A DNA stretch of 64,000 nucleotides from an uncultured Desulfospira sp. (GTDB lineage Bacteria > Desulfobacterota > Desulfobacteria > Desulfobacterales > Desulfobacteraceae), in the NCBI GenBank assembly GCA_963663165.1, contig OY760175.1, positions 352,001 to 416,000 on the forward strand, given 5' to 3'. A program made the translations under genes and the position numbers. Below the pieces are notes generated by a model. The model was not told the origin of the DNA and searched no databases. It worked only from the letters and a program-made list of their open reading frames with translations. Below are positions 1 to 64,000 of the stretch, in pieces; the stretch's first letter is position 1, and every line of letters starts with the position of its first letter.

Positions 1-725
1 CACCGTTGGCTGTCACACACCGAAGTGTCCGGGTAAGGTTCTTCTACCTTGGCAATGAGAAGCCAGGTGCCTTTATGGATCAGCTTGATGTTAGCCACTC
101 CCTCCTTGTCCGTTTTGGTGGTATAGCCAAAGGTATCTTTTTGATCTGAAAAGGTATCATAGGTGCCGTATACAAATGTCCTTGCCGGCTTGCCTTCCTT
201 GAGAACCTTAACTGGCAGAATGTCGCCGGTTTTCAGGGTGGCCGGATCTTTTAAGGGAACGATCTCCATGGCCTGGCCCAGGGGTTTGGCCCAGGCGTCT
301 CCACCGGCCTGGCCCACGGTAAAGACGGCCTTGGCATATTTAACAGAGCTGCTGCAAAGGATCGGGTTTTCAACGTCCTTTTTGGTCTTGCCCCTTTGGT
401 AACCGTCCGGGGTTTTGGTGTAAAAGCCGTTCACAGGAACAGCCAGGCAAAGGCAGGTGCCGGTTTCCGTAATCATAGCGTCCCGGGCCACCCGCTTGGA
501 TGACGGGGTGATAAAAAAGACTTCTTGGATCCTGTCCGGCTCCATCAGTTCTTTTTCCGGTGGAAGAAAATGATGGGTGTTAAATACCTTTAAGCCCGGG
601 GTGGTGTTAACAGCCGCCTGATACGTATCCATGATCAGCAGGGTATCGTGGGCCGCGGCCGGGGAACTGACGCAAAGTGCGAGGGCAAGAATGCCCATGC
701 TTAGAAGTTGGTTTAAACCTTTCAT
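1..725 (-). CDS. DUF4198 family periplasmic protein (Ni/Co uptake-associated); 3' end runs off the window
   Basis: Manual translation from ATG at 725: signal peptide MKGLNQLLSMGILALALCVSSPAAAH, then KYAKAVF..., GQAMEIVPLKDP, TTKTDKEGVANIKL..GTWLL, typical of DUF4198; directly downstream of a TonB receptor. Confidence 0.75.
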   Translation of the reverse strand, partial: MKGLNQLLSMGILALALCVSSPAAAHDTLLIMDTYQAAVNTTPGLKVFNTHHFLPPEKELMEPDRIQEVFFITPSSKRVARDAMITETGTCLCLAVPVNGFYTKTPDGYQRGKTKKDVENPILCSSSVKYAKAVFTVGQAGGDAWAKPLGQAMEIVPLKDPATLKTGDILPVKVLKEGKPARTFVYGTYDTFSDQKDTFGYTTKTDKEGVANIKLIHKGTWLLIAKVEEPYPDTSVCDSQR

Positions 726-749
726 TGTAAATTTCCTTTATTTTAAAAA

Positions 750-3089
750 TTAAAATGAGTATTTAAGTTCCACGAAAAAGGTTCTCATGGGGTAGGGATG
801 GTAGACGTAGTAATCTTCATCAAAGATGTTGTCTACGCCCATGGTGGCTTCAAGGCCGCAGTCAAAGAGGTACCTGAACTTGGCATCAAACACCAGAAAC
901 TCATCCGTACCGCCGTATCCGCCGTCAGGATCCGAGTTGTCCAGTGTATTGTATTGCTGCCCTGAATAATGGCCGGCCAAAGTGAACGACCACTTGTCTG
1001 TGGGCGCATAGTCCAGAACACATTTGACGCGCCAGTCCGGTATCCTCGGGAAATCCTTGCCCACACTGTCGGGAACATTATCGTTTCTTAAGATTTTAGA
1101 ATCGGTCCAGGCCACGTTGGTAAACAGGCCCAACCCGTCAATAAAAATTCGTCTGACATTATAGGCCAGTTCGATCCCTCTGGTCCTTACCTCGTCCACG
1201 TTCTGGTAATTGCTGATGTTGGTGTAGGCATTTGTTTGTCTGAAGATGGCGTCTTTGATCTCATCTTCATAAAAGGTCAGGCGGGCTTCCGCATTGCTGC
1301 CGAAGAACCTTGTGATGGTGAAATCCTTGGCAAAGCTGTCCTCAGGTTTTAAATTCGGGTTGTTTTTGTTGATTATACCGGCGGATGTGATGCCCCCGTA
1401 ATACATTTCCCCAACCGTGGGATACCGGGTGGCCTGGGCTAGTGAGACCCTGAGCTGCCAGTTGTTGTTTGGGTTGTAAGTGGTCGAAAATTTAGGTGAA
1501 AATCCATTGTCGTCCTTATCATCCAAATCTGTGGTGATCCGGCCGGTATTGCCGTCAATGGATTTACTGGCGTCAAACCCTTTCCACCATTCATAACGGC
1601 CGCCCAGGTAAACCGACCAGTGATCTTCAACATGCCAGGTATCTTCTATATAAAGGGCATGGGTCCGGGTCTTGCCTTCAGAACCGGAACTTAAGGTTGT
1701 CCGGACATCTTTTTTCCAGTTGGACGCATTCCAGGTTTCACCGTCTGTGTAGTACTGGTCAAAATGGTAGCCGGCGCCCAGGGAATGCATTCCTTTCCAG
1801 CCCTCTACATCTTTGGCCATCTTAAGATCCGCCGTATACCAGCCTTTGTCGGTGTCCGTCACACTGCCAGCCCCGCCGTTTTTGGAATTCGGAGCCGCTT
1901 CGGAAGATGAGCGGGAGACGCTTTTGAGCGTGGTATAGGCACTTACCTGGGCATCCACATTAAGTCCGTCGGGGGATTCAAGCTTATAAGTTAACCCGTT
2001 GAGCATATCCTGGTATTCGGCCTCAGAATAGTCAAAAGAAGTGGTTCCAAGATCATAACTTCTTCCGTCAATGATGACTGTTCCGGTGTAGACTGGATTT
2101 CCGTTTGCGTCTCGCAAGTAGGTATCCGGGTTGGTCGAATTGTTTTCCGAATCCCAGATGGCCGAGGTCAGCCGGATGGTGGAATAATCCGTTAAATCAT
2201 AGGCCAGTTTGACTTTAAAGGTGTTGTTGGTGATGTCGCTGGTGCTGTCGGCCCCCAGTATATAGCGGTCAGCACCGGTGGGGTCTTTGTCCTGGGCATA
2301 TCCGGTAACCGCCGTGCCGGCGTCCGTACCGCCGGATGCGGCGGATTTGGCCACATACATAATGGCCGCATTCTCTGTTTCCAGGTGGTTAAACCAGAGG
2401 TTGTAAGAGAATTTTCCGGTCTTGTTTCCCACAGAACCAAATAGATTATACCCGTCCAGATCATCATCAGTATTATAAGCATGGGCGTTCTGGTAAAAGT
2501 ACTTAAGGCTGGTATCAATCTCAAGTTTTTCCGGCATGCCGGTGGTGATCAAAGCGGTACCTGATATGGAGTTGCCGCTGTAGGCCGCGGAAAACGGACC
2601 GTAAATAACATCCACCTTCTCGATTTCCTGAGGGGCCACAAAGAACCATTTCGGGGCATTGCCATGGCCGGTGGATGTGAAATCGGACAGCCTCATCCCG
2701 TCGGTCTGGACCAGGGTCCGGCCGGTCATTGTGGAGTTGTTGCCCCGGATGATCAGGGGGCTGTTGGTGCTGCCCGGGTAGAGCTTGCGGAGGTATGAGC
2801 CGGGCATGTATTTGAATACATCGGAAGATTCCATGGCATTGATACGCTCAATGCCTTCGGCGGTGACGCTTTCCACTACGGCCGGCATATTGGCCGTGGT
2901 GTCGTCCATAATTTTACCGGTAACGGTGATTTCACCCAGATCCTGGGCTTGTTTTTGGTTTGCTTTGTTCGTAAGTGACGTTTCTTCGGTTTTGGTTTCA
3001 TCTGAAATTGCCGGGGCCGGTGCAAAGAACAGTCCCGTACACAGGACTGCCACGGCAATCAGGGTTAATTTTTTCCTTTTTTTCAACAT
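750..3089 (-). CDS. TonB-dependent outer membrane receptor
   Basis: 779 aa; signal peptide, TonB-box-like EITVTG, plug motif IEKVDVIYGPFSAAY, NPNLKPE, C-terminal KYSF; RBS AGGAG. Confidence 0.93.
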   Translation of the reverse strand: MLKKRKKLTLIAVAVLCTGLFFAPAPAISDETKTEETSLTNKANQKQAQDLGEITVTGKIMDDTTANMPAVVESVTAEGIERINAMESSDVFKYMPGSYLRKLYPGSTNSPLIIRGNNSTMTGRTLVQTDGMRLSDFTSTGHGNAPKWFFVAPQEIEKVDVIYGPFSAAYSGNSISGTALITTGMPEKLEIDTSLKYFYQNAHAYNTDDDLDGYNLFGSVGNKTGKFSYNLWFNHLETENAAIMYVAKSAASGGTDAGTAVTGYAQDKDPTGADRYILGADSTSDITNNTFKVKLAYDLTDYSTIRLTSAIWDSENNSTNPDTYLRDANGNPVYTGTVIIDGRSYDLGTTSFDYSEAEYQDMLNGLTYKLESPDGLNVDAQVSAYTTLKSVSRSSSEAAPNSKNGGAGSVTDTDKGWYTADLKMAKDVEGWKGMHSLGAGYHFDQYYTDGETWNASNWKKDVRTTLSSGSEGKTRTHALYIEDTWHVEDHWSVYLGGRYEWWKGFDASKSIDGNTGRITTDLDDKDDNGFSPKFSTTYNPNNNWQLRVSLAQATRYPTVGEMYYGGITSAGIINKNNPNLKPEDSFAKDFTITRFFGSNAEARLTFYEDEIKDAIFRQTNAYTNISNYQNVDEVRTRGIELAYNVRRIFIDGLGLFTNVAWTDSKILRNDNVPDSVGKDFPRIPDWRVKCVLDYAPTDKWSFTLAGHYSGQQYNTLDNSDPDGGYGGTDEFLVFDAKFRYLFDCGLEATMGVDNIFDEDYYVYHPYPMRTFFVELKYSF

Positions 3090-3275
3090 GTTTCACTCCT
3101 CCTGAAATTAACTCAAAAGGCACCAAACCGGCAGGCAATGGATACAGAATGCCTGATGGCAGTGGTGTCACAGGCCAAACAAGCCGGCAGCGCCGGTTCT
3201 GGCCGGGGTTTTTTGTAGAATTTCCGGATGGAATGAAGGTTGACATGGGAAATAAGTCAATGATATCTTGAATTT

Positions 3276-3362
3276 AAGAATATCCTTCCATCCGGGGGGA
3301 TGTCTCTTAAAGAAGGCAGCCTGAATTAACTTTGGACGGTTAAGGTTGCCTTCTTTTTTTTT
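3276..3362 (+). ncRNA. Putative small RNA (about 87 nt), antisense to the region upstream of the TonB receptor
   Basis: TTGACA (3240-3245)-18 nt-TATCTT (3264-3269); two hairpins whose G-U pairs work only on the + strand; the second (3310-3355) ends in a 9-T run. Confidence 0.4.
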
Positions 3363-3959
3363 CATTTAATTCAATTTTCAGTAGATTCACCTCCTTTTAT
3401 GATTAAGCGTCCGGTCAGGCCGGGGCTAAAGTTTTTTACGGTTATTGTGGACAACCCGGGTTGAAAACCCGGGGCCGCCCGTAGGGACAAAAAAAAACCA
3501 GGAAGTTGGTTTTCCTTTTCAGGTAAACTGCCTTCCTGGCCAAATTCTGTTGTTTAATTTTGAAACGGTCTGTATTTGTGCTTATTTTATTTCCTTCTGG
3601 AAATAGATTTGATTGAAATATTGAATCTCAAAAGATTTGTCAATTCTTTTTTTTTCATTGTTTCAATTGTCGGAATTAAACTTAAAATTTATCGAAAGGC
3701 ATGCCCGTCTTGGTTATAGCCTTTTTATATCCCGATCGCTGATCAGGATATAAAAAGCCGAAATACAAAATTACTCTGGATTACACCTGAGACAAAACGG
3801 CTGTGGTCCGGATCACCCTGGTCCCATTTGTGACACCCTGTCAAAACTTTTTCCATTTTGTTCCGGCCTGACGGTGCATAATTAATTGCAATTTCAACTC
3901 AAAATATCCTGAAAACCCGGCGGGTGGGGAGTCAACCGGTCTGAACAGTTATGATTACT

Positions 3960-3976
3960 CCGGCACGATATTTGAT
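3960..3976 (+). promoter_or_regulatory. Possible sigma54 (-24/-12) promoter of the DASS transporter
   Basis: CCGGCACGATATTTGAT versus consensus YTGGCACGNNNNTTGCW, about 75 bp before the start codon. Confidence 0.45.
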
Positions 3977-4051
3977 TATATTGATGTTAGCAGTCTATTG
4001 GACAAAAGGACTGAATTATATTAACGGCAATGGATTGTAAAAGGAGGCATT

Positions 4052-5458
4052 ATGACTTCACAAAAAATAAAAATGATCGCTCCGGTGGCGGTGCTGCTGG
4101 TTCTATGGTTTCTGCCGGCCCCCCAGGGGCTGTCTATCCAGGCCTGGCATTTTCTGGCAGTGTTCATGGCCGTGGTCATCGGCCTGATTGTGGAACCGGT
4201 GCCGGCGGCCCTGGTGGGGTTCACCGGTGTGTCCCTGGTGGCCTGCCTGGGCCTGGTGGGCTCTTCGTCACAGAGCATTAAATGGGCGTTGTCCGGATTT
4301 TCCAACAGTGTTATCTGGCTGATCTTTGCCGCGTTCATGTTTGCCATGGGGTATAAGAAAACAGGGCTGGGCAAGCGGATTTCACTGATCATGATCAAGT
4401 ACATGGGCAAACATTCCCTGGGGCTTGGGTATGCCGTGGCATTGTCGGATCTGGTCCTTGCGCCCTTCATGCCGTCCAATACGGCCCGGAGTGCCGGCAC
4501 CATTTACCCGGTGGCATCCAACATTCCCCTGGTGTTCAACTCCACCCCGGAAAATGAGCCCAGAAAGCTCGGGGCATATATCTGCTGGGTGGCCATTGCC
4601 GCCACCAGCGTGACCAGCTCCATGTTTCTGACGGCCCTGGCGCCCAACCTCCTGGCCGTGGACATGATCGCCAAAAGCACGGGACATTCCGTATCCTGGA
4701 CCGCCTGGGCCGCCATTATGCTGCCGCTGATGATCCCGTTGTTTCTGCTAACGCCCTGGCTGGCTTATGTCCTGTATCCCCCCACCCAGAAGAAATCGCC
4801 GGAAGCCCCGGCATGGGCCAAAAAAGAGCTTGAAAAACTGGGCAAGATTACGGGGAAGGAGATTTTGATGGCCCTGTTGGCCCTGGCGGCTCTGTTGTTA
4901 TGGATATTTGGCGGGAAAATCGGCATTCACTCCACCACGGCGGCCATCAGCATTGTGGCGCTCATGGTGCTGTTTAACGTGATCACCTGGGATGATGTGA
5001 TTTCAAACAAGGCGGCCTTTAATGTGCTGATCTGGTTTGCCACCCTGGTGGCCATGGCCGCCGGGCTCAAAGAAGTCGGCATCCTGGAGTGGATCGGGAA
5101 AAATTCCCAGTCCTATCTGGCCTCTTTGTCTCCCACCATGCTCATCATGGCCATGCTGGTGATGTTTTTTCTGCTCCACTACTTTTTTGCCAGCACCACG
5201 GCCCATACCACGGCGCTGATGCCCATATTTATGGCCATTGCGGCAAAACTGATCACCCCTGAACAGCTGATTCCCTTTTCCATCCTTCTGGCGGGCAGCC
5301 TGGGGGTGATGGGCATCATCACCCCCTATGCCACAGGGCCTGCGCCCATGTGGTACGGGGCAGGGTTTATCCCCCAGGGCCGCTGGTGGGCTTTAGGGGC
5401 GGTATTCGGTCTGCTGTATCTGGCCGCTATTTTAGCGGGGTCTTTGATATTTATCTAG
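4052..5458 (+). CDS. DASS family sodium-coupled anion (di/tricarboxylate) symporter, CitT/TtdT-like
   Basis: 468 aa, highly hydrophobic; motifs PSNTARSAG, HYFFASTTAH, ITPYATGP. Confidence 0.92.
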   Translation: MTSQKIKMIAPVAVLLVLWFLPAPQGLSIQAWHFLAVFMAVVIGLIVEPVPAALVGFTGVSLVACLGLVGSSSQSIKWALSGFSNSVIWLIFAAFMFAMGYKKTGLGKRISLIMIKYMGKHSLGLGYAVALSDLVLAPFMPSNTARSAGTIYPVASNIPLVFNSTPENEPRKLGAYICWVAIAATSVTSSMFLTALAPNLLAVDMIAKSTGHSVSWTAWAAIMLPLMIPLFLLTPWLAYVLYPPTQKKSPEAPAWAKKELEKLGKITGKEILMALLALAALLLWIFGGKIGIHSTTAAISIVALMVLFNVITWDDVISNKAAFNVLIWFATLVAMAAGLKEVGILEWIGKNSQSYLASLSPTMLIMAMLVMFFLLHYFFASTTAHTTALMPIFMAIAAKLITPEQLIPFSILLAGSLGVMGIITPYATGPAPMWYGAGFIPQGRWWALGAVFGLLYLAAILAGSLIFI

Positions 5459-5520
5459 GAACGTAAATTACGGACGGACTGGGGCTTAGAACCGGTCCGT
5501 CCATAACAAATGAAAAGAGA

Positions 5521-5584
5521 TTGGGATATGGGACTTGGGGCCTGGGGAAAAAGCCGCAGGGAAATCCCAAGTGCCATATTCCAA
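5521..5584. repeat. Heptamer-period inverted repeat (GGGACTT/GGGATAT family)
   Basis: ttgggatatgggacttggg ... cccaagtgccatattccaa; related copies at about 13146, 31911/32186 and 59837. Confidence 0.7.
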
Positions 5585-5658
5585 AACGTTACCGCCGACC
5601 GCAACTGCCTCTGAAATCAGGACAATCCCGAAACCTTCAGCCCTGAAGGTCTTCAACC

Positions 5659-6498
5659 TTATTTAGGCGTAACCACCACACCGTGGATGATTTCAAAAAG
5701 CTGCTGGGGTGCCATGTTATTGGACTCGGCGATCTCTTTGACGGTCTGTCCGGATTGGGCCTGAATCTGTTTTTCAGCAAGCCCGGCCATCATCTGTTTT
5801 TCGTTGAGGCCGTAGGTGGCGCACAAGTCGGACAGAACGGTTCTGCCAAAACCGGAAAAAGGTTCATCTGGAAAAGGCGGCACACCAGTGTCTGAGGCTG
5901 ACTTGGGCGGCTGCATGGCCTCATAGACATCTTTGGGGGTGCAGTGGTTTGCCTTGGCAATATCCAGCAGGGTTTGGGTGTCATCCTTAAACACAATGCC
6001 GGCGTTTTCAAGCTGTGGTTTGATGTCATTAAGGTCAAGGCCGGTGCGCTTGGCAAACATTTTTAAAGACGATAGTTCGGCATGGCCGTAAGGCGGTTCG
6101 CCATATTTTTCGGCACCGGCATCTTTAAAAGATGCATTGAAATCAAGGATAGTGCTCATGGGCGGAATATGGAACAGGGTGCCGGCAATAAAGACCACGG
6201 TCAGGATCAGGGCCGCATTAAACTCCGGTGTAAATACCGTAAGCTGTCTGGCCTTGTTTTTCAGATAGGCGAGGATGGGCGACCAGTTGTAATAAATGTG
6301 CAGCAGCCCGGCCAAAAGGAATAAAACCCCAAGATTGATGTGAATATCCCCCCAAAGGGTTTTACTAAGTCCCATGAATCGCCAGTTGGACCAGTAGGCC
6401 ACCCGGCCTTCGGGAACCACATACAGGACAATGGCGGTGACAATCAGCAGCAAAAAGGACAACAGCATGGTCAGTGACGTGATTTTTCTAAGTTTCAT
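5659..6498 (-). CDS. DUF4405 domain membrane protein
   Basis: N-terminal TM segment with VLYVVPEGRVAYW..WGDIHINLG..LHIYYNW and two conserved His residues. Confidence 0.75.
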   Translation of the reverse strand: MKLRKITSLTMLLSFLLLIVTAIVLYVVPEGRVAYWSNWRFMGLSKTLWGDIHINLGVLFLLAGLLHIYYNWSPILAYLKNKARQLTVFTPEFNAALILTVVFIAGTLFHIPPMSTILDFNASFKDAGAEKYGEPPYGHAELSSLKMFAKRTGLDLNDIKPQLENAGIVFKDDTQTLLDIAKANHCTPKDVYEAMQPPKSASDTGVPPFPDEPFSGFGRTVLSDLCATYGLNEKQMMAGLAEKQIQAQSGQTVKEIAESNNMAPQQLFEIIHGVVVTPK

Positions 6499-6510
6499 GG
6501 CAATTTCTCC

Positions 6511-8316
6511 TTATATCCAGTTTCTTTCCAGCTCCCTGATCCGCGACTGAAAGTATGACACGGTGGCCTCAATGGGGGCCTGGGTGCCCATGTCCACGCC
6601 GGCGGTTTTCAGTTCGTCAATGGGGAACATGGAACCGCCAAGGCCTAAAAATTTAAGATAATCATCCACCGCCGGCTGGCCAAGGTCGGTAATCCGCCCG
6701 GCAATGCTCAGGGCGGCGGCCAGCCCTGTGGCATACTTGTACACATAAAAGGATGAATAAAAATGGGGAATCCGCAGGGCTTCCAGGGTCAGGTTGTCGT
6801 CAATGACCATTTTGTCCCCAAAATAGACGGCCAGCAGATTTTTATACACCGAGGTAAAGGTATCAATGGTCAGTGCCCGGTTTTCACCGGCCAGCCCGTG
6901 GATGATATGCTCAAATTCGGCAAACATGGTCTGCCGGTAAAAGGTGGCCCGGATATTATCGATTTCCCGGTTCAGGATATAGGCTTTCATTTTGGGGTCA
7001 TCGTTGTAAATTTTCAGCAAATGCCGGGACAGAAGCGTTTCATTGAGGGTGGAGGCCACTTCCGCCACAAAAATAGTGTACCCGTGGGTGGGGTAGCCCT
7101 GGGTTTTGTTGGAAAAAAAGGTGTGCATGGAATGGCCGGCTTCATGGATTAGGGTAAACAGGCTGTTGATGGTGTCCGGATCATAGTTGAGCAGGATATA
7201 GGGGTTTGAGTCGTAACATCCCGAAGAATAGGCGCCGCTGCGCTTGCCTTTGTTCTCATACCGGTCCACCCAGCCGTGCAGCAGGCCCTTTTCCAGGGTA
7301 GCGGTGTAATCCTTTCCCAACGGCGCCAGGGCATCCATACAGGTGGCCACGGCCTGCTCATAGGGCATGTGAAAGGGGATGTCCGGCACCATTTGAACAT
7401 AGGTGTCGTACATGTGAAGCGCATCAACGCCCAACACCTTTTTTCTGAAATCCAGATACCGGTATAACGGGGACAGGCCCATTTTGACGCTGGCAATCAG
7501 ATTGTCATATACGGTTTCGGGCACATTATCGGCAAACAGGGCGGACTTTCGGGCCGAATCAAAGTGCCGGGCCCGGGCCCAGAACAGGTCTTTTTTTACC
7601 GAAGCCGACAGCGTGGCGGCAACGGCATGCCGGTGCTTGTCATATCCTTTATAATACTGGTCAAATACAGTCTTGCGAAAGGACCTGTCACCATGGCTCA
7701 AAAAGGTGATAAAATTGCCGTGGGTCAGGGGGGATTTTTTGCCGTCAGGTGTGGTAACGGTGCCAAAATCAAGGTCGGCATTGTCCAGCTGGGAGAAAAT
7801 GCGCTGGGGGGCGCCCAGGCTTTCCGAGGCCATGGCCAGCAGCTGTTCTGTCTGGGCGTCCCTGGTGTGGGGGATGTTTCTGATAATCTGTTCAAAGTAA
7901 AAGCGGTAGGGGGAAAAGGGCTCCTGATCCAGCCAGACGGCCAGCTGCTCCTCGGGAATGGCCTGGATTTCCGGGGCGATAAAACTTGCCGCCTCTCCCA
8001 TGCGCGTATACAGGTTGACGGCCCGCTGGAACAGGCCCTCATTGTCCGAATGGGTTTTATCCTCATCATTTCGCAGATGGGCAAAGGTATACAGCCGCTC
8101 CATATCCCGGCCCACACCATGGTCAAACTCAATACAGGAAAGCAAATCATCCGGCCCCTTGGAAAGTGTTCCCTTAAAGCCCTCATATTCAGGCAGCTTT
8201 TTTTCAACTGTTTCAAATAAAGTTTCCCATTCTTCGATGGCCTGAAACATGACAGACAGATCCCAGCAGTTGGCCGGGGAAACATTTTTCCTTGGGGTAT
8301 CTGGCGAATGAACCAT
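6511..8316 (-). CDS. pepF: Oligoendopeptidase F (peptidase M3B)
   Basis: HEAGHSMH zinc motif, GKRSGAYS, FVAEVAST, RIPHFY. Confidence 0.95.
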   Translation of the reverse strand: MVHSPDTPRKNVSPANCWDLSVMFQAIEEWETLFETVEKKLPEYEGFKGTLSKGPDDLLSCIEFDHGVGRDMERLYTFAHLRNDEDKTHSDNEGLFQRAVNLYTRMGEAASFIAPEIQAIPEEQLAVWLDQEPFSPYRFYFEQIIRNIPHTRDAQTEQLLAMASESLGAPQRIFSQLDNADLDFGTVTTPDGKKSPLTHGNFITFLSHGDRSFRKTVFDQYYKGYDKHRHAVAATLSASVKKDLFWARARHFDSARKSALFADNVPETVYDNLIASVKMGLSPLYRYLDFRKKVLGVDALHMYDTYVQMVPDIPFHMPYEQAVATCMDALAPLGKDYTATLEKGLLHGWVDRYENKGKRSGAYSSGCYDSNPYILLNYDPDTINSLFTLIHEAGHSMHTFFSNKTQGYPTHGYTIFVAEVASTLNETLLSRHLLKIYNDDPKMKAYILNREIDNIRATFYRQTMFAEFEHIIHGLAGENRALTIDTFTSVYKNLLAVYFGDKMVIDDNLTLEALRIPHFYSSFYVYKYATGLAAALSIAGRITDLGQPAVDDYLKFLGLGGSMFPIDELKTAGVDMGTQAPIEATVSYFQSRIRELERNWI

Positions 8317-8533
8317 GGCAGTCTCCTTTGGGTGATGAATGAAGCGGATTTGTTGATATCTGGTTAAGGTATTGCGGCGGGTTTGTCAAGGCGGAAGGTT
8401 TGGCCCACAATACATATAGATGGCGGCACGGTGTGTGTTCTTTGCGGGGGGGGATTTTAATGTAAAAAAAACGGAAACCGGAGGAAGGGAGACGGGAGAC
8501 CGAAACCGTCAAGTTCCCTGGTTTGAACGGTAG

Positions 8534-8586
8534 GGTTGGAGCGGGCCATGCCCGCGATCGAATCGCGGGCATGGCCCGCTCTAACC
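8534..8586. repeat. REP-doublet-like long hairpin
   Basis: GAGCGGGCCATGCCCGCGAT-cga-ATCGCGGGCATGGCCCGCTC, perfect 20-bp arms. Confidence 0.7.
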
Positions 8587-8728
8587 TCGCATTGGCCAAA
8601 AAAATAACGATAGCTGCCGGATGCCAGTTTCCCTTGGAGGGGCGCACCCGGTTTCCAGTCTGCCTTCCTCCGGTCTCCCTATGTTTTTGGGAGATCAACC
8701 CTATTAAATTAAAACATTGACAGCCTTT

Positions 8729-9310
8729 TTATGGGTTAATCTTCACAATATGTTTTGCCGTTTCCCTGGCCAGGTCCATAAGATCCTGCCGGTTTTTTGT
8801 TTTGATATCATCCGCCTTTAAAAGATTGCATCCCCTGACCAGATAGGTTTTCTCGAACCCGAGAATTTCAAATATTTTTTGATATTTCATACAGACTTCA
8901 GCAAAAAAATCATCTTCCCGGTTCTGGGCCGTAATCAGCACAAATTTTTTTCCCGGGGTTACCCGGCTTTTTTTGGGTACGGTTTCAAAAGGTTCCAGAA
9001 ATGAATAACACCGGTCAACAAAAATTTTAAGCTGGGCTGAGATGTCTGCAAAATAAATGGGCGTTGCCGCAACCAGGACATCAGCAGCTTGCACGGCAGA
9101 AAGAATTGTTGAGATATCATCTTTGATAACGCAATGATCTGTTTTGGTTTTACAGATATCGCAGGCTTGGCACCCTTTGATATCCAGTTTGTTTAACAAA
9201 AAAGACTGGACATCAGCCCCGGAAGATTCAGCTGTTTCCATAAATGCTTTGGCAAGGGTTGCCGTATTTCCATTGGGCCTTGGGCTGCCAAAAAGTGTGA
9301 CGATTTTCAT
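8729..9310 (-). CDS. Flavodoxin-like iron-sulfur flavoprotein / NADPH-dependent FMN reductase family
   Basis: GSPRPNGNT, CQACDICK....C cluster motif, ATPIYF. Confidence 0.88.
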   Translation of the reverse strand: MKIVTLFGSPRPNGNTATLAKAFMETAESSGADVQSFLLNKLDIKGCQACDICKTKTDHCVIKDDISTILSAVQAADVLVAATPIYFADISAQLKIFVDRCYSFLEPFETVPKKSRVTPGKKFVLITAQNREDDFFAEVCMKYQKIFEILGFEKTYLVRGCNLLKADDIKTKNRQDLMDLARETAKHIVKINP

Positions 9311-9491
9311 TTTGTTTCTCCTTGTTTAACCATTTTAATGCCTGGGTGAACCAACATTGCCCCTTTTCTTACCAGGAATGTTAAAAAAAACATCCCCCAT
9401 TTGGGTGAATTCTTTTATTGTTTTCAGGCGGCTTAAACTATATGGTTTTTAAGTTGGAACGGATATCTGTCATTTTTAAAGGAGGTACCAC

Positions 9492-10253
9492 ATGATCAAC
9501 TATAATTCAATCGGCACGGGTTCTAACAAAGTTCTTGTTTTTCATGGCTGGAAAATGGAGCACACCTGCTTTGACGGCATGGTTCAGGCCCTGGACAAAG
9601 AAAAGTTTACTTACATCTTTGCTGACCTGAGAGGGTACGGGCTGTCCCGGGATCTGCCGGGGCCTTATTCCATTGAGCAGACCGCTGCCGATCTGCTGGA
9701 ATTAGCCGATTCGTTAAACCTTGAAACCTTTCACATCATCGGCCATTCCATGGGGGGCAAGGTGATCTGCCGTCTGGCGGCCGACGCCCCGGAAAGGATT
9801 AAAAGCGCCATCGGGGTTACCCCTTGTCCGCCGGTAACCATTCCCTTTGATGACCAGGGATGGGCCCTGTTTTCCAACAGTGCCACGGATATGTCCTGCC
9901 GGGAAGAGGTGTTCCGGCTGTCAACGGGCAACCGCCTGACCCCGGCCTGGTATAAAATGATTGCTGAAAAATCCATGCAGGCCAGTGAACAAACCGCATT
10001 TTCCGATTATCTCGAATCATGGGTGAATTACGAATGTGTGGATGATTGTGCCGGGTCCCGGGTCCCGTTAAAAATTATTGCCGGTGAATTTGACCCTGAC
10101 CTGACATACGGCCTGATGCAGGAAACATTTGGAAAGTTTTTTCCCAATGTTGAAATTATGCAACTGTCCAATTGCGGCCATTATCCCATGTACGAAACCC
10201 CGCTGGCACTGGCTGCTGAATGGGAAAATTTTCTGGGAAGGCATGTCGGGTGA
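9492..10253 (+). CDS. Alpha/beta fold hydrolase
   Basis: HGW oxyanion motif, DLRGYGLS, GHSMGG nucleophile elbow, CGHYP. Confidence 0.9.
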   Translation: MINYNSIGTGSNKVLVFHGWKMEHTCFDGMVQALDKEKFTYIFADLRGYGLSRDLPGPYSIEQTAADLLELADSLNLETFHIIGHSMGGKVICRLAADAPERIKSAIGVTPCPPVTIPFDDQGWALFSNSATDMSCREEVFRLSTGNRLTPAWYKMIAEKSMQASEQTAFSDYLESWVNYECVDDCAGSRVPLKIIAGEFDPDLTYGLMQETFGKFFPNVEIMQLSNCGHYPMYETPLALAAEWENFLGRHVG

Positions 10254-10298
10254 AAGGCATAAGCCATTAGCCGGTAGCTTTTGGGGTATGCCATCCCA

Positions 10299-10426
10299 CT
10301 CCGGCGATACATTCCAACGACCGGGGACAAATTACCGGGCAGGTTGCAGCATTCCATTTTTTAGGAAAAGCAATGGCCTTCAAAAAGCAGTTAGTCCTCC
10401 GGATCGGCTGGAGCGTTTTGCCGGGC
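10299..10426 (-). repeat. Degenerate attC-like element downstream of the DUF2442 gene (copy A)
   Basis: Shares CTCCAGCCGA.CCGG, CTTTTTGAA and AATTTGTCCCCGGTCG blocks, in order, with the element at 35937-36063. Confidence 0.5.
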
Positions 10427-10720
10427 TGATCGTTTAGCCATCCATTTTTTTAGTGATGAATTGCTTTCACCAGATGCTTTACCGGCCAACAGGCCCTCAA
10501 TACTAATATCTTCATCAATATCTTCCCAGTGTATGCCTTCACCCCGGCCGATGATACGCCAGTTATTCCGTTCTTCCTGATTAGCGCATACCAACCTCGG
10601 AAACCAGGCCAATGGTGCTGAAATACTGCGACCATCGCTTAAATCAATATTTAATAGCTCCGATGTTACGAGAACATCTTGTGCGTATGGTACCTCTATT
10701 TCAATTGTTAAAGTACTCAT
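10391..10720 (-). CDS. DUF2442 domain protein (putative TA component)
   Basis: LSDGRSISAPLAWFPRL...GIHWEDIDEDISIEGLL signature. Confidence 0.85.
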   Translation of the reverse strand: MSTLTIEIEVPYAQDVLVTSELLNIDLSDGRSISAPLAWFPRLVCANQEERNNWRIIGRGEGIHWEDIDEDISIEGLLAGKASGESNSSLKKWMAKRSARQNAPADPED

Positions 10721-10860
10721 TCCAAGCCTCTACAATTTGTTCTTCATTGTCCTGAATCTTTTTTTGAAGATCATTAATTTCTTTTGCTCTAAAGCCACCA
10801 CTCTTATGAAGTCTTACCGGATCAAGCCAGAATTTTGCAACTTTGTCCTCTTTTTCAATT
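10701..10860 (-). pseudogene. 5'-truncated DUF4160 gene (usual partner of DUF2442)
   Basis: Manual translation IEKEDKVAKFWLDPVRLHKSGGFRAKEINDLQKKIQDNEEQIVEAWNEYFNN*; in-frame stop upstream and no start; N-terminal PPHxH part missing. Confidence 0.7.
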
Positions 10861-10934
10861 TGTTGTTTTATATTAATTTTTATACGTTAAGTTTGCAACA
10901 AATAGTGTGCCAATGAGATTCGGGAACGAAACAG

Positions 10935-11723
10935 CTATCGGCTGTCCCCCACGATGCCGGAAATAAACTCTCCCATCACGGTGACCACTGCCTGTTTTTT
11001 TTCCAGATGGGGGATATGGCCGCAGTCTTCAATAATCTCCATGCAGCCGTTTGGGGCTTTGGTTGCCATGCTGGAAAGCTGGGCCAGGGTGGCCGTGGGG
11101 TCCTGGCGGCCCTGGACTGCCAGGAAGGGCACCGTTATATGTTTGAGATATTTTTCAATATTCCAAAAGTTAAAGCGGGGGTCAAGCCAGGTTTTGTTCC
11201 ATCCAAAGAAAGCCGTGTCCGTGTTGGTCCCGTGGTACCGTTCCAGTTTCTGTTTGAGGTCGGTTTCCAGATAGGCTTTTCGGGCCTCTTTGAGAAAGGC
11301 TGTGGTGACCGGTTCGCAATACAAGTGGGCCGCCTCGGTGATCAGTCCTGTAAGATGGGCGGCGTGGGGGCTTCCTGCGTAAATAATGCCGATGGAACCG
11401 CCGTCTGAATGGCCCATGATGATATGGTCCCTGATTCGGGCGGCAGACAATACCTTGGGCAGCACCTTCAGGGCTTCTTTGTGAAGATAGGTTTTTTTTC
11501 GGGGAAGGGGGCAGGGATCGGAATGCCCGTAGCCGGCCCGGGTATACATGAACCCGGTTAACTGGGTTTGCCTGCAAAGCATTTCAGGAAAATCCTTCCA
11601 AAGATCAATGCAGCCCAGGCCCTCATGAAGAAACACCAGCACCGGGGCATCAGGTGTTCTATAAGTTTCTTCAATCCACTGATACTCCAGCTGCTGGCCG
11701 TCTATTTCAAGAAAAGACCTCAT
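10935..11723 (-). CDS. Alpha/beta fold hydrolase
   Basis: FLHEGLG, GHSDGGSI, CGHIPH. Confidence 0.9.
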   Translation of the reverse strand: MRSFLEIDGQQLEYQWIEETYRTPDAPVLVFLHEGLGCIDLWKDFPEMLCRQTQLTGFMYTRAGYGHSDPCPLPRKKTYLHKEALKVLPKVLSAARIRDHIIMGHSDGGSIGIIYAGSPHAAHLTGLITEAAHLYCEPVTTAFLKEARKAYLETDLKQKLERYHGTNTDTAFFGWNKTWLDPRFNFWNIEKYLKHITVPFLAVQGRQDPTATLAQLSSMATKAPNGCMEIIEDCGHIPHLEKKQAVVTVMGEFISGIVGDSR

Positions 11724-11738
11724 GGGTTCATCCTTGCC

Positions 11739-12275
11739 CTATTTGCCGGCCCTTTTTTTAAGGGTCTCATAGGCGGTTTGGATTTCCAAAAATTTTTCAT
11801 TGGCCAGGTGGGCAAATTCTTTTCCAAGATGCTGGACCTTGTCCGGATGGTATTTTTTAATGTTTTCCTTATACGCGGCATGGATCTGTTCCCAGGACGC
11901 ATCCGGCCCAAGCCCTAAAATGTCGTGGGGGGATTTGGGCTGTTCGGCCCGGTCCTGCTGCCGGGAGTTGGTTTCAGATGTGGATGTTCCGGACGCCCGG
12001 GAACGGTTTTGTTTGGGGCCGCTGCCGTTCGGGGTGCCGGTAAAGCGCTTGCCGCCTTGCCCGGCCGGACCCGGTGATTTTCCCGGGACCCCTCTTTTTT
12101 TAAACAAAAACCAGGGCATCTGCCCGTACCGGATCAGGTAATAAACCGTCCAGAGAACCAGGCCGTCATCCAACCAGCCCAGGTACGGGACCAGGATATC
12201 GGGAATGATATCCACCGGGGAAATCAGGTAGGCCAGACCAAAAAGGATCAGGGCAAATTTGACATAGGCATTCAT
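11739..12275 (-). CDS. DUF1232 (YkvA) + C-terminal DnaJ domain protein
   Basis: YLISPVDIIPD..LGWLDD N-terminus; J-domain with YHPDK. Confidence 0.85.
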   Translation of the reverse strand: MNAYVKFALILFGLAYLISPVDIIPDILVPYLGWLDDGLVLWTVYYLIRYGQMPWFLFKKRGVPGKSPGPAGQGGKRFTGTPNGSGPKQNRSRASGTSTSETNSRQQDRAEQPKSPHDILGLGPDASWEQIHAAYKENIKKYHPDKVQHLGKEFAHLANEKFLEIQTAYETLKKRAGK

Positions 12276-12286
12276 CAGAAAAAGGC

Positions 12287-13120
12287 TTATGCGGTTTTTA
12301 ACACGTCAATCATGGTGAATAACATCTGGCCGCTGTTGTGTTGTGATCGTTTGCGGTCCAGAAAAACCACGGCATCAAGGGTGCCTGAGATATAAATGTC
12401 CCGGCCGTTGATGTTGTGTTTAAACTCAAATTTGACGGTGTTGTCCGGAGAGGTCAGGGTATAGGTATGCCACCCGTGGCCGGACAGATATGCTTTGGGG
12501 ATCTGCCATTCTTTTTCCTGGATTTCAGGGTCCCTGATCTGTTCAATGTCGTCGACACTGAAGTTGGCCCCCAACTGGTTGAAGTACCCGACCATGGCCT
12601 TGGCTGTCCCCGAGGTGTCGGCCTTTCCCTGCTGGTGGCTTTCGGTTACCTTAAGGGTATACCCGTCAAACAGGCCGGGAAAGGTGGTGGCCGCAAATTC
12701 CATCATGGCCTGGAATCCCACGATCTGTTTGGCCATGTTGGGTGCAATTACAGCAGGGGTCTGCCCGTTTTTTACCGTATTCTCAAGATCATCCCTGTCC
12801 CCGCCCGTGGTGCCCATGACAAAGGGGATGTGATGTTCAACGTAAAACTTTGCATTGGCATTGACCGCTGTGGGGTGGGTGTAATCAATGGCCATAAAAT
12901 CGGTGAACCGGGTTTTGATCTCATGGATCGTCTGGGCTCTGTCCTCAGGCCGGACCAGGGCCACATCCGTCCCGGCAACAGCAAAAGAGGCATCCTGGAT
13001 TTCAGGCCCGGTCAGGGAATAGGGAACCAGTTCAAACCGCTCATCTTTCATGGCGGCTTCAGCTATGGTTCTGGCCACATTCCCGGGCAAACCATTGATC
13101 ATAATCTTAATTTTTTTCAT
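12287..13120 (-). CDS. dapB: 4-hydroxy-tetrahydrodipicolinate reductase
   Basis: IDYTHP, VMGTTG, APNM, ESHQQGKADTSGTA. Confidence 0.9.
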   Translation of the reverse strand: MKKIKIMINGLPGNVARTIAEAAMKDERFELVPYSLTGPEIQDASFAVAGTDVALVRPEDRAQTIHEIKTRFTDFMAIDYTHPTAVNANAKFYVEHHIPFVMGTTGGDRDDLENTVKNGQTPAVIAPNMAKQIVGFQAMMEFAATTFPGLFDGYTLKVTESHQQGKADTSGTAKAMVGYFNQLGANFSVDDIEQIRDPEIQEKEWQIPKAYLSGHGWHTYTLTSPDNTVKFEFKHNINGRDIYISGTLDAVVFLDRKRSQHNSGQMLFTMIDVLKTA

Positions 13121-13145
13121 ATCGTGTCTCTATCCTGGTTTTAAT

Positions 13146-13231
13146 TTGGACTTGGGGCTTGGGGTATGGGTTATGGGGTTTTTAACGCAAATCCAAAGTC
13201 CCAAGTCCCATAACCCAAGTCCCATAACCCA
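13146..13231. repeat. Heptamer-period inverted repeat (GGGACTT family)
   Basis: ttggacttggggcttggggtatggg ... cccaagtcccataacccaagtcccataaccca. Confidence 0.7.
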
Positions 13232-13322
13232 TTTACATGAAAGTCTCATTAACAAGCCGAAAAGACTTTCATTTTTCGTTGTGGACGGTGCTTGGTTGGA
13301 TAATCCAAGCCGTCCGTGACGG

Positions 13323-15032
13323 TTATAAGGATTTAACAAATGGGGCCAGTTTCTCAAATTCACGGCCCCGGGGTCGGTCAAAAAAGGCTTTCAGCTCATT
13401 GAGGGCATGGGGAATATAGGCTTCAAACCCTATCTTTCCCTTAACCCGGCTTAAAAATCCAAAGGCCCCCAGGATCTGAAAATTTCTGGCCAGCCGGCAA
13501 AAGGCATAGGATTCAGAAAACGGTTCTTTTTGCCGGGAACCTGTAATGCCAATGGCCTTGACCGCATAGGCCAGAAGATCCTGCTGGACATCTTCGGGCA
13601 GTTTAACATAAGGGTCAATCAAAAGGGAAGCCAGATCATACTGGATGGGGCCGATCCTTGCCGACTGAAAGTCAATAAAATAAATATGCTGGTGTTGAAC
13701 CATGATATTCCTGGACTGCATGTCCCGGTGCATCAGTCCGGTGTGCCCGTGTGCCAGGGCCAGGTCGGCGATCCGGCCAAACTCATCCTCAAAGGTCTCA
13801 AATTCACATGCCGCATGAAGGTAATTTTTAGCAAAAGCGTCTATAAAGTAGCGGCATTCTTTTTCCAGGATCAGTTCCTTGGAATAGGTTTGGGTCTGGC
13901 AGGTCCAGGACGGGTCAAACCCTTTAATCCCTTCCCGGGAAAAAACAACCATCCGGTCAATGACCTGCCGATACAGGCGGATCAGGCCGTCCCGGTCCTG
14001 TTGGGAAACCAGGTCGCAAAGGTGGGTGTTCCCAAGGTCTTCTAAAGCCACCATGCCGGACAGTTCGTCATGGGCGAGAATCCGGGGGGTTGCCATGCCT
14101 TTGGTGGAAAGATGGGTGCCAATCTTAACAAAGGCCCGGAGCTGATCAAGGGGGGCACTGGAAAATTGCTCATGGTCCGGGCAGATGCCATGGTCACTGA
14201 TCACCGTGGATCGAATGTCCGTATCATTTCTGGTCGGCACCGAAGCGGGAAGTTCGGCCCGGTACCATTTCCGGTCTGATCCGTCCCCGTCCAGAAGGGT
14301 GATGTCTAAATCAGCAAGCCCTGTGGCCTCAAGCGTTTCCGGGCAGAACCCGAATGCTTTGGCCGCCGTCCACCGCCGGGCGGTTTCCTGGTAAGCGGGG
14401 ACGGTCCCGATATCCGCCCAGAAAAACGAGGGGGGCAAATAAGCCTTAACCGCCCCCTGGCCGGTTAAAGAGCGGTAAACGTCAATGGATGAAAATTTTT
14501 CTTTATCCGGGAAAAACTTGAAAATTTGAGGGGACAGGACCTGGATCCCGGTAAAGGCAAGTCCGGTTTTGGGGGTATCAAAATCAAGAATCACACCGTT
14601 GTCAGCCACCCTGATTTTATTAAACGGTTCATAATGGTGAAGGGCCAGGGTGGCGAAAGCGCTTGAAGTCACATGGGCCCGGTAAAGGCCTTTCAGGTCA
14701 AGATCCGATACAATATCCGAGTTGACCACAAAAAAAGGGGCATCATCCAGAAAAGACCGGATATTGGCAATGGCACCGCCGGTATCCAGAATCCGGGGCT
14801 CATGAACCAGCTGTATCCGGGCATCGGTTTTCAGATCATTAACAAAGGCCGCCACCTGGTCATGGAGGTGATGGGTGTTGATCAGAATATGGCCGCATCC
14901 GGCCCGGGCCAGCTTTTGGATATTGAGTTCCAGCAGTGTCTGGTTGCCCAGGGTGAACAAAGGCTTGGGCAGGACCTTTGTATAGGGCATCAGCCTTGTC
15001 CCGAATCCTGCGGCAAGAATCAGTGCTTTCAT
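13323..15032 (-). CDS. Nucleotidyltransferase + aminoglycoside/choline-kinase-like phosphotransferase fusion (MurU-AmgK-like)
   Basis: N-terminal LAAGFGTRL..PKPL; C-terminal GDGSDRKWYR, EDLG, HRDMQSRN, IDFQ. Confidence 0.85.
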   Translation of the reverse strand: MKALILAAGFGTRLMPYTKVLPKPLFTLGNQTLLELNIQKLARAGCGHILINTHHLHDQVAAFVNDLKTDARIQLVHEPRILDTGGAIANIRSFLDDAPFFVVNSDIVSDLDLKGLYRAHVTSSAFATLALHHYEPFNKIRVADNGVILDFDTPKTGLAFTGIQVLSPQIFKFFPDKEKFSSIDVYRSLTGQGAVKAYLPPSFFWADIGTVPAYQETARRWTAAKAFGFCPETLEATGLADLDITLLDGDGSDRKWYRAELPASVPTRNDTDIRSTVISDHGICPDHEQFSSAPLDQLRAFVKIGTHLSTKGMATPRILAHDELSGMVALEDLGNTHLCDLVSQQDRDGLIRLYRQVIDRMVVFSREGIKGFDPSWTCQTQTYSKELILEKECRYFIDAFAKNYLHAACEFETFEDEFGRIADLALAHGHTGLMHRDMQSRNIMVQHQHIYFIDFQSARIGPIQYDLASLLIDPYVKLPEDVQQDLLAYAVKAIGITGSRQKEPFSESYAFCRLARNFQILGAFGFLSRVKGKIGFEAYIPHALNELKAFFDRPRGREFEKLAPFVKSL

Positions 15033-15131
15033 AAATTAGCGTTTAGCCTTTAGCGGTTAGCTCTTAGCTGACAGGGGTTAGCGGTTTTTCCTTTCCAGTC
15101 TCCGGTTTCCAGCCCCCGGTCTCCCTTTCCT

Positions 15132-17777
15132 TTATGACATAATCAACCGGATCAGCCGCCCAATGATCTCTTTATAATGATCGATCCGGACCGCATCTTC
15201 CATGCTTTGGATGCCATGGGCCGTAAAAAATTTGGTTGCGTTCCGGTAGTTGATCAGGGACAGGGATTCCTTAAAAGAAATCTGGTTTTTCTTGTAAAGC
15301 CGGCTGCCAAGGGAGAGGATTTTCTTATCCCGTTCCTTGACATCGGATTTAGACGGTTTTTCTTTCTCAAAGTAAAGCAGGGATGTCTGGTAGGATTCCA
15401 GGAAGGGCAGCATAAAGGCGGCAAACCATTTGAGCTGCCGCCGTCCCATGGAGGTCAGGTTGAACAGGTCGGGCCGGTAGGCGTCCGGCACCAGGATGCC
15501 CTGGCTGACAAAGCCTTTGATGCTCGTGGAAATCATCTCTTCACAGGTGGTCTCCTCATCAAAAGAGAACTCGTCCGTAAACATGGTTTCCAGGAAATGG
15601 ACCCGGGGAACCAGGTCGGTCAGGGCGAATTTAAACCGGTCGATTTCCAGGATGGCCACGGCCGTGTAGGCACTGGGCACAAAAAAGGAAATCACCGAAT
15701 TCTTATAATAGTCCAGAATGGCCCGTTTGTTGTTTTTGACAATAAAGTTGGTGGAATCGGTCAGTTCATCTTCATCTTCATCGGCCAGTTCAATAAAGTT
15801 TCTGGAAATAAAGGTATGGATCACCGTATTCAGGGTATTGTCCGGATCTAAAATCAGGGTGTCGGACAGCTCGGCTTCCTGAAAGGTGAGAAGGTTCATG
15901 AAGGTGGTGACCCGCTCAAAGATCTGCTGCTTTGAAATGGTGTTGCCCGGGGTGGTTAAAATCCCTGCGGCAATGATGCCGTGGGGCGTGACCACGGCAT
16001 TCTGGTTGATCCGGTCAATGAGTTTGTATCCGAGCCGTTTGGCAAAATCCAGCATCTCCCGGTCCGTGGCATGGGACAGGTCAATGTGTTTTTCCTGAAG
16101 ATACCCTTTCAGGGACATGGGCTCGTCAAACCGGATATAGACCTTGCCGTATTTCTTTTTAAGGAATTTGCGGGTGGAAATAAGGCCTTTAAGATTCTCC
16201 GGGTTTTTCTTGCCGCCTTCGATCTCCTTTAAATAGGCATCCTCTTCCAGCACCCGGTCGTATCCCACAAACACCGGAACAAAAAACAGGTTGTCACAGG
16301 CCCCGTTCAGGCAGGCCTTGACAATCATGGCAAGGCCGCCGGGCCGGGGGGACAGCAGCTTGCCGGTCCGGCTCCGTCCGCCTTCAATGAAGATTTTAAT
16401 GTTAAACCCTTCAAACAACAGCTTTTCAAGGTAAGCCTCAAATATTTTGGCATACAAAGGGGCCCCCTGGAAGGTCCGCCGAAGGAAAAATGCGCCGCCC
16501 CCTCTGAAAATCGGCCCTAACGGCCAGAACGACAGATTCCGGCCCGCCGCAATATGGGGACAGGGCATGTTGTTCCGGTGCATGACATAGGGCAGCAGCA
16601 GGTAGTCTAAGTGGCTTTTATGGCAGGGGACCAGGATCAGGGGGGCTTCGGTATAGGTTTCCCTCATCCGCTGGATCTCGGAATGGTTGACCATGACCCC
16701 TTCAAAGATGTTGTTGAACACCCAGGTCAGCATCCAGTTAAGAAAGTTGATCACCCGCATGTTATAGTTGGCGGCTATTTCATTGATATAGGATGCGGCC
16801 TTTTTATTGGTTTTTTGCAGGCTGATGTTATTTTCAGCCGCATAATCGGCCAGAAATTCCCGCAGGGATTTGCGGGTTAAAATATCCTCGGTGATTTCCT
16901 GGCGGGATTTCAAATGGGGGCCGGTGATGCTTCGCCGCTGCCGGTTGAGGATGTCCACCAGATGGCTTCTTAACCGGTGGGCCTGAAATTCCGAGTCCAG
17001 CTGGTCGATCTCGGGCCGGTTGATAAAATCCTTGAGGTTAACGGGATTGGCAATCACCACCCTGATTTTTTCAGGATGCCGGACAAGGGTCAGCAGCCGT
17101 TTGATCCGGCCGGGTTTTTCATGGGTGCCGAAAAGGATATCGGCAAGCCCCGGGTTCTTGTGCATGGGCTTGGTAATATAGATGATATCTTCGGGCACAA
17201 TCACAATGGCTTTTTCAAGTTGCTTTTGAAGCTCGATGAGGTGGTGAAGGGGGTCGGGGGTGGATTTGATAAACCGGTTGTAAAAGTCGTCTTCTTCAAT
17301 CAGACAGACAAAACCGGTCCGGCCGCTTAACATGTCGTGTTCGGCCTGGCCCGAGGTGTAGATATCCCTGAAACGAAAATGGTGGAAAAAATAATCCACA
17401 TGGCAGACAAATATCTTAAGCAGCCGTTTTAAGGGCTGAAGAAAAATAAAAGAATAGTCAAACCCCAGTTCCGGAAACGGCAGGTCCTGTTTTTTTAAAC
17501 TGGTATGGTAATATAAAAAATCAAAGGCCCGCTTGTTTTTGCTCGCGTACACCACAAAGCAATCCGGGTTTATTTTTTTAATTTTCTCAAGGTTGTGTTC
17601 GTCAATGGTGACTTTTCTGGAAAAATAGTTAAAAACCGTTCGAATAATCAGGCTGGTATTGCCGGGGTAAAGGCTTCCATGGTATCCGTGGTCGTCTCCA
17701 AGAATACAGTCGATACACCGGCGGACCCGGGATCTGGTATCAGCGGCAAACCGTTTAAACGGGGTGAACAGGCTCAT
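15132..17777 (-). CDS. plsB: Glycerol-3-phosphate O-acyltransferase
   Basis: HKSHLDY (HxxxxD), GAFFLRR, FIEGGRSRTG. Confidence 0.88.
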   Translation of the reverse strand: MSLFTPFKRFAADTRSRVRRCIDCILGDDHGYHGSLYPGNTSLIIRTVFNYFSRKVTIDEHNLEKIKKINPDCFVVYASKNKRAFDFLYYHTSLKKQDLPFPELGFDYSFIFLQPLKRLLKIFVCHVDYFFHHFRFRDIYTSGQAEHDMLSGRTGFVCLIEEDDFYNRFIKSTPDPLHHLIELQKQLEKAIVIVPEDIIYITKPMHKNPGLADILFGTHEKPGRIKRLLTLVRHPEKIRVVIANPVNLKDFINRPEIDQLDSEFQAHRLRSHLVDILNRQRRSITGPHLKSRQEITEDILTRKSLREFLADYAAENNISLQKTNKKAASYINEIAANYNMRVINFLNWMLTWVFNNIFEGVMVNHSEIQRMRETYTEAPLILVPCHKSHLDYLLLPYVMHRNNMPCPHIAAGRNLSFWPLGPIFRGGGAFFLRRTFQGAPLYAKIFEAYLEKLLFEGFNIKIFIEGGRSRTGKLLSPRPGGLAMIVKACLNGACDNLFFVPVFVGYDRVLEEDAYLKEIEGGKKNPENLKGLISTRKFLKKKYGKVYIRFDEPMSLKGYLQEKHIDLSHATDREMLDFAKRLGYKLIDRINQNAVVTPHGIIAAGILTTPGNTISKQQIFERVTTFMNLLTFQEAELSDTLILDPDNTLNTVIHTFISRNFIELADEDEDELTDSTNFIVKNNKRAILDYYKNSVISFFVPSAYTAVAILEIDRFKFALTDLVPRVHFLETMFTDEFSFDEETTCEEMISTSIKGFVSQGILVPDAYRPDLFNLTSMGRRQLKWFAAFMLPFLESYQTSLLYFEKEKPSKSDVKERDKKILSLGSRLYKKNQISFKESLSLINYRNATKFFTAHGIQSMEDAVRIDHYKEIIGRLIRLIMS

Positions 17778-18129
17778 GAACGTTTCCTTGCATCTGGTCC
17801 CTGTAATGGCTTTTAAATTTAGGAATTTCCTATCAGCAATGTCAGGGGCAAACAGGGGTAATAAAGCCCCTATTCATTATCAGAGACCGGTTCTGATAGC
17901 AACAGGAAACAAGTGGCAGGAAACAAGAAACAAGCGGCCGGAAACCGAAGGCTCAACGGATGGGACGGCAGGCAAATGGCCTGCGGGAAGGCTTGGCAAA
18001 GTGCAGAAAAACGCCTTGATTAAATAAATGGTCTGTGGTAATTGTTTCAATCTATGAATAATCATTTTCGGTTCAAAAAAAAATTATTGAGTATTTAAGA
18101 GGTAAATTAAGCTTAAGGAGGATCTATTT

Positions 18130-18387
18130 ATGAAAACTTTAATTGGTGGTGCAATCGCAGTTCTTCTCGGTGTTGTGGGTCTGGCAGTCTGGTTTAATGA
18201 GTTTTTGATGATTCTTGCGGGATGCATTCCACCGATGCTTCTTTTGGGCGGCGGCCTTGCCCTTTATCTCGGGTTTGATGAACTTAAGGATTCCTGGAAG
18301 ACCGAAGAAGGCGCGGATGCTCCTGCAGGAGATGACAAAGCCAGAATTGCCGAGCTGGAAAAAGAACTCGAAGACCTTAAAAAATAA
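18130..18387 (+). CDS. Small membrane protein, hypothetical
   Basis: Strong RBS AAGGAG, two TM helices, acidic/coiled tail. Confidence 0.8.
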   Translation: MKTLIGGAIAVLLGVVGLAVWFNEFLMILAGCIPPMLLLGGGLALYLGFDELKDSWKTEEGADAPAGDDKARIAELEKELEDLKK

Positions 18388-18430
18388 GTTTTCCGTAAGC
18401 ACAACTTAGCGCGGATACTTTTCGATATGG

Positions 18431-18454
18431 GGCCGGCCCTTTGGCCGGCTTTTA
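18431..18454 (+). terminator. Probable intrinsic terminator
   Basis: gccggcc-cttt-ggccggc hairpin followed by tttt. Confidence 0.5.
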
Positions 18455-18527
18455 TATTTAGGCTGAAGACTGAAGGCGGTTAGGCTGAAGGGCATGTAAC
18501 CCCCTTCAGTCTTCAGTCTATCCCCCT

Positions 18528-19205
18528 TCAGCCTTTTTTTATGGCCGACGTGGCCAGATAATCCGCCACTTCATTCTCTTTTATCCCGGCATGGCCTTTG
18601 ACCTTGATGAATTTCAGGTCCCGGAACCGGGTCATCAGCTGTTTGATCTCTTCTACCAGGTCCTGGTTTTTTTTGGGTTTCCAGCCCTTGCTTAAAAGTC
18701 CGAGGGAATAACTTGAGTCTGTAAAGATTCTGACGGGCAGATCAGTCCGTTTCAGGTGTTCAAGGGCGGCTTTGATGGCGGTCAACTCCGCCACGTTGTT
18801 GGTGGCCCGTCCAATGCTTCTGGAAATTTCCTTTTTATGATCCTTGTACATCAACAGAACGCCGATGCCTGCAGGGCCGGGGTTCCCCGAAGATGCCCCG
18901 TCCGTATAAATTCGGATACAGTTTTCCGGCAGGTCAGCTTCCCGGGATTGGCTTTCAGATTTCCCCGGGGCTTTCCCGGCGGTTTTTTTTGTTGTCCCGC
19001 CTTTTTTCCGGGCCGGGACCGCCTCGTCTTCAGGCCTTAAATTTTCCAGTTTGACCTGGTATTCATAGTCCTGCTTTAGGTTGTATTTGATTTGCACTTT
19101 TCCGTTAACGGCCAGGGGCTTGCCGTCAGGGTCCGCCGGCACCCAGACCTTATTGCCTTTGAAACTTTTCCGGATCCAGGATGGATGATCAGGCGGACTA
19201 GTCAT
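18528..19205 (-). CDS. rnhA: Ribonuclease HI with N-terminal extension
   Basis: YTDGASSGNPGPAG, TNNVAEL, TDSSY, VKGHAG..ENEVADYLA; start placed at ATG 19205, overlapping the upstream stop. Confidence 0.9.
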   Translation of the reverse strand: MTSPPDHPSWIRKSFKGNKVWVPADPDGKPLAVNGKVQIKYNLKQDYEYQVKLENLRPEDEAVPARKKGGTTKKTAGKAPGKSESQSREADLPENCIRIYTDGASSGNPGPAGIGVLLMYKDHKKEISRSIGRATNNVAELTAIKAALEHLKRTDLPVRIFTDSSYSLGLLSKGWKPKKNQDLVEEIKQLMTRFRDLKFIKVKGHAGIKENEVADYLATSAIKKG

Positions 19206-20373
19206 AAAGGTAATACTCCCTTGACCGGGCTTTAAAGTCTTCAAGTTCCGGCTGCCAGTTTTCCCGGACAAGTTCAAGGTCTTCAAAGGCCTCAATTTTA
19301 TGTCTTAAATCCCGGCTGCCCAGGATCAGGTCAATGGGCATGCGCTTAAATTCATACTCATAGGGCGGCGGTTTAAATTCAAAGTCTTTTCCATGGTGCT
19401 TCATGATCAGCTGCATGAGGACCAGGGAGGTAAAATAAGGCTCAAACAGGTCCGGATCTGTGACATGAATGTGAAATCCGTGGCAAGCCTGGTCGTGCCA
19501 CTTTCCGGACGTGGGCTCAAACACCACCGGGCGCAGATGCACCCCTTTGAGTAACCCGGCGGCTTCCCTGGCCATGGCCCCTGAATCTAAAAACGGTGCC
19601 CCGAACTGTTCAAAGGGCAGGGTGGTCCCCCGGCCTTCTGAGATATTGGTCCCTTCAAAAATCACCTGCCCGGGGTAGACCAGGCAGGACCCGGGCGTGG
19701 GCAGGTTGGGTGAAGGGGGAACAAAGGCAAGCCCGGTATCCAAAAAAGCCATCTGTCTTTTCCACCCTTTAAGGGGGATCACGGCAAGGTCGCAGCCCAT
19801 GTTAAATTCACGATTGAAAAATAAGGAAATTTCCCCCACGGTCATCCCGTGGCGCATGGGAATGGGAAACCGTCCTACAAAGGAGGCATAATCCGGCTCC
19901 AGGACATTGCCTTCCACCTTTTGGCCCCCCACGGGATTGGGGCGGTCCAGGATCACCACCTGTTTTCCCATGGCCGCCGCGGTTTCAAGACAATAGGAAA
20001 TGGTGTAAATAAAGGTATATACCCGGGTGCCCACATCCTGGATATCAATCACAAGGACATCTATCTGATCAAACATCTGCCTTGACGGAATCCGGGTTTC
20101 ACTGTACAGGCTGAAGACAGGGATGTTCAGTTCCGGGTCCAGGGTATGGCCCGACTCGATCATGTTGTCCTGCTTCTGGGCGTAAAAACCGTGCTGGGGG
20201 GAAAACAGGGCCGTCAGCTGCCCAGGGAAAATCTCGTTAATCACCCGGGAGGCATGGGCAAAGGCATTGTCTACAGAGGCCGGATTGGCCAAAAGCCCGA
20301 GCCGTTTTCCCTTAAGGTTCTGGGGGATGTTTTGTTTGAGGGCTTCAAGCCCTGTCATGACCGTTGGTTTCAT
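19198..20373 (-). CDS. DUF1343 / exo-beta-N-acetylmuramidase NamZ family
   Basis: LFSPQHG, DIQDVGTRVYTF, LDRPNP, PPSPNLP, SEGRGTT. Confidence 0.88.
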   Translation of the reverse strand: MKPTVMTGLEALKQNIPQNLKGKRLGLLANPASVDNAFAHASRVINEIFPGQLTALFSPQHGFYAQKQDNMIESGHTLDPELNIPVFSLYSETRIPSRQMFDQIDVLVIDIQDVGTRVYTFIYTISYCLETAAAMGKQVVILDRPNPVGGQKVEGNVLEPDYASFVGRFPIPMRHGMTVGEISLFFNREFNMGCDLAVIPLKGWKRQMAFLDTGLAFVPPSPNLPTPGSCLVYPGQVIFEGTNISEGRGTTLPFEQFGAPFLDSGAMAREAAGLLKGVHLRPVVFEPTSGKWHDQACHGFHIHVTDPDLFEPYFTSLVLMQLIMKHHGKDFEFKPPPYEYEFKRMPIDLILGSRDLRHKIEAFEDLELVRENWQPELEDFKARSREYYLYD

Positions 20374-20405
20374 GGCATTGGCCGGCAGTTGGTTGTTGAT
20401 GATTT

Positions 20406-20483
20406 TTAGCTGTTAGCTTTTAGCCTTTAGTGGTTTTAGTCCTTTGGCTAACAGCTAACAGCTAACAGCTTAAGGCTAAAAGC
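20406..20483. repeat. Heptamer-period inverted repeat (AGCTAAC/GTTAGCT family)
   Basis: ttagctgttagcttttagcc ... ggctaacagctaacagctaacagct; related copies at about 15037, 28315, 29622, 30357. Confidence 0.7.
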
Positions 20484-20596
20484 CTCTTCTACCACAGGTA
20501 CAGCGAAAAGTTCAAACTTAACTTGCATCTATAATGGTTTTACTTTAAACATGAAGTTTTGAAAAAGAGGCACCACAGATCAGGAGGTTTTAAAAA

Positions 20597-21685
20597 ATGA
20601 AATTTGTCATCAGTGAGCCGGTGAAAGCCATCAAGCCTTATGAGGCCGGCAAACCCTTAAAGGAACTTGAACGGGAATATGGCATTTCCAATGCCGTGAA
20701 ACTGGCATCCAATGAAAATCCCATAGGCTTCTCCCCCCTGGTCACCCGGGCTGTGGAACACTGCCTGCCGGATATGTACCGGTACCCTGAACCGTCTGCC
20801 CACGCCCTTTGCACCAAACTCGCCCAGAAGTTTAAGGTTAAGTTTGAAAATATGGTCCTTGGCAACGGGTCTGATGACATTATTGCCCTGCTGGCCCACG
20901 GGTTTTTAAACCCCGGGGATGAAGCCCTAATGCCGCTGCCCTCTTTTTTGATGTATGAGATCAGTGTCAAGACCGCCAAAGGGGTCCCGGTCATGATCCC
21001 GCTCAAGGATTTTTCCACCAACTTAAAAGAAATTGTCGATAAGGTTACGGACCGGACCAAACTGGTGTTTGTCACCAACCCGTTTAACCCCACGGGCAGC
21101 ATGGTGACCCAAAACGAATTTTCAAGCTTTGCCGCTGACCTGCCCGATGACGTTCTCATCGTGATGGACGAGGCCTATATCGAGTTTGCCCGGGATCCTG
21201 ACATATTTAACAGCCTTGACACCCCCCTGGCAGATCCTAGGGTGGTGACCCTGAGAACCTTTTCCAAGGCTTACGGCCTTGCCGGGTTCAGGATCGGTTA
21301 CGGGATCATGGATCAGGAGGTGGCCGAGATTCTCAACCGGATCAAGCAGCCCTTTAATGTCAACGGCCTGGCCCAGGCCGCGGCTGAGGCCGCCCTGGAA
21401 GATGACGCCTTTTTAGCCCAAAGCATTGAAACCGTTCACCAGGGACTGGATTTTTTCAAAGAAGAGCTGACCCAAATGGGACTGGCCTGCCTGCCCACCC
21501 AGGCCAATTTCATGATGGTGGATTTAAAGACCGATGCCACCGCAGTGTTTCAAAAGCTGCTGGTTGAGGGGGTGATTGTCCGCTCCCTGAGATCCTACGG
21601 GTTTGAGACCTTTATCCGGATCAACGCCGGCACCCAGAAAGAAAACGAGATTTTTATCGGGGCATTAAAAAAGGTTATGGGGTAA
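20597..21685 (+). CDS. hisC: Histidinol-phosphate aminotransferase
   Basis: KLASNENP, GNGSDD, DEAYIEF, RTFSKAYGLAGFRIGY. Confidence 0.95.
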   Translation: MKFVISEPVKAIKPYEAGKPLKELEREYGISNAVKLASNENPIGFSPLVTRAVEHCLPDMYRYPEPSAHALCTKLAQKFKVKFENMVLGNGSDDIIALLAHGFLNPGDEALMPLPSFLMYEISVKTAKGVPVMIPLKDFSTNLKEIVDKVTDRTKLVFVTNPFNPTGSMVTQNEFSSFAADLPDDVLIVMDEAYIEFARDPDIFNSLDTPLADPRVVTLRTFSKAYGLAGFRIGYGIMDQEVAEILNRIKQPFNVNGLAQAAAEAALEDDAFLAQSIETVHQGLDFFKEELTQMGLACLPTQANFMMVDLKTDATAVFQKLLVEGVIVRSLRSYGFETFIRINAGTQKENEIFIGALKKVMG

Positions 21686-21693
21686 ACAGGTTT

Positions 21694-22353
21694 ATGGCAC
21701 ACCGAATCATCACCATTGACGGGCCGGCCGGGGCCGGCAAAACCACCGTTTCCAAGGCCCTTGCCCGGGAGCTTGGCATTGTTTACGTGGATACCGGGGC
21801 ATTATACCGGGGCACCGCCTATGAGATTAAATGCCAATCCATCGACTGGGAAGATGACGCCGAACTTTTGGCCTTTCTTTCAGAACTTGACCTTGGGTTT
21901 GAAATCAAGGGGCAGAATTTAACCCTGATATCTTCGGGCCGGGACATCACCCCCTTTATCCGGACCTCTGAAATTTCCATGCTGGCCTCGGCCGTATCGG
22001 CTAAGCAACCGGTCCGGGAAGCCCTGCTGTCCACCCAGAGAAAGATAGCCGCAGAACAGTCTGCGGTGTTTGAAGGCCGGGACATGGGCACGGTGGTCTT
22101 CCCCAACGCAGATGTTAAATTTTTCTTATCGGCCGACCTGTCGGTAAGGGCCAAACGGCGGTTTGATGAAACTCACAGCAGCCAGCAGGATATCCAATCC
22201 ATCACCACAGAAATGGCCAAAAGGGACCGCGATGATTCAAACCGGGATACAGCCCCCCTCAAACCGGCGGCCGATGCCGTGCATATTGATTCTACTGACC
22301 TTACGGTGGGGCAGGTGGTGGACCTGATGATGTCCCATATTACGGCTGCATAA
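21694..22353 (+). CDS. cmk: Cytidylate kinase
   Basis: IDGPAGAGKTT, DTGALYR, EGRDMGTVVFP. Confidence 0.96.
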   Translation: MAHRIITIDGPAGAGKTTVSKALARELGIVYVDTGALYRGTAYEIKCQSIDWEDDAELLAFLSELDLGFEIKGQNLTLISSGRDITPFIRTSEISMLASAVSAKQPVREALLSTQRKIAAEQSAVFEGRDMGTVVFPNADVKFFLSADLSVRAKRRFDETHSSQQDIQSITTEMAKRDRDDSNRDTAPLKPAADAVHIDSTDLTVGQVVDLMMSHITAA

Positions 22354-23302
22354 ATCTTGTGGAAAAAAAGAGCAGGTCTTTGAATTTCAGGTGAAACTCA
22401 TGGGGAAGACCGGCGGCATTGTCCTGAATCGTATGCTTCAGATTTTCGACAAAGGGCGAAAGTGTTTTTACAGGGGCCTGGAGCGGCTGGACAAAATCGT
22501 TTTTCCGGGCTGATTGGATCTGTTCATCAATTAAACGGCTGATCCGGGAAAGGCCGGATTCAAGATCCGTTTCGCCCGGAATGTCCACCCGGGTATATTT
22601 CCTGATTTTTTCGGCAAGATAAAGGGACAGTCCAAACAGGGCTTCGGTGATGCAGCTTCGTTCAATAATGCCCCATGAGGCCAGAAGCCTTCGCACCTTG
22701 CCCGGCGGTATGGGCAACAGGCCGCTGGTATCGGCTTGAAAATTTTTAAGGACCAGTGCGGCATGGCAGGCCGTGTGCAGACAGCCTGGATCAATGGCCT
22801 TGAATCCATCTTCAGGAATGGCGGCAACCGGCAAAAAGATCAGAGTGGAGATTTTGCCCTCACCGGGGAATCGTCCGGCAAGGCAGATGAAATCAGCCAA
22901 AAAACCGCCGGTAATATAATTCTTTGTCCCGTTTAACCGGATGGTTTTATGGCCATTTTCAATAATCAGGGGGGCGGTGCGGCTCTCGGAAGCGGCAAGG
23001 GCGCCGATGGAATTGCTTCGGCAGGTGTTCACGGCCGCATGGCCCGGGTCCAAAGCCTCAACTGCATCTAATATCGGCCTTATGAGTGCCGCCTGAACAA
23101 TCCAGATCAGGCCCAGACCCATATCGCCGGTTGTCCGGGCCAGGGTTAATGAGGGGCGCTGTTTATCACAAGAAAGGTCTGCCGGAAAAATCCTTAGAAA
23201 ATTTTTCCATGCACCAATCAAAAGCTCATTTGACCGGCACCGGTTCTTAAAAGACGCCTCAAGGTCTGTAAAAACAGCATGATTATTAATATTTTTAGAC
23301 AT
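22340..23302 (-). CDS. Acyl-CoA dehydrogenase-like protein (divergent)
   Basis: ALAASE and LNGTKNYITGG..AD motifs resemble the ACAD middle domain. Confidence 0.55.
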   Translation of the reverse strand: MSKNINNHAVFTDLEASFKNRCRSNELLIGAWKNFLRIFPADLSCDKQRPSLTLARTTGDMGLGLIWIVQAALIRPILDAVEALDPGHAAVNTCRSNSIGALAASESRTAPLIIENGHKTIRLNGTKNYITGGFLADFICLAGRFPGEGKISTLIFLPVAAIPEDGFKAIDPGCLHTACHAALVLKNFQADTSGLLPIPPGKVRRLLASWGIIERSCITEALFGLSLYLAEKIRKYTRVDIPGETDLESGLSRISRLIDEQIQSARKNDFVQPLQAPVKTLSPFVENLKHTIQDNAAGLPHEFHLKFKDLLFFSTRFMQP

Positions 23303-23310
23303 GGGTTCCC

Positions 23311-23484
23311 ATTAAAAAATATCCCCAAAGGGGCAAGGCCAAAGTGGCCTTTGTGGCTGATAATGATCTGGCTTACGGCGTTTCGCGGATGTACGAGACC
23401 TTGTCGTCCTTTGAACTGCCCCAGCGTATTCTGACATTCAGAGATTTTTCACAAGCCCGGGAGTGGGTCCTTTCCGAAAAATAA
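23311..23484 (+). pseudogene. C-terminal remnant of a SpoIIAA/STAS-like small protein
   Basis: Manual translation KVAFVADNDLAYGVSRMYETL...FRDFSQAREWV*; in-frame stop just upstream. Confidence 0.45.
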
Positions 23485-24408
23485 CACCCCTTCAAACAAC
23501 TCCTTTGCCCGGTAGGAACTTCGCACAAAAGGCCCCGAGGCCACCTGTTTGAATCCCATTTGCCGGGCAAGGGTTTCGAGGTCTTCGAATTGCCGGGGTG
23601 TATAATATGCCTTGACGTCAAGGTGGGCTTTGGACGGCTGAAGATACTGGCCCATGGTCAGGATATCACAGCCGTGGTCGTGAAGGTCCTGGAGGGTATG
23701 TACAAGTTCGTCACAGGTTTCGCCAAGGCCGACCATGATACCGGATTTGGCCGGGATGGACGGGGCCAGGGCTTTGGCCCGTTGAATCAGGTCCAGGGAG
23801 CGCTGGTAAACGGCTTCAGGCCTGGCCTTATCATACAGGGAAGCCACGGTTTCAAGGTTGTGGTTGAGGACATCAGGCCCGGCATCCAGAACGGTTTTAA
23901 GGGCCTTGGCATCCCCCTTGAAATCAGGGATCAGCACCTCCACCCGGATGGGGTCGCCGCCCCGGGTTGATCCCATTTCCCGGACGGCCTCAATGGTCCG
24001 GGCAAAGTGGCCGGCCCCTCCGTCGTCAAGGTCGTCCCGGGTCACCGAGGTCACCACCACATAGGTTAGCCCCAGAGCCATGACCGTTTGGGCCAGCCGT
24101 TCCGGTTCCTCTGGATCCAGGGGCAAAACCCGGTTGGATTTCACATTGCAGAAGCGGCAATTCCGGGTACACTCCCGGCCCATGATCATAAAGGTGGCAG
24201 TCTGCTTTGTAAAACATTCAAACATGTTGGGGCAGCTGGCCTCCTGGCAGACCGTGTGAAGCTTTGCTTCAGATAAGCGCCGGGTCATCTTCTGGTATGC
24301 CCCGCCCCTGGGCAGGCTTTTTTTCAGCCACCCGGGTTTGGGGACGTAGCGGTGGCGGGGGACATTTGAGTCTTTTTCAGAAGGGATGGGTTTGCAGGAA
24401 ACATTCAT
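23449..24408 (-). CDS. lipA: Lipoyl synthase
   Basis: CQEASCPNMFEC, CTRNCRFC radical SAM motif, RSSY. Confidence 0.96.
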   Translation of the reverse strand: MNVSCKPIPSEKDSNVPRHRYVPKPGWLKKSLPRGGAYQKMTRRLSEAKLHTVCQEASCPNMFECFTKQTATFMIMGRECTRNCRFCNVKSNRVLPLDPEEPERLAQTVMALGLTYVVVTSVTRDDLDDGGAGHFARTIEAVREMGSTRGGDPIRVEVLIPDFKGDAKALKTVLDAGPDVLNHNLETVASLYDKARPEAVYQRSLDLIQRAKALAPSIPAKSGIMVGLGETCDELVHTLQDLHDHGCDILTMGQYLQPSKAHLDVKAYYTPRQFEDLETLARQMGFKQVASGPFVRSSYRAKELFEGVLFFGKDPLPGL

Positions 24409-25115
24409 GGGGTGTCCTCAATAGGGGTAAAATGGAATATATCGCAAAAATGGCTGAACATAATCTCTTTGATCCGGTCCATGGACAGATCCTGAGTTTT
24501 TCCCTGTGCCAGCAGTTCTTTTTCAATGGAGGTCATGGCCAGGTTTTCAAACCCGCAGGGGTTGATCCAGGAAAACGGGGTCAGATCCGGTGTGATGTTC
24601 AGGGCCAGTCCGTGGATGGAAACCCCTTTTTTAACGGCAAGGCCCACGGACCCGATTTTGGCATCTCCCACCCAGAGCCCCCTTTTGTCAGGGTCCCCTA
24701 AAGCGTTCACCCCCAATTGCGCGGCCGTTCGTTCCATGATGGTCTCAAGACCCGCAACAAAATCCTTCACACCGATCCGGGCGCGTTCCAAATGAACCAC
24801 CGGATAAAGAACCGCCTGGCCCGGACAGTGAAAGGTAATATTCCCGCCCCGTTTGGTCTGGATCACCCGGATGTTTTCCCGTTCAAGGAAGGATTCGGAG
24901 ACCATCAGGTTTTCCCTTCCTCCCCGCCGGCCCAGGGTATAAACCCGGGGGTGCTGGACAAAATAAATATGGTCCGGCACCCCGGGATTTTCAATGATCC
25001 GGTCCCGTGTTTTAATCTGGAGGTCCAGGGCCTTTTCATAATCCATAAACCCCAGGTCCCGGAAAACAGCCCCGGCCACAGAAACCCCGGGGTTTTTTAA
25101 ACCCTGCTTATCCAC
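24405..25115 (-). CDS. lipB: Lipoyl(octanoyl) transferase
   Basis: HPRVYTLG, RGGNITFHCPGQ, KIGSVG, HGLALN, INPCG; start placed at the GTG overlapping the gcvPB stop (uncertain). Confidence 0.92.
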   Translation of the reverse strand: MDKQGLKNPGVSVAGAVFRDLGFMDYEKALDLQIKTRDRIIENPGVPDHIYFVQHPRVYTLGRRGGRENLMVSESFLERENIRVIQTKRGGNITFHCPGQAVLYPVVHLERARIGVKDFVAGLETIMERTAAQLGVNALGDPDKRGLWVGDAKIGSVGLAVKKGVSIHGLALNITPDLTPFSWINPCGFENLAMTSIEKELLAQGKTQDLSMDRIKEIMFSHFCDIFHFTPIEDTP

Positions 25116-26559
25116 AAAGACAGGGTTTCCGGGCCGCCGTGACCTCATCAAGTCGGGTCACTTTGGGAACAACCGGGGCCTTGTGCAGCAGGTCCGGGTT
25201 TTCTTTGGCCTCTGCGGCAATGGCCTTTACCGCTTCAATAAACTGGTCTAAGTCCTGCTTGGACTCGGTTTCCGTAGGCTCCACCATAAAGGCCGCATCC
25301 ACCACCAGGGGAAAATAGACCGTGGGGGGATGAAACCCGTAATCGAGCAGCCGCTTGGCCATGTCCATGGTGGTAATATGGTGTTCGCGCTGATGTTTGT
25401 CGTTAAACACGCATTCGTGCATGCAGGGCCGGTCATAGGGCAGGTTCAACGTATCTTTTAAACTCTCCTTGACATAATTGGCATTCAGGACCGCCAGCCG
25501 GGAGGCTTGTTTAAGCCCGTCGCCGCCCATGGACAGGATATAGGCATAGGCCTTGACCATGACGCCGAAATGGCCGTAAAAGGTGTGCATCCGGCCAATG
25601 GAATCCGGGCAGTCCGAGACCAGTTTATAGGTGTCCAGCTCTCGTTCCACCCGGGGAACCGGCAGAAAGGGGATCAAATCCTGCCGGACCGCCACGGGCC
25701 CGGCCCCGGGGCCGCCGCCGCCGTGGGGCGTGGAAAAGGTCTTGTGCAGGTTGTAGTGCAGCACGTCAATGCCAAGCTCTCCGGGCCTGACCATGCCCAT
25801 GACCGCATTCATATTGGCCCCGTCCCCGTACACCAGGCCGCCCTTGGCATGGACAATATCGCACACGGCCTTGATGTTTTCTTCAAACAACCCCAAGGTG
25901 TTGGGGTTGGTGATCATGATGCCGGCCGTATCCTCGTCCATGAGCGCTGCCACGGTATCTGGCTCTAGCATTCCCTTTGCCCCGGACTTGATATTAACGG
26001 ACTGGTATCCGCACAGGCTGGCGCTGGCCGGGTTGGTGCCGTGGGCCGTATCCGGCACAAGGATTTTGGACCGCTGGTTCTTGTTTTTGGCGTGAAAGGC
26101 ATGGATGATGAGCATGCCGGTGAGTTCCCCGTGGGCCCCGGCCGCCGGCTGAAGGGTCACCCCGGGAAGGCCGGCAATTTCAGCTAAGGCCTTTTCCAGG
26201 TGAAACATCAGTTTTAAAGACCCTTGAGAGAAGGATTCCCCGGCCAGGGGATGGGCTGCGGCAAACCCTTTGCGGGCCGCCTGGACCTCATTGGTCTTGG
26301 GATTGTATTTCATGGTGCAGGACCCCAAGGGGTACATCCCTGAATCCACACCGAAATTCCATTGGGACAACCTTGTAAAATGGCGGACCACATCCAGTTC
26401 AGACAGCTCGGGCAGGGCCGGGGCATCCCCGGTCAGGTCGGGCCCTAAGGGGCTGCGGTCCACATCCAGCCTGGGCAAGGACACCGCGCATCGTCCCTGA
26501 CGGCTTTTGTCCCAGACATTGGGTTCGTTAAAAATCAGACCGCTGGTTCCGGGTGTCAT
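25108..26559 (-). CDS. gcvPB: Glycine dehydrogenase (decarboxylating) subunit 2
   Basis: YPLGSCTMKYNP, QPAAGAHGE, NLHKTFSTPHGGGGPG. Confidence 0.96.
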   Translation of the reverse strand: MTPGTSGLIFNEPNVWDKSRQGRCAVSLPRLDVDRSPLGPDLTGDAPALPELSELDVVRHFTRLSQWNFGVDSGMYPLGSCTMKYNPKTNEVQAARKGFAAAHPLAGESFSQGSLKLMFHLEKALAEIAGLPGVTLQPAAGAHGELTGMLIIHAFHAKNKNQRSKILVPDTAHGTNPASASLCGYQSVNIKSGAKGMLEPDTVAALMDEDTAGIMITNPNTLGLFEENIKAVCDIVHAKGGLVYGDGANMNAVMGMVRPGELGIDVLHYNLHKTFSTPHGGGGPGAGPVAVRQDLIPFLPVPRVERELDTYKLVSDCPDSIGRMHTFYGHFGVMVKAYAYILSMGGDGLKQASRLAVLNANYVKESLKDTLNLPYDRPCMHECVFNDKHQREHHITTMDMAKRLLDYGFHPPTVYFPLVVDAAFMVEPTETESKQDLDQFIEAVKAIAAEAKENPDLLHKAPVVPKVTRLDEVTAARKPCLCG

Positions 26560-27893
26560 GATGCCACCTCCTTTATCAGATCATCCATATCCTGTTTAGA
26601 GGCGGTTTCCGTGGCGCAGAAAAGGTAATGCCCCTTTAATTCAGGATAATAGGGTTCGAGGTTGAGCCCTGCAAAGGTGCAGGTCTTTGCCGCAAGGGCA
26701 TCTCTTCTGGCGTCAAATCCTTGAGGGGCCTTGAGGACAAATTCATTGAAAAAGGGCTTTTCAGACAGGGGGGTAAACCCGGCCCTGGCCAACCCGTTTT
26801 TCAGGTAAACGGCCCGGTCATGGTTTTGCTGGGAAATTTCGCGCATGCCGATTTTGCCCACACAGGACAGGTAAATGGCCGCGGTCATGGCGTTGAGCCC
26901 GTTGTTGGAGCAGATGTTGGAAGAGGCTTTTTCCCGCCGGATATGCTGTTCCCGGGTGGCCAGGGTCAGCACGTACCCGTCCTTGCCGTTGGCGTCGTGG
27001 GTCCGGCCGATGAGTCTGCCGGGCAGGTTTCGCATCATGGCCTTGGTCCCGGCCAGAAGGCCTAAGCCCGGGCCGCCGAAGGATTTGGGAATCCCCAGAC
27101 TCTGGCCTTCCCCGGCGGTCAGGTCGGCCCCGAAGGTGCCCGGGGCCTTGAGCAGCCCATAGGCCAGGGCCTCGGTAAAGGAGACGATATACAAGGCATT
27201 TTTTGCGTCGGCCTGCTGTTTGAAGGCGGCAAGATCTTCGATTTGCCCGAAAAAGTTGGGGGACTGGACCGCCACCCCGGCGATCCCTTCCATGGATTCA
27301 AGGGCGGCAAGATCCGTGAGCCCCTCATCGGTATACGGGATAATGGCCATTTCAAAACCGGCAGGTTTCAAATAGGTGGCCATGATCTGCCGGTGGGCCG
27401 GATGGACCAGGGCGGACACCGCAATCTTATTGGCCTTCTTGTCTTTGCGAAGGGCGATCAGGGCGCATTCGGCCAGGGCCGTGCCGCAGTCATAGTGGGA
27501 GGCCGTGGCAATATCCATTTTTAACAGTTCACAGATCATGGTCTGGAACTCGTAAATCCCCTGGAGGGTTCCCTGGCTGACCTCGGGCTGGTAAGGGGTA
27601 TAGGCCGTGGCAAATTCAGAGCGGGAAATCAGGTAAGGAACAATGGCCGGGATAAAATGATCGTAACTGCCGGCCCCGATAAAGCACTTGGTGTTCCGGC
27701 AGGCAATGTTGGCACAGGCCAGATCGTCCATATGGGCGTTAAGGTCCCACTCGCTTAAAGCGGGCCCTAAATCCAGGGGTGTCTTTGTCTTGAGATCGTC
27801 CGGGATGCCGGCAAACAGGTCGTCCAATGTGTTGCAGCCGGTTTTGGCCAGCATGGCCCGGATATCTTCCTGGGTATGAGGCAGATAACGCAT
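26556..27893 (-). CDS. gcvPA: Glycine dehydrogenase (decarboxylating) subunit 1
   Basis: TAYTPYQPEVSQG, TREQHIRREKASSNICSN. Confidence 0.96.
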   Translation of the reverse strand: MRYLPHTQEDIRAMLAKTGCNTLDDLFAGIPDDLKTKTPLDLGPALSEWDLNAHMDDLACANIACRNTKCFIGAGSYDHFIPAIVPYLISRSEFATAYTPYQPEVSQGTLQGIYEFQTMICELLKMDIATASHYDCGTALAECALIALRKDKKANKIAVSALVHPAHRQIMATYLKPAGFEMAIIPYTDEGLTDLAALESMEGIAGVAVQSPNFFGQIEDLAAFKQQADAKNALYIVSFTEALAYGLLKAPGTFGADLTAGEGQSLGIPKSFGGPGLGLLAGTKAMMRNLPGRLIGRTHDANGKDGYVLTLATREQHIRREKASSNICSNNGLNAMTAAIYLSCVGKIGMREISQQNHDRAVYLKNGLARAGFTPLSEKPFFNEFVLKAPQGFDARRDALAAKTCTFAGLNLEPYYPELKGHYLFCATETASKQDMDDLIKEVAS

Positions 27894-27899
27894 GGCTTT

Positions 27900-28298
27900 T
27901 TATCCTTTCAGCATGTCAAGATAGGCGGCCCTGTCCATGAGTTGATCCATTTCAGACAGGTCGTCGGGCTTGACCTTGATAATCCATCCCCCGGCATAGG
28001 GGGCGGTGTTCACCAGTTCCGGGGCATCTTCAAGCCCCTGGTTCACTTCAATGATTTCACCGGAAACCGGGATATACATTTCAGATACCGCCTTTACCGA
28101 TTCCACAGAGCCGAATTCATCCCCTTTGGCAAAGGTATCCCCGATTTCCGGCATTTCAACAAAAACGATTTCCCCGAGCTGGTCCTGGGCATAATCGTTG
28201 ATGCCCACCAGAACCACATCGTTGTCTAATTTTGCCCATTCGTGGTCTTCGGTGTACTTGACGTCATCGGGAAGGTTAAGGTCGTTTAGTTCTTTCAT
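27900..28298 (-). CDS. gcvH: Glycine cleavage system H protein
   Basis: YTEDHEW, ESVKAVSE lipoyl-Lys motif. Confidence 0.97.
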   Translation of the reverse strand: MKELNDLNLPDDVKYTEDHEWAKLDNDVVLVGINDYAQDQLGEIVFVEMPEIGDTFAKGDEFGSVESVKAVSEMYIPVSGEIIEVNQGLEDAPELVNTAPYAGGWIIKVKPDDLSEMDQLMDRAAYLDMLKG

Positions 28299-28342
28299 GG
28301 CGGACTCCTTTGTTTTAGCTTTTAGCCATTAGCGGTTGGCTT

Positions 28343-29602
28343 TTATTGATTTAAAAAATTTTCCAGTTTTTTTCTGGCAGTCCGGTCGGGCCGGATATCC
28401 GTGACAATGGCGGCATCAATGGACCGTTTTCCCGATTTTAAAGTGATGCCGGCCCCCGGAACAAGGGGTTTGTTCACCATGACAAACCCGCAGGAGATCC
28501 CCTTGACGGGGGTGTCCGGGGCAAGGCCCGGGGAGGCGATACTGACCAGTTGGCCGTCCACCATGCCAAGGCCCATGTCCGTGGCGCAGGTCAGGACACT
28601 GCCCACGGGATCATCCTGTCCCTGTTCAAACACCTGGGTGTCCGGGCCTGCCGGCACTTTTTTCAAGCTGGTGCCGGCAAAGGGAAAGACATATAAGTCC
28701 GTTGGCCTGGGCAGCAGGGCGCTGCTGCCGATGAAATCCTTGGTGAACGCGGTTTTATCCCGGGTCCAGGGCAGGGCAAACTCCCAGGGGTGGTTGATGA
28801 ATTTATAGGACCCAATGTCCTGGTGGGACAGGGGCAGACAGGCCCCGGTTCTCAAAGAATCCCGGGCCCCCAGGCCGCAGGCCGTCACATCAAACCCTTT
28901 GCCCGTCTCCAGAATATCCGTCCACAGGCCCACTATGGCCTCCGGGTCAAGGAAAATTTCAAACCCGAATTCACCGGTATACCCGGACCGGGACAGGAGA
29001 ACCGGTGTGCCGTTGAGCAGTCTCACCACCGGCGCTTCAGGGGCTTCGGGATCAAAATGGCCTTTGAATGAAAAATAGGGCATGCCGGTAAATACCGTAT
29101 CCGGGGACTCAATGAGTTTGGACAGAATTCGGGCCGAGTTCACGCCCTGGATATCCATTTTGGCGACGTTCCCGGACAGGTCCCTGACCCGGCAGTCCTT
29201 GGCCGACCGGTGGCTTTCCAGGTGGTCGGCAATTGTCTTTCCCATGCCTGCATTGACACAGACCATGAACCGGGTATCGGTAAACTTATACACAATGGCA
29301 TCATCAATGGAATGGCCTTTTTCATTTAAAAAGGCGCCGTAAACGCACCGGCCCGGCTTTAATAAGTTAAGGTTCCGGGTAAAGCAGCGGTTGAGCAGGC
29401 CAAAGGCCGCGTCCCCGTCAACGCTGATACAGGCCATGTGGCTGGTATCAAAGATGCCGGCGGATTTGAGCACGCTCAGATGCTCGGTCTTTACCCCGGT
29501 TTCGTACCAGAGGGGCATGTCATACCCCCCGAAATCGGCCATGTTGGCATTGGCCTGTTGGTGCCATTGGTGAAGCGGTGTGGCGTTTAAAAGGGTGTTC
29601 AT
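28343..29602 (-). CDS. gcvT: Glycine cleavage system aminomethyltransferase T
   Basis: FGGYDMPLWY, FDTSHM, SRSGYTGEFGFE, GLGARDSLR. Confidence 0.93.
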   Translation of the reverse strand: MNTLLNATPLHQWHQQANANMADFGGYDMPLWYETGVKTEHLSVLKSAGIFDTSHMACISVDGDAAFGLLNRCFTRNLNLLKPGRCVYGAFLNEKGHSIDDAIVYKFTDTRFMVCVNAGMGKTIADHLESHRSAKDCRVRDLSGNVAKMDIQGVNSARILSKLIESPDTVFTGMPYFSFKGHFDPEAPEAPVVRLLNGTPVLLSRSGYTGEFGFEIFLDPEAIVGLWTDILETGKGFDVTACGLGARDSLRTGACLPLSHQDIGSYKFINHPWEFALPWTRDKTAFTKDFIGSSALLPRPTDLYVFPFAGTSLKKVPAGPDTQVFEQGQDDPVGSVLTCATDMGLGMVDGQLVSIASPGLAPDTPVKGISCGFVMVNKPLVPGAGITLKSGKRSIDAAIVTDIRPDRTARKKLENFLNQ

Positions 29603-29621
29603 GGCATACCTCGATTTTGTA

Positions 29622-29717
29622 AGCTGTTAGCTATTAGCAGTTAGCAATTAGCTTTTAGCGGTTAGCCGGTTGATACGTTCCAAAAGCTAACAGCTGATGG
29701 CTAAAAGCTAATGGCTG
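29622..29717. repeat. Heptamer-period inverted repeat (AGCTAAC family)
   Basis: agctgttagctattagcagttagc ... agctaacagctgatggctaaaagct. Confidence 0.65.
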
Positions 29718-29732
29718 CCGGCCTCCGGCCGG

Positions 29733-30176
29733 TTAAAAAATATACGGGATTTTTAAATTATATGACTTATAAACCACAAAAGTCTCCACAGAGTTAATCC
29801 CCTCAATTTTTGAAATTTCTTCGGTGTAAAATTCAAGGAGGTCAAATTCTTTGTTAAACAGGACCGTGACCATGAGATCGTACCGCCCGGTGACCACGCT
29901 CGCGGAAATAACCCCTTTGAGTTTGCTGATTTCTTTGCCCTTGTCCACCAGGTTCATGGCCGAAAGCTTGATCCCCACAATCACCACCCGGTGGCCGGGA
30001 AGGGTGGCCGGGTCCACCAGGCCGCAGATCTCGAGTACCCCTTCTTCCTGAAGCCGGTTCACCCGGGCCCTGACCGTATTTTCGGTTATCCCGAGCTTGT
30101 CGGCTATTCGTTTAAAGGACTTTTTGCCCTCGCGAAGTTCCCTGATAATATCAATATTAATGTCATCAATTTTCAT
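29733..30176 (-). CDS. Lrp/AsnC family transcriptional regulator
   Basis: MKIDDINIDIIREL HTH start, VVTGRYDL; start placed at ATG 30176. Confidence 0.9.
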   Translation of the reverse strand: MKIDDINIDIIRELREGKKSFKRIADKLGITENTVRARVNRLQEEGVLEICGLVDPATLPGHRVVIVGIKLSAMNLVDKGKEISKLKGVISASVVTGRYDLMVTVLFNKEFDLLEFYTEEISKIEGINSVETFVVYKSYNLKIPYIF

Positions 30177-30402
30177 ATTAAGTCCCGGACTGATCCTGAT
30201 GTGAATGTTTGGAAAAGGCGCGCACCCTGTTTTTACCAAAATACTTTTAATATGGTGTTAATGTCAATTGTTTTTTAGAAAATTGGTGGAAAAATAAATT
30301 TTAGATGGAAAAATTTGTAAAAACAACTTATATTCAAATTTAATTTCGCAAAAAACAGCTAAAAGCTAAAGGCTAACAGCTAACAGCTAAAACGGAGGAA
30401 CC

Positions 30403-31836
30403 ATGCCGGTCAAATTAGTGATCATCGGAGCCGGGCCCGGAGGCTATGTGGCGGCACTCAAAGCCGCAGACTTAGGTGCCCAGGTGGTTATAGTGGAAAA
30501 AGAAAACCTTGGGGGCACCTGCCTGAACCACGGGTGTATCCCGTCCAAGATCATGATGCACACGGCCCAGACCCTTTCCGCTTTTCAAAGGGCTTCCCAG
30601 ATCGGCATCCGGGTGGACGGACCCGTGGTCCCGGACATGGAAAGGCTCATGGCCCGCAAAAACCATATCCTGGAGACCCAGAGAAAGGGAATTGCCGCCC
30701 TGCTCAAGTCAAGGGGGATCACCGTGGAACAGGGCCTGGCCCGGCTGGTGTCCAAAGGCATGGTCCAGGTGGCCGGTGAAGACGGGTCAAGCAAAAATCT
30801 TTCCTATGACAAGCTTATTCTTGCACTGGGAACCCGGCCCTATGATGTCCCGGATTTTCCCTTTGACCATGAGAAGATCCTTTCCTCCAACGATATCCTG
30901 GCCCTGGACCGGGTGCCCGAGTCTCTGGCCATTGTGGGGGGCGGGGTGATCGGGTGTGAGTTCGCCTTTATGTTTAACGCCCTGGGCACTAAGGTTACTG
31001 TGGTGGAGGCCCTGTCCCGGCCGCTGCCGCTGCCGTCAGTGGATTCGGACATATCAAAGCTGTTAACCCGGGAAATGAAAAAGCAGAAGATCTCCCTTTT
31101 CTGCGATACCGTGGTTCAGTCTGCCGACACCTCAGGCGCCGGGGTGACCCTGTCTGTTGCCAAAAGCCCGTTTACGGACAACCCCAGGGCCAAAGACCCC
31201 AAAGTTGATCAGATTGAATCCGAACTCGCGGCGGTCTGCATCGGCCGCACCCCGCTGTCCGACGGCATGGGGCTTGAGAACATCGGGCTTAAACCCGGCA
31301 AAGGCGGCTTTATCGAGGTCAACGATGCCATGGAGACCGCCGTTGAAAATGTCTATGCCATTGGCGACATTTTGGGGCCTTCCAGGATCATGCTGGCCCA
31401 TGTGGCCTCCCATGAAGGCATGGTGGCGGCCGAATCCGCCATGGGACTGACATCAAAAATGGCCTATGACGCCGTTCCCGGGGCCATCTTTACCATGCCT
31501 GAAATCGGCACCGTGGGCTTAAGCGAAGATCAGGCCACAGCCAGGGGAATTGATGTTACCACCACCAGCGTGAACTTCAGGGTGCTGGGCAAAGCCCAGG
31601 CCATTGACGACATTGCCGGTCTGGCCAAAATGGTCATTGAAAAGGCGTCGGGAAAAATTCTGGGGGTCCACCTGATGGGGGCCCATGCCACGGATTTGAT
31701 TGCCGAAGCCACCCTGGCCGTTGAAAAAGGACTGACCGCAGCAGAACTTTCCCATACCATCCATGCCCATCCCACCTTAGGGGAGATCATGGGGGAAACG
31801 GCCTCCAAGGCGGCGGGATTTCCCATTCACGGGTGA
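30403..31836 (+). CDS. lpdA: Dihydrolipoyl dehydrogenase
   Basis: GAGPGGY, GGTCLNHGCIPSK, HAHPTLGE. Confidence 0.96.
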   Translation: MPVKLVIIGAGPGGYVAALKAADLGAQVVIVEKENLGGTCLNHGCIPSKIMMHTAQTLSAFQRASQIGIRVDGPVVPDMERLMARKNHILETQRKGIAALLKSRGITVEQGLARLVSKGMVQVAGEDGSSKNLSYDKLILALGTRPYDVPDFPFDHEKILSSNDILALDRVPESLAIVGGGVIGCEFAFMFNALGTKVTVVEALSRPLPLPSVDSDISKLLTREMKKQKISLFCDTVVQSADTSGAGVTLSVAKSPFTDNPRAKDPKVDQIESELAAVCIGRTPLSDGMGLENIGLKPGKGGFIEVNDAMETAVENVYAIGDILGPSRIMLAHVASHEGMVAAESAMGLTSKMAYDAVPGAIFTMPEIGTVGLSEDQATARGIDVTTTSVNFRVLGKAQAIDDIAGLAKMVIEKASGKILGVHLMGAHATDLIAEATLAVEKGLTAAELSHTIHAHPTLGEIMGETASKAAGFPIHG

Positions 31837-31898
31837 AAAGACAACCGGGTAACCGGCATTTATAATCCGGCATGATTTTGGGGCCTCGTTGGTAGATT

Positions 31899-32262
31899 AA
31901 ATGTATAGAATTGGGACTTGGGATATGGGATATGGGACTTGGGTAGGTAAGGGTTTTTCGAATTTATAAAGCAAACACGTAATGATTTCCGATCGCCTTG
32001 TTATGCTAGAATCGAGGGCTTTGCCCTCTTTTTTATATTCTCACGCAAAGGCGCTAAGGCGCAAAGAATACCATTGCCCAAGGGGGTTTAAGCCTTGCGC
32101 CTTAGCGCCTTAGCGAGAGTTCGGTAGTCCAAATAACATGTTGTTTGTGATGGGTAAATCAAACGGGCTCACACGAACTATCGGCTTGGGACTTGGGTAG
32201 GCCGTGGATACGGCAATCCCAAAGTCCCATATCCCAAGTCCCAAATCCATTATATTGGAGAT
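31899..32262. repeat. Composite GGGACTT-family element interrupted by an insert that carries a GCAAAGGC/GCTAAGGC hairpin
   Basis: Flanks match the compact copy at 59824-59920; internal inverted repeat at 32043-32116. Confidence 0.55.
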
Positions 32263-32348
32263 CAAATGGATCATTACAAATGCGGTTCCTCTGAAAAAGA
32301 CAACGAAAAGTCTTGACATCCGTACGATATGCCCCTTAATAAAGTCCC

Positions 32349-33572
32349 ATGGAAAAGAAAATCACCATACTGCTTGAAAAAGGCGTCCAAATTCCTAACC
32401 CGGAATCGGTTTACATCGCAGATGACGTAAACCCGGACCGGATCAGCGGCACCAATGTCGCCATATACGGGGGCTCCAAGATCATGGGCCCCGATTCGCT
32501 GATCATGGAAAATTCTACCATCGGTCTTGAAGCACCGGCCACCCTGGACAACACCCTGGTGGGGAAGAACTGCCGGCTTGCCGGGGGCTTTTTCCAGGGC
32601 GCCGTGTTTGCCGGGGACAACGCCTATGGCTCCGGGGCCCATGTCCGGTCCGGCACCATTCTCGAAGAACAGGCCAATGCCGCCCACACGGTAGGGCTCA
32701 AACAGACCCTGCTGTTTCCCTTTGTCACTCTGGGCAGCCTGATCAACTTTTGCGACTGTTTCATGGCCGGGGGCACGAGCAGAAAGGACCATTCGGAAGT
32801 CGGGTCATCGTTCATCCATTTCAATTACACCCCCAACCAGGACAAGGCCACGGCCTCCATGATGGGCAATGTCCACCAGGGGGTCATGCTGGATCAGCCG
32901 CCTATCTTCTTAGGGGGGCAGGGCGGACTTGTGGGCCCTCTAAGGATCGGATTCGGCTGCATCACGGCCGCAGGCTCAGTGGTGAGAAAAGATGAAGAAA
33001 AAAACAGCATGCTGATTCTCGGGGGAGGGATGAAATCCATATCCGTCCCCCGAAGCCCCATGGTCTACACCCAGATCAGCCGGATTTACAATAGAAACAT
33101 CCAATACATTGCCGGCCTTATTTCCCTGAAAGCCTGGTACGCCCATGTCCGGCCCTTGTTTATCAAAGATCCGCTTTACGGGGAACTGGTCAGGGGAATG
33201 CAACATAACCTGGCGGATCTGATAAAAGAAAGAATTTCCCGGCTTGGCAAATTTTGTCAGAATCTGGCCGGTTCTAAAGAAATTCTAACATCAGGCAAAA
33301 GAAATTCTAACCAGGCTGATCCTAGAATTGCCGATCATGACAAGGCCATTGAGGCCTTTAAAAAAGCAGAACCGGCCTTTGCTGCGGCCCTGGCAGCAGA
33401 CCCGGTAAACAAGGATGGAAAAGCCCTGATCTGTGCGGTTGAATCCGGCATCCACCAAACCGGCAACGACTATATTCAGGTGATCCAGGACCTGGGTCCC
33501 AGGGCAAAACAGGCCGGAACGCGGTGGCTGTATGAAATTGAAACCGGGATTACAGCGCAATTAATGATTTAG
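32349..33572 (+). CDS. GlmU-like protein (left-handed beta-helix acetyltransferase-type domain, no N-terminal uridylyltransferase)
   Basis: GVQIPNPESVYI, hexapeptide-like repeats, FNY..QDK, AAGSVV; directly upstream of glmM. Confidence 0.7.
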   Translation: MEKKITILLEKGVQIPNPESVYIADDVNPDRISGTNVAIYGGSKIMGPDSLIMENSTIGLEAPATLDNTLVGKNCRLAGGFFQGAVFAGDNAYGSGAHVRSGTILEEQANAAHTVGLKQTLLFPFVTLGSLINFCDCFMAGGTSRKDHSEVGSSFIHFNYTPNQDKATASMMGNVHQGVMLDQPPIFLGGQGGLVGPLRIGFGCITAAGSVVRKDEEKNSMLILGGGMKSISVPRSPMVYTQISRIYNRNIQYIAGLISLKAWYAHVRPLFIKDPLYGELVRGMQHNLADLIKERISRLGKFCQNLAGSKEILTSGKRNSNQADPRIADHDKAIEAFKKAEPAFAAALAADPVNKDGKALICAVESGIHQTGNDYIQVIQDLGPRAKQAGTRWLYEIETGITAQLMI

Positions 33573-33595
33573 GGCAGGGTTAAAAAGGAAAGTCA

Positions 33596-34960
33596 ATGAG
33601 CCAGCTTTTTGGAACAGACGGTATCAGGGGAAGGGCTAACTGCTACCCCATCACCTGTGATATTGCAATGAAAACCGGCCGGGCCGTTGGAGATTTTATC
33701 CTGCAGTCCGGGTTCAGCCGCCTTGTCATCGGCAAAGACACCCGGATATCAGGGGATATGCTCGAAGCCGGCATTGCCGCAGGAGCTGCATCGGCCGGGG
33801 TGGATGTGCTGCTGGCCGGGGTGATCCCCACCCCGGGCGTGGCTTTCCTGTGCACAAGCCTTGAAGGGGTCGGGGCCGGGGTGGTGATTTCTGCCTCCCA
33901 CAATCCCTACTATGACAACGGGATTAAAATCTTCGGGCAGGGCGGCATCAAACTCACCGATGACCAGGAAGAAAGCATTGAAGCGGCCATTTTAAGCCCG
34001 GCAGATCCCGTGGCAGACGTCCCGTCAGAAAAAATCGGCAAAATCCAGCCCCTGTCCGACAGCCTTGAGCAGTACGCCCATTTTCTTAAATCAAAATTTT
34101 CTTTCATGGTGTCCCCGGAAGGACCGGCATCCCAAAAACTCAACATTGTCCTGGATGCGTCCAACGGGGCAGCGTCCAAAATGGTTCACCTGGTGTTTTC
34201 CCCTGACCGGTTTGACGCCGCCATCATCCATGACGCCCCGGACGGCTATAACATCAATGACAACTGCGGGTCCCAGCACACCGGGGACCTTGAAAAAATG
34301 GTCATGGCAAAGGGGGCTGACATCGGCCTTGCCTTTGACGGCGACGCCGACCGGCTCATTGCCGTGGACGAAACCGGAACAACCATTTCAGGGGACCAGA
34401 TCCTGGCCATCTGCGCCAAATTCGCCAAAGAAAACAAGAAGTTGAAAAACAACATCCTGGTCAGCACCATCATGAGCAACGTGGGCCTGACCCGGGCCCT
34501 GGACGCCATGGACATTGTCCACCTCAAATCCGGTGTGGGCGACCGGAAGGTCCTGGAGGAAATGATCAAATCCCAGGCCGTGATTGGCGGCGAAGATTCC
34601 GGCCACATGATTTTTTTAGAAGAACATTCCACCGGAGACGGCATGCTGTCCGCCTTAAAACTGATCGAGGTGATGCTTTACACCCGACAGTCCTTGTCCG
34701 AGCTTGCCAGGGTCATGCAGGTCTTCCCCCAGGTGCTGATTAACGTGGAAGTGGACGCCTCACGCCCCGATTTCATGCAGATCCCCCCCATTGCCGAAAC
34801 CATCCAACAGGTGGAATCCGAACTCGGCGACCAGGGCCGTGTTCTGATCCGGTATTCCGGCACCCAGCCCCTGCTCCGGGTCATGGTGGAAGGCCCGGAC
34901 CAGGCCCGGACCCAGGCCCTGTGTGAAAAAATCTGCGCGGCCATCCGGGCGCATATCTGA
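33596..34960 (+). CDS. glmM: Phosphoglucosamine mutase
   Basis: FGTDGIRG, ISASHNP, FDGDADR, GGEDSGH, RYSGTQP. Confidence 0.96.
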   Translation: MSQLFGTDGIRGRANCYPITCDIAMKTGRAVGDFILQSGFSRLVIGKDTRISGDMLEAGIAAGAASAGVDVLLAGVIPTPGVAFLCTSLEGVGAGVVISASHNPYYDNGIKIFGQGGIKLTDDQEESIEAAILSPADPVADVPSEKIGKIQPLSDSLEQYAHFLKSKFSFMVSPEGPASQKLNIVLDASNGAASKMVHLVFSPDRFDAAIIHDAPDGYNINDNCGSQHTGDLEKMVMAKGADIGLAFDGDADRLIAVDETGTTISGDQILAICAKFAKENKKLKNNILVSTIMSNVGLTRALDAMDIVHLKSGVGDRKVLEEMIKSQAVIGGEDSGHMIFLEEHSTGDGMLSALKLIEVMLYTRQSLSELARVMQVFPQVLINVEVDASRPDFMQIPPIAETIQQVESELGDQGRVLIRYSGTQPLLRVMVEGPDQARTQALCEKICAAIRAHI

Positions 34961-35008
34961 ATAAGCTGTGGGATCCAACTGAATCTATATGTTCAGCCGT
35001 TCTCTTAT

Positions 35009-35221
35009 TCAGGCCGGTTCCCGGCGGCAGTCAACAATAGCATAAATTTTTATTTCTTCTTTTGAAACGTTATAATAAACGGCAAAGGGGAATCGTTCAG
35101 ATAATTGAGGAACCGGTATCTGATTTTGATTTCTGCAAAGATCCCGCCATAATTCTTCCATTACTTGAAGTTTTTCTTTTACAGTCGTTTTTTCTATTGC
35201 AGGCGTCGGCATAGCATACAC
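35009..35221 (-). pseudogene. In-frame fusion of remnants: addiction-module antitoxin N-terminus + ParE/RelE toxin C-terminus
   Basis: KEKLQVMEELWRDL..PVPQ joined directly to RFPFAVYY...IYAIVDCRREP. Confidence 0.65.
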
Positions 35222-35237
35222 CTATACGGCATCCTCA

Positions 35238-35270
35238 GTTTCAATCCACGCCCCCGTGGGAGGGGGCGAC
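35238..35270 (-). CRISPR. Solitary type I-C-like CRISPR repeat
   Basis: + strand GTTTCAATCCACGCCCCCGTGGGAGGGGGCGAC, i.e. GTCGCCCCC...GTGGATTGAAAC on the - strand; single copy, unlike the array repeat. Confidence 0.7.
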
Positions 35271-35308
35271 AGGAACGTATCATACTGTTCGCATATCAAA
35301 AAACTCGC

Positions 35309-35337
35309 TTGACCATCACCTAATATGGTTATAATAT
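35309..35337 (+). promoter_or_regulatory. Sigma70-type promoter of the TA operon (probably leaderless mRNA)
   Basis: TTGACC-17 nt-TAATAT ending 6 nt before ATG 35344; no SD. Confidence 0.55.
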
Positions 35338-35343
35338 AACCTT

Positions 35344-35610
35344 ATGAAATATGAGGTCAAAATAAAGAAGAAAATTCTTCGTGATTTAGAGAAACTGCCG
35401 CTATCTGTTAAAAAGTTGCTGTTTTTATTGATTGAAGACCTCAAAGAAGATGGACCGATACAAAAAAATTGGCATAACTTTTCTCCTTTAGGAAAAGAAA
35501 CATACCATTGTCATTTAAATTATCGGTATGTGGCTTGCTGGACCTTCCGACAAGGGGAAATCGAAATTGAGGTGTATTATGTTGGCTCTCGTGAAAAAGC
35601 CCCGTATTGA
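35344..35610 (+). CDS. RelE/ParE-superfamily toxin (toxin-first, HigB-like arrangement)
   Basis: 88 aa, MKYEVKIKKKILRDLEKLP start, YHCHL, IEVYYVGSRE end; overlaps a downstream HTH gene. Confidence 0.75.
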   Translation: MKYEVKIKKKILRDLEKLPLSVKKLLFLLIEDLKEDGPIQKNWHNFSPLGKETYHCHLNYRYVACWTFRQGEIEIEVYYVGSREKAPY

Positions 35611-35935
35611 AATTTCCCTTCAAGGAGAGAATGTTAATGAACTCATTGAATGGATAAGCAAAAAATACGAAGTGAATATTCTTGCCTCTGATCAGGAAGA
35701 GAGTATCGCTGTTGAAGAGACTAATTTCTGGCAAGAAATGCAATCGAACAGGATAGGCAATCTTCTTTCTGCTGCCCGGCTTAAAGCGAATTTGTCGCAA
35801 TCTCAACTGGCTGAAAAACTTGGGATACGTCAAAACATGATAAGTGATTATGAAAGAGGTAAACGTCGTCTAACACCTGACATGGCAAAACGGATTGCAC
35901 GGACTCTAAATATTAAAGTTGAAAGAATATATTAA
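35579..35935 (+). CDS. XRE family HTH antitoxin (HigA-like)
   Basis: RBS GAGGTG before ATG 35579; LSQSQLAEKLGIRQNMISDYERGKR HTH. Confidence 0.8.
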   Translation: MLALVKKPRIEISLQGENVNELIEWISKKYEVNILASDQEESIAVEETNFWQEMQSNRIGNLLSAARLKANLSQSQLAEKLGIRQNMISDYERGKRRLTPDMAKRIARTLNIKVERIY

Positions 35936-35936
35936 T

Positions 35937-36063
35937 GCGGACAAGCCACTCCAGCCGACCCGGGGGGCTATCGACTTTTTGAAAGACCCTGGTTTATGAA
36001 AAAAATTGGCTTTTAGAACGCGCTCGGCAATTTGTCCCCGGTCGGTTGAGCTTATCGTTATAG
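35937..36063 (+). repeat. attC-like imperfect palindrome directly after the TA pair (copy B)
   Basis: ACAAGCCACTCCAGCCGACCCGG ... CCGGTCGGTTGAGCTTATCGTTATAG; ends resemble integron-cassette attC boxes. Confidence 0.55.
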
Positions 36064-36188
36064 TGCGACACGAGGTCGCGCTATTGGCTGTTTGGCGGGC
36101 CTGTCAGCCCTGACCAAACCCGGCATTCTCCTGCCGGCACCCTATGTGGCATGATGAGAGATCATTCGGGAACTTTAGCTGTGTCGGT

Positions 36189-39100
36189 GTTTCAATCCTT
36201 GTTGTGATGGATCAGTTTCCGGAGGCCAACGCCGGCTACGTGGCCGTTAGCATTCATTTGGTTTCAATCCTTGTTGTGATGGATCAGTTTCCGGAGGAGA
36301 TATATCTTTCTGGTCAAACACCTATCAAATAAGTTTCAATCCTTGTTGTGATGGATCAGTTTCCGGAGGCATAGAACTTGTTTGCAAGGGAATGGATCCC
36401 GATACCTGTTTCAATCCTTGTTGTGATGGATCAGTTTCCGGAGGCAGGCACATAATAAAGGATGCCTGGTACAGATAAGGTTTCAATCCTTGTTGTGATG
36501 GATCAGTTTCCGGAGGAAGGCTGGATTATGGACTGGCAAGCATTAGATAAGGTTTCAATCCTTGTTGTGATGGATCAGTTTCCGGAGGATGAAATGGAAG
36601 AGATGAAAATCAAATATGTTGGCAAGTTTCAATCCTTGTTGTGATGGATCAGTTTCCGGAGGCCGGTATTCTCTACGGTTGCACAATGCACTTGTTCAGT
36701 TTCAATCCTTGTTGTGATGGATCAGTTTCCGGAGGTGGAGAATTGTCCTTCTCCACGGTTGTTTCCTCAAGGTTTCAATCCTTGTTGTGATGGATCAGTT
36801 TCCGGAGGAGACGATGACCTTGACGCCCAATTGGGAGATGGAACGTTTCAATCCTTGTTGTGATGGATCAGTTTCCGGAGGTGGAGAGAGTCCAGACGAT
36901 GGAAGGCTTTCCATATGTTTCAATCCTTGTTGTGATGGATCAGTTTCCGGAGGAGCGCCAATGTCAGGGATGGCGACAAGCTGGTCAAGTTTCAATCCTT
37001 GTTGTGATGGATCAGTTTCCGGAGGTATGTGCGGCGAGAGGACTGGATCATGAGTTTTGGTTTCAATCCTTGTTGTGATGGATCAGTTTCCGGAGGTGAC
37101 CGCAGGATTTATCCATGACTGCTCCACCTGGGGTTTCAATCCTTGTTGTGATGGATCAGTTTCCGGAGGCCGGAGAAAGTGGAGGTCAACCTCCTGCCGG
37201 CCGGGTTTCAATCCTTGTTGTGATGGATCAGTTTCCGGAGGCGCATCACCGCTCAACTCATAGGTAATGGAATCCAAGTTTCAATCCTTGTTGTGATGGA
37301 TCAGTTTCCGGAGGTTGGCGGTTTTATCCTTCAGGCACCAACAATAGTGATGTTTCAATCCTTGTTGTGATGGATCAGTTTCCGGAGGGCAGATCCGGGA
37401 GTGAATCTAATCGGTACCGCAACGGTTTCAATCCTTGTTGTGATGGATCAGTTTCCGGAGGACTGGCAAGCCCCGCCGAAAACTGGTTCCCGAAATGTTT
37501 CAATCCTTGTTGTGATGGATCAGTTTCCGGAGGTGTTGTGTCTGCTGGTTTAACTGCGGTTGGTAGAAGGTTTCAATCCTTGTTGTGATGGATCAGTTTC
37601 CGGAGGCGAGATTACGGGTTATGTGGCTGATACTCGTCCTGGAGTTTCAATCCTTGTTGTGATGGATCAGTTTCCGGAGGCGATTGTATAAATAAGGAAT
37701 AAGTGTTTTCGATTTTGTTTCAATCCTTGTTGTGATGGATCAGTTTCCGGAGGTATCTTTGAGACCGGGCTTAAGCATGCGTTTTCCGGTTTCAATCCTT
37801 GTTGTGATGGATCAGTTTCCGGAGGGATCATAAGGCGGCCCGGATAATCCAGGCATGCAAAGGTTTCAATCCTTGTTGTGATGGATCAGTTTCCGGAGGC
37901 TAATCGTGATCCGCCCAGATATGACCGGCTTTTGTGTTTCAATCCTTGTTGTGATGGATCAGTTTCCGGAGGGGTGGATGGTGGCCCCGGTGCTGTACCC
38001 CTCACAAAGTTTCAATCCTTGTTGTGATGGATCAGTTTCCGGAGGTCTTTTTCTTAGGGGAAAAATGGCTGGAGTGGGCCAAGTTTCAATCCTTGTTGTG
38101 ATGGATCAGTTTCCGGAGGGAGCCGGGCGTCCATCTTATGGAATTGGTTGAACGGGTTTCAATCCTTGTTGTGATGGATCAGTTTCCGGAGGTGATGTCC
38201 GGGTCGCCATGGAATCCGGCAGGATGGGGTTTCAATCCTTGTTGTGATGGATCAGTTTCCGGAGGCTGAAGAGAAGGGGATTCCCAAACCCCTTAGACGG
38301 GGGTTTCAATCCTTGTTGTGATGGATCAGTTTCCGGAGGGCCCCGTTTGCCAGCCAGGCCCTGGCCGATCAGGGGGGTTTCAATCCTTGTTGTGATGGAT
38401 CAGTTTCCGGAGGCAGCAGCCAGCTGGACGGCAACCAGGTTCTGCTGGAGTTTCAATCCTTGTTGTGATGGATCAGTTTCCGGAGGACCTGCCTTCAATC
38501 AACATGCGGCGGATGAAAGAAAGTTTCAATCCTTGTTGTGATGGATCAGTTTCCGGAGGAAAGATATCCAGATCATCCCTGTTGGAGACTTCTCAAGTTT
38601 CAATCCTTGTTGTGATGGATCAGTTTCCGGAGGTCTATACGGCATTGCCGTATGATTTTATCATGTTCAAGTTTCAATCCTTGTTGTGATGGATCAGTTT
38701 CCGGAGGTGAATCTGGCATTATGAACCAACGAACTTTTATGGCGTTTCAATCCTTGTTGTGATGGATCAGTTTCCGGAGGTGGGGCCTTGCATACGGAAA
38801 CCTCCCGCACAAAAGGGTTTCAATCCTTGTTGTGATGGATCAGTTTCCGGAGGCATCCTATGAATTCAGGTATTGTTCAATGGCCCGGAGTTTCAATCCT
38901 TGTTGTGATGGATCAGTTTCCGGAGGGCGCCGGGCATGAGCATGACGGCGATGCATTGATCGAGTTTCAATCCTTGTTGTGATGGATCAGTTTCCGGAGG
39001 CGGTTCAACAGTTTCAGCTCCCGCCAGACCCTCAGAGTTTCAATCCTTGTTGTGATGGATCAGTTTCCGGAGGGCCGTCGTAGCACTCCGTTGTCAGCCC

Positions 39101-40680
39101 GGCGTCCAGGTTTCAATCCTTGTTGTGATGGATCAGTTTCCGGAGGCGGGTATGCCAGGTATGCCCCTCTTTGTACTGATCTTGTTTCAATCCTTGTTGT
39201 GATGGATCAGTTTCCGGAGGCCGCTGCATGAGCCGGTCATAGTCCTGCCGGGGAAGTTTCAATCCTTGTTGTGATGGATCAGTTTCCGGAGGAGGATGAG
39301 TAAGAATGTTCCAAGAGTATTGGGAAAAGTTTCAATCCTTGTTGTGATGGATCAGTTTCCGGAGGCTCAACCACCTTTGCCCGCCCGTTATACGGTTTGG
39401 GTTTCAATCCTTGTTGTGATGGATCAGTTTCCGGAGGCCATTTCGCCACGGGCAGGGGAAATAGCTTTAATGGAGTTTCAATCCTTGTTGTGATGGATCA
39501 GTTTCCGGAGGGGGAAATTCCCTGCTCAAGCTGCACCTGTGCAATATGTTTCAATCCTTGTTGTGATGGATCAGTTTCCGGAGGTAGTGTGACAGCCGAT
39601 ATTCATCAATTGATTCTTTATGTTTCAATCCTTGTTGTGATGGATCAGTTTCCGGAGGTTGATCCGCTGGCGGCGTCAAGCTGGTATGTGTACTTGTTTC
39701 AATCCTTGTTGTGATGGATCAGTTTCCGGAGGCAGCAATGTCGGTGACACCCTAAAAACACCCAAAAAGTTTCAATTCTTGTTGTGATGGATCAGTTTCC
39801 GGAGGACAGGGTAAAATCCTTTCGTATGCCCGTTGAATCGAGTTTCAATCCTTGTTGTGATGGATCAGTTTCCGGAGGCCAAGGCGCTTCTGGTGGTTCA
39901 TCAAGAGGTCATAGGTTTCAATCCTTGTTGTGATGGATCAGTTTCCGGAGGACCTGAAGAATACTTGTTTTTACACCTTAACTTGAAGTTTCAATCCTTG
40001 TTGTGATGGATCAGTTTCCGGAGGTTGTCAACCGCCTTGTTTATCTCAGGGGTTTGGGCCAGTTTCAATCCTTGTTGTGATGGATCAGTTTCCGGAGGCA
40101 ACACAATAGTGAGGAGTAGGTTTCTATGCGGATGTTTCAATCCTTGTTGTGATGGATCAGTTTCCGGAGGATTATAACGGAAAAAGAGGTCGAGGCATTG
40201 GAAATTGTTTCAATCCTTGTTGTGATGGATCAGTTTCCGGAGGACATGATACACCAAGCTCAACGCCGTCTACCCTGAGTTTCAATCCTTGTTGTGATGG
40301 ATCAGTTTCCGGAGGTGCCTGGCAAGTGATTGAATCTTTGCCGGTAGAAATAGTTTCAATCCTTGTTGTGATGGATCAGTTTCCGGAGGGCCACAGAAAG
40401 GAGAAATACCATGAAAACAGCATTCAGTTTCAATCCTTGTTGTGATGGATCAGTTTCCGGAGGAATATCCGTCAGGTCTTGATGATAGATGTCCAGCGGT
40501 TTCAATCCTTGTTGTGATGGATCAGTTTCCGGAGGAGGGGGTCTTTACCATTAAGTGAGATTGTTAATTACGGTTTCAATCCTTGTTGTGATGGATCAGT
40601 TTCCGGAGGTCCAATGGATACTATATTCAAACCATGACCATGAGTTTCAATCCTTGTTGTGATGGATCAGTTTCCGGAGG
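36189..40680 (-). CRISPR. CRISPR array, 62 repeats / 61 spacers (manual count), 37-bp repeat CCTCCGGAAACTGATCCATCACAACAAGGATTGAAAC
   Basis: Repeats every 71-75 bp; one variant seen (C>T at 39777); orientation from the ATTGAAAC 3' end and the AT-rich leader next to cas4. Confidence 0.98.
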
Positions 40681-40836
40681 AGCATTTTGTCATTATCCAA
40701 TTTAATAAAAACAAGTTAAACGAATTTTCAAAGAACAATATAACTAATGGGTGGAAAAATCTCATCTCTTTTATTTGATTTTTTTTGTCGTAAAGTAGGG
40801 GTAATGGGTTTTTTTCATAAAAAATTCTAATTTAAT
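40681..40836 (-). promoter_or_regulatory. CRISPR leader
   Basis: AT-rich non-coding stretch between the cas4 stop and the first repeat. Confidence 0.75.
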
Positions 40837-41439
40837 TTATCTTTCGCAAATATTTTTATAGCAACAATCAATACATCTTGTTTTATATGCAGTCCCTTTT
40901 GGGTATCGACAATTGGTAATTGTTTGATGCATATTAAAAATTATCTGGTCAAATTGTTTGAAATCTTTAATTGACAGGTTGACTTCGATTAATTTGTTTT
41001 TGCTTCTTGTGAATACCAAAAATCCTTGATTAACATTAGTGTCATAATTTTCGATAATTAACTTTGCGTAGAATACAAGTTGAAATCGGTGGGTCATGAA
41101 TAATCGGTTTTTGAATTTCGCGTATTTGAAATCTAATGGGGCCGCTGTGTGGTCTGAAAAAAATAATATTTCATCAACAACTCCACGAAGGCCCGATTTT
41201 GTAGACAGATAAACATTATTGCGTTTTTCAACCACATTAAGCTTTTTTCTTAGATATTGCCGGTTTGTTTTAATCGCAGATTCATGTATAGATCTTCCTT
41301 TCATTACTTTGAATCTTTTTTCCTGTCGTTCTGGTATATCGAGAACATACTCAAAATATGTAAATCGGGGACAATACAAGTATTCTAAGAGGTGGGTTGC
41401 GGTAAAATTGCAAGTGGCATTCATGTCTTTAACTTTCAA
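40837..41439 (-). CDS. cas4: CRISPR-associated exonuclease Cas4
   Basis: YLYCPR, GVVDE..PLDFK, QLVFY, C-terminal CIDCCYKNIC Fe-S cysteines. Confidence 0.93.
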   Translation of the reverse strand: MKVKDMNATCNFTATHLLEYLYCPRFTYFEYVLDIPERQEKRFKVMKGRSIHESAIKTNRQYLRKKLNVVEKRNNVYLSTKSGLRGVVDEILFFSDHTAAPLDFKYAKFKNRLFMTHRFQLVFYAKLIIENYDTNVNQGFLVFTRSKNKLIEVNLSIKDFKQFDQIIFNMHQTITNCRYPKGTAYKTRCIDCCYKNICER

Positions 41440-41447
41440 GATGTTCT

Positions 41448-43754
41448 TTAGAAAAATATGTCGCTGTCAAAATTATCTATGTCTTTGATCTCAAATCCTC
41501 TGCCTGGAGTGTAATATTTATCATTTAAAAAATTATAACATCCGATCTGATCAGAAATAACAGATGGATCGATTTTTTTTGAGGTCCAAATAGAAACCGT
41601 AACTTGGGCGATTCTTGATTTTAATTTTCTTAACTGCCGTTCTCGACTCCATCTGTCATCTATTTCAATGGCGAGCCTCAATTCTTCATGAAGCAGACCA
41701 GAACCGGCTGGTGGTTCATCTTGAGATGCGACAATAAAATCTATTTTTTCATGATCTCCGCGAAGCAGTTTTTTTACATTGAGATCTTCTCGCCAAAAAG
41801 CCCAGTCATCAGCAAATCGTTTTCCAACATTCATGCCTTCTTTAATAAGACGAAAATACTCAGTAATTAATTGAAACACATTCTCTTCCGGTATTGTCTC
41901 TGAAGCTTGGTTTAATATAACGCCTGTATATTCTAAAAGAGTTTTATCGTAAACAAGCCTGGAATATTTTGTATTGTTTTGGCCACATAAATTTACGATT
42001 TCAACATCAGCTCTTTTTTTTGTTCCATTACGATTGCACCGGCCAGCACATTGAACCAGGGAATCGATAGGGGCAAAATCTCTTATGACCAAGTCCATAT
42101 CGATATCTACTCCAGCTTCAATGCATTGGGTAGCAATAACGAGGCATGGCCCCTCATTTTTAATCTTATCAATATTTTCCAGTCTTTCCTTGGGTGTTAC
42201 GTCTGCGCTAAGAAAATAGGCTGCGCTTTGAATGTGGCTTCCCAGGGAATCCATTACAAATCTGGCGGATTTTCTTGTATTTAAGACAATCAGAATTTTT
42301 TTTTGATGCCAGTTTTCATCGTTTATTCGATGAATGCAGTTCTCAATGAAGGATTCAATTGATATCTTCTCAAGCCTTAAGATCATTTGATATCTGGTTT
42401 GCTGTTCAAATATCTCATCGGGGTTGTTAACCAGTTCCTTGGTTTTTATAAAATTAGGTTGAGTTGCCGACATTATCAAGAACTTAGAATTGAAATTCGT
42501 GGTAAGTGTGGAGACTGCAAGATTCAATGGTTCCCACAATTGAGGTGGTAAAGCCTGAATTTCATCCATGATAATCAAAGCATCAGTTAAATTGTGGAAA
42601 CGCAGCAGATGTTTTTTTTCGGAAGAAAGAAGTGCATACAAAAATTGATCAAAAGTCGTGATGATGAAATCATAATTCCAGGTTTCTGAAAAAAAATCTA
42701 CCGCCTTATTATAATCGTTGTCGATGTCCTGGTCCTCTCCTTCCTTGTACTGACGTCCGGCGATGGAGTGGGCCTCCAGAATTATGTTTTCGGCATTGCA
42801 GCCTGAGAATAACTGTCTGTACTCTTTTACGGTCTGGTCAATGATTGATAAAAACGGCAGCACGATAATTACTTTTCTGGACACAGGTGAACCCATTCTG
42901 TGTGTCAATGCCCATTGAGCTGCGACCAGGGTTTTTCCAAGTCCTGTGGGCAGTGTTACGCTTTCAATATTGGGATCAATGGAACTGTTCTGGATAATCT
43001 GCTGCCTGACAATGGTTCTTTTTTGATTCAGCGGCTCCTTTCTCTGCTTTTCTGTTGTTTTACTGATAATGTAGTTATCTATTAAACACGGGGGTAATTC
43101 AGTTTCTTTAGATCGGTCTGTATTTGAATCTCTGAATTCAGGGCTTAAAGCCAGAAAAGTCCGGTCCGATTCCAAAAGAACGGAAAATAGCAATTGGGCT
43201 TTAAGCCTTGTTAGCGAAGCAATTTCCAGTGAAAGGGTTTCAATATAATTCTCCGGTAAAATATCTTCCAACTGGAGATCGGAATCTTTTTGTTTAAAAT
43301 CAAGCTGTAAATCTAATTCTCGATTCACCTGATCAACGGGATAGAGTCCTATCTTATAGTCGTCTTCGTAAAAGTACAGTGTATTGTAAAATAATTCCTT
43401 GATGGTTGGAAATCTGCCATGATGACGCCATATGGCAGCAGTGACAATCAATGCAAACTCATTTGGGATTTCACTTTTCAACGCATAGGCAAGCCACAGC
43501 AAGAGCGAAACCGGGGTATGGGCCTTTAGAATTGGATCCCCCCTATATTTCTCAGGCGCTTCGATATAGGCTTGGAAGGCCGGGGTGGCTTTCCCAAGAT
43601 CATGGAAGTCAATTGCAAGATTTAGCGGGTAATGAAGCACTTCACAAACTTGATCAGAGTGCTTTTTTTCAATCAGTCTGCCTGCCTGGTGTACTTCATA
43701 AACGTGATCTTTCAACGATTTATACGGCTTGCAATGGGACTGAATCATAGCCAT
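41448..43754 (-). CDS. cas3: CRISPR-associated helicase/nuclease Cas3
   Basis: HD domain (HDLGK, HHG), PTGLGKT, DEIQ, SAT, QCAGRCNR. Confidence 0.95.
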   Translation of the reverse strand: MAMIQSHCKPYKSLKDHVYEVHQAGRLIEKKHSDQVCEVLHYPLNLAIDFHDLGKATPAFQAYIEAPEKYRGDPILKAHTPVSLLLWLAYALKSEIPNEFALIVTAAIWRHHGRFPTIKELFYNTLYFYEDDYKIGLYPVDQVNRELDLQLDFKQKDSDLQLEDILPENYIETLSLEIASLTRLKAQLLFSVLLESDRTFLALSPEFRDSNTDRSKETELPPCLIDNYIISKTTEKQRKEPLNQKRTIVRQQIIQNSSIDPNIESVTLPTGLGKTLVAAQWALTHRMGSPVSRKVIIVLPFLSIIDQTVKEYRQLFSGCNAENIILEAHSIAGRQYKEGEDQDIDNDYNKAVDFFSETWNYDFIITTFDQFLYALLSSEKKHLLRFHNLTDALIIMDEIQALPPQLWEPLNLAVSTLTTNFNSKFLIMSATQPNFIKTKELVNNPDEIFEQQTRYQMILRLEKISIESFIENCIHRINDENWHQKKILIVLNTRKSARFVMDSLGSHIQSAAYFLSADVTPKERLENIDKIKNEGPCLVIATQCIEAGVDIDMDLVIRDFAPIDSLVQCAGRCNRNGTKKRADVEIVNLCGQNNTKYSRLVYDKTLLEYTGVILNQASETIPEENVFQLITEYFRLIKEGMNVGKRFADDWAFWREDLNVKKLLRGDHEKIDFIVASQDEPPAGSGLLHEELRLAIEIDDRWSRERQLRKLKSRIAQVTVSIWTSKKIDPSVISDQIGCYNFLNDKYYTPGRGFEIKDIDNFDSDIFF

Positions 43755-44473
43755 TGGAGTATATGCTCCCCTGCTTTTACGGCATGTTCCGTTTCGATTG
43801 AAAGTGTATTGCCACCAACCGGGTATAGATATGTTGCATGGGAAAACTGCCTGTCGCTTGTCAGAGCGCGGGGCATACGAATGGATTTTGCCGCCATGTT
43901 CTTTTCAAGAAGATCCTCTATATTCAAAGATACCTGATCCCGACGGATCAATGTTTTTACGTGGTATTTTCCCATGGGTAATGGTTCTACTGCCGAAGTA
44001 TTCACAAAGGTCAGGTCTGCCGCCATTTCAGACAGCCCAAGGCAGGGTGAAAAATGCCACTGTCTGGTTTTAATTCGGCGACATAAATCAGAATAAAAGG
44101 GCTCGGGGATTTGAGCGAAAACGGTATAGTCAGGGCGGATGAGCCATTCCTGAATGATCTGGGTATTTCTTTGGTGTTTTGAAGATCCCAGCGCATTTTT
44201 TGTTACCTGAAACGGTAGCATGCCCGGCGGATCTTTCCTCAAGTTGGCAGTATGCCAATGGGTCAGGGCAGAACCTCCTGAAACGGCAATGTTTGCGTCT
44301 TCAAGCTTTACCTGGCAAGTGTCTTTTTCAAAGCCCATCACGGCACCGAGCAGGCCGAGCAATGCTGTTCGCGGTGGAAATGGGTAGCTTGGGGCCGACG
44401 CATTCGCTTCGGCCCTTAAAAAATGTCCGTATTTCCCCGTGTATTTAAAAATGACACATTGATTGTTTGTCAT
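43745..44473 (-). CDS. cas5: Cas5 (type I-B)
   Basis: GKYGHF...SYPFPPRTALLGLLGAVMG, PCLG; position in the operon. Confidence 0.9.
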   Translation of the reverse strand: MTNNQCVIFKYTGKYGHFLRAEANASAPSYPFPPRTALLGLLGAVMGFEKDTCQVKLEDANIAVSGGSALTHWHTANLRKDPPGMLPFQVTKNALGSSKHQRNTQIIQEWLIRPDYTVFAQIPEPFYSDLCRRIKTRQWHFSPCLGLSEMAADLTFVNTSAVEPLPMGKYHVKTLIRRDQVSLNIEDLLEKNMAAKSIRMPRALTSDRQFSHATYLYPVGGNTLSIETEHAVKAGEHILQWL

Positions 44474-44489
44474 TGTTTGTCCTCAAAAA

Positions 44490-45425
44490 TTAATCAATTT
44501 TAAGAGCAGTCCAGTCTGCAGGAAGCGCAGATGAAAATTCGATATCCGGTGATGCTTCATATGATATTGCCTCAATTTTTTCAGAAAATTGATTAAGTCT
44601 TTCCAAAAGCTGGTTTAAATCCACCTGATAATCCTTTGGAGAGCTCCATGCCTTTTCTTCTTTCCCATTTTTAGGAACTAAAGCAATATAATCTGACAGG
44701 TTCCCGAATTGAAATTCTGTGTCCTTTTTGTAAGTCAAGGATATCAAAAGCCTCGGGACCTGACCGAATTTGGATCGCGTATTACCGGCACCCCTTACTC
44801 CCTTCCACATGGTTTCAAGCACCGTATTGTAGTCAGTTTCGGTCATCCTGGACAACCGGGCTGAATGCTCGTTTGCAACACCATTAAATCCGATAAGCGC
44901 ATACCTCAACGCATAATAGGCGGTAAAGGTGCCCTGGGTTTTGCTTTCGCTGGAACCAAAGGTCGTTGTGCCATGGATATCTACAGGCTCCGCATCATGC
45001 ATCACCTCTCCATGATTAAACTGCAATGCCCCGGTTAAGGTTTTGGGTACCGGCTTGGCCTCCCAGGTCCCCTCCTGCTTAAAAGCTAATGAGCTGCCAA
45101 ACAATCTGGCATCAATAAAGGAATCCAGAAGGATCGTTACAAGTTCCTCACCGGTGGCTTCTGGTTTCCCTATCTTCTGAAGATGATGGGCTACTCGTCC
45201 GGTCAAGTTGGTGGTCTTGTCTTCAATGGTATCAACAAGGATGGCATGTCCCTGGGTTTTGAACTGATCTCTGATAAACCGTTTCAATCTGACATCCGTG
45301 ACATAGTAGGTGCCGTCCGGCAATACCCTGGGTCGATTTTCATCGGGATCGCCATTTGGGTTCCCCATTTTAATATCATATGCAAAAAACAGTTCCCGCC
45401 TTGAGGTCAATAATTCATTTGTCAT
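44490..45425 (-). CDS. cas7: Cas7 (Csh2-like, type I-B)
   Basis: NPNGDPDENRPR, VTDVRLKRFIRD, IDARLFG, TRSKFGQVPR. Confidence 0.93.
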   Translation of the reverse strand: MTNELLTSRRELFFAYDIKMGNPNGDPDENRPRVLPDGTYYVTDVRLKRFIRDQFKTQGHAILVDTIEDKTTNLTGRVAHHLQKIGKPEATGEELVTILLDSFIDARLFGSSLAFKQEGTWEAKPVPKTLTGALQFNHGEVMHDAEPVDIHGTTTFGSSESKTQGTFTAYYALRYALIGFNGVANEHSARLSRMTETDYNTVLETMWKGVRGAGNTRSKFGQVPRLLISLTYKKDTEFQFGNLSDYIALVPKNGKEEKAWSSPKDYQVDLNQLLERLNQFSEKIEAISYEASPDIEFSSALPADWTALKID

Positions 45426-45442
45426 CGGTATATCTCCTTAAG

Positions 45443-47440
45443 TTATTTTTTTGTTTCTTTTTTAGTTGAAAACAAATCTGAGGCGATTGATTGGCCTAAA
45501 AGAATAAAGTAGCAGCATGGGGTTTGATCTAACGAAATGGTGTCGCCCAAAAGGGTTCCAAGAGCACCGGCTTCCCTGATGACCTCCCTGAGTTGAGAAC
45601 TGCCTTCAGCATCATATGCCAATAGCTTCTCGCGAATTTTAACGTAAAAGCCCGGCAAATCCTTACCCGTTAGAGTGAGTCTTTTCAGCCATGTCAGGGC
45701 ATTGGCATTGACATTGACCCCTTTGCCCCCCTGAAGGGCAAGCACACGTCCGAATAAGATTCCAAGAATAAAAGCAAACGCTTTTTCGTTACTTGTGATA
45801 CCGGATTCTTCAGAAAAGTACGGTTCAAGATCTTTCATTTTCGGGACGTAGGTTCTTAGGTTTTCCATTTTAATCATTACCTCCATGTGGTGTAAATAAC
45901 TAAGGGCCCAGGCCAGATGTCTGATCCATCCGGCAAAGGTCCACCAGTATGTATCATTTTTTTGTGAAAACCCTTCCTGCAGACAATCGAATTCCGGTTT
46001 TTCTTTTTCAAGGATGGATAGCAGGTACCACCGGGCAGTGGTCAGTATTTCTTCTTCAAACCGCTGTTTAGGAATGGGCTTATTTTTGTATATGGCCTCA
46101 ACCATCAAGCGTTTAAGCTCCGTGAGCTTTCTGCTGGCGTTTACGCTGCCCGCTTTTTTGCCACCCGGTCTTCGCAGCAAGGGGAAAATAAATGAACAAT
46201 TTAGGTCGAACTTAAATTCTTCTATAACGGCGTGAATTGGGAAAAGCGGAGAACTTTTTTCATTAAACTCCCTGTTCAGCTTGTCAATCTGCTTTAGCCT
46301 TGAGGGAAGAATATCGGTAATTTTTCCCGATAGATTTCCCATACTTTGGCCTTTTAGGCTGTCGTTGGACCAAATCACATCAACCGAGCATACAGCCGTA
46401 TGCCTTTTAAAAAGTCTTATCAGTTTTAATTGTTCAATTTTCAGCGCCTCTTGGGGGGCACTGGCAATTTCTTTGATATAGACCTGGTAATCTGCTATGA
46501 ACTTCGAAATTAGATCTGAATCACTGTACAACTCTGGAATCATAAGTGATTCCTGACCGGCAAGGTAGGTGATGAAATTATGATTGACATGAAATTTATA
46601 AACATAAAGCAAATCTGCGCAATGTTCACACAGGGCATATGAGAGATGGGCATTCTGGTTGGTTATCCCCGGAAATGCACCCTCACGGTCAATATTAAAA
46701 ATATTCATCCCGGCTTTGGACAGACCCGCAGCAAACCCTTTGACATTTTTCGACCCGCAGCAGGGGCATTGGTCCAGGTCAACAGGTTTTGCTTTGGCCA
46801 AGGAATATTTTTTTTCACCGTCCAGCATGGTGGCCAGATAATTCCTATATCCTGAAACCTGTCCAGGGAGACAGCCTTGTGTTTTAAACGCTAAAAAGAC
46901 TGGCTTTGATTCGGGAATAATCTCAACTGCGGTATGAAAAGCATTATGCTTGCACTCGTGAAGTTCTCCAGCATAATAAAGCCTTGCGTGGCTGAAGACC
47001 CGGTGACATTCTTTAAAAAAACCTGCCCACTCCTTTTCTGATGTTGAAAATTTTTCAAAATTTTTAAGGGTGGAGGTGATGATCTGCAGGGTGGGGCCCG
47101 GACCTTTCTGCTTGGAATAGGAGCGCTTGATGACAGGGCCGATTTGCGGAGACCGAGGACCGCTTGGTTTGTTAAAAGGCAGAAAAGAGGCTACATTTTC
47201 ACCTAATGATTCAATGGAAGCACTCTCAAGAATTGTACCGTTTTCATCTTCCGGAGATTGACTCAGGGTATAATATTTTTCTATCTTTCCGGATGGTTCA
47301 ACCAGAAAGGGGAAAAATCGCCCCGGATCTCTATTCTTTTCTTGGACAAACCATTGTCTCAGATCCTCCGGAAGGGGATTGATACCCTCAAGGTTTTTCC
47401 AAAGATGACAGAGTGCCAGGTTTTGCATTATATCAAGCAT
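45443..47440 (-). CDS. cas8b: Cas8b large subunit (Csh1/TM1802-like)
   Basis: 665 aa between cas6 and cas7; CPCC and CEHC zinc motifs; C-terminal AFILGILFGRV small-subunit-like region. Confidence 0.82.
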   Translation of the reverse strand: MLDIMQNLALCHLWKNLEGINPLPEDLRQWFVQEKNRDPGRFFPFLVEPSGKIEKYYTLSQSPEDENGTILESASIESLGENVASFLPFNKPSGPRSPQIGPVIKRSYSKQKGPGPTLQIITSTLKNFEKFSTSEKEWAGFFKECHRVFSHARLYYAGELHECKHNAFHTAVEIIPESKPVFLAFKTQGCLPGQVSGYRNYLATMLDGEKKYSLAKAKPVDLDQCPCCGSKNVKGFAAGLSKAGMNIFNIDREGAFPGITNQNAHLSYALCEHCADLLYVYKFHVNHNFITYLAGQESLMIPELYSDSDLISKFIADYQVYIKEIASAPQEALKIEQLKLIRLFKRHTAVCSVDVIWSNDSLKGQSMGNLSGKITDILPSRLKQIDKLNREFNEKSSPLFPIHAVIEEFKFDLNCSFIFPLLRRPGGKKAGSVNASRKLTELKRLMVEAIYKNKPIPKQRFEEEILTTARWYLLSILEKEKPEFDCLQEGFSQKNDTYWWTFAGWIRHLAWALSYLHHMEVMIKMENLRTYVPKMKDLEPYFSEESGITSNEKAFAFILGILFGRVLALQGGKGVNVNANALTWLKRLTLTGKDLPGFYVKIREKLLAYDAEGSSQLREVIREAGALGTLLGDTISLDQTPCCYFILLGQSIASDLFSTKKETKK

Positions 47441-47454
47441 GGACCCACTCCTTT

Positions 47455-48126
47455 TTATAGTATTTTCTGGATGGTGCCGAATCCCCGTGATACTGATTTC
47501 CCAAGTCCTATATAGTCCGGCAATAGAAAATTTGTTTTAAAAATGCCTTTAAACCCGATCATCGATTTACCCTTTAAAGTAGTTTTCGATGGCTTAATGC
47601 TAAGGTCTGTTTCAATTCTCTGGTCTCGTTCTAAATGGCAGCCAAGATATTTGGCACAGGACAGGATATTTCCGGTAAGAATTTTTTTAAGAAGTGATTT
47701 TTTGTCCCTGCTGTCAGCCATTTCGGTAAACAGGTTATAATTGTGCTGATTTAATGCCAGCCATAACGATTTAAATTCATACATAAATGTTTCTGGCGAG
47801 AATCCGAAATCCGTATTTTCGATTTTCAGATTTTTTTCATTAATTGGAATAACCTTGCCTTCAATGTCGACTTTGTCCAGTGTCATGAAAATTTGCATGA
47901 ATATCTGAATCGCTTTTTCTGTCAAGGCGATTATACAGGGCGTCTGATCAACAAGTTTAAACTGGATCAAAGGATATCGATAAATGTGTTGGCCGGTTTT
48001 TGTATTATGGTTGTGAACCAGATCATACTCGGAAAATACGTTGCCGACATAACCCCTGAATTTATGGATCTGGGAGGGGGTTAGGCGGATGTCATTAAAA
48101 TAAAGAGATGCTTTTTTCACAATCAT
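47455..48126 (-). CDS. cas6: CRISPR RNA endonuclease Cas6
   Basis: LVHNH, YRYPLIQFK, C-terminal glycine loop GLGKSVSRGFG. Confidence 0.92.
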   Translation of the reverse strand: MIVKKASLYFNDIRLTPSQIHKFRGYVGNVFSEYDLVHNHNTKTGQHIYRYPLIQFKLVDQTPCIIALTEKAIQIFMQIFMTLDKVDIEGKVIPINEKNLKIENTDFGFSPETFMYEFKSLWLALNQHNYNLFTEMADSRDKKSLLKKILTGNILSCAKYLGCHLERDQRIETDLSIKPSKTTLKGKSMIGFKGIFKTNFLLPDYIGLGKSVSRGFGTIQKIL

Positions 48127-48141
48127 TATTCCAGTATTAGC

Positions 48142-48342
48142 TTAAAATTTGTGATGATTGTTTTTGCTACAGCCAATCTGTAATCCAAATGAAAAATTTA
48201 AAGAAAACAAATAAGTCTTTCGTGACGGAATTGTACCCATCGTCGGTTTGGCAAGTTTGATTTTTGTGAAAACTGAATCCGAATAGTTGCTGACATTTTT
48301 TTTAAGGGTCATGAAATGGTTTGGGATCAAATTTTTGTTCAT
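48142..48342 (-). CDS. 66-aa basic hypothetical ORF leading the cas6 operon (candidate CRISPR-regulated toxin or leader)
   Basis: SD GGAGGT 4 nt before ATG 48342; stop 15 nt before cas6; no recognisable family. Confidence 0.45.
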   Translation of the reverse strand: MNKNLIPNHFMTLKKNVSNYSDSVFTKIKLAKPTMGTIPSRKTYLFSLNFSFGLQIGCSKNNHHKF

Positions 48343-48369
48343 TCTTACCTCCAAATTTGGCCTACATAG

Positions 48370-48389
48370 TTAATCCTATATCACATTAA
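48370..48389 (-). promoter_or_regulatory. Protospacer-like target of the mini-array spacer with putative TTA PAM
   Basis: - strand TTA|ATGTGATATAGGATTAA versus spacer ATGTGCTATAGAATTTA (14/17); downstream of TTGACA at 48435-48430. Confidence 0.7.
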
Positions 48390-48443
48390 AAATTTTGTGT
48401 GGCTTTAATCTTTTCATCTTCTGTCATTTTGTCAAGAAAAAAC

Positions 48444-48472
48444 TTGAAAATAAAAATACCAATACCCATAAT
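48444..48472 (+). promoter_or_regulatory. Sigma70 promoter of the CRISPR-like RNA
   Basis: TTGAAA-17 nt-CATAAT; predicted start at about 48478-48479, where the first degenerate repeat begins. Confidence 0.65.
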
Positions 48473-48477
48473 TAGCT

Positions 48478-48558
48478 ATCCATGTCAGAAAAAAGGATTG
48501 AAAAATGTGCTATAGAATTTAGCTATGACTGCTAATCCATTATAATAAGGATCGAATT
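48478..48558 (+). ncRNA. CRISPR-resembling regulatory RNA (CreR/CreA-like mini-array: pseudo-repeat, 17-nt spacer, pseudo-repeat)
   Basis: ATCCATgtcagaaaaAAGGATTGAAAA + ATGTGCTATAGAATTTA + gctatgactgctaATCCATtAtAAtAAGGATcGAAtt (18/24 to the 3' part of the array repeat). Confidence 0.75.
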
Positions 48559-48563
48559 TGCAG

Positions 48564-48863
48564 TTAAAAAAACTTGGATAAAATTTCATCATTCACCAAT
48601 TTCCTGTCAAAGCCTTGGCCCAACACCTGGATGCGTCTAAAGTCCTCCTGGCAGAATGGGAAGAGATAAACACTGTCCGTGTCTTCGTCCATGAGATCCA
48701 GACAGTATTCGGCCAGCTCGTCGAAACGGCTGGTGTCCAGGTGGCCCAAAAAGATGCTTTTCTGGACGCGGGTCAAGCCGTATTTTTTGCAGACCTTTGC
48801 AATTTTACTCCGGACCTTATTCTCGGCAATGTCATACATGATCCAGGCGAGGATGGAACTCAT
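48564..48863 (-). CDS. cas2: CRISPR-associated endonuclease Cas2
   Basis: IMYDI, RVQKSIF, DSVYLFP; start overlaps the cas1 stop. Confidence 0.95.
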   Translation of the reverse strand: MSSILAWIMYDIAENKVRSKIAKVCKKYGLTRVQKSIFLGHLDTSRFDELAEYCLDLMDEDTDSVYLFPFCQEDFRRIQVLGQGFDRKLVNDEILSKFF

Positions 48864-49876
48864 TAAAACTCCTTTATTGTAAGCCAGTCAGGGCGGACCA
48901 TATCGGAATCTTCTAAAAGGATATTGGCCAGGCGGTGTGCCTCGTGACTGATTATATGTTTTCGTTTGACGTTTTTCCTGCGATAGCGAACTTTTTCCTC
49001 CAAATGTTTGTTCAATGCATCTATGACCTGTGGTTTGCCTTTTGTATTCAGTGTGCAGGAATGTTCCTGGACATCGAAGTATTCACCTTTTGCCTTTTTG
49101 CCGGTGAAAAAATACACCGCCACCTGATCAGCAAAGATTCGGAAGGGTTCAATAAGGTCAAAGACCAGGGACTTTTTATTGTAGTTATCGGAATGCATAA
49201 AGCCCACAAAGGGATCAAGTCCGGCAATGATGCAGGCTTTCTCAACCCGCGAATAAAGGACCCCATAACAATAGTTCAGGGCAGCGTTAAAGGGATTCAG
49301 TGCCGGATGCCTTGACCGGCCTTTGAACCGGTATTTTTCCGGCATGACTTTAGAAATGCAGGAAAAATATGCCCGGCCGGCTGCTCCTTCAAGGCCCATG
49401 ATAAGAGATCGGGATTTATCAAGATCGCTAAGATCACAATTCAATGCTTCAAGGGAACCCTCAATGGTATGAATGGGGGCGTCAAACATATCCTTTTTAT
49501 CCCGTCGGGCATATTTGAGTTTTTTCAGAAAGGCAATCTGGTTTTCCAGTTTGTTTTGTATCATACCAATGACCAGCCTTACCCCGGTCTCGTCTTCAGC
49601 TGCTTGAAGCTGCTTTCTTCGGATCAGTGCGGTAGAACCCATTTTTGAAAACCATACCCTGCCCAAAGGGAAACCATATTTGTCCAGAAATACCAGGTCA
49701 ATATTGTGCTCCAGGGCCAGGGAGATAGCAGCGGTAGAAACCATTGCCTGGTTGGAAACAATAATTGATTCCAGCTTCAATGGTGATAATTCCAGTTTGT
49801 TTTCCCTGTTCTGAAACAAAAAAATTTCATTTTTCTGTTTAACCAGGGTGCCGGGAGAGTTAACTATTAATTGGAT
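48863..49876 (-). CDS. cas1: CRISPR-associated endonuclease Cas1 (apparent ATC start)
   Basis: GLEGAAGRAYF, NAALNYCYG, GFMH, FDLIEPFR; frame extends to ATC-CAA-TTA-ATA-GTT 7 nt after AAGGAG. Confidence 0.93.
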   Translation of the reverse strand: MQLIVNSPGTLVKQKNEIFLFQNRENKLELSPLKLESIIVSNQAMVSTAAISLALEHNIDLVFLDKYGFPLGRVWFSKMGSTALIRRKQLQAAEDETGVRLVIGMIQNKLENQIAFLKKLKYARRDKKDMFDAPIHTIEGSLEALNCDLSDLDKSRSLIMGLEGAAGRAYFSCISKVMPEKYRFKGRSRHPALNPFNAALNYCYGVLYSRVEKACIIAGLDPFVGFMHSDNYNKKSLVFDLIEPFRIFADQVAVYFFTGKKAKGEYFDVQEHSCTLNTKGKPQVIDALNKHLEEKVRYRRKNVKRKHIISHEAHRLANILLEDSDMVRPDWLTIKEF

Positions 49877-49889
49877 ATCAAATCTCCTT

Positions 49890-51017
49890 TCAAATTTTTA
49901 CAAGCTTGAACTCCGTTGCTGCGGTTTTGATTTCTTCTATTTCCGGGGTGGCCGGGGCCAGCTGCTCGGCGGCCGTGAGCAGGTCATAAAACCTGCCGTT
50001 GGCGTTGATGATCCGGCGGCTGTTGTCGGGCTCGCCAAAGCCGGTCTGGTGGTAGTGGGTCTGGATCTGGGTTTTGAAGGTTTCGCTTAATGGACCTGTG
50101 ATGAGGTTAAGTTCCAGGAGGCGGTAGAGAAAGGCTTCGGCTGAGATGCCGAACCGGTGTTTGATGCGAAGCAGAAGGTCAAAGGTCCAGGTGTCAGGGG
50201 TGATCCCCAGCTGCCCGATCGTGGCCCGGACAGCGGTGGCCGGTGCCAGAAACGTGGCGGCAAAGCATCGGGCGGCCCGGATGGGGGTGACGGGCCGGGG
50301 GCCGGGATCGGATTCGGGGAAAAGGGTGTCTTTTCTGATTCTGATCTGGTTGAAGATCAGGATTTTGCCAAGCTCTGTGGCAAGGGAGAAAAGCTGTTTT
50401 TCCGGGTTCTTCTTTGCGTCGATGAAAAAAAAGGCGTTCTGGTGGATGGGTTCGTAAAAGGAGACGGCGTCAAAGTCTTGGGCCGCCTTCATGAAAGGGA
50501 GGACGAGGATGCGCAATCCAAAATTTTCAAACAGTTCCAGGTAGTCAAATACCACGGCGTCCCCGGTGCCCATGGCGTCCCTGACCCTTTGGGACAGATG
50601 TTCCATGCCCGGATAGTCCGGTTCAAAGGGGAGGGTCAGGGGAACAAGGGCGTGTTTTTGAACACCCAGGATGTCTTCCAGTGCATGGAAGGCGGTCATG
50701 AGTTGGTGGCACACCGACAGCAGTGGCTTGGGCGGGATGACCGGGTCTTGATCAATGGCCGTAAACAGGGCGTCGGTGTCGGCGGCTGAGGCCCGGGCCT
50801 GGGTCAGTTCCGGGGAAAACAGGGCGTCGGCCGGGACATCTAAGGCCTGGGTGAGGCTGTAGATCACCGCTGCCGAGGGCAGGTTGATGCCCCGTTCAAT
50901 GCGGCCGAGGGGGCCTTCCCGGATGCCGATTTTGGCGGCAAGCCGGGCCAGGGTCCAGTTTCGGGACCGGCGGAAAAAACGGATGTTTTTTCCGATAAAT
51001 TTTAGGTCGTCGCTCAT
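49890..51017 (-). CDS. XRE-family HTH fused to an ImmA/IrrE-like (DUF955) domain with a degenerate zinc motif
   Basis: IGKNIRFFR..WTLARLA..IERG HTH; FSLATELGKIL where HELGH is expected; FAATFLAP. Confidence 0.8.
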   Translation of the reverse strand: MSDDLKFIGKNIRFFRRSRNWTLARLAAKIGIREGPLGRIERGINLPSAAVIYSLTQALDVPADALFSPELTQARASAADTDALFTAIDQDPVIPPKPLLSVCHQLMTAFHALEDILGVQKHALVPLTLPFEPDYPGMEHLSQRVRDAMGTGDAVVFDYLELFENFGLRILVLPFMKAAQDFDAVSFYEPIHQNAFFFIDAKKNPEKQLFSLATELGKILIFNQIRIRKDTLFPESDPGPRPVTPIRAARCFAATFLAPATAVRATIGQLGITPDTWTFDLLLRIKHRFGISAEAFLYRLLELNLITGPLSETFKTQIQTHYHQTGFGEPDNSRRIINANGRFYDLLTAAEQLAPATPEIEEIKTAATEFKLVKI

Positions 51018-51097
51018 GAAGTTTTTAAAACCATATAGTTCTGTTTATGTCAATAGGCAAGGATGATTTTTGTTAAAAAAAATTGATGTGTGCTAAA

Positions 51098-51225
51098 CAA
51101 GGCCATTAACTTAAGCGTTAATGGTAAGAAACCGGAGACAAGGGGACGAAGCCCCTTTGGCGCCTGGTTAACTGGCCTCAGGATAGAAGAGGCCTGTGAT
51201 AAAAAGCCTTAAGTTAATGGTATTG
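51098..51225. mobile_element. MITE-like element (128 bp)
   Basis: 18-bp terminal inverted repeats (16/18; core CCATTAACTTAAG perfect) flanked by 9-bp direct repeats TGTGCTAAA / TGTGCTTAA. Confidence 0.6.
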
Positions 51226-51285
51226 TGTGCTTAAATTGGCGGGTGTTCGGAAAGCAGAGGGGAGCAAAAGGGCAGGGCCAAGGCC

Positions 51286-51513
51286 CTAATCCTTGGGCAG
51301 GCCGTAAACCAGAAGGTCCATCAGCAGGTCAACCCGGGCGGCTTTTTCTGATTTGGAAATCTCGTTGAACGGATCATTGAAAAACCGGTCAAAGGAACCG
51401 GGGTCATCAATAATCTGGGACGCGTAGACAGCCTTAAAGTCATTAAAGCTGAGTCCGGTTGCCGAGCAGTGGTCAAGGATGCGTTGTTTAATTATTTTGT
51501 GATCCGTCTCCAT
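51286..51513 (-). CDS. Small hypothetical protein
   Basis: 75-aa ORF with host-like composition, same strand as its neighbours. Confidence 0.55.
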   Translation of the reverse strand: METDHKIIKQRILDHCSATGLSFNDFKAVYASQIIDDPGSFDRFFNDPFNEISKSEKAARVDLLMDLLVYGLPKD

Positions 51514-51580
51514 GAAAAATATATAAAACTTCGCTGGGGCAAAATAAAGAAATCTTTTTTAATTCCGGGTCAAGGCCGGT

Positions 51581-54500
51581 TCAGGCACTCATGGCCGGAT
51601 GGTCCTGCCCGGCCTGTTTGGCCGTATGGATGAAAAAGGCCAGCCGGTTCTGTATGTTGGCGTCGCTGTTTCCCGCGTCCATGTCCAGGGCAAGGAAATT
51701 CAGATCCGGGAACAGATCGGTCAGCTTCTTGGACATTCCCTTGGCCACAATGTGGTTGGCAATGCACCCAAAGGGCTGAAGGCTGATGATGTTCCGGATG
51801 CCGGATTCGGCCATGGTGACCACTTCGCCGGGCAGCAGCCAGCCTTCTCCGGCCTGGTTGGCCAGGCTGATGACGGTTTCGGCTTTCCGGGCCAGTTCAA
51901 ATGCCGATGGAATGGGGCCCAGGTCAACCTTGAAGGATGACATCAGGGTGTTGACGTGCCGGATTCTCCGGTCCACCAGCCGCTGAACGAACGAAAGGCC
52001 CTTTTGGCCCAGGCGGTTGCAGGACTGGATATGGTGGGCGGCATTAAAGGAGATATTGACAATGGATTGCATAAAAAAGGTCATCAGCGGGGGGACAAAG
52101 ACCTGAATGCCTTCACAAGTGAGCCTGTCGACAATATGGTTGTTGGCAAATGGATTGTATTTGACGTAGATTTCACCCACAATCCCTGCTTTGGGATAGC
52201 GGCCGGGGCAGGTCCTGATCCGGTTGAAATCATTAATGGCATGTTCAAGCAGTGTGCTGCTGTGTTTGACGGTCCATCGGCCCACATGGCTTTGGGCGGT
52301 TTTTACATGGGTTTCCAGGACGGCCAGGGCATCTCCTCGGGTACGTTCCCGGACCGCAATGGCATGGTACATGCGGATAAGCTGATCCATCACCAGCAGG
52401 GCGGAAAGGATCAGGCTGATGGCCTGGGGCCGGTTGATGGAAAAGCCGGGCTGGTCGTTGGCGCTCTGCTTGCTGAAAGAGGGGGAGACCACCGGGATGT
52501 TGTCGTATCCGGCCTGCAGCAGGGCCTTTTTTAACAGGGAGGTGTAGTTGGTGGCCCGGCATTGCCCCCCGGTTTCGGTCAGGGCCACGGCCGTGTTGGC
52601 AAGGTCATACTTTCCGCTGTTTAAGCCTTTGATGATATCGCCGATGGTGATAATGGCCGGGTAGCACATGTCGTTGTTCACGTATTTTAAACCAAGTTTT
52701 ACCGACTCGTTGTCCGGGGGCGGCAGGATTTCAACCTGGTATCCCATGGGGATGAAAACCGTTTGGGCAAATAAAGAGTAGAACGGGGAAAAGTCGGGAA
52801 CCAGAATGTTCCGTGCCCGGTCCGCCTTTTTGAAGGGGGGCAGTTTTTTTCTGGAACGGCTGGGCACAGGCTTTGCGCTTTCTTTGCGCGTTTCAAGCAT
52901 GGACCGGATGCGCAGTCTGGCCGATCCGATACTGGTGATTTCGTCTATCTTTAATACCACGGGAACCTTGCCGTAGGTTTTTAAAATTACCTTGACCTCG
53001 TCAATTACCACGGCGTCCGGCCCGCACCCAAAGGAGTTGAACTGGACAAATTGAGCTGCGGGTTCTTTCCCGGTCCAGTGGGCGGCCCGGTAAAGCCGGT
53101 TGGAATATTGCCACTGGTCCGCCACTTCAAGGGATTCGGGCAGCTCAACAGCCCCAAGGGGCAGGGCGTCTTCTGACAGGACATGGATTCCCATGCGGCT
53201 GATCAGATCGGGGATGGCATGATTGACGGCCGGGTCCGCATGATAGGGGCGGCCGGCCAGCACCACCATCAGTTCATTATTGGCCCGTGCCCTTTCAATG
53301 GTTTTTTTGCCCGCAGCCCTTAACGCTTGTTTAAACCGGTCCATGGCCCCAAGGGCCTTTGAAAAAGCCTGTTGAAACCGGCTTTCCGGGACATTGAATT
53401 TTTTGACATAGGCCCGGCAGGCTTTTTCAAGCAGGATTTTATCGTTGAAGTTGATGGTGGGGCTGTCCATGGGAATGCCGTACCGTGACGGGTTGACGGC
53501 GCTGTTGATCACATCGGGGTATCCGGTGATCACCGGGCAGTTAAAATGATTGGATTCGTCCTTGAATTGTGAGGCCTCAAACACCACCCGGGGGAAAAAA
53601 ATAAAATCCGTTTTTTGGGTTATCAGGTCAAATATGTGGGCATGGACCAGCTTGGCCGGATAGCAGATATTGTCCGACATGATGGTGGTGGCGCTGTTAA
53701 TGCCAAGGTCCTTGTCCCGGGGGCGGGACCGGACCACCGTAAACCCGAGGCCGTTGAACAGGGCGGCCCAGAAGGGGAAATTTTCAAAAAGGTTTAAGAC
53801 CATGGGAATCCCGATAACCGGGGCCCCGGCATCCGGTGTCTTAGCATCAGATGCCGTATCTGTCAGGTCTTCCAGCAGCCGGTACTTGATATTAAACAGG
53901 TTGTCGCCGGGGGTGATAACCTTGTGGCTGTTGGAGAACTTCTGGTCGCACCGGTTTCCGGTATAGTACCGGCACCCGTTGGGGAACCGGATCATATGGA
54001 CCCGGCAGTGGTTGGTGCATCCCTTGCAGGTGACCTGTTTTTCAACGGTATTGCCGGCGCAGGCCAGACTGTCAAACAGCGGCCGGGCCATACCGGTATG
54101 GGCCGGTTTGCCGGCGGCAATTTGCCGGGCATAGATGGCGGCCCCATAGGCCCCCATGTATTCGGCAATGTCCGGCCGGACGATATCAGTGTCCAGCAGT
54201 TTTTCCAGGGCCCTCAACACGGCGGGATTTTTAAAGGTGCCCCCCTGGGCGACAATTTTTCCCCCAAGTTCCCGGGCATCGGATATCCTTAACACCTTGT
54301 GAAGGCAGTTCTGGATCACCGCGTAGGACAATCCGGCCGCCACATCCGCCACATGGCTTCCCTGGCGCAAGGCCTGTTTAACACTGGAATTCATGAACAC
54401 GGTACACCGGCTGCCCAGGTCCGCCGGATGCCTGGATGTGCAGGCAAGATCCCCGAAACCTGCTGCCGTGTAGCCCAGGGAATCGGCAAAGGTTTCAATA

Positions 54501-55906
54501 AACGAACCGCAGCCCGACGAGCAGGCTTCATTGACTTCAATTTTGGTGATCAGCCCGTTTTCAACAAAGATGGCCTTGATGTCCTGGCCGCCGATGTCCA
54601 GAATAAAGGTGACGTCCGGATCAAATTGTCTGGCCGCATAATAATGGGCCAGTGTCTCCACCATGCCGGTGTCAATGTTTAATGCCGCCCGGATCAGTTC
54701 CTCACCGTATCCGGTCACCACGCACTGTTTTACCTCACAGGGGATCTTTTGGGCATCAAGGGTTTGTTTTAAGGCGAAAAGGCCCTTTTGAACGCTTTTA
54801 ACGGGATTGCCCCGGTTATGGTCATAATGCACAAACAGGATCTGGTCCCTGGCATCGGCGGCCACTATTTTCGTGGTGGTGGAGCCGGCGTCAATGCCCA
54901 CAAACAGTTCTTTCCCCGCCGGGGCCTGGACCCGGGGAACCGTGTACTGGGCCTTGTTAATATCCCACATGATCCGTTCCTGATCGTTTTTGAACAGCAT
55001 GTCATGCTGGGCGGTTAAGGAGATTTCCCCGCCGGTTTCCTTTAATTTCCGGCAAAGCAGGTCCAGTTCTGTGGCCTTAGCAACTCCGGCATCCAGGGTC
55101 AGGGCCGCGCCATATGCCGGAAATACCCTGGACATCTCCGGCAGAATGGTCTGGTCCGGATGGATTGATAAGACCCGGCAAAAAGACTGCCTTAAGGACC
55201 GGTAGTAAAATAAAGGCCCGCCCACAAATACCACCGGCGGTTTAATGTCCCGGCCCCGGGCAAGGGAGTTGACCGCCTGGATGGCCACGGCCTGGAACAC
55301 CGATGCGGCGATCTGGGTTTTGGGGATTCCGGTGTTGATCAGGTTCTGGACATCGGTTTTGGCAAACACCCCGCAGCGCGAGGCAATGGTATGGCAGGTA
55401 TCTGCCTGTAAGGCCAGCTGGTCAAGCTCATCGGTGGTGAGGTTCATCAGGCTTGCCATCTGGTCGATAAAGGCGCCGGTGCCGCCGGCACAGTTGCCGT
55501 TCATGCGCATATCCGGGCCGCAGCGGTCGTTGAAAAAGATCATTTTGCTGTCTTCTCCCCCGATATCGATGAGCATCTTGCTTTGGGGGTGCCGGCCCGT
55601 GACCGCACCTGAGGCCGCCACCACTTCCTGGACAAAGGGAAGATCCGTCCGTTCGGCAATCCCCATTCCGGCGGAACCCGTCAGTACCGGGCATACCCTG
55701 ATATTGCCAAAGCGGTCATGCACGCGGTCCAGCATGGATAAAATTGTTTTTAAAACATCGGCCTTGTGGCGGTGATAGTCCGAGTAAATGACATTGACGC
55801 TTGAATTCACCAATACCAGCTTTGCAGTCGTGGAACCCAGATCCAGGCCCAGACGGAACACCTCAGGCATTCGGTCGACTTGCCCTTTTCCATTGTTTTT
55901 CAACAT
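51581..55906 (-). CDS. Acyl-CoA dehydratase activase-related protein (two BadF/BadG/BcrA/BcrD ATPase domains + DUF2229-type region)
   Basis: GLDLGSTTAK, DIGGEDSK, CAGGTG; second domain GIDAGSTTTK, DIGGQD, CSSGCG; CKGCTNHC. Confidence 0.9.
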   Translation of the reverse strand: MLKNNGKGQVDRMPEVFRLGLDLGSTTAKLVLVNSSVNVIYSDYHRHKADVLKTILSMLDRVHDRFGNIRVCPVLTGSAGMGIAERTDLPFVQEVVAASGAVTGRHPQSKMLIDIGGEDSKMIFFNDRCGPDMRMNGNCAGGTGAFIDQMASLMNLTTDELDQLALQADTCHTIASRCGVFAKTDVQNLINTGIPKTQIAASVFQAVAIQAVNSLARGRDIKPPVVFVGGPLFYYRSLRQSFCRVLSIHPDQTILPEMSRVFPAYGAALTLDAGVAKATELDLLCRKLKETGGEISLTAQHDMLFKNDQERIMWDINKAQYTVPRVQAPAGKELFVGIDAGSTTTKIVAADARDQILFVHYDHNRGNPVKSVQKGLFALKQTLDAQKIPCEVKQCVVTGYGEELIRAALNIDTGMVETLAHYYAARQFDPDVTFILDIGGQDIKAIFVENGLITKIEVNEACSSGCGSFIETFADSLGYTAAGFGDLACTSRHPADLGSRCTVFMNSSVKQALRQGSHVADVAAGLSYAVIQNCLHKVLRISDARELGGKIVAQGGTFKNPAVLRALEKLLDTDIVRPDIAEYMGAYGAAIYARQIAAGKPAHTGMARPLFDSLACAGNTVEKQVTCKGCTNHCRVHMIRFPNGCRYYTGNRCDQKFSNSHKVITPGDNLFNIKYRLLEDLTDTASDAKTPDAGAPVIGIPMVLNLFENFPFWAALFNGLGFTVVRSRPRDKDLGINSATTIMSDNICYPAKLVHAHIFDLITQKTDFIFFPRVVFEASQFKDESNHFNCPVITGYPDVINSAVNPSRYGIPMDSPTINFNDKILLEKACRAYVKKFNVPESRFQQAFSKALGAMDRFKQALRAAGKKTIERARANNELMVVLAGRPYHADPAVNHAIPDLISRMGIHVLSEDALPLGAVELPESLEVADQWQYSNRLYRAAHWTGKEPAAQFVQFNSFGCGPDAVVIDEVKVILKTYGKVPVVLKIDEITSIGSARLRIRSMLETRKESAKPVPSRSRKKLPPFKKADRARNILVPDFSPFYSLFAQTVFIPMGYQVEILPPPDNESVKLGLKYVNNDMCYPAIITIGDIIKGLNSGKYDLANTAVALTETGGQCRATNYTSLLKKALLQAGYDNIPVVSPSFSKQSANDQPGFSINRPQAISLILSALLVMDQLIRMYHAIAVRERTRGDALAVLETHVKTAQSHVGRWTVKHSSTLLEHAINDFNRIRTCPGRYPKAGIVGEIYVKYNPFANNHIVDRLTCEGIQVFVPPLMTFFMQSIVNISFNAAHHIQSCNRLGQKGLSFVQRLVDRRIRHVNTLMSSFKVDLGPIPSAFELARKAETVISLANQAGEGWLLPGEVVTMAESGIRNIISLQPFGCIANHIVAKGMSKKLTDLFPDLNFLALDMDAGNSDANIQNRLAFFIHTAKQAGQDHPAMSA

Positions 55907-56100
55907 GGTCAGCTGCCCCCGTCATTGCGTATGAACACCTTATGTGAGAATGCCATAAAATGAATCTTAAAATTGACGTTATCCTGTTGTTGGGAATTTG
56001 TCAAAAGTATGATTTATATATTCTGTTTATATCCCCCTGCGCCTTTGCGGGAAAGTTAAAAAATGGTAGAATCCGGAACGGTTAACTTTGGTGCAGGGTT

Positions 56101-56436
56101 ATGGGGCTTACAGTTTTTACACAACAGGTGCTTGAGGTTGTCCGGGCCATCCCCGAGGGCAGGGTCCTGACCTACGGACAGGCGGCGCTTCTGGCCGGCA
56201 ATCCTAACGGGGCCCGGCAGGTGGCACGGATCCTTCATTCCATGTCCGGAAAGCACCAGCTGCCCTGGCACCGGGTGATCAACGCCAAAGGCCGGATTTC
56301 CCTGCCAAAGTCCCGGGGGTATGAACTTCAAAAGGCCCTGTTGGAATCTGAAAATGTCGGGTTTTCCCTTTCCGGGGAGGTGGATCTTTCCGTTTATCTG
56401 TGGATGCCGGACACCGGGACAGGAGAGCAGGGATGA
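56101..56436 (+). CDS. MGMT family alkyltransferase-like protein (ATL/YbaZ type)
   Basis: IPEGRVLTYGQ..A, PWHRVIN (Trp in place of the catalytic Cys). Confidence 0.9.
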   Translation: MGLTVFTQQVLEVVRAIPEGRVLTYGQAALLAGNPNGARQVARILHSMSGKHQLPWHRVINAKGRISLPKSRGYELQKALLESENVGFSLSGEVDLSVYLWMPDTGTGEQG

Positions 56437-58895
56437 GCCGAACCCGGTCCGGCCTGGTTCATCTGCCCATGGTCTGGGTGATGATGTTCCTGATCCTGGG
56501 CATTTTGCTGGGGGATGCCCTGGGCATGGTCTGGGGCGGCCTTGTTTTTTTATTGTTCTGGGCCGGGTATGGGGCCATGGCCCGGTCTCTCCTTGAAGGC
56601 ACGCCGGCGGTGGCGGCATGCCTGGGGCTGCTGGCCGGCATATGGGGGGTATACGGAGGGGTGTCGCCGGGCGCCTCACATCTGCCTGCCGGACATGTGG
56701 CCCGGTACTGTGACGGCCGTGTCTATGACATACAGGGGCGGATTGCCTCTTTTCAGGAACATTATCCGGGCAAGACCCGTGTTAAGCTTTCGGCCTGCGC
56801 CCTGAAGCCCCATAAGGGGGACGGCCAACACCGCCGGATTGTTAAAGGAAAGGTCTTTCTTAATCTTTACGGCCTGGAACAGTTTTGTGCCGGATACGGG
56901 GACCTGGTCACGGTAAGTGCCGCCCTCAAGCCTGTCCGGAATTTTAATAACCCGGGGGGATTTGATTACCGGACATTTTTAAGGCGGCAGGGCATTTATG
57001 GTTCAGTGAGTACCAAGGCCTCCAAGGTCGGGGTTTACCAGAGTCATGCCTTAAAAGACCGGTTCATGCAGCAGCTGGAAGCCTTGAGGAACGGTTTTTT
57101 TAACCTTGTTCTGATGCGGCTGGGGAATACCGATGCCGCCCATATCCTCAACGCTATGGTGACCGGTAAAAAACGGCTGATCCCGCCGGAACTCAGGGAC
57201 CGGTTTGCCAAGACCGGGACGGCCCATCTGCTGGCTATTTCAGGCCTTCATATGTCCATTCTCGGCCTGGTGGTGTTCTGGATCAGTTTTGGTCTGCTCT
57301 CGTTTTTCAGGCCCTGGCTGATTTCCGGCAGGGCGAAAAAGGCCGCCTGGGTGCTGACCTTGGGCCTGCTCTTTGTTTACGGGCTGTTTTCCGGGTTTTC
57401 CCCGTCTACCCGGCGGGCCTTTATCATGGCGGCCGTGTTTGCCCTTTCGTTTATCCTGGAAAGAGAGGCCCTCTCCTTTAATACCCTGGCCCTGGCCGGT
57501 CTGGTTATTTTGCTTTTGGAGCCCTTTGCCCTGTTTACCATTTCCTTTCAGCTGTCTTTTGGTGCGGTGGCCTTTATCCTGGCCGGGTTTGACCTGGCCC
57601 GCAAGTTTGGGATGATGGAGAAACATCAGATTATTGTCCGCGGGGGCAGTGCCTGCCTGGTTCCCCTGGCCGCAGGCCTTGGCACGTTGCCCCTGACGGC
57701 CTGTTATTTTAATATGGTGTCCCATGTCCAGGTCTTTGCCAACCTGATGCTGGTGCCCCTGGTGGGGTTTGTCTGCCTGCCGCTGGGATTTTTGGCGTTT
57801 GTGCTGTTTTGCATCTGCCCGGATTTTTCCTTCCCGCTGGTTGATCTTTGCGGGGGCCTGATCAATGGCGCACTGGCCCTGGCTGGGTTTTTTGAAGGGC
57901 TGCCCTTTGCCTGGGCCCGGGTGGGGACCCCGGACAAACTGGCCCTGGTTCTGATTTACCTTGGCTTTTTAGGGGCGTATCTGCTGTTAAAGACCGGGAA
58001 AAAGAAGGTGTGGGCCGCTTTTCTGGCCGTTGTTCTATTGGCACTCCTGGCAGATGCCGGTATGGCGGCCTGGAAACGGTTTCGTCCGGGAGATACCCGG
58101 ATTACCGTGCTGGATGTGGGGCAGGGCAATTCATGCCTGATCCGGTCCGGGACCGGCCATACCGTTCTGGTGGACGGCGGCGGGTTTTCGGGGCTGTCCG
58201 CCTTTGACCCGGGCCGGTATATTGTGGCGCCGTTTCTCTGGCAGCAGCATATTTTGACCCTGGATATGGTGGTCTTAACCCATCCTGAAGCAGACCATAT
58301 GAACGGGCTGGTGTTTATCCTGGAAAATTTTAAGGTCAAAAAGTTTGTCAAAAATCAGGATGTCAGAGACACGGGGGCTTACCAGAAAATGATGGAGATC
58401 TGCCGCAAAAAAGGGATTGGCCAGGTTCACCCGGGTTCCGGGACCAGGCAGTTTGATTCGGGCCGGGCCAGGCTTTCCTTTTTCGGGGTTCCGGCGGGGC
58501 ACCCGGACATTAACTTTAACGATAACTGCCTGGTGTTTAAGCTTTGCCAGGATAATTTTTCCATGCTGTTTGCCGGCGACATCATGACAACAAGGGAGCA
58601 GATCCTGGCGGACAGCCAGGGAGGACGGCTCGATTCCGACATTTTGCTGTGTCCCCACCATGGCAGCCAAAGTTCAAGCAATGATTTTTTCCTTGAAAAA
58701 GTCAGTCCTGAAAGTGTAATAATATCGTGTGGATTCGCCAATCGATATGGGTTTCCCCACTCACTGGTTTTAAACCGTTACATGGATCGCAAATGCCGGA
58801 TTTTTAGAACCGATATCCATGGGGCCGTCACCATCAGCGTCCGTGGCGGCACATATAACATCTTGCCGTATATTCAGACAACCGGCAAAGGATAA
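56433..58895 (+). CDS. comEC: DNA internalisation competence protein ComEC/Rec2
   Basis: NPGGFDY, HLLAISGLH, DVGQG, THPEADH, PHHGS, NRYGFPH; ATG overlaps the upstream TGA. Confidence 0.92.
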   Translation: MSRTRSGLVHLPMVWVMMFLILGILLGDALGMVWGGLVFLLFWAGYGAMARSLLEGTPAVAACLGLLAGIWGVYGGVSPGASHLPAGHVARYCDGRVYDIQGRIASFQEHYPGKTRVKLSACALKPHKGDGQHRRIVKGKVFLNLYGLEQFCAGYGDLVTVSAALKPVRNFNNPGGFDYRTFLRRQGIYGSVSTKASKVGVYQSHALKDRFMQQLEALRNGFFNLVLMRLGNTDAAHILNAMVTGKKRLIPPELRDRFAKTGTAHLLAISGLHMSILGLVVFWISFGLLSFFRPWLISGRAKKAAWVLTLGLLFVYGLFSGFSPSTRRAFIMAAVFALSFILEREALSFNTLALAGLVILLLEPFALFTISFQLSFGAVAFILAGFDLARKFGMMEKHQIIVRGGSACLVPLAAGLGTLPLTACYFNMVSHVQVFANLMLVPLVGFVCLPLGFLAFVLFCICPDFSFPLVDLCGGLINGALALAGFFEGLPFAWARVGTPDKLALVLIYLGFLGAYLLLKTGKKKVWAAFLAVVLLALLADAGMAAWKRFRPGDTRITVLDVGQGNSCLIRSGTGHTVLVDGGGFSGLSAFDPGRYIVAPFLWQQHILTLDMVVLTHPEADHMNGLVFILENFKVKKFVKNQDVRDTGAYQKMMEICRKKGIGQVHPGSGTRQFDSGRARLSFFGVPAGHPDINFNDNCLVFKLCQDNFSMLFAGDIMTTREQILADSQGGRLDSDILLCPHHGSQSSSNDFFLEKVSPESVIISCGFANRYGFPHSLVLNRYMDRKCRIFRTDIHGAVTISVRGGTYNILPYIQTTGKG

Positions 58896-58898
58896 ATC

Positions 58899-59723
58899 GT
58901 GTATTATTTTTATTTTCCCTATGTGTTCATTCTTTCCGGGGCCATGCTGTTTGACTGCTTTCGCAGAAAACAGCCCCTGTGGTGGGCCGCCATGGTGCTG
59001 TTTGCCCCGGTGACAGCCCCGTATTTTATTTTTAAGTCCCGCAAGACAGAGGGGTTGATTCTGTTCATGGTTTTCATGGCCACGTTTTCCATGGTGGCGG
59101 GCGTGGAAATTTATCTCTGGGCCAAGGATAAAGAAAAAAACAAGTATGCCCACCTTCCCCCCATTGTCCGTGAAACCATCCGGTTCAGCGATATCCTCAA
59201 GCAGACCACCCAGGACCTTGACCAGGCCCTGATCGAGCTTGAAGATATGTCCAAGAAAATGACCTCGCCCGGTGAGGTTCACGATACCCTGGCATTTATC
59301 AAAATTGTTCGTGAGGCCGAGGCGGTTAATCAGGAAGCCGTTACCCGGCTGGTCAGATTTACCCAGGATTACCAGTCCTATTTTGTGAAACAGGAGTTAA
59401 GCTGGGTGTACCAGATCAATGAGTTTTATACCTGCCGGAAGGTGATCATTCACCAGCGAAGCCTCAACCAGTACCTGGACGCCTTTGAAGCCATGCTCCG
59501 GTATATTGCCGACAATTTTGACGAGATTATGTCAAAGGAATCCAATCCCCAGAAAAAGAACTATGATGAATATTACATCCGGTACCGGCGGGCGGTTGAC
59601 CGGCATAACAAATTTAATGTCATGCGCATTGAGTTTCAGAACGAATTCTCCAAAAAACATCCCGGGGTGAGCCCGTACCTGCCCGGAACCCGTCAGACCG
59701 CAACTTTCAAGCTGTGGCAGTAG
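58899..59723 (+). CDS. Hypothetical membrane-anchored protein
   Basis: 274 aa; N-terminal hydrophobic helices followed by a helical soluble region. Confidence 0.7.
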   Translation: MYYFYFPYVFILSGAMLFDCFRRKQPLWWAAMVLFAPVTAPYFIFKSRKTEGLILFMVFMATFSMVAGVEIYLWAKDKEKNKYAHLPPIVRETIRFSDILKQTTQDLDQALIELEDMSKKMTSPGEVHDTLAFIKIVREAEAVNQEAVTRLVRFTQDYQSYFVKQELSWVYQINEFYTCRKVIIHQRSLNQYLDAFEAMLRYIADNFDEIMSKESNPQKKNYDEYYIRYRRAVDRHNKFNVMRIEFQNEFSKKHPGVSPYLPGTRQTATFKLWQ

Positions 59724-59823
59724 GTTTAGGGGGTTAGGGGTTCAGGCTGAAGGCTGAAGGGGGGGCAGGGTGATCGCATGTAACTTGCCTTCCGGTGATG
59801 TCAATTTAGATGATAAGGATAAT

Positions 59824-59920
59824 AATGTATAAAATTAGGACTTGGGATATGGGACTTGGGCAGGCCGTGGATGCCGCAATCCCCAGGTCCCATATCCCAA
59901 GTCCAATTTTTTGGAGATTA
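59824..59920. repeat. GGGACTT-family inverted repeat, compact copy
   Basis: ggacttgggatatgggacttgggg-caggccgtggatgccgcaat-ccccaggtcccatatcccaagtcc. Confidence 0.7.
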
Positions 59921-60005
59921 TTCTTATTTCCCATTCCAGGATGGCTTATTTTTTTACATGCGATTGCCCTGTGAAGGGGGGGACCTTTTACCTTCAGTCT
60001 TCCGC

Positions 60006-63000
60006 CTAATACCCTTCAGTTTTCAGCCTCACATCCAGGGCAGAGTCCAGGAAATTCCTTTTCGAGAAATACTTTAAAAAGGGTGTAATTACCTTGTTCT
60101 TGTTGCCGCCTGAAACGTCATAGGTGATGGTGGCAATGGGCACCCCTGTTTTTTCTTCGAGCCTGGCAGCCATGGCTTCGGTGACAAGCCCCGGGCAGCA
60201 GAAGGCCGGGTTGGCCTGCACCAGCAGGGCAAGGTCCGGGTGCTTGTGGACAATGTGGTGGATTTTCAAGACATTGTCCATGGATTCGCCGGTATGTTCA
60301 GGCTGCATGCCGTACTGCTCAAGGATGTTCTCATACCCCTGGCTGACATCCAGGTCTTCTTCATTTAAAATGGGTTCAAAGTATTTATAGTATTTTTTCT
60401 CCATGGCGCTCATGGCGATGAACAGGGCCTTGTTGGACAGCAGGCTTAAATATTTGCCCTCTTTGAACCACTTTTTAAAATACGCGCTGGCAATGATTTT
60501 GATGTAGGTGTAGTAGGGCGTGACCACGACTTCGCCGCCGTTGGCTTCGATAAACCGGACCAGGTTCTGGTTCATCAGATCGTTGTCCCGGACGTAAAGG
60601 TCCCCGAAAATGGCCACTTTGGGCCTTGTTCCCCTTTGAGTTGTGGGGATTTTTGACAGCAGGCCCACGGCTTCCTTTAACGCCTTTTCCTTGGAACCGC
60701 CCGTCAGAAAGGCCCCGTTAATAATGGACAGGGCCTGGTCCAGGGCCTGGTCGGTCTGGCCTTTATAAATTTCATAGGGCCTGATCTTGCACCCCATGCT
60801 TCGCAGCAGCCCCCCGAACATATAGGCAAAATAGGTGTTGGTGGAAGCCCGGAAGGAGATTTCCGATAAGGACAGTTCGCCTAAGTATATGCCGGATTTT
60901 TCAAACCCATTGCCCTCCCGTTCCAGGATCTGGCGGATGTGAAAGGGATACATCTTGATATTGCAGGCAATTTCAGACTGGTTAAGCCAGAGAACCGCCG
61001 TTTCCGGGTTTATATGGTTTTTCCGGACCGTGTGAATAAAGGCGGCGGCCACAGCATTGAGGGGGATGCACTGGCCCGTGTTGGTGAGGACACATTTTTT
61101 AAGGGTTTCATGGGTTTCCTCCATGAGCAGGGCATTGATCCCCTCGTTTCTGAATACCGAGACCACCAGGCTTGCGGTGAACCGGTCCCAGTTCGGGAAG
61201 ATAATGGTCTTGCCTTCCAGGGAATTGGCCCGGCCTTTGTCAAACAGGGGGTGGTCCGGGATCTGAAGGGGCGGCTTGGTTTGGTTATGGTTGGTAAAGG
61301 CCCGGACCGCCGCCTCGATTCTGGTTTCATACCCCACGCTGGAATCGTGTTCGTCCAGTTCCAGGACCAGGCAGGGTTTATTGAACTGCTCCATGATTTT
61401 TTTAAAGTAATCCACGGCAAAAGAGTCCGGGGTACATTTAAACGAGGAGATATAAACCGGATAAAGATCCGGGGATATGGCGGCCATATAGGCTGATTCC
61501 AGGATATCGGCGGCGTGTTTCCAGTGGATTTCATTGAGGACGGTATCAATGGGTGAAAAATCCACGTTCTGTTTGTCCAGCATGTCCTGGAAAAATACCG
61601 GAATCCCTAAATTCTCAAATATTTTGGGAATATTGCTGTTCATGGCGGCGGACAGCACTGTGTAAGGCCGTCCCAAAATCAGGGCCTTGACGCCGGTTGT
61701 CCGGGCTCTGGTCTCATTAAACCAGGCGGACAGTTTTGCCTGATTCTGCTGTTTAAACTCAACGGCCCGGTCCCAGGCCGCCCCAATATCAAAAAAGGAG
61801 AACAGAAAATCAGGGGAGATCTTTTTTAAGGCCCGGTACAGCTCCATTTTGGTATAAAAAGTGGTGTAAAGGTATTTGATGGTCGGAGAGATGATCCGGT
61901 CCCGGTCAATCCCGGTAAGGCAGGTCAGGGTGACCGGGGAAAACTGGGTGTAATAGCAGTGCTGGCGCCGGTATTTCTTATCCTTTAACCGGTCCTCAAA
62001 ATAGGAGGGGAGAAACACATAATCGGCCCGGTCTAAAAGATGGACCACATGGCCGTGAAGGGAGACCATGGGGGCGCAGAATTCGGCGGCGGCAATGCTT
62101 TTGCCAAGCTTGACCGGTTGTTTAAGGGACCGGCTGGTGACGGTTTTAATGCCAAGGGCAGAAAAAAAGAACTCCCAGAATTCAAGGTCTTCGAACATGT
62201 GCAGGGCCGCAGGAAGGCCAATGGTAAAATCGTGTTTGGCCCGGGGTTTTTCCTTGAGGCGGGTCAGCTGCTGCCGGGTTTTGAGCAGGTCAAAGGCGGT
62301 GTCTTTGTTGACTTTTTTCTGAGTTTCATAATCCCTGCCGCATAAGAATCCGTAGGCCTGGGGACCGTCCGGCATCTCGGCAATGGTCAGCTTGCAGTGA
62401 TTGGTGCAAAGCTGGCAGACCTCCCGGCGGACCGGGATGGCCTGTTTCCAGAGGTCAAATCCCCTGAAGGCGGATGTTTCAAGGTTTTCCGCCCGGGCTA
62501 AAAGGGCGCACCCCAGTGCCCCGGTCAGATGGCAGAACCGGGAAACCTGGATGGGTTTGTTAAGTTTCTGCTCAAAGGCGGCTACCAGGGCTTTGTTCCG
62601 GGCTGTGGCCCCCTGAAAGAGGATGCACTCTCCGATAAGGCTTTGGCTGGCCACCTTGGTCAGGTAATTGTCCCGGACCGAATGAAGGACTGAGGCCAGG
62701 ATTTCGTTGGTCTGGTATCCTTCCTCAAGATAGTAGTTGATGTCCCGTTCCATGAAAACCGTGCACCGGTCACTGGATACCGGGGCAATGACCCCCTGGG
62801 CCCGGCCGGAATAATCCGAAAGGGGGCAGGCCAGTTTTAAGGCCTGCTCTTCAATAAAGCTGCCCGTGCCGGCGGCGCAGACCGTGTTCATGGTGGAAGA
62901 GGTGACCATGCCGTCCCGAAGCAACGTGAATTTGGCGTCCTGGCCCCCGATTTCAATGATGGTGTCCACACGGGGGTTCAGGTTGACAGCGGCCGTGGCA

Positions 63001-64000
63001 TGGGCTGTGATTTCATCGGGCTCAATGTCGGCCCCGATGATTTTGCCGCTGATCCGGCGGCCTGATCCGGTGGTGCCGCATCCTTTGATGGGAAAATCCA
63101 GGTTAAAATCATTTAAAAAGCCGTGGCAGGCCTTGAATAATTTTTGAACCGCCTCTACGGGCCGGGATGCGGTTTTGGTGTAAAACCCGGCCAGAGGCGC
63201 GCCGTCCTGGTTGGTGAGGATACACTTGGTGCTGGTGGAGCCCACGTCAAGGCCTAAATATCCCCAGGAGATGGACAGGGTGTTGGGGTCAACAAACACA
63301 TCGGATTCCACCCCTTCAAAATCATAGGATTTATAGGATGAAAAGTCCGGGTAGTCGGACAGTTTCAATTCAAGGGGCGGGTATTCCAGGCTGTTTTCCA
63401 AAGATTCCGTCCGGAATATGTCTTCGGGAAAGGCAAAGGATACCGGGGCCATCTCGCTTATCTCATCGGAAAGGCAGAGGGCCGCGCCAATGGCTCCGTA
63501 AAAACAGGACAATTCATCCACAAACAGGTCATGGCCGATGATGGACTCCAAATGGGCTTTGACGGCGCTGTTTTGAGACACCCCGCCGCAGAAGAGAATC
63601 CGGCCTTCCCCGACCTTTTTCTTGAACAGGGTATTGGCGATGTTTTTGGCCAGGCCAAAGCTTAAGCCATCACAGATCTGGGCAATGTCATACCCCTCCT
63701 GCTGGGCATGAATCAGGTCGGTCTTGGCAAACACGGCACACCGGGTGGCAATGTCCGGGCGGGGCTTTTGGTTTTCCAAGGCCATACGGCTGATTTCCCC
63801 GGAGCCTCCAAGGTTCAGCCGTCTGGCCTGCTGGTCTAAAAAACCCCCGGTGCCGGCGGCACAGGAGGTGTTATGCCGGGCACCGGTATAATTGCCCTGG
63901 CGGTCAAACAGGCTTAGGGAAAATTTTTCACCGCCGATGTTGAGCAGGGCGGTGAAATCTTTTTTGTGAAAATGGCGTGCGGCACGGATCAGGGCGACCT
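60006..64000 (-). CDS. Second acyl-CoA dehydratase activase-related protein; 5' end outside the window
   Basis: Frame open to the window end (NIGGEKF, CAAGTG); GLDVGSTSTK, EIGGQD, CQLCTNHC, AFCCPG. Confidence 0.88.
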   Translation of the reverse strand, partial: VALIRAARHFHKKDFTALLNIGGEKFSLSLFDRQGNYTGARHNTSCAAGTGGFLDQQARRLNLGGSGEISRMALENQKPRPDIATRCAVFAKTDLIHAQQEGYDIAQICDGLSFGLAKNIANTLFKKKVGEGRILFCGGVSQNSAVKAHLESIIGHDLFVDELSCFYGAIGAALCLSDEISEMAPVSFAFPEDIFRTESLENSLEYPPLELKLSDYPDFSSYKSYDFEGVESDVFVDPNTLSISWGYLGLDVGSTSTKCILTNQDGAPLAGFYTKTASRPVEAVQKLFKACHGFLNDFNLDFPIKGCGTTGSGRRISGKIIGADIEPDEITAHATAAVNLNPRVDTIIEIGGQDAKFTLLRDGMVTSSTMNTVCAAGTGSFIEEQALKLACPLSDYSGRAQGVIAPVSSDRCTVFMERDINYYLEEGYQTNEILASVLHSVRDNYLTKVASQSLIGECILFQGATARNKALVAAFEQKLNKPIQVSRFCHLTGALGCALLARAENLETSAFRGFDLWKQAIPVRREVCQLCTNHCKLTIAEMPDGPQAYGFLCGRDYETQKKVNKDTAFDLLKTRQQLTRLKEKPRAKHDFTIGLPAALHMFEDLEFWEFFFSALGIKTVTSRSLKQPVKLGKSIAAAEFCAPMVSLHGHVVHLLDRADYVFLPSYFEDRLKDKKYRRQHCYYTQFSPVTLTCLTGIDRDRIISPTIKYLYTTFYTKMELYRALKKISPDFLFSFFDIGAAWDRAVEFKQQNQAKLSAWFNETRARTTGVKALILGRPYTVLSAAMNSNIPKIFENLGIPVFFQDMLDKQNVDFSPIDTVLNEIHWKHAADILESAYMAAISPDLYPVYISSFKCTPDSFAVDYFKKIMEQFNKPCLVLELDEHDSSVGYETRIEAAVRAFTNHNQTKPPLQIPDHPLFDKGRANSLEGKTIIFPNWDRFTASLVVSVFRNEGINALLMEETHETLKKCVLTNTGQCIPLNAVAAAFIHTVRKNHINPETAVLWLNQSEIACNIKMYPFHIRQILEREGNGFEKSGIYLGELSLSEISFRASTNTYFAYMFGGLLRSMGCKIRPYEIYKGQTDQALDQALSIINGAFLTGGSKEKALKEAVGLLSKIPTTQRGTRPKVAIFGDLYVRDNDLMNQNLVRFIEANGGEVVVTPYYTYIKIIASAYFKKWFKEGKYLSLLSNKALFIAMSAMEKKYYKYFEPILNEEDLDVSQGYENILEQYGMQPEHTGESMDNVLKIHHIVHKHPDLALLVQANPAFCCPGLVTEAMAARLEEKTGVPIATITYDVSGGNKNKVITPFLKYFSKRNFLDSALDVRLKTEGY

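Follow-up and report, generated by a model that had tools for sequence, protein, structure and literature searches.

A putative CreR/CreA-type regulatory mini-CRISPR in the cas2-cas6 gap of a type I-B locus from a Desulfobacterales-like genome

Described regulatory mini-arrays and the type I-B host locus

Regulatory mini-arrays of the CreR/CreA type are a class described in 2021–2023. Type I-B mini-arrays upstream of cas6, with targets between themselves and cas6, are already in print according to the available excerpts of two preprints (bioRxiv 10.1101/2023.03.03.530964; 10.1101/2023.03.10.532045). The element analysed here shares with the mini-arrays of Shmakov et al. (10.1101/2023.03.03.530964, PMC10120712), as excerpted, two repeat-like sequences and a short spacer beside cas6, a predicted target between mini-array and cas6 beside a PAM (a putative one in the present case), a better preserved seed-side repeat, and spacer mismatches at positions 6 and 12 (noted there for I-F1). 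The I-B examples named in these excerpts are from Clostridium perfringens and Fusobacterium, whereas the present element, from a Desulfobacterales-like genome, runs divergently from cas6 and has an orphan ORF between target and cas6.

A second reference is CreR/CreA of CreTA (Liu et al., 10.1101/2023.03.10.532045), a degenerate mini-CRISPR with autorepression of effector genes, an activity that we propose for the present locus as well. Also in common are, in the available text, a pseudo-repeat 1 with an 8-nt handle, a pseudo-repeat 2 with the 3' part of the repeat, and a guide that pairs in part with a PAM-flanked site at or beside the cas promoter, PAM and promoter being putative in our case. 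The cases tested there come from Haloarcula (type I-B, mini-array between cas6 and cas8), Salmonella (I-E) and a type V-A system. Unlike these, the present mini-array, with its guide of 17 nt, occupies the cas2-cas6 gap of a Desulfobacterales-like genome and is known from sequence alone. Functional data on short guides are available for the type I-B system of Parageobacillus thermoglucosidasius, where, in the excerpts available, guides of 11-26 nt repress without cleavage in the presence of Cas3 (PMC10551041); those guides were engineered, in contrast to the natural mini-array described here. The element adds an instance to a known class, whose design is already in print, and leaves the field's picture unchanged. 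Its value is that of a well-documented instance, and it would add a sulfate-reducer-type (Desulfobacterales-like) lineage to those known to use crRNA-like RNAs for self-repression by Cascade.

The window, the whole 64,000-nucleotide stretch analysed, contains a complete type I-B cas locus with full-length cas1, cas2, cas6b, cas8b, cas7, cas5, cas3 and cas4:

36189..40680, minus strand (transcribed strand): CRISPR array with 61 spacers between 62 repeats, each repeat 37 nt long
40837..47440, minus strand: cas8b (TM1802 family), cas7, cas5, cas3 and cas4, all in one orientation and separated by short gaps
47455..48126, minus strand: cas6b (Cas6b_N 7.3e-24, Cas6b_C 2.5e-39), presumably encoding the processing enzyme; of the cas genes it is the first to follow the target
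48564..49819, minus strand: cas2 and cas1, upstream of the gap

The genes cas8b-cas7-cas5-cas3-cas4 presumably form one transcription unit with cas6b. The array is the only one in the 6.74-Mb genome. Its spacer 48 matches a chromosomal oxidoreductase gene at 35/35 positions (flank CCG), and a need for tight control of Cascade is plausible because the genome carries this perfect self-targeting spacer.

Pseudo-repeats, guide and target in the cas2-cas6 gap

The mini-array and its surroundings comprise the following features:

48142..48354 (reading frame 48142-48342), minus strand: 66-aa orphan ORF, first frame behind the target (ATG 48342, SD GGAGGT 48352..48347)
48386..48370, minus strand: target protospacer ATGTGATATAGGATTAA, flank TTA at 48389..48387; 14/17 identical to the guide, mismatches 6, 12 and 16
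48407..48435, minus strand: candidate promoter for the small ORF together with the cas6 unit, TTGACA (48435..48430), 17 nt, AAGATT, as read from the sequence
48444..48472, plus strand: promoter-like site of the mini-array, TTGAAA (48444-48449), 17 nt, CATAAT (48467-48472), 10/12 consensus matches
48468..48504, plus strand: pseudo-repeat 1, hairpin ATCC 48478-48481 / GGAT 48495-48498 retained
48505..48521, plus strand: pseudo-spacer (guide) of 17 nt, ATGTGCTATAGAATTTA
48522..48558, plus strand: pseudo-repeat 2, hairpin ATCC 48535-48538 / GGAT 48549-48552 retained
48539..48567, minus strand: second promoter-like site, TTAACT-17-TATAAT, 10/12 matches, overlapping the cas2 stop and pseudo-repeat 2

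In the cas2-cas6 gap, 7.7 kb away from the CRISPR array, a short spacer is thus enclosed by two degenerate versions of the array repeat. In pseudo-repeat 1 the 5' handle ATTGAAAA (48497-48504) agrees with the array handle ATTGAAAC in 7/8 positions, the last handle base being changed; the hairpin loop is 3 nt longer than that of the array repeat, and the 5' third of the pseudo-repeat has given way to the -10 box of the plus strand promoter-like site, with a predicted start near 48478-48480, at the foot of the hairpin. The final 24 nt of pseudo-repeat 2 are identical to the array repeat in 18/24 positions, its last 8 nt are decayed (5/8), and on the plus strand it gives a sub-threshold match to the Rfam family CRISPR-DR7 (17.5 bits, E = 1.5). 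Retention of the handle in pseudo-repeat 1 and of the hairpin in pseudo-repeat 2 agrees with the decay rule published for such elements (10.1101/2023.03.10.532045, available excerpts). The two best same-strand repeat-like segments of the gap reached a summed score of 29.5. AT-matched segments of the genome had a mean of 16.9 (sd 2.0) and a maximum of 24, which places the gap 6 SD higher, and 0/3000 of them scored as high. The 11-mer AAGGATTGAAA occurs eight times outside the array in 13.5 million positions.

The guide shows seed-first partial complementarity to the TTA-flanked site, which lies beside the predicted promoter of the cas unit. Pairing spans 17 nt, and there is no in-register match past position 17. 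The handle adjoins the guide arm and TTA adjoins the target arm, while AAA, which resembles the repeat-adjacent AAC, flanks the guide in its own DNA. Guide positions 6 and 12, which type I Cascade flips out, account for two of the three mismatches (for this locus by itself, own arithmetic gives P = 0.022). When 48127-48477 was dinucleotide-shuffled, matches of 14/17 or better arose with P = 0.0024, and none of 5000 shuffles gave an intact seed (positions 1-5 and 7-11). Genome-wide, the pseudo-spacer has 12 placements with three substitutions and none with one or two. One further combination of TTA and seed (G000:C1:4183659, 13/17) lies just past the stop of an HTH gene, outside a promoter; with about 0.2 such sites expected, it was taken as chance and rejected as a second target.

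The mini-array and its target had been proposed in an earlier note made from the sequence alone, and its coordinates were reproduced throughout, as were the plus strand promoter-like site, both pseudo-repeats, the ATCC/GGAT stem of the second, and the 17-nt guide with its minus strand target. Two of its statements required revision. The target does lie between TTGACA and the SD of the first gene, but this gene is the 66-aa orphan ORF and not cas6 itself; and the TTGACA box is present, but its -10 element is weak (AAGATT, 3/6) and was not called by the promoter scan. The TTGACA box and the mini-array promoter are divergent and 8 nt apart. The target is located about 10-30 nt downstream of the start predicted from TTGACA and 17 nt upstream of the SD of the 66-aa ORF, and it is also downstream of the TTAACT-17-TATAAT site. 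Some points count against the regulatory reading of this locus: the target covers no good -10 box, the -10 of the TTGACA promoter is weak, and pseudo-repeat 1 has the longer loop and the changed handle base described above.

Inverted 17-nt arms, 118 nt apart, in an AT-rich insertion could also be the ends of a small mobile element (terminal inverted repeats) or resemble a mini-array by chance. This explanation is extremely unlikely: the gap DNA is single-copy in the genome, and for each of two independent features chance is excluded at a level of about 1e-3 or better. That the element is what decay has left of an earlier array end or old mini-array, now neither transcribed nor bound, appears decidedly unlikely. 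Such a relic would be in line with the degeneration of both pseudo-repeats (a loop insertion in the first, 18/24 in the second), with the lack of an orthologue showing purifying selection among 160 family genomes and two genus mates, and with promoter calls that are consensus matches in AT-rich DNA (5 sites versus 2.5 expected). Decay has, however, spared exactly what the mechanism needs, namely handle, both hairpins, seed and flank, two of the three mismatches are on non-pairing positions, and a -35/-10 pair replaces the part of pseudo-repeat 1 that is not needed, its 5' part.

The putative PAM was approached through the 61 array spacers. Only spacer 48 has a protospacer in the genome itself, the self-match flanked by CCG, and a phage collection gave no protospacer match. 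Spacer matches in the 401 genomes of the order occurred in 21 genomes, all between array repeats except the own-genome matches, and the 24-nt cores of spacers 1-3 had no match in three scans of viral contigs. According to Table 1 of PMC13199841, TTA is an accepted PAM for Thermotoga maritima (YYD), H. thermocellum (TTN/TNA) and P. thermoglucosidasius (TTA), and these three are all the published type I-B systems of bacteria in which Cas8b1 goes together with an AAC-terminated repeat. The natural protospacer flank of P. thermoglucosidasius, given in the available part of PMC10551041, is TTTTA, and the flank in the window is TTTTTA.

The element is likely a regulatory mini-CRISPR of the CreR/CreA type, i.e. 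a gene for a crRNA-like RNA, and through its guide the CRISPR complex probably throttles its own production. The plus strand promoter at 48444-48472 would give rise to a short RNA starting at the hairpin of pseudo-repeat 1. Cleavage by Cas6b at the 3' foot of both hairpins would release an RNA in which the handle AUUGAAAA is followed by the 17-nt guide and a portion of pseudo-repeat 2, and this RNA would be taken up by Cascade (Cas8b-Cas7-Cas5). The loaded complex may then bind the TTA-flanked site 48386..48370 with 14/17 pairing, two mismatches being at flipped-out positions. It should stay bound without cutting because the 17-nt pairing is well below the 24-26 nt that license Cas3 in type I-B, a threshold borrowed from PMC10551041 as excerpted. 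Bound Cascade would block transcription of the 66-aa ORF and of cas6-cas8b-cas7-cas5-cas3-cas4. Read-through from cas1-cas2 would also meet it, and attenuation of read-through is likewise proposed in the Figure S5 legend of Liu et al. (10.1101/2023.03.10.532045). Array crRNAs would compete with the mini-array RNA, and a decrease in free Cascade by loss, by titration with the 61 array crRNAs or by an anti-CRISPR would lift the block, the derepression being borrowed from the literature. The stretch is present as contigs in six runs from two studies, none of them recorded as RNA.

Analogous mini-arrays within the order

A pattern of handle, short gap and hairpin was searched in 401 genomes of the order and gave 15 matches in 13 genomes, compared with 0 for the reversed control. 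A nearby match of at least 13/17 accompanies five of the 15 loci, the window included; the other ten reach only 10-12/17. The five are:

Window: 14/17, mismatches 6, 12 and 16, flank TTA
G222: 15/17, mismatches 12 and 17, flank TTA
G483: 13/17, mismatches 6, 12, 16 and 17, flank TTA
G503: 16/17, mismatch 12, flank TTA
G383: 14/17, mismatches 6, 12 and 17, flank TCA

The mini-arrays of the four other genomes are analogous and non-orthologous to that of the window. All four have 17-nt pseudo-spacers, three have the flank TTA and one TCA, and all are hosted by type I-B loci, three between cas2 and cas6 and that of G383 before cas8b. Their targets overlap a predicted -10 box. Position 12 is mismatched in 5/5 loci and position 6 in 3/5, and every other mismatch is at 16 or 17; mismatches on 6 and 12 in three independent lineages have a combined probability of 0.022 x 0.022 x 0.118, about 6e-5 (own arithmetic). 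Among G222, G483 and G503, positions 3 and 13 change jointly in guide and target, while 6 and 12 drift in the target alone. This pattern of mismatch and compensation fits Cascade binding, and the five loci may be read as a natural read-out of the rule by which these type I-B systems bind: the guide measures 17 nt, the flank is TTA or TCA, and the target may drift at 6 and 12 while changes at other positions are compensated. The covariation of guide and target that the earlier note had suggested looking for in homologous loci was found in these analogues, as joint changes at 3 and 13, but orthologous loci were not found. With the comparison included, the CreR/CreA-like class named in that note is the best reading of the sequence.

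The orientation of the arms raises a further explanation, in which they act as RNA independently of Cascade, as a leader stem or through an antisense plus strand transcript directed at the leader and the 3' end of cas2. In the window alone the arms are inverted, which counts against the Cascade reading, and all but two mismatches pair in the cas-sense RNA: of the 17 arm positions one forms a G.U pair and two stay mismatched, and the MFE fold of 48535..48343 includes the stem. A comparable inverted repeat occurs at the same place in L032, where all mismatches are G.U in the cas-sense RNA and a handle is not recognisable. The fold is, however, no better than that of shuffles (z = -0.99; 33/200 shuffles at least equal). 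This explanation also does not account for the repeat-like sequences on either side, for a handle that directly abuts the arm, for the TTA flank, or for the recurrence of the same mismatch rule in four loci whose guide and target are direct repeats, in which a hairpin is impossible. We consider this RNA-based explanation, stem or antisense, very unlikely.

The insertion at the cas2-cas6 junction and its 66-aa ORF

The module of about 415 nt, consisting of mini-array, divergent promoters and 66-aa ORF, is considered an insertion because cas2 and cas6 are 18-33 nt apart in the closest Cas6 relatives. A Cas2-sized ORF ends at this distance before cas6 in seven loci of Cas6 relatives, and the closest of them (53-70% identity) have no room for a mini-array; the loci L096, L047, L053 and L051 are truncated at contig ends. 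The gap DNA had no counterpart in 160 family genomes, where only short A-rich chance matches were obtained (best 46 bits), and neither of the two genus mates gave a Cas6b match; conservation of the mini-array in closely related cas loci was accordingly 0/160 at the DNA level and 0/2 among genus mates. Viral copies of the window's handle and guide, or of mini-arrays of the G222/G483/G503 type, were not found.

Three candidates among the relatives were set aside. The inverted repeat of L032 (Cas6 60% identical), with similar arms at the same place, was rejected, since it has no handle, a mismatch off 6n, and the flank AAG/TAG. A handle scan of the upstream regions of 33 relatives plus the window's own yielded L095, with a 14/17 match (mismatches 2, 6 and 13) and no hairpin, and L091, with A-rich matches; neither was counted.

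The 66-aa ORF possibly represents cargo. In the locus of CreP from Acinetobacter I-F (10.1101/2024.01.05.574328, available excerpts), too, a small ORF of the cas locus lies behind a promoter targeted by a crRNA-like RNA, a position that is predicted for the window ORF. CreP is a 103-aa KilA-C domain protein affecting cell division, in contrast to the 66 aa without family found here.

With the same RNA and binding, the main task of the element could be addiction of the CreTA/CreP kind: the ORF would be a toxin silenced by Cascade, cas repression a side effect, and cells losing or inhibiting Cascade would arrest. The module is a self-contained insertion with its own ORF directly behind the target, preceded by a strong SD (GGAGGT, 5 nt from the ATG). 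G483 and G503 carry, at the same position, a MazE-like gene, the mini-array and a PIN gene (Pfam PIN 2e-11), the third gene being shrunk to a 55-aa remnant in G222. Mini-array-controlled toxin cargo is in print, and the available text of Shmakov et al. reports mini-arrays that target toxin-antitoxin cargo (10.1101/2023.03.03.530964; see also 10.1101/2024.01.05.574328). The protein itself argues against this explanation. It has no family in Pfam or NCBIfam, a word search among 5.8 billion clusters matched only itself, and HMMER against 1.84 billion representatives gave only two repetitive proteins of no family. Its atlas recognition score is low and its single-sequence fold poor (pLDDT 66.5, pTM 0.29). 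Nor did tblastn with the L075 PIN and MazE-like proteins reveal a remnant in the gap, and a run of rare codons of the CreT kind is absent from the ORF. Addiction as the main function is therefore judged unlikely, and autorepression of the cas unit is retained as the preferred reading.

A broader view of the insert, tentative and rather unlikely, is that its approximately 415 nt constitute a portable guard cassette for type I-B systems, in which a divergent mini-array is combined with a new small toxin silenced by Cascade, and that the junction is a hot spot of toxin exchange. Such a cassette would parallel the MazE-like / mini-array / PIN cassettes that G483 and G503 carry at this junction and of which G222 has a decayed version. 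The guide of these cassettes targets the predicted -10 box of a promoter that would drive both the mini-array and a classical type II toxin.

The type I-B locus and an insertion ahead of cas6

The 6.74-Mb genome (a single contig, G000:C1, with the window at 352001-416000) contains only one CRISPR array, and a complete type I-B system is encoded on the - strand of the window in the order HTH/M78, cas1, cas2, gap, 66-aa ORF, cas6b, cas8b, cas7, cas5, cas3, cas4, array:

49890-51017 (-), HTH_3 + M78 peptidase (ImmA/IrrE-like) gene directly upstream of cas1
48863-49819 (-), cas1
48564-48863 (-), cas2
221 nt, gap between cas2 and the 66-aa ORF
48142-48342 (-), 66-aa ORF
47455-48126 (-), cas6b
45443-47440 (-), cas8b, TM1802 family
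after cas8b in this order (-), cas7, cas5, cas3, cas4
36189-40680 (-), CRISPR array of 62 repeats and 61 spacers

The HTH_3/M78 gene may encode a protein regulator of the cas locus. The nearest named relatives of Cas6 are found in Desulfobacteraceae and Thermodesulfobacteriota assemblies. Relative to the genome (50% GC) the cas locus is AT-rich, with 37% GC in cas6 and 29% in the gap. As transcribed, the array repeat ends in a small hairpin (GAUCC/GGAUU) followed by the handle AUUGAAAC. A 38-nt segment at 47359-47396 (+), which runs antisense to the cas8b start, shows 71% complementarity to the array repeat of the + strand; it reads repeat-like on the + strand, with the first 9/9 nucleotides matching the repeat 5' end, and lacks a handle at its end.

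A counterpart of the gap was not found among 160 genomes of the family, and Cas6b had no match in the two other species of the genus. The region upstream of cas6 was read in 11 loci found via Cas6 on genome and metagenome contigs and in 23 loci from 401 genomes of the order. In the closest Cas6 loci (L031, 68%; L050, 70%; L047, 63%; L033 and L048) cas2 nearly abuts cas6, and in seven loci 18-33 nt separate cas6 from the end of a same-strand ORF of Cas2 size. Because of this near contact in the closest loci, approximately 415 nt of the window (~48146-48560) are an insertion, which contains a small ORF, the target of the guide described below, two divergent promoters and the mini-array. A repeated mobile element was ruled out for the gap, since its sequence is single-copy in the genome. 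The cas2-cas6 gap of locus L032 (G162:C8, from a genome with an array of ~117 repeats) contains a 13/14 inverted repeat with arms at the cas2 stop and 25 nt before cas6; these arms are similar to those of the window but without handle or PAM, and each of their mismatches becomes a G.U pair in RNA of the cas sense.

The 66-aa ORF has a strong ribosome-binding site (SD GGAGGT, 5 nt, ATG). It had no family match in Pfam or NCBIfam and no relative by word search, and HMMER over all representatives returned just two repetitive proteins of no family; its atlas recognition score is low and its predicted fold poor. Like the PIN gene of two mini-array loci in other genomes (G483 and G503), it may be cargo that came with the insertion, or it may be noise; a CreTA-like reading of the module has low odds.

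The mini-array and its target

Re-reading of the sequence located every mini-array feature claimed in the earlier note, and added a promoter-like site missed there (last line):

48444-48472 (+), promoter-like site TTGAAA-17-CATAAT, 10/12 matches
end at 48504 (+), pseudo-repeat 1, ending in ATTGAAAA; ATCC/GGAT stem kept, loop extended by 3 nt relative to the repeat
48505-48521 (+), 17-nt pseudo-spacer (guide)
48522-48558 (+), pseudo-repeat 2; 3' part 18/24 identical to the repeat, stem kept
48386..48370 (-), target preceded by TTA; 14/17 match to the guide, mismatches at 6, 12 and 16
48567..48539 (-), second - strand promoter-like site TTAACT-17-TATAAT, overlapping pseudo-repeat 2

The target had been placed between a TTGACA box and the SD of the first gene of the cas6-cas4 operon. 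It does lie ahead of the effector unit, but the first frame behind it is the 66-aa ORF, with cas6 only thereafter; the TTGACA box is present, but its -10 (AAGATT) is weak.

Two independent features, the pair of repeat-like segments and the guide-target match, were compared with chance. The two best same-strand repeat-like segments in the gap reach a summed score of 29.5, versus a mean of 16.9 (sd 2.0, maximum 24) in 3000 AT-similar genome segments. Each pseudo-repeat alone is ordinary genome-wide, neither being among the 25 top segments outside the array (all scoring at least 15), and across 13.5 million positions the 11-mer AAGGATTGAAA has just 8 occurrences that fall outside the array. Placed anywhere in the genome, the guide finds no site at one or two substitutions and 12 at three. 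When the sequence available as target was dinucleotide-shuffled 5000 times, a match of at least 14/17 appeared at P = 0.0024, and a seed free of mismatches at positions 1-5 and 7-11 in 0/5000. The sole other genomic site combining TTA with the guide seed (G000:C1:4183659; L119 1501-1520; 13/17, mismatches 6, 12, 13 and 17) falls immediately behind a 98-aa HTH_3 gene, past its stop codon, and probably arose by chance.

Analogous mini-arrays and the mismatch pattern

The 401 genomes of the order were scanned with a pattern of handle, shortened gap and hairpin, in that order, and for the 17 nt 3' of each handle the best counterpart was sought within 500 nt. The pattern gave 15 matches in 13 genomes, and the backwards pattern none. 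Five matches had close counterparts; the remaining ten, whose best counterparts reached 10-12/17, served as internal control and are short-spacer array units or chance.

Guide-target matches in the five loci (match; mismatched positions; flank)
Window locus: 14/17; 6, 12, 16; TTA
G222: 15/17; 12, 17; TTA
G483: 13/17; 6, 12, 16, 17; TTA
G503: 16/17; 12; TTA
G383: 14/17; 6, 12, 17; TCA

Position 12 is mismatched in 5/5 loci and position 6 in 3/5, with no other mismatch before position 16. For three independent lineages (the window; G383; and the G222/G483/G503 group, represented by G503 alone) the computed chance of such placement is 0.022 x 0.022 x 0.118 = ~6e-5. No orthologue was found for the proposed alignment of spacer/target covariation. 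The analogous G222/G483/G503 group contains paired changes: at positions 3 and 13 the genomes differ, each time in both guide and target, whereas at positions 6 and 12 only the target varies. The functional parts are constant despite 8- and 16-nt indels between target and pseudo-repeat 1.

In G483 (L075, G483:C15) and G503 (L111, G503:C97) the order is cas2, a MazE-like gene, mini-array and PIN gene (Pfam MazE_antitoxin 4e-9 to 6e-8; PIN 2e-11). Next comes cas6 in G483, and in G503 the contig breaks off within the PIN gene. In G222 (L084/L106, G222:C1) the third gene has shrunk to a 55-aa PIN remnant before cas6. The 17-nt guide of this cassette, an insertion between cas2 and cas6, matches a promoter at its -10 region, and this promoter is predicted to drive both the PIN gene and the mini-array that encodes the guide. 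The G383 mini-array (L104, G383:C141:356-421) lies directly before a TM1802-type cas8b, and the TCA-flanked site matched by its guide overlies the -10 of the mini-array's own promoter. All four targets overlie a predicted -10 box (e.g. TTGACA-16-TATAGT in G503). In locus L091 (G208:C34) two tandem cas6 paralogues are preceded by a terminator-like hairpin and by several repeat ends that resemble the handle (AAGGATTGAAAA) and are partly duplicated.

It is established that in type I Cascade every sixth base of the guide is flipped out, as cited for mini-arrays in the text of Shmakov et al. (bioRxiv 10.1101/2023.03.03.530964). Selection for Cascade binding predicts mismatches restricted to positions 6 and 12, compensation of changes at other positions, and preservation of the flank. 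A protein operator does not predict the 6/12 pattern, and neither does an RNA hairpin, in which the two arms could pair in the cas-sense RNA of the window. The predicted fold of this RNA does include the arm-arm stem, but is no better than shuffles (z = -0.99), and the hairpin is impossible in G222, G483, G503 and G383, where, on the cas-gene strand, guide and target repeat each other in direct orientation. As a sequence element the mini-array is real, with solid statistics and the backing of other loci; its regulatory function is what we infer from sequence.

Proposed repression, known systems and PAM

In the proposed chain, an RNA starting near 48478 (+) would be cleaved by Cas6b at both hairpins and loaded into Cascade; the complex would bind at TTA|48386..48370 over 17 nt, Cas3 would not be licensed, and transcription into the 66-aa ORF and cas6-cas4 would be blocked. 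In P. thermoglucosidasius, guides of 11-26 nt repress without cleavage in the presence of Cas3, as described in PMC10551041. The mini-array design is already in print: according to the text of Shmakov et al., 27% of type I-B loci have repeat-like sequences close to cas6, and there are mini-arrays upstream of cas6 with targets between mini-array and cas6; the preprint of Liu et al. (bioRxiv 10.1101/2023.03.10.532045) defines CreR and demonstrates Cascade autorepression for I-B, I-E and V-A systems. The search of the literature library found no paper joining Desulfobacter with CreR, crRNA-like RNA, mini-array or CreTA; 'Desulf' is absent from the main text and two supplementary files of Shmakov et al., whose larger supplementary tables may still list the lineage. 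The window mini-array is a further instance of a known regulator class and of modest importance.

Derivation of the PAM from the 61 spacers, as had been suggested, yielded one protospacer, the CCG-flanked self-match of spacer 48, and not the PAM of this system. Spacer 48 (window 37129-37200 region) matches G000:C1:4755511-4755545 perfectly (35/35, CCG at the 5' flank) inside the gene for a 713-aa molybdopterin-binding oxidoreductase, possibly an autoimmunity risk or a tolerated non-PAM self-match. Apart from this site, protospacers were not found in the phage collection, the 401 order genomes or three viral scans. Table 1 of PMC13199841 gives the PAMs of the type I-B systems that combine Cas8b1 with an AAC repeat end: YYD in T. 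maritima, TTN/TNA in H. thermocellum and TTA in P. thermoglucosidasius. The repeat of the system in the window also ends in AAC, and its Cas8b is of the TM1802 family. TTA is compatible with all three of these PAMs, TCA with two and CCG with YYD only. Spacer 12 (39806-39841) matches the system's own cas5 (43871-43892) at 20/22 over spacer positions 10-31, seed excluded, and the pair was returned as 91% complementary in the repeat search.
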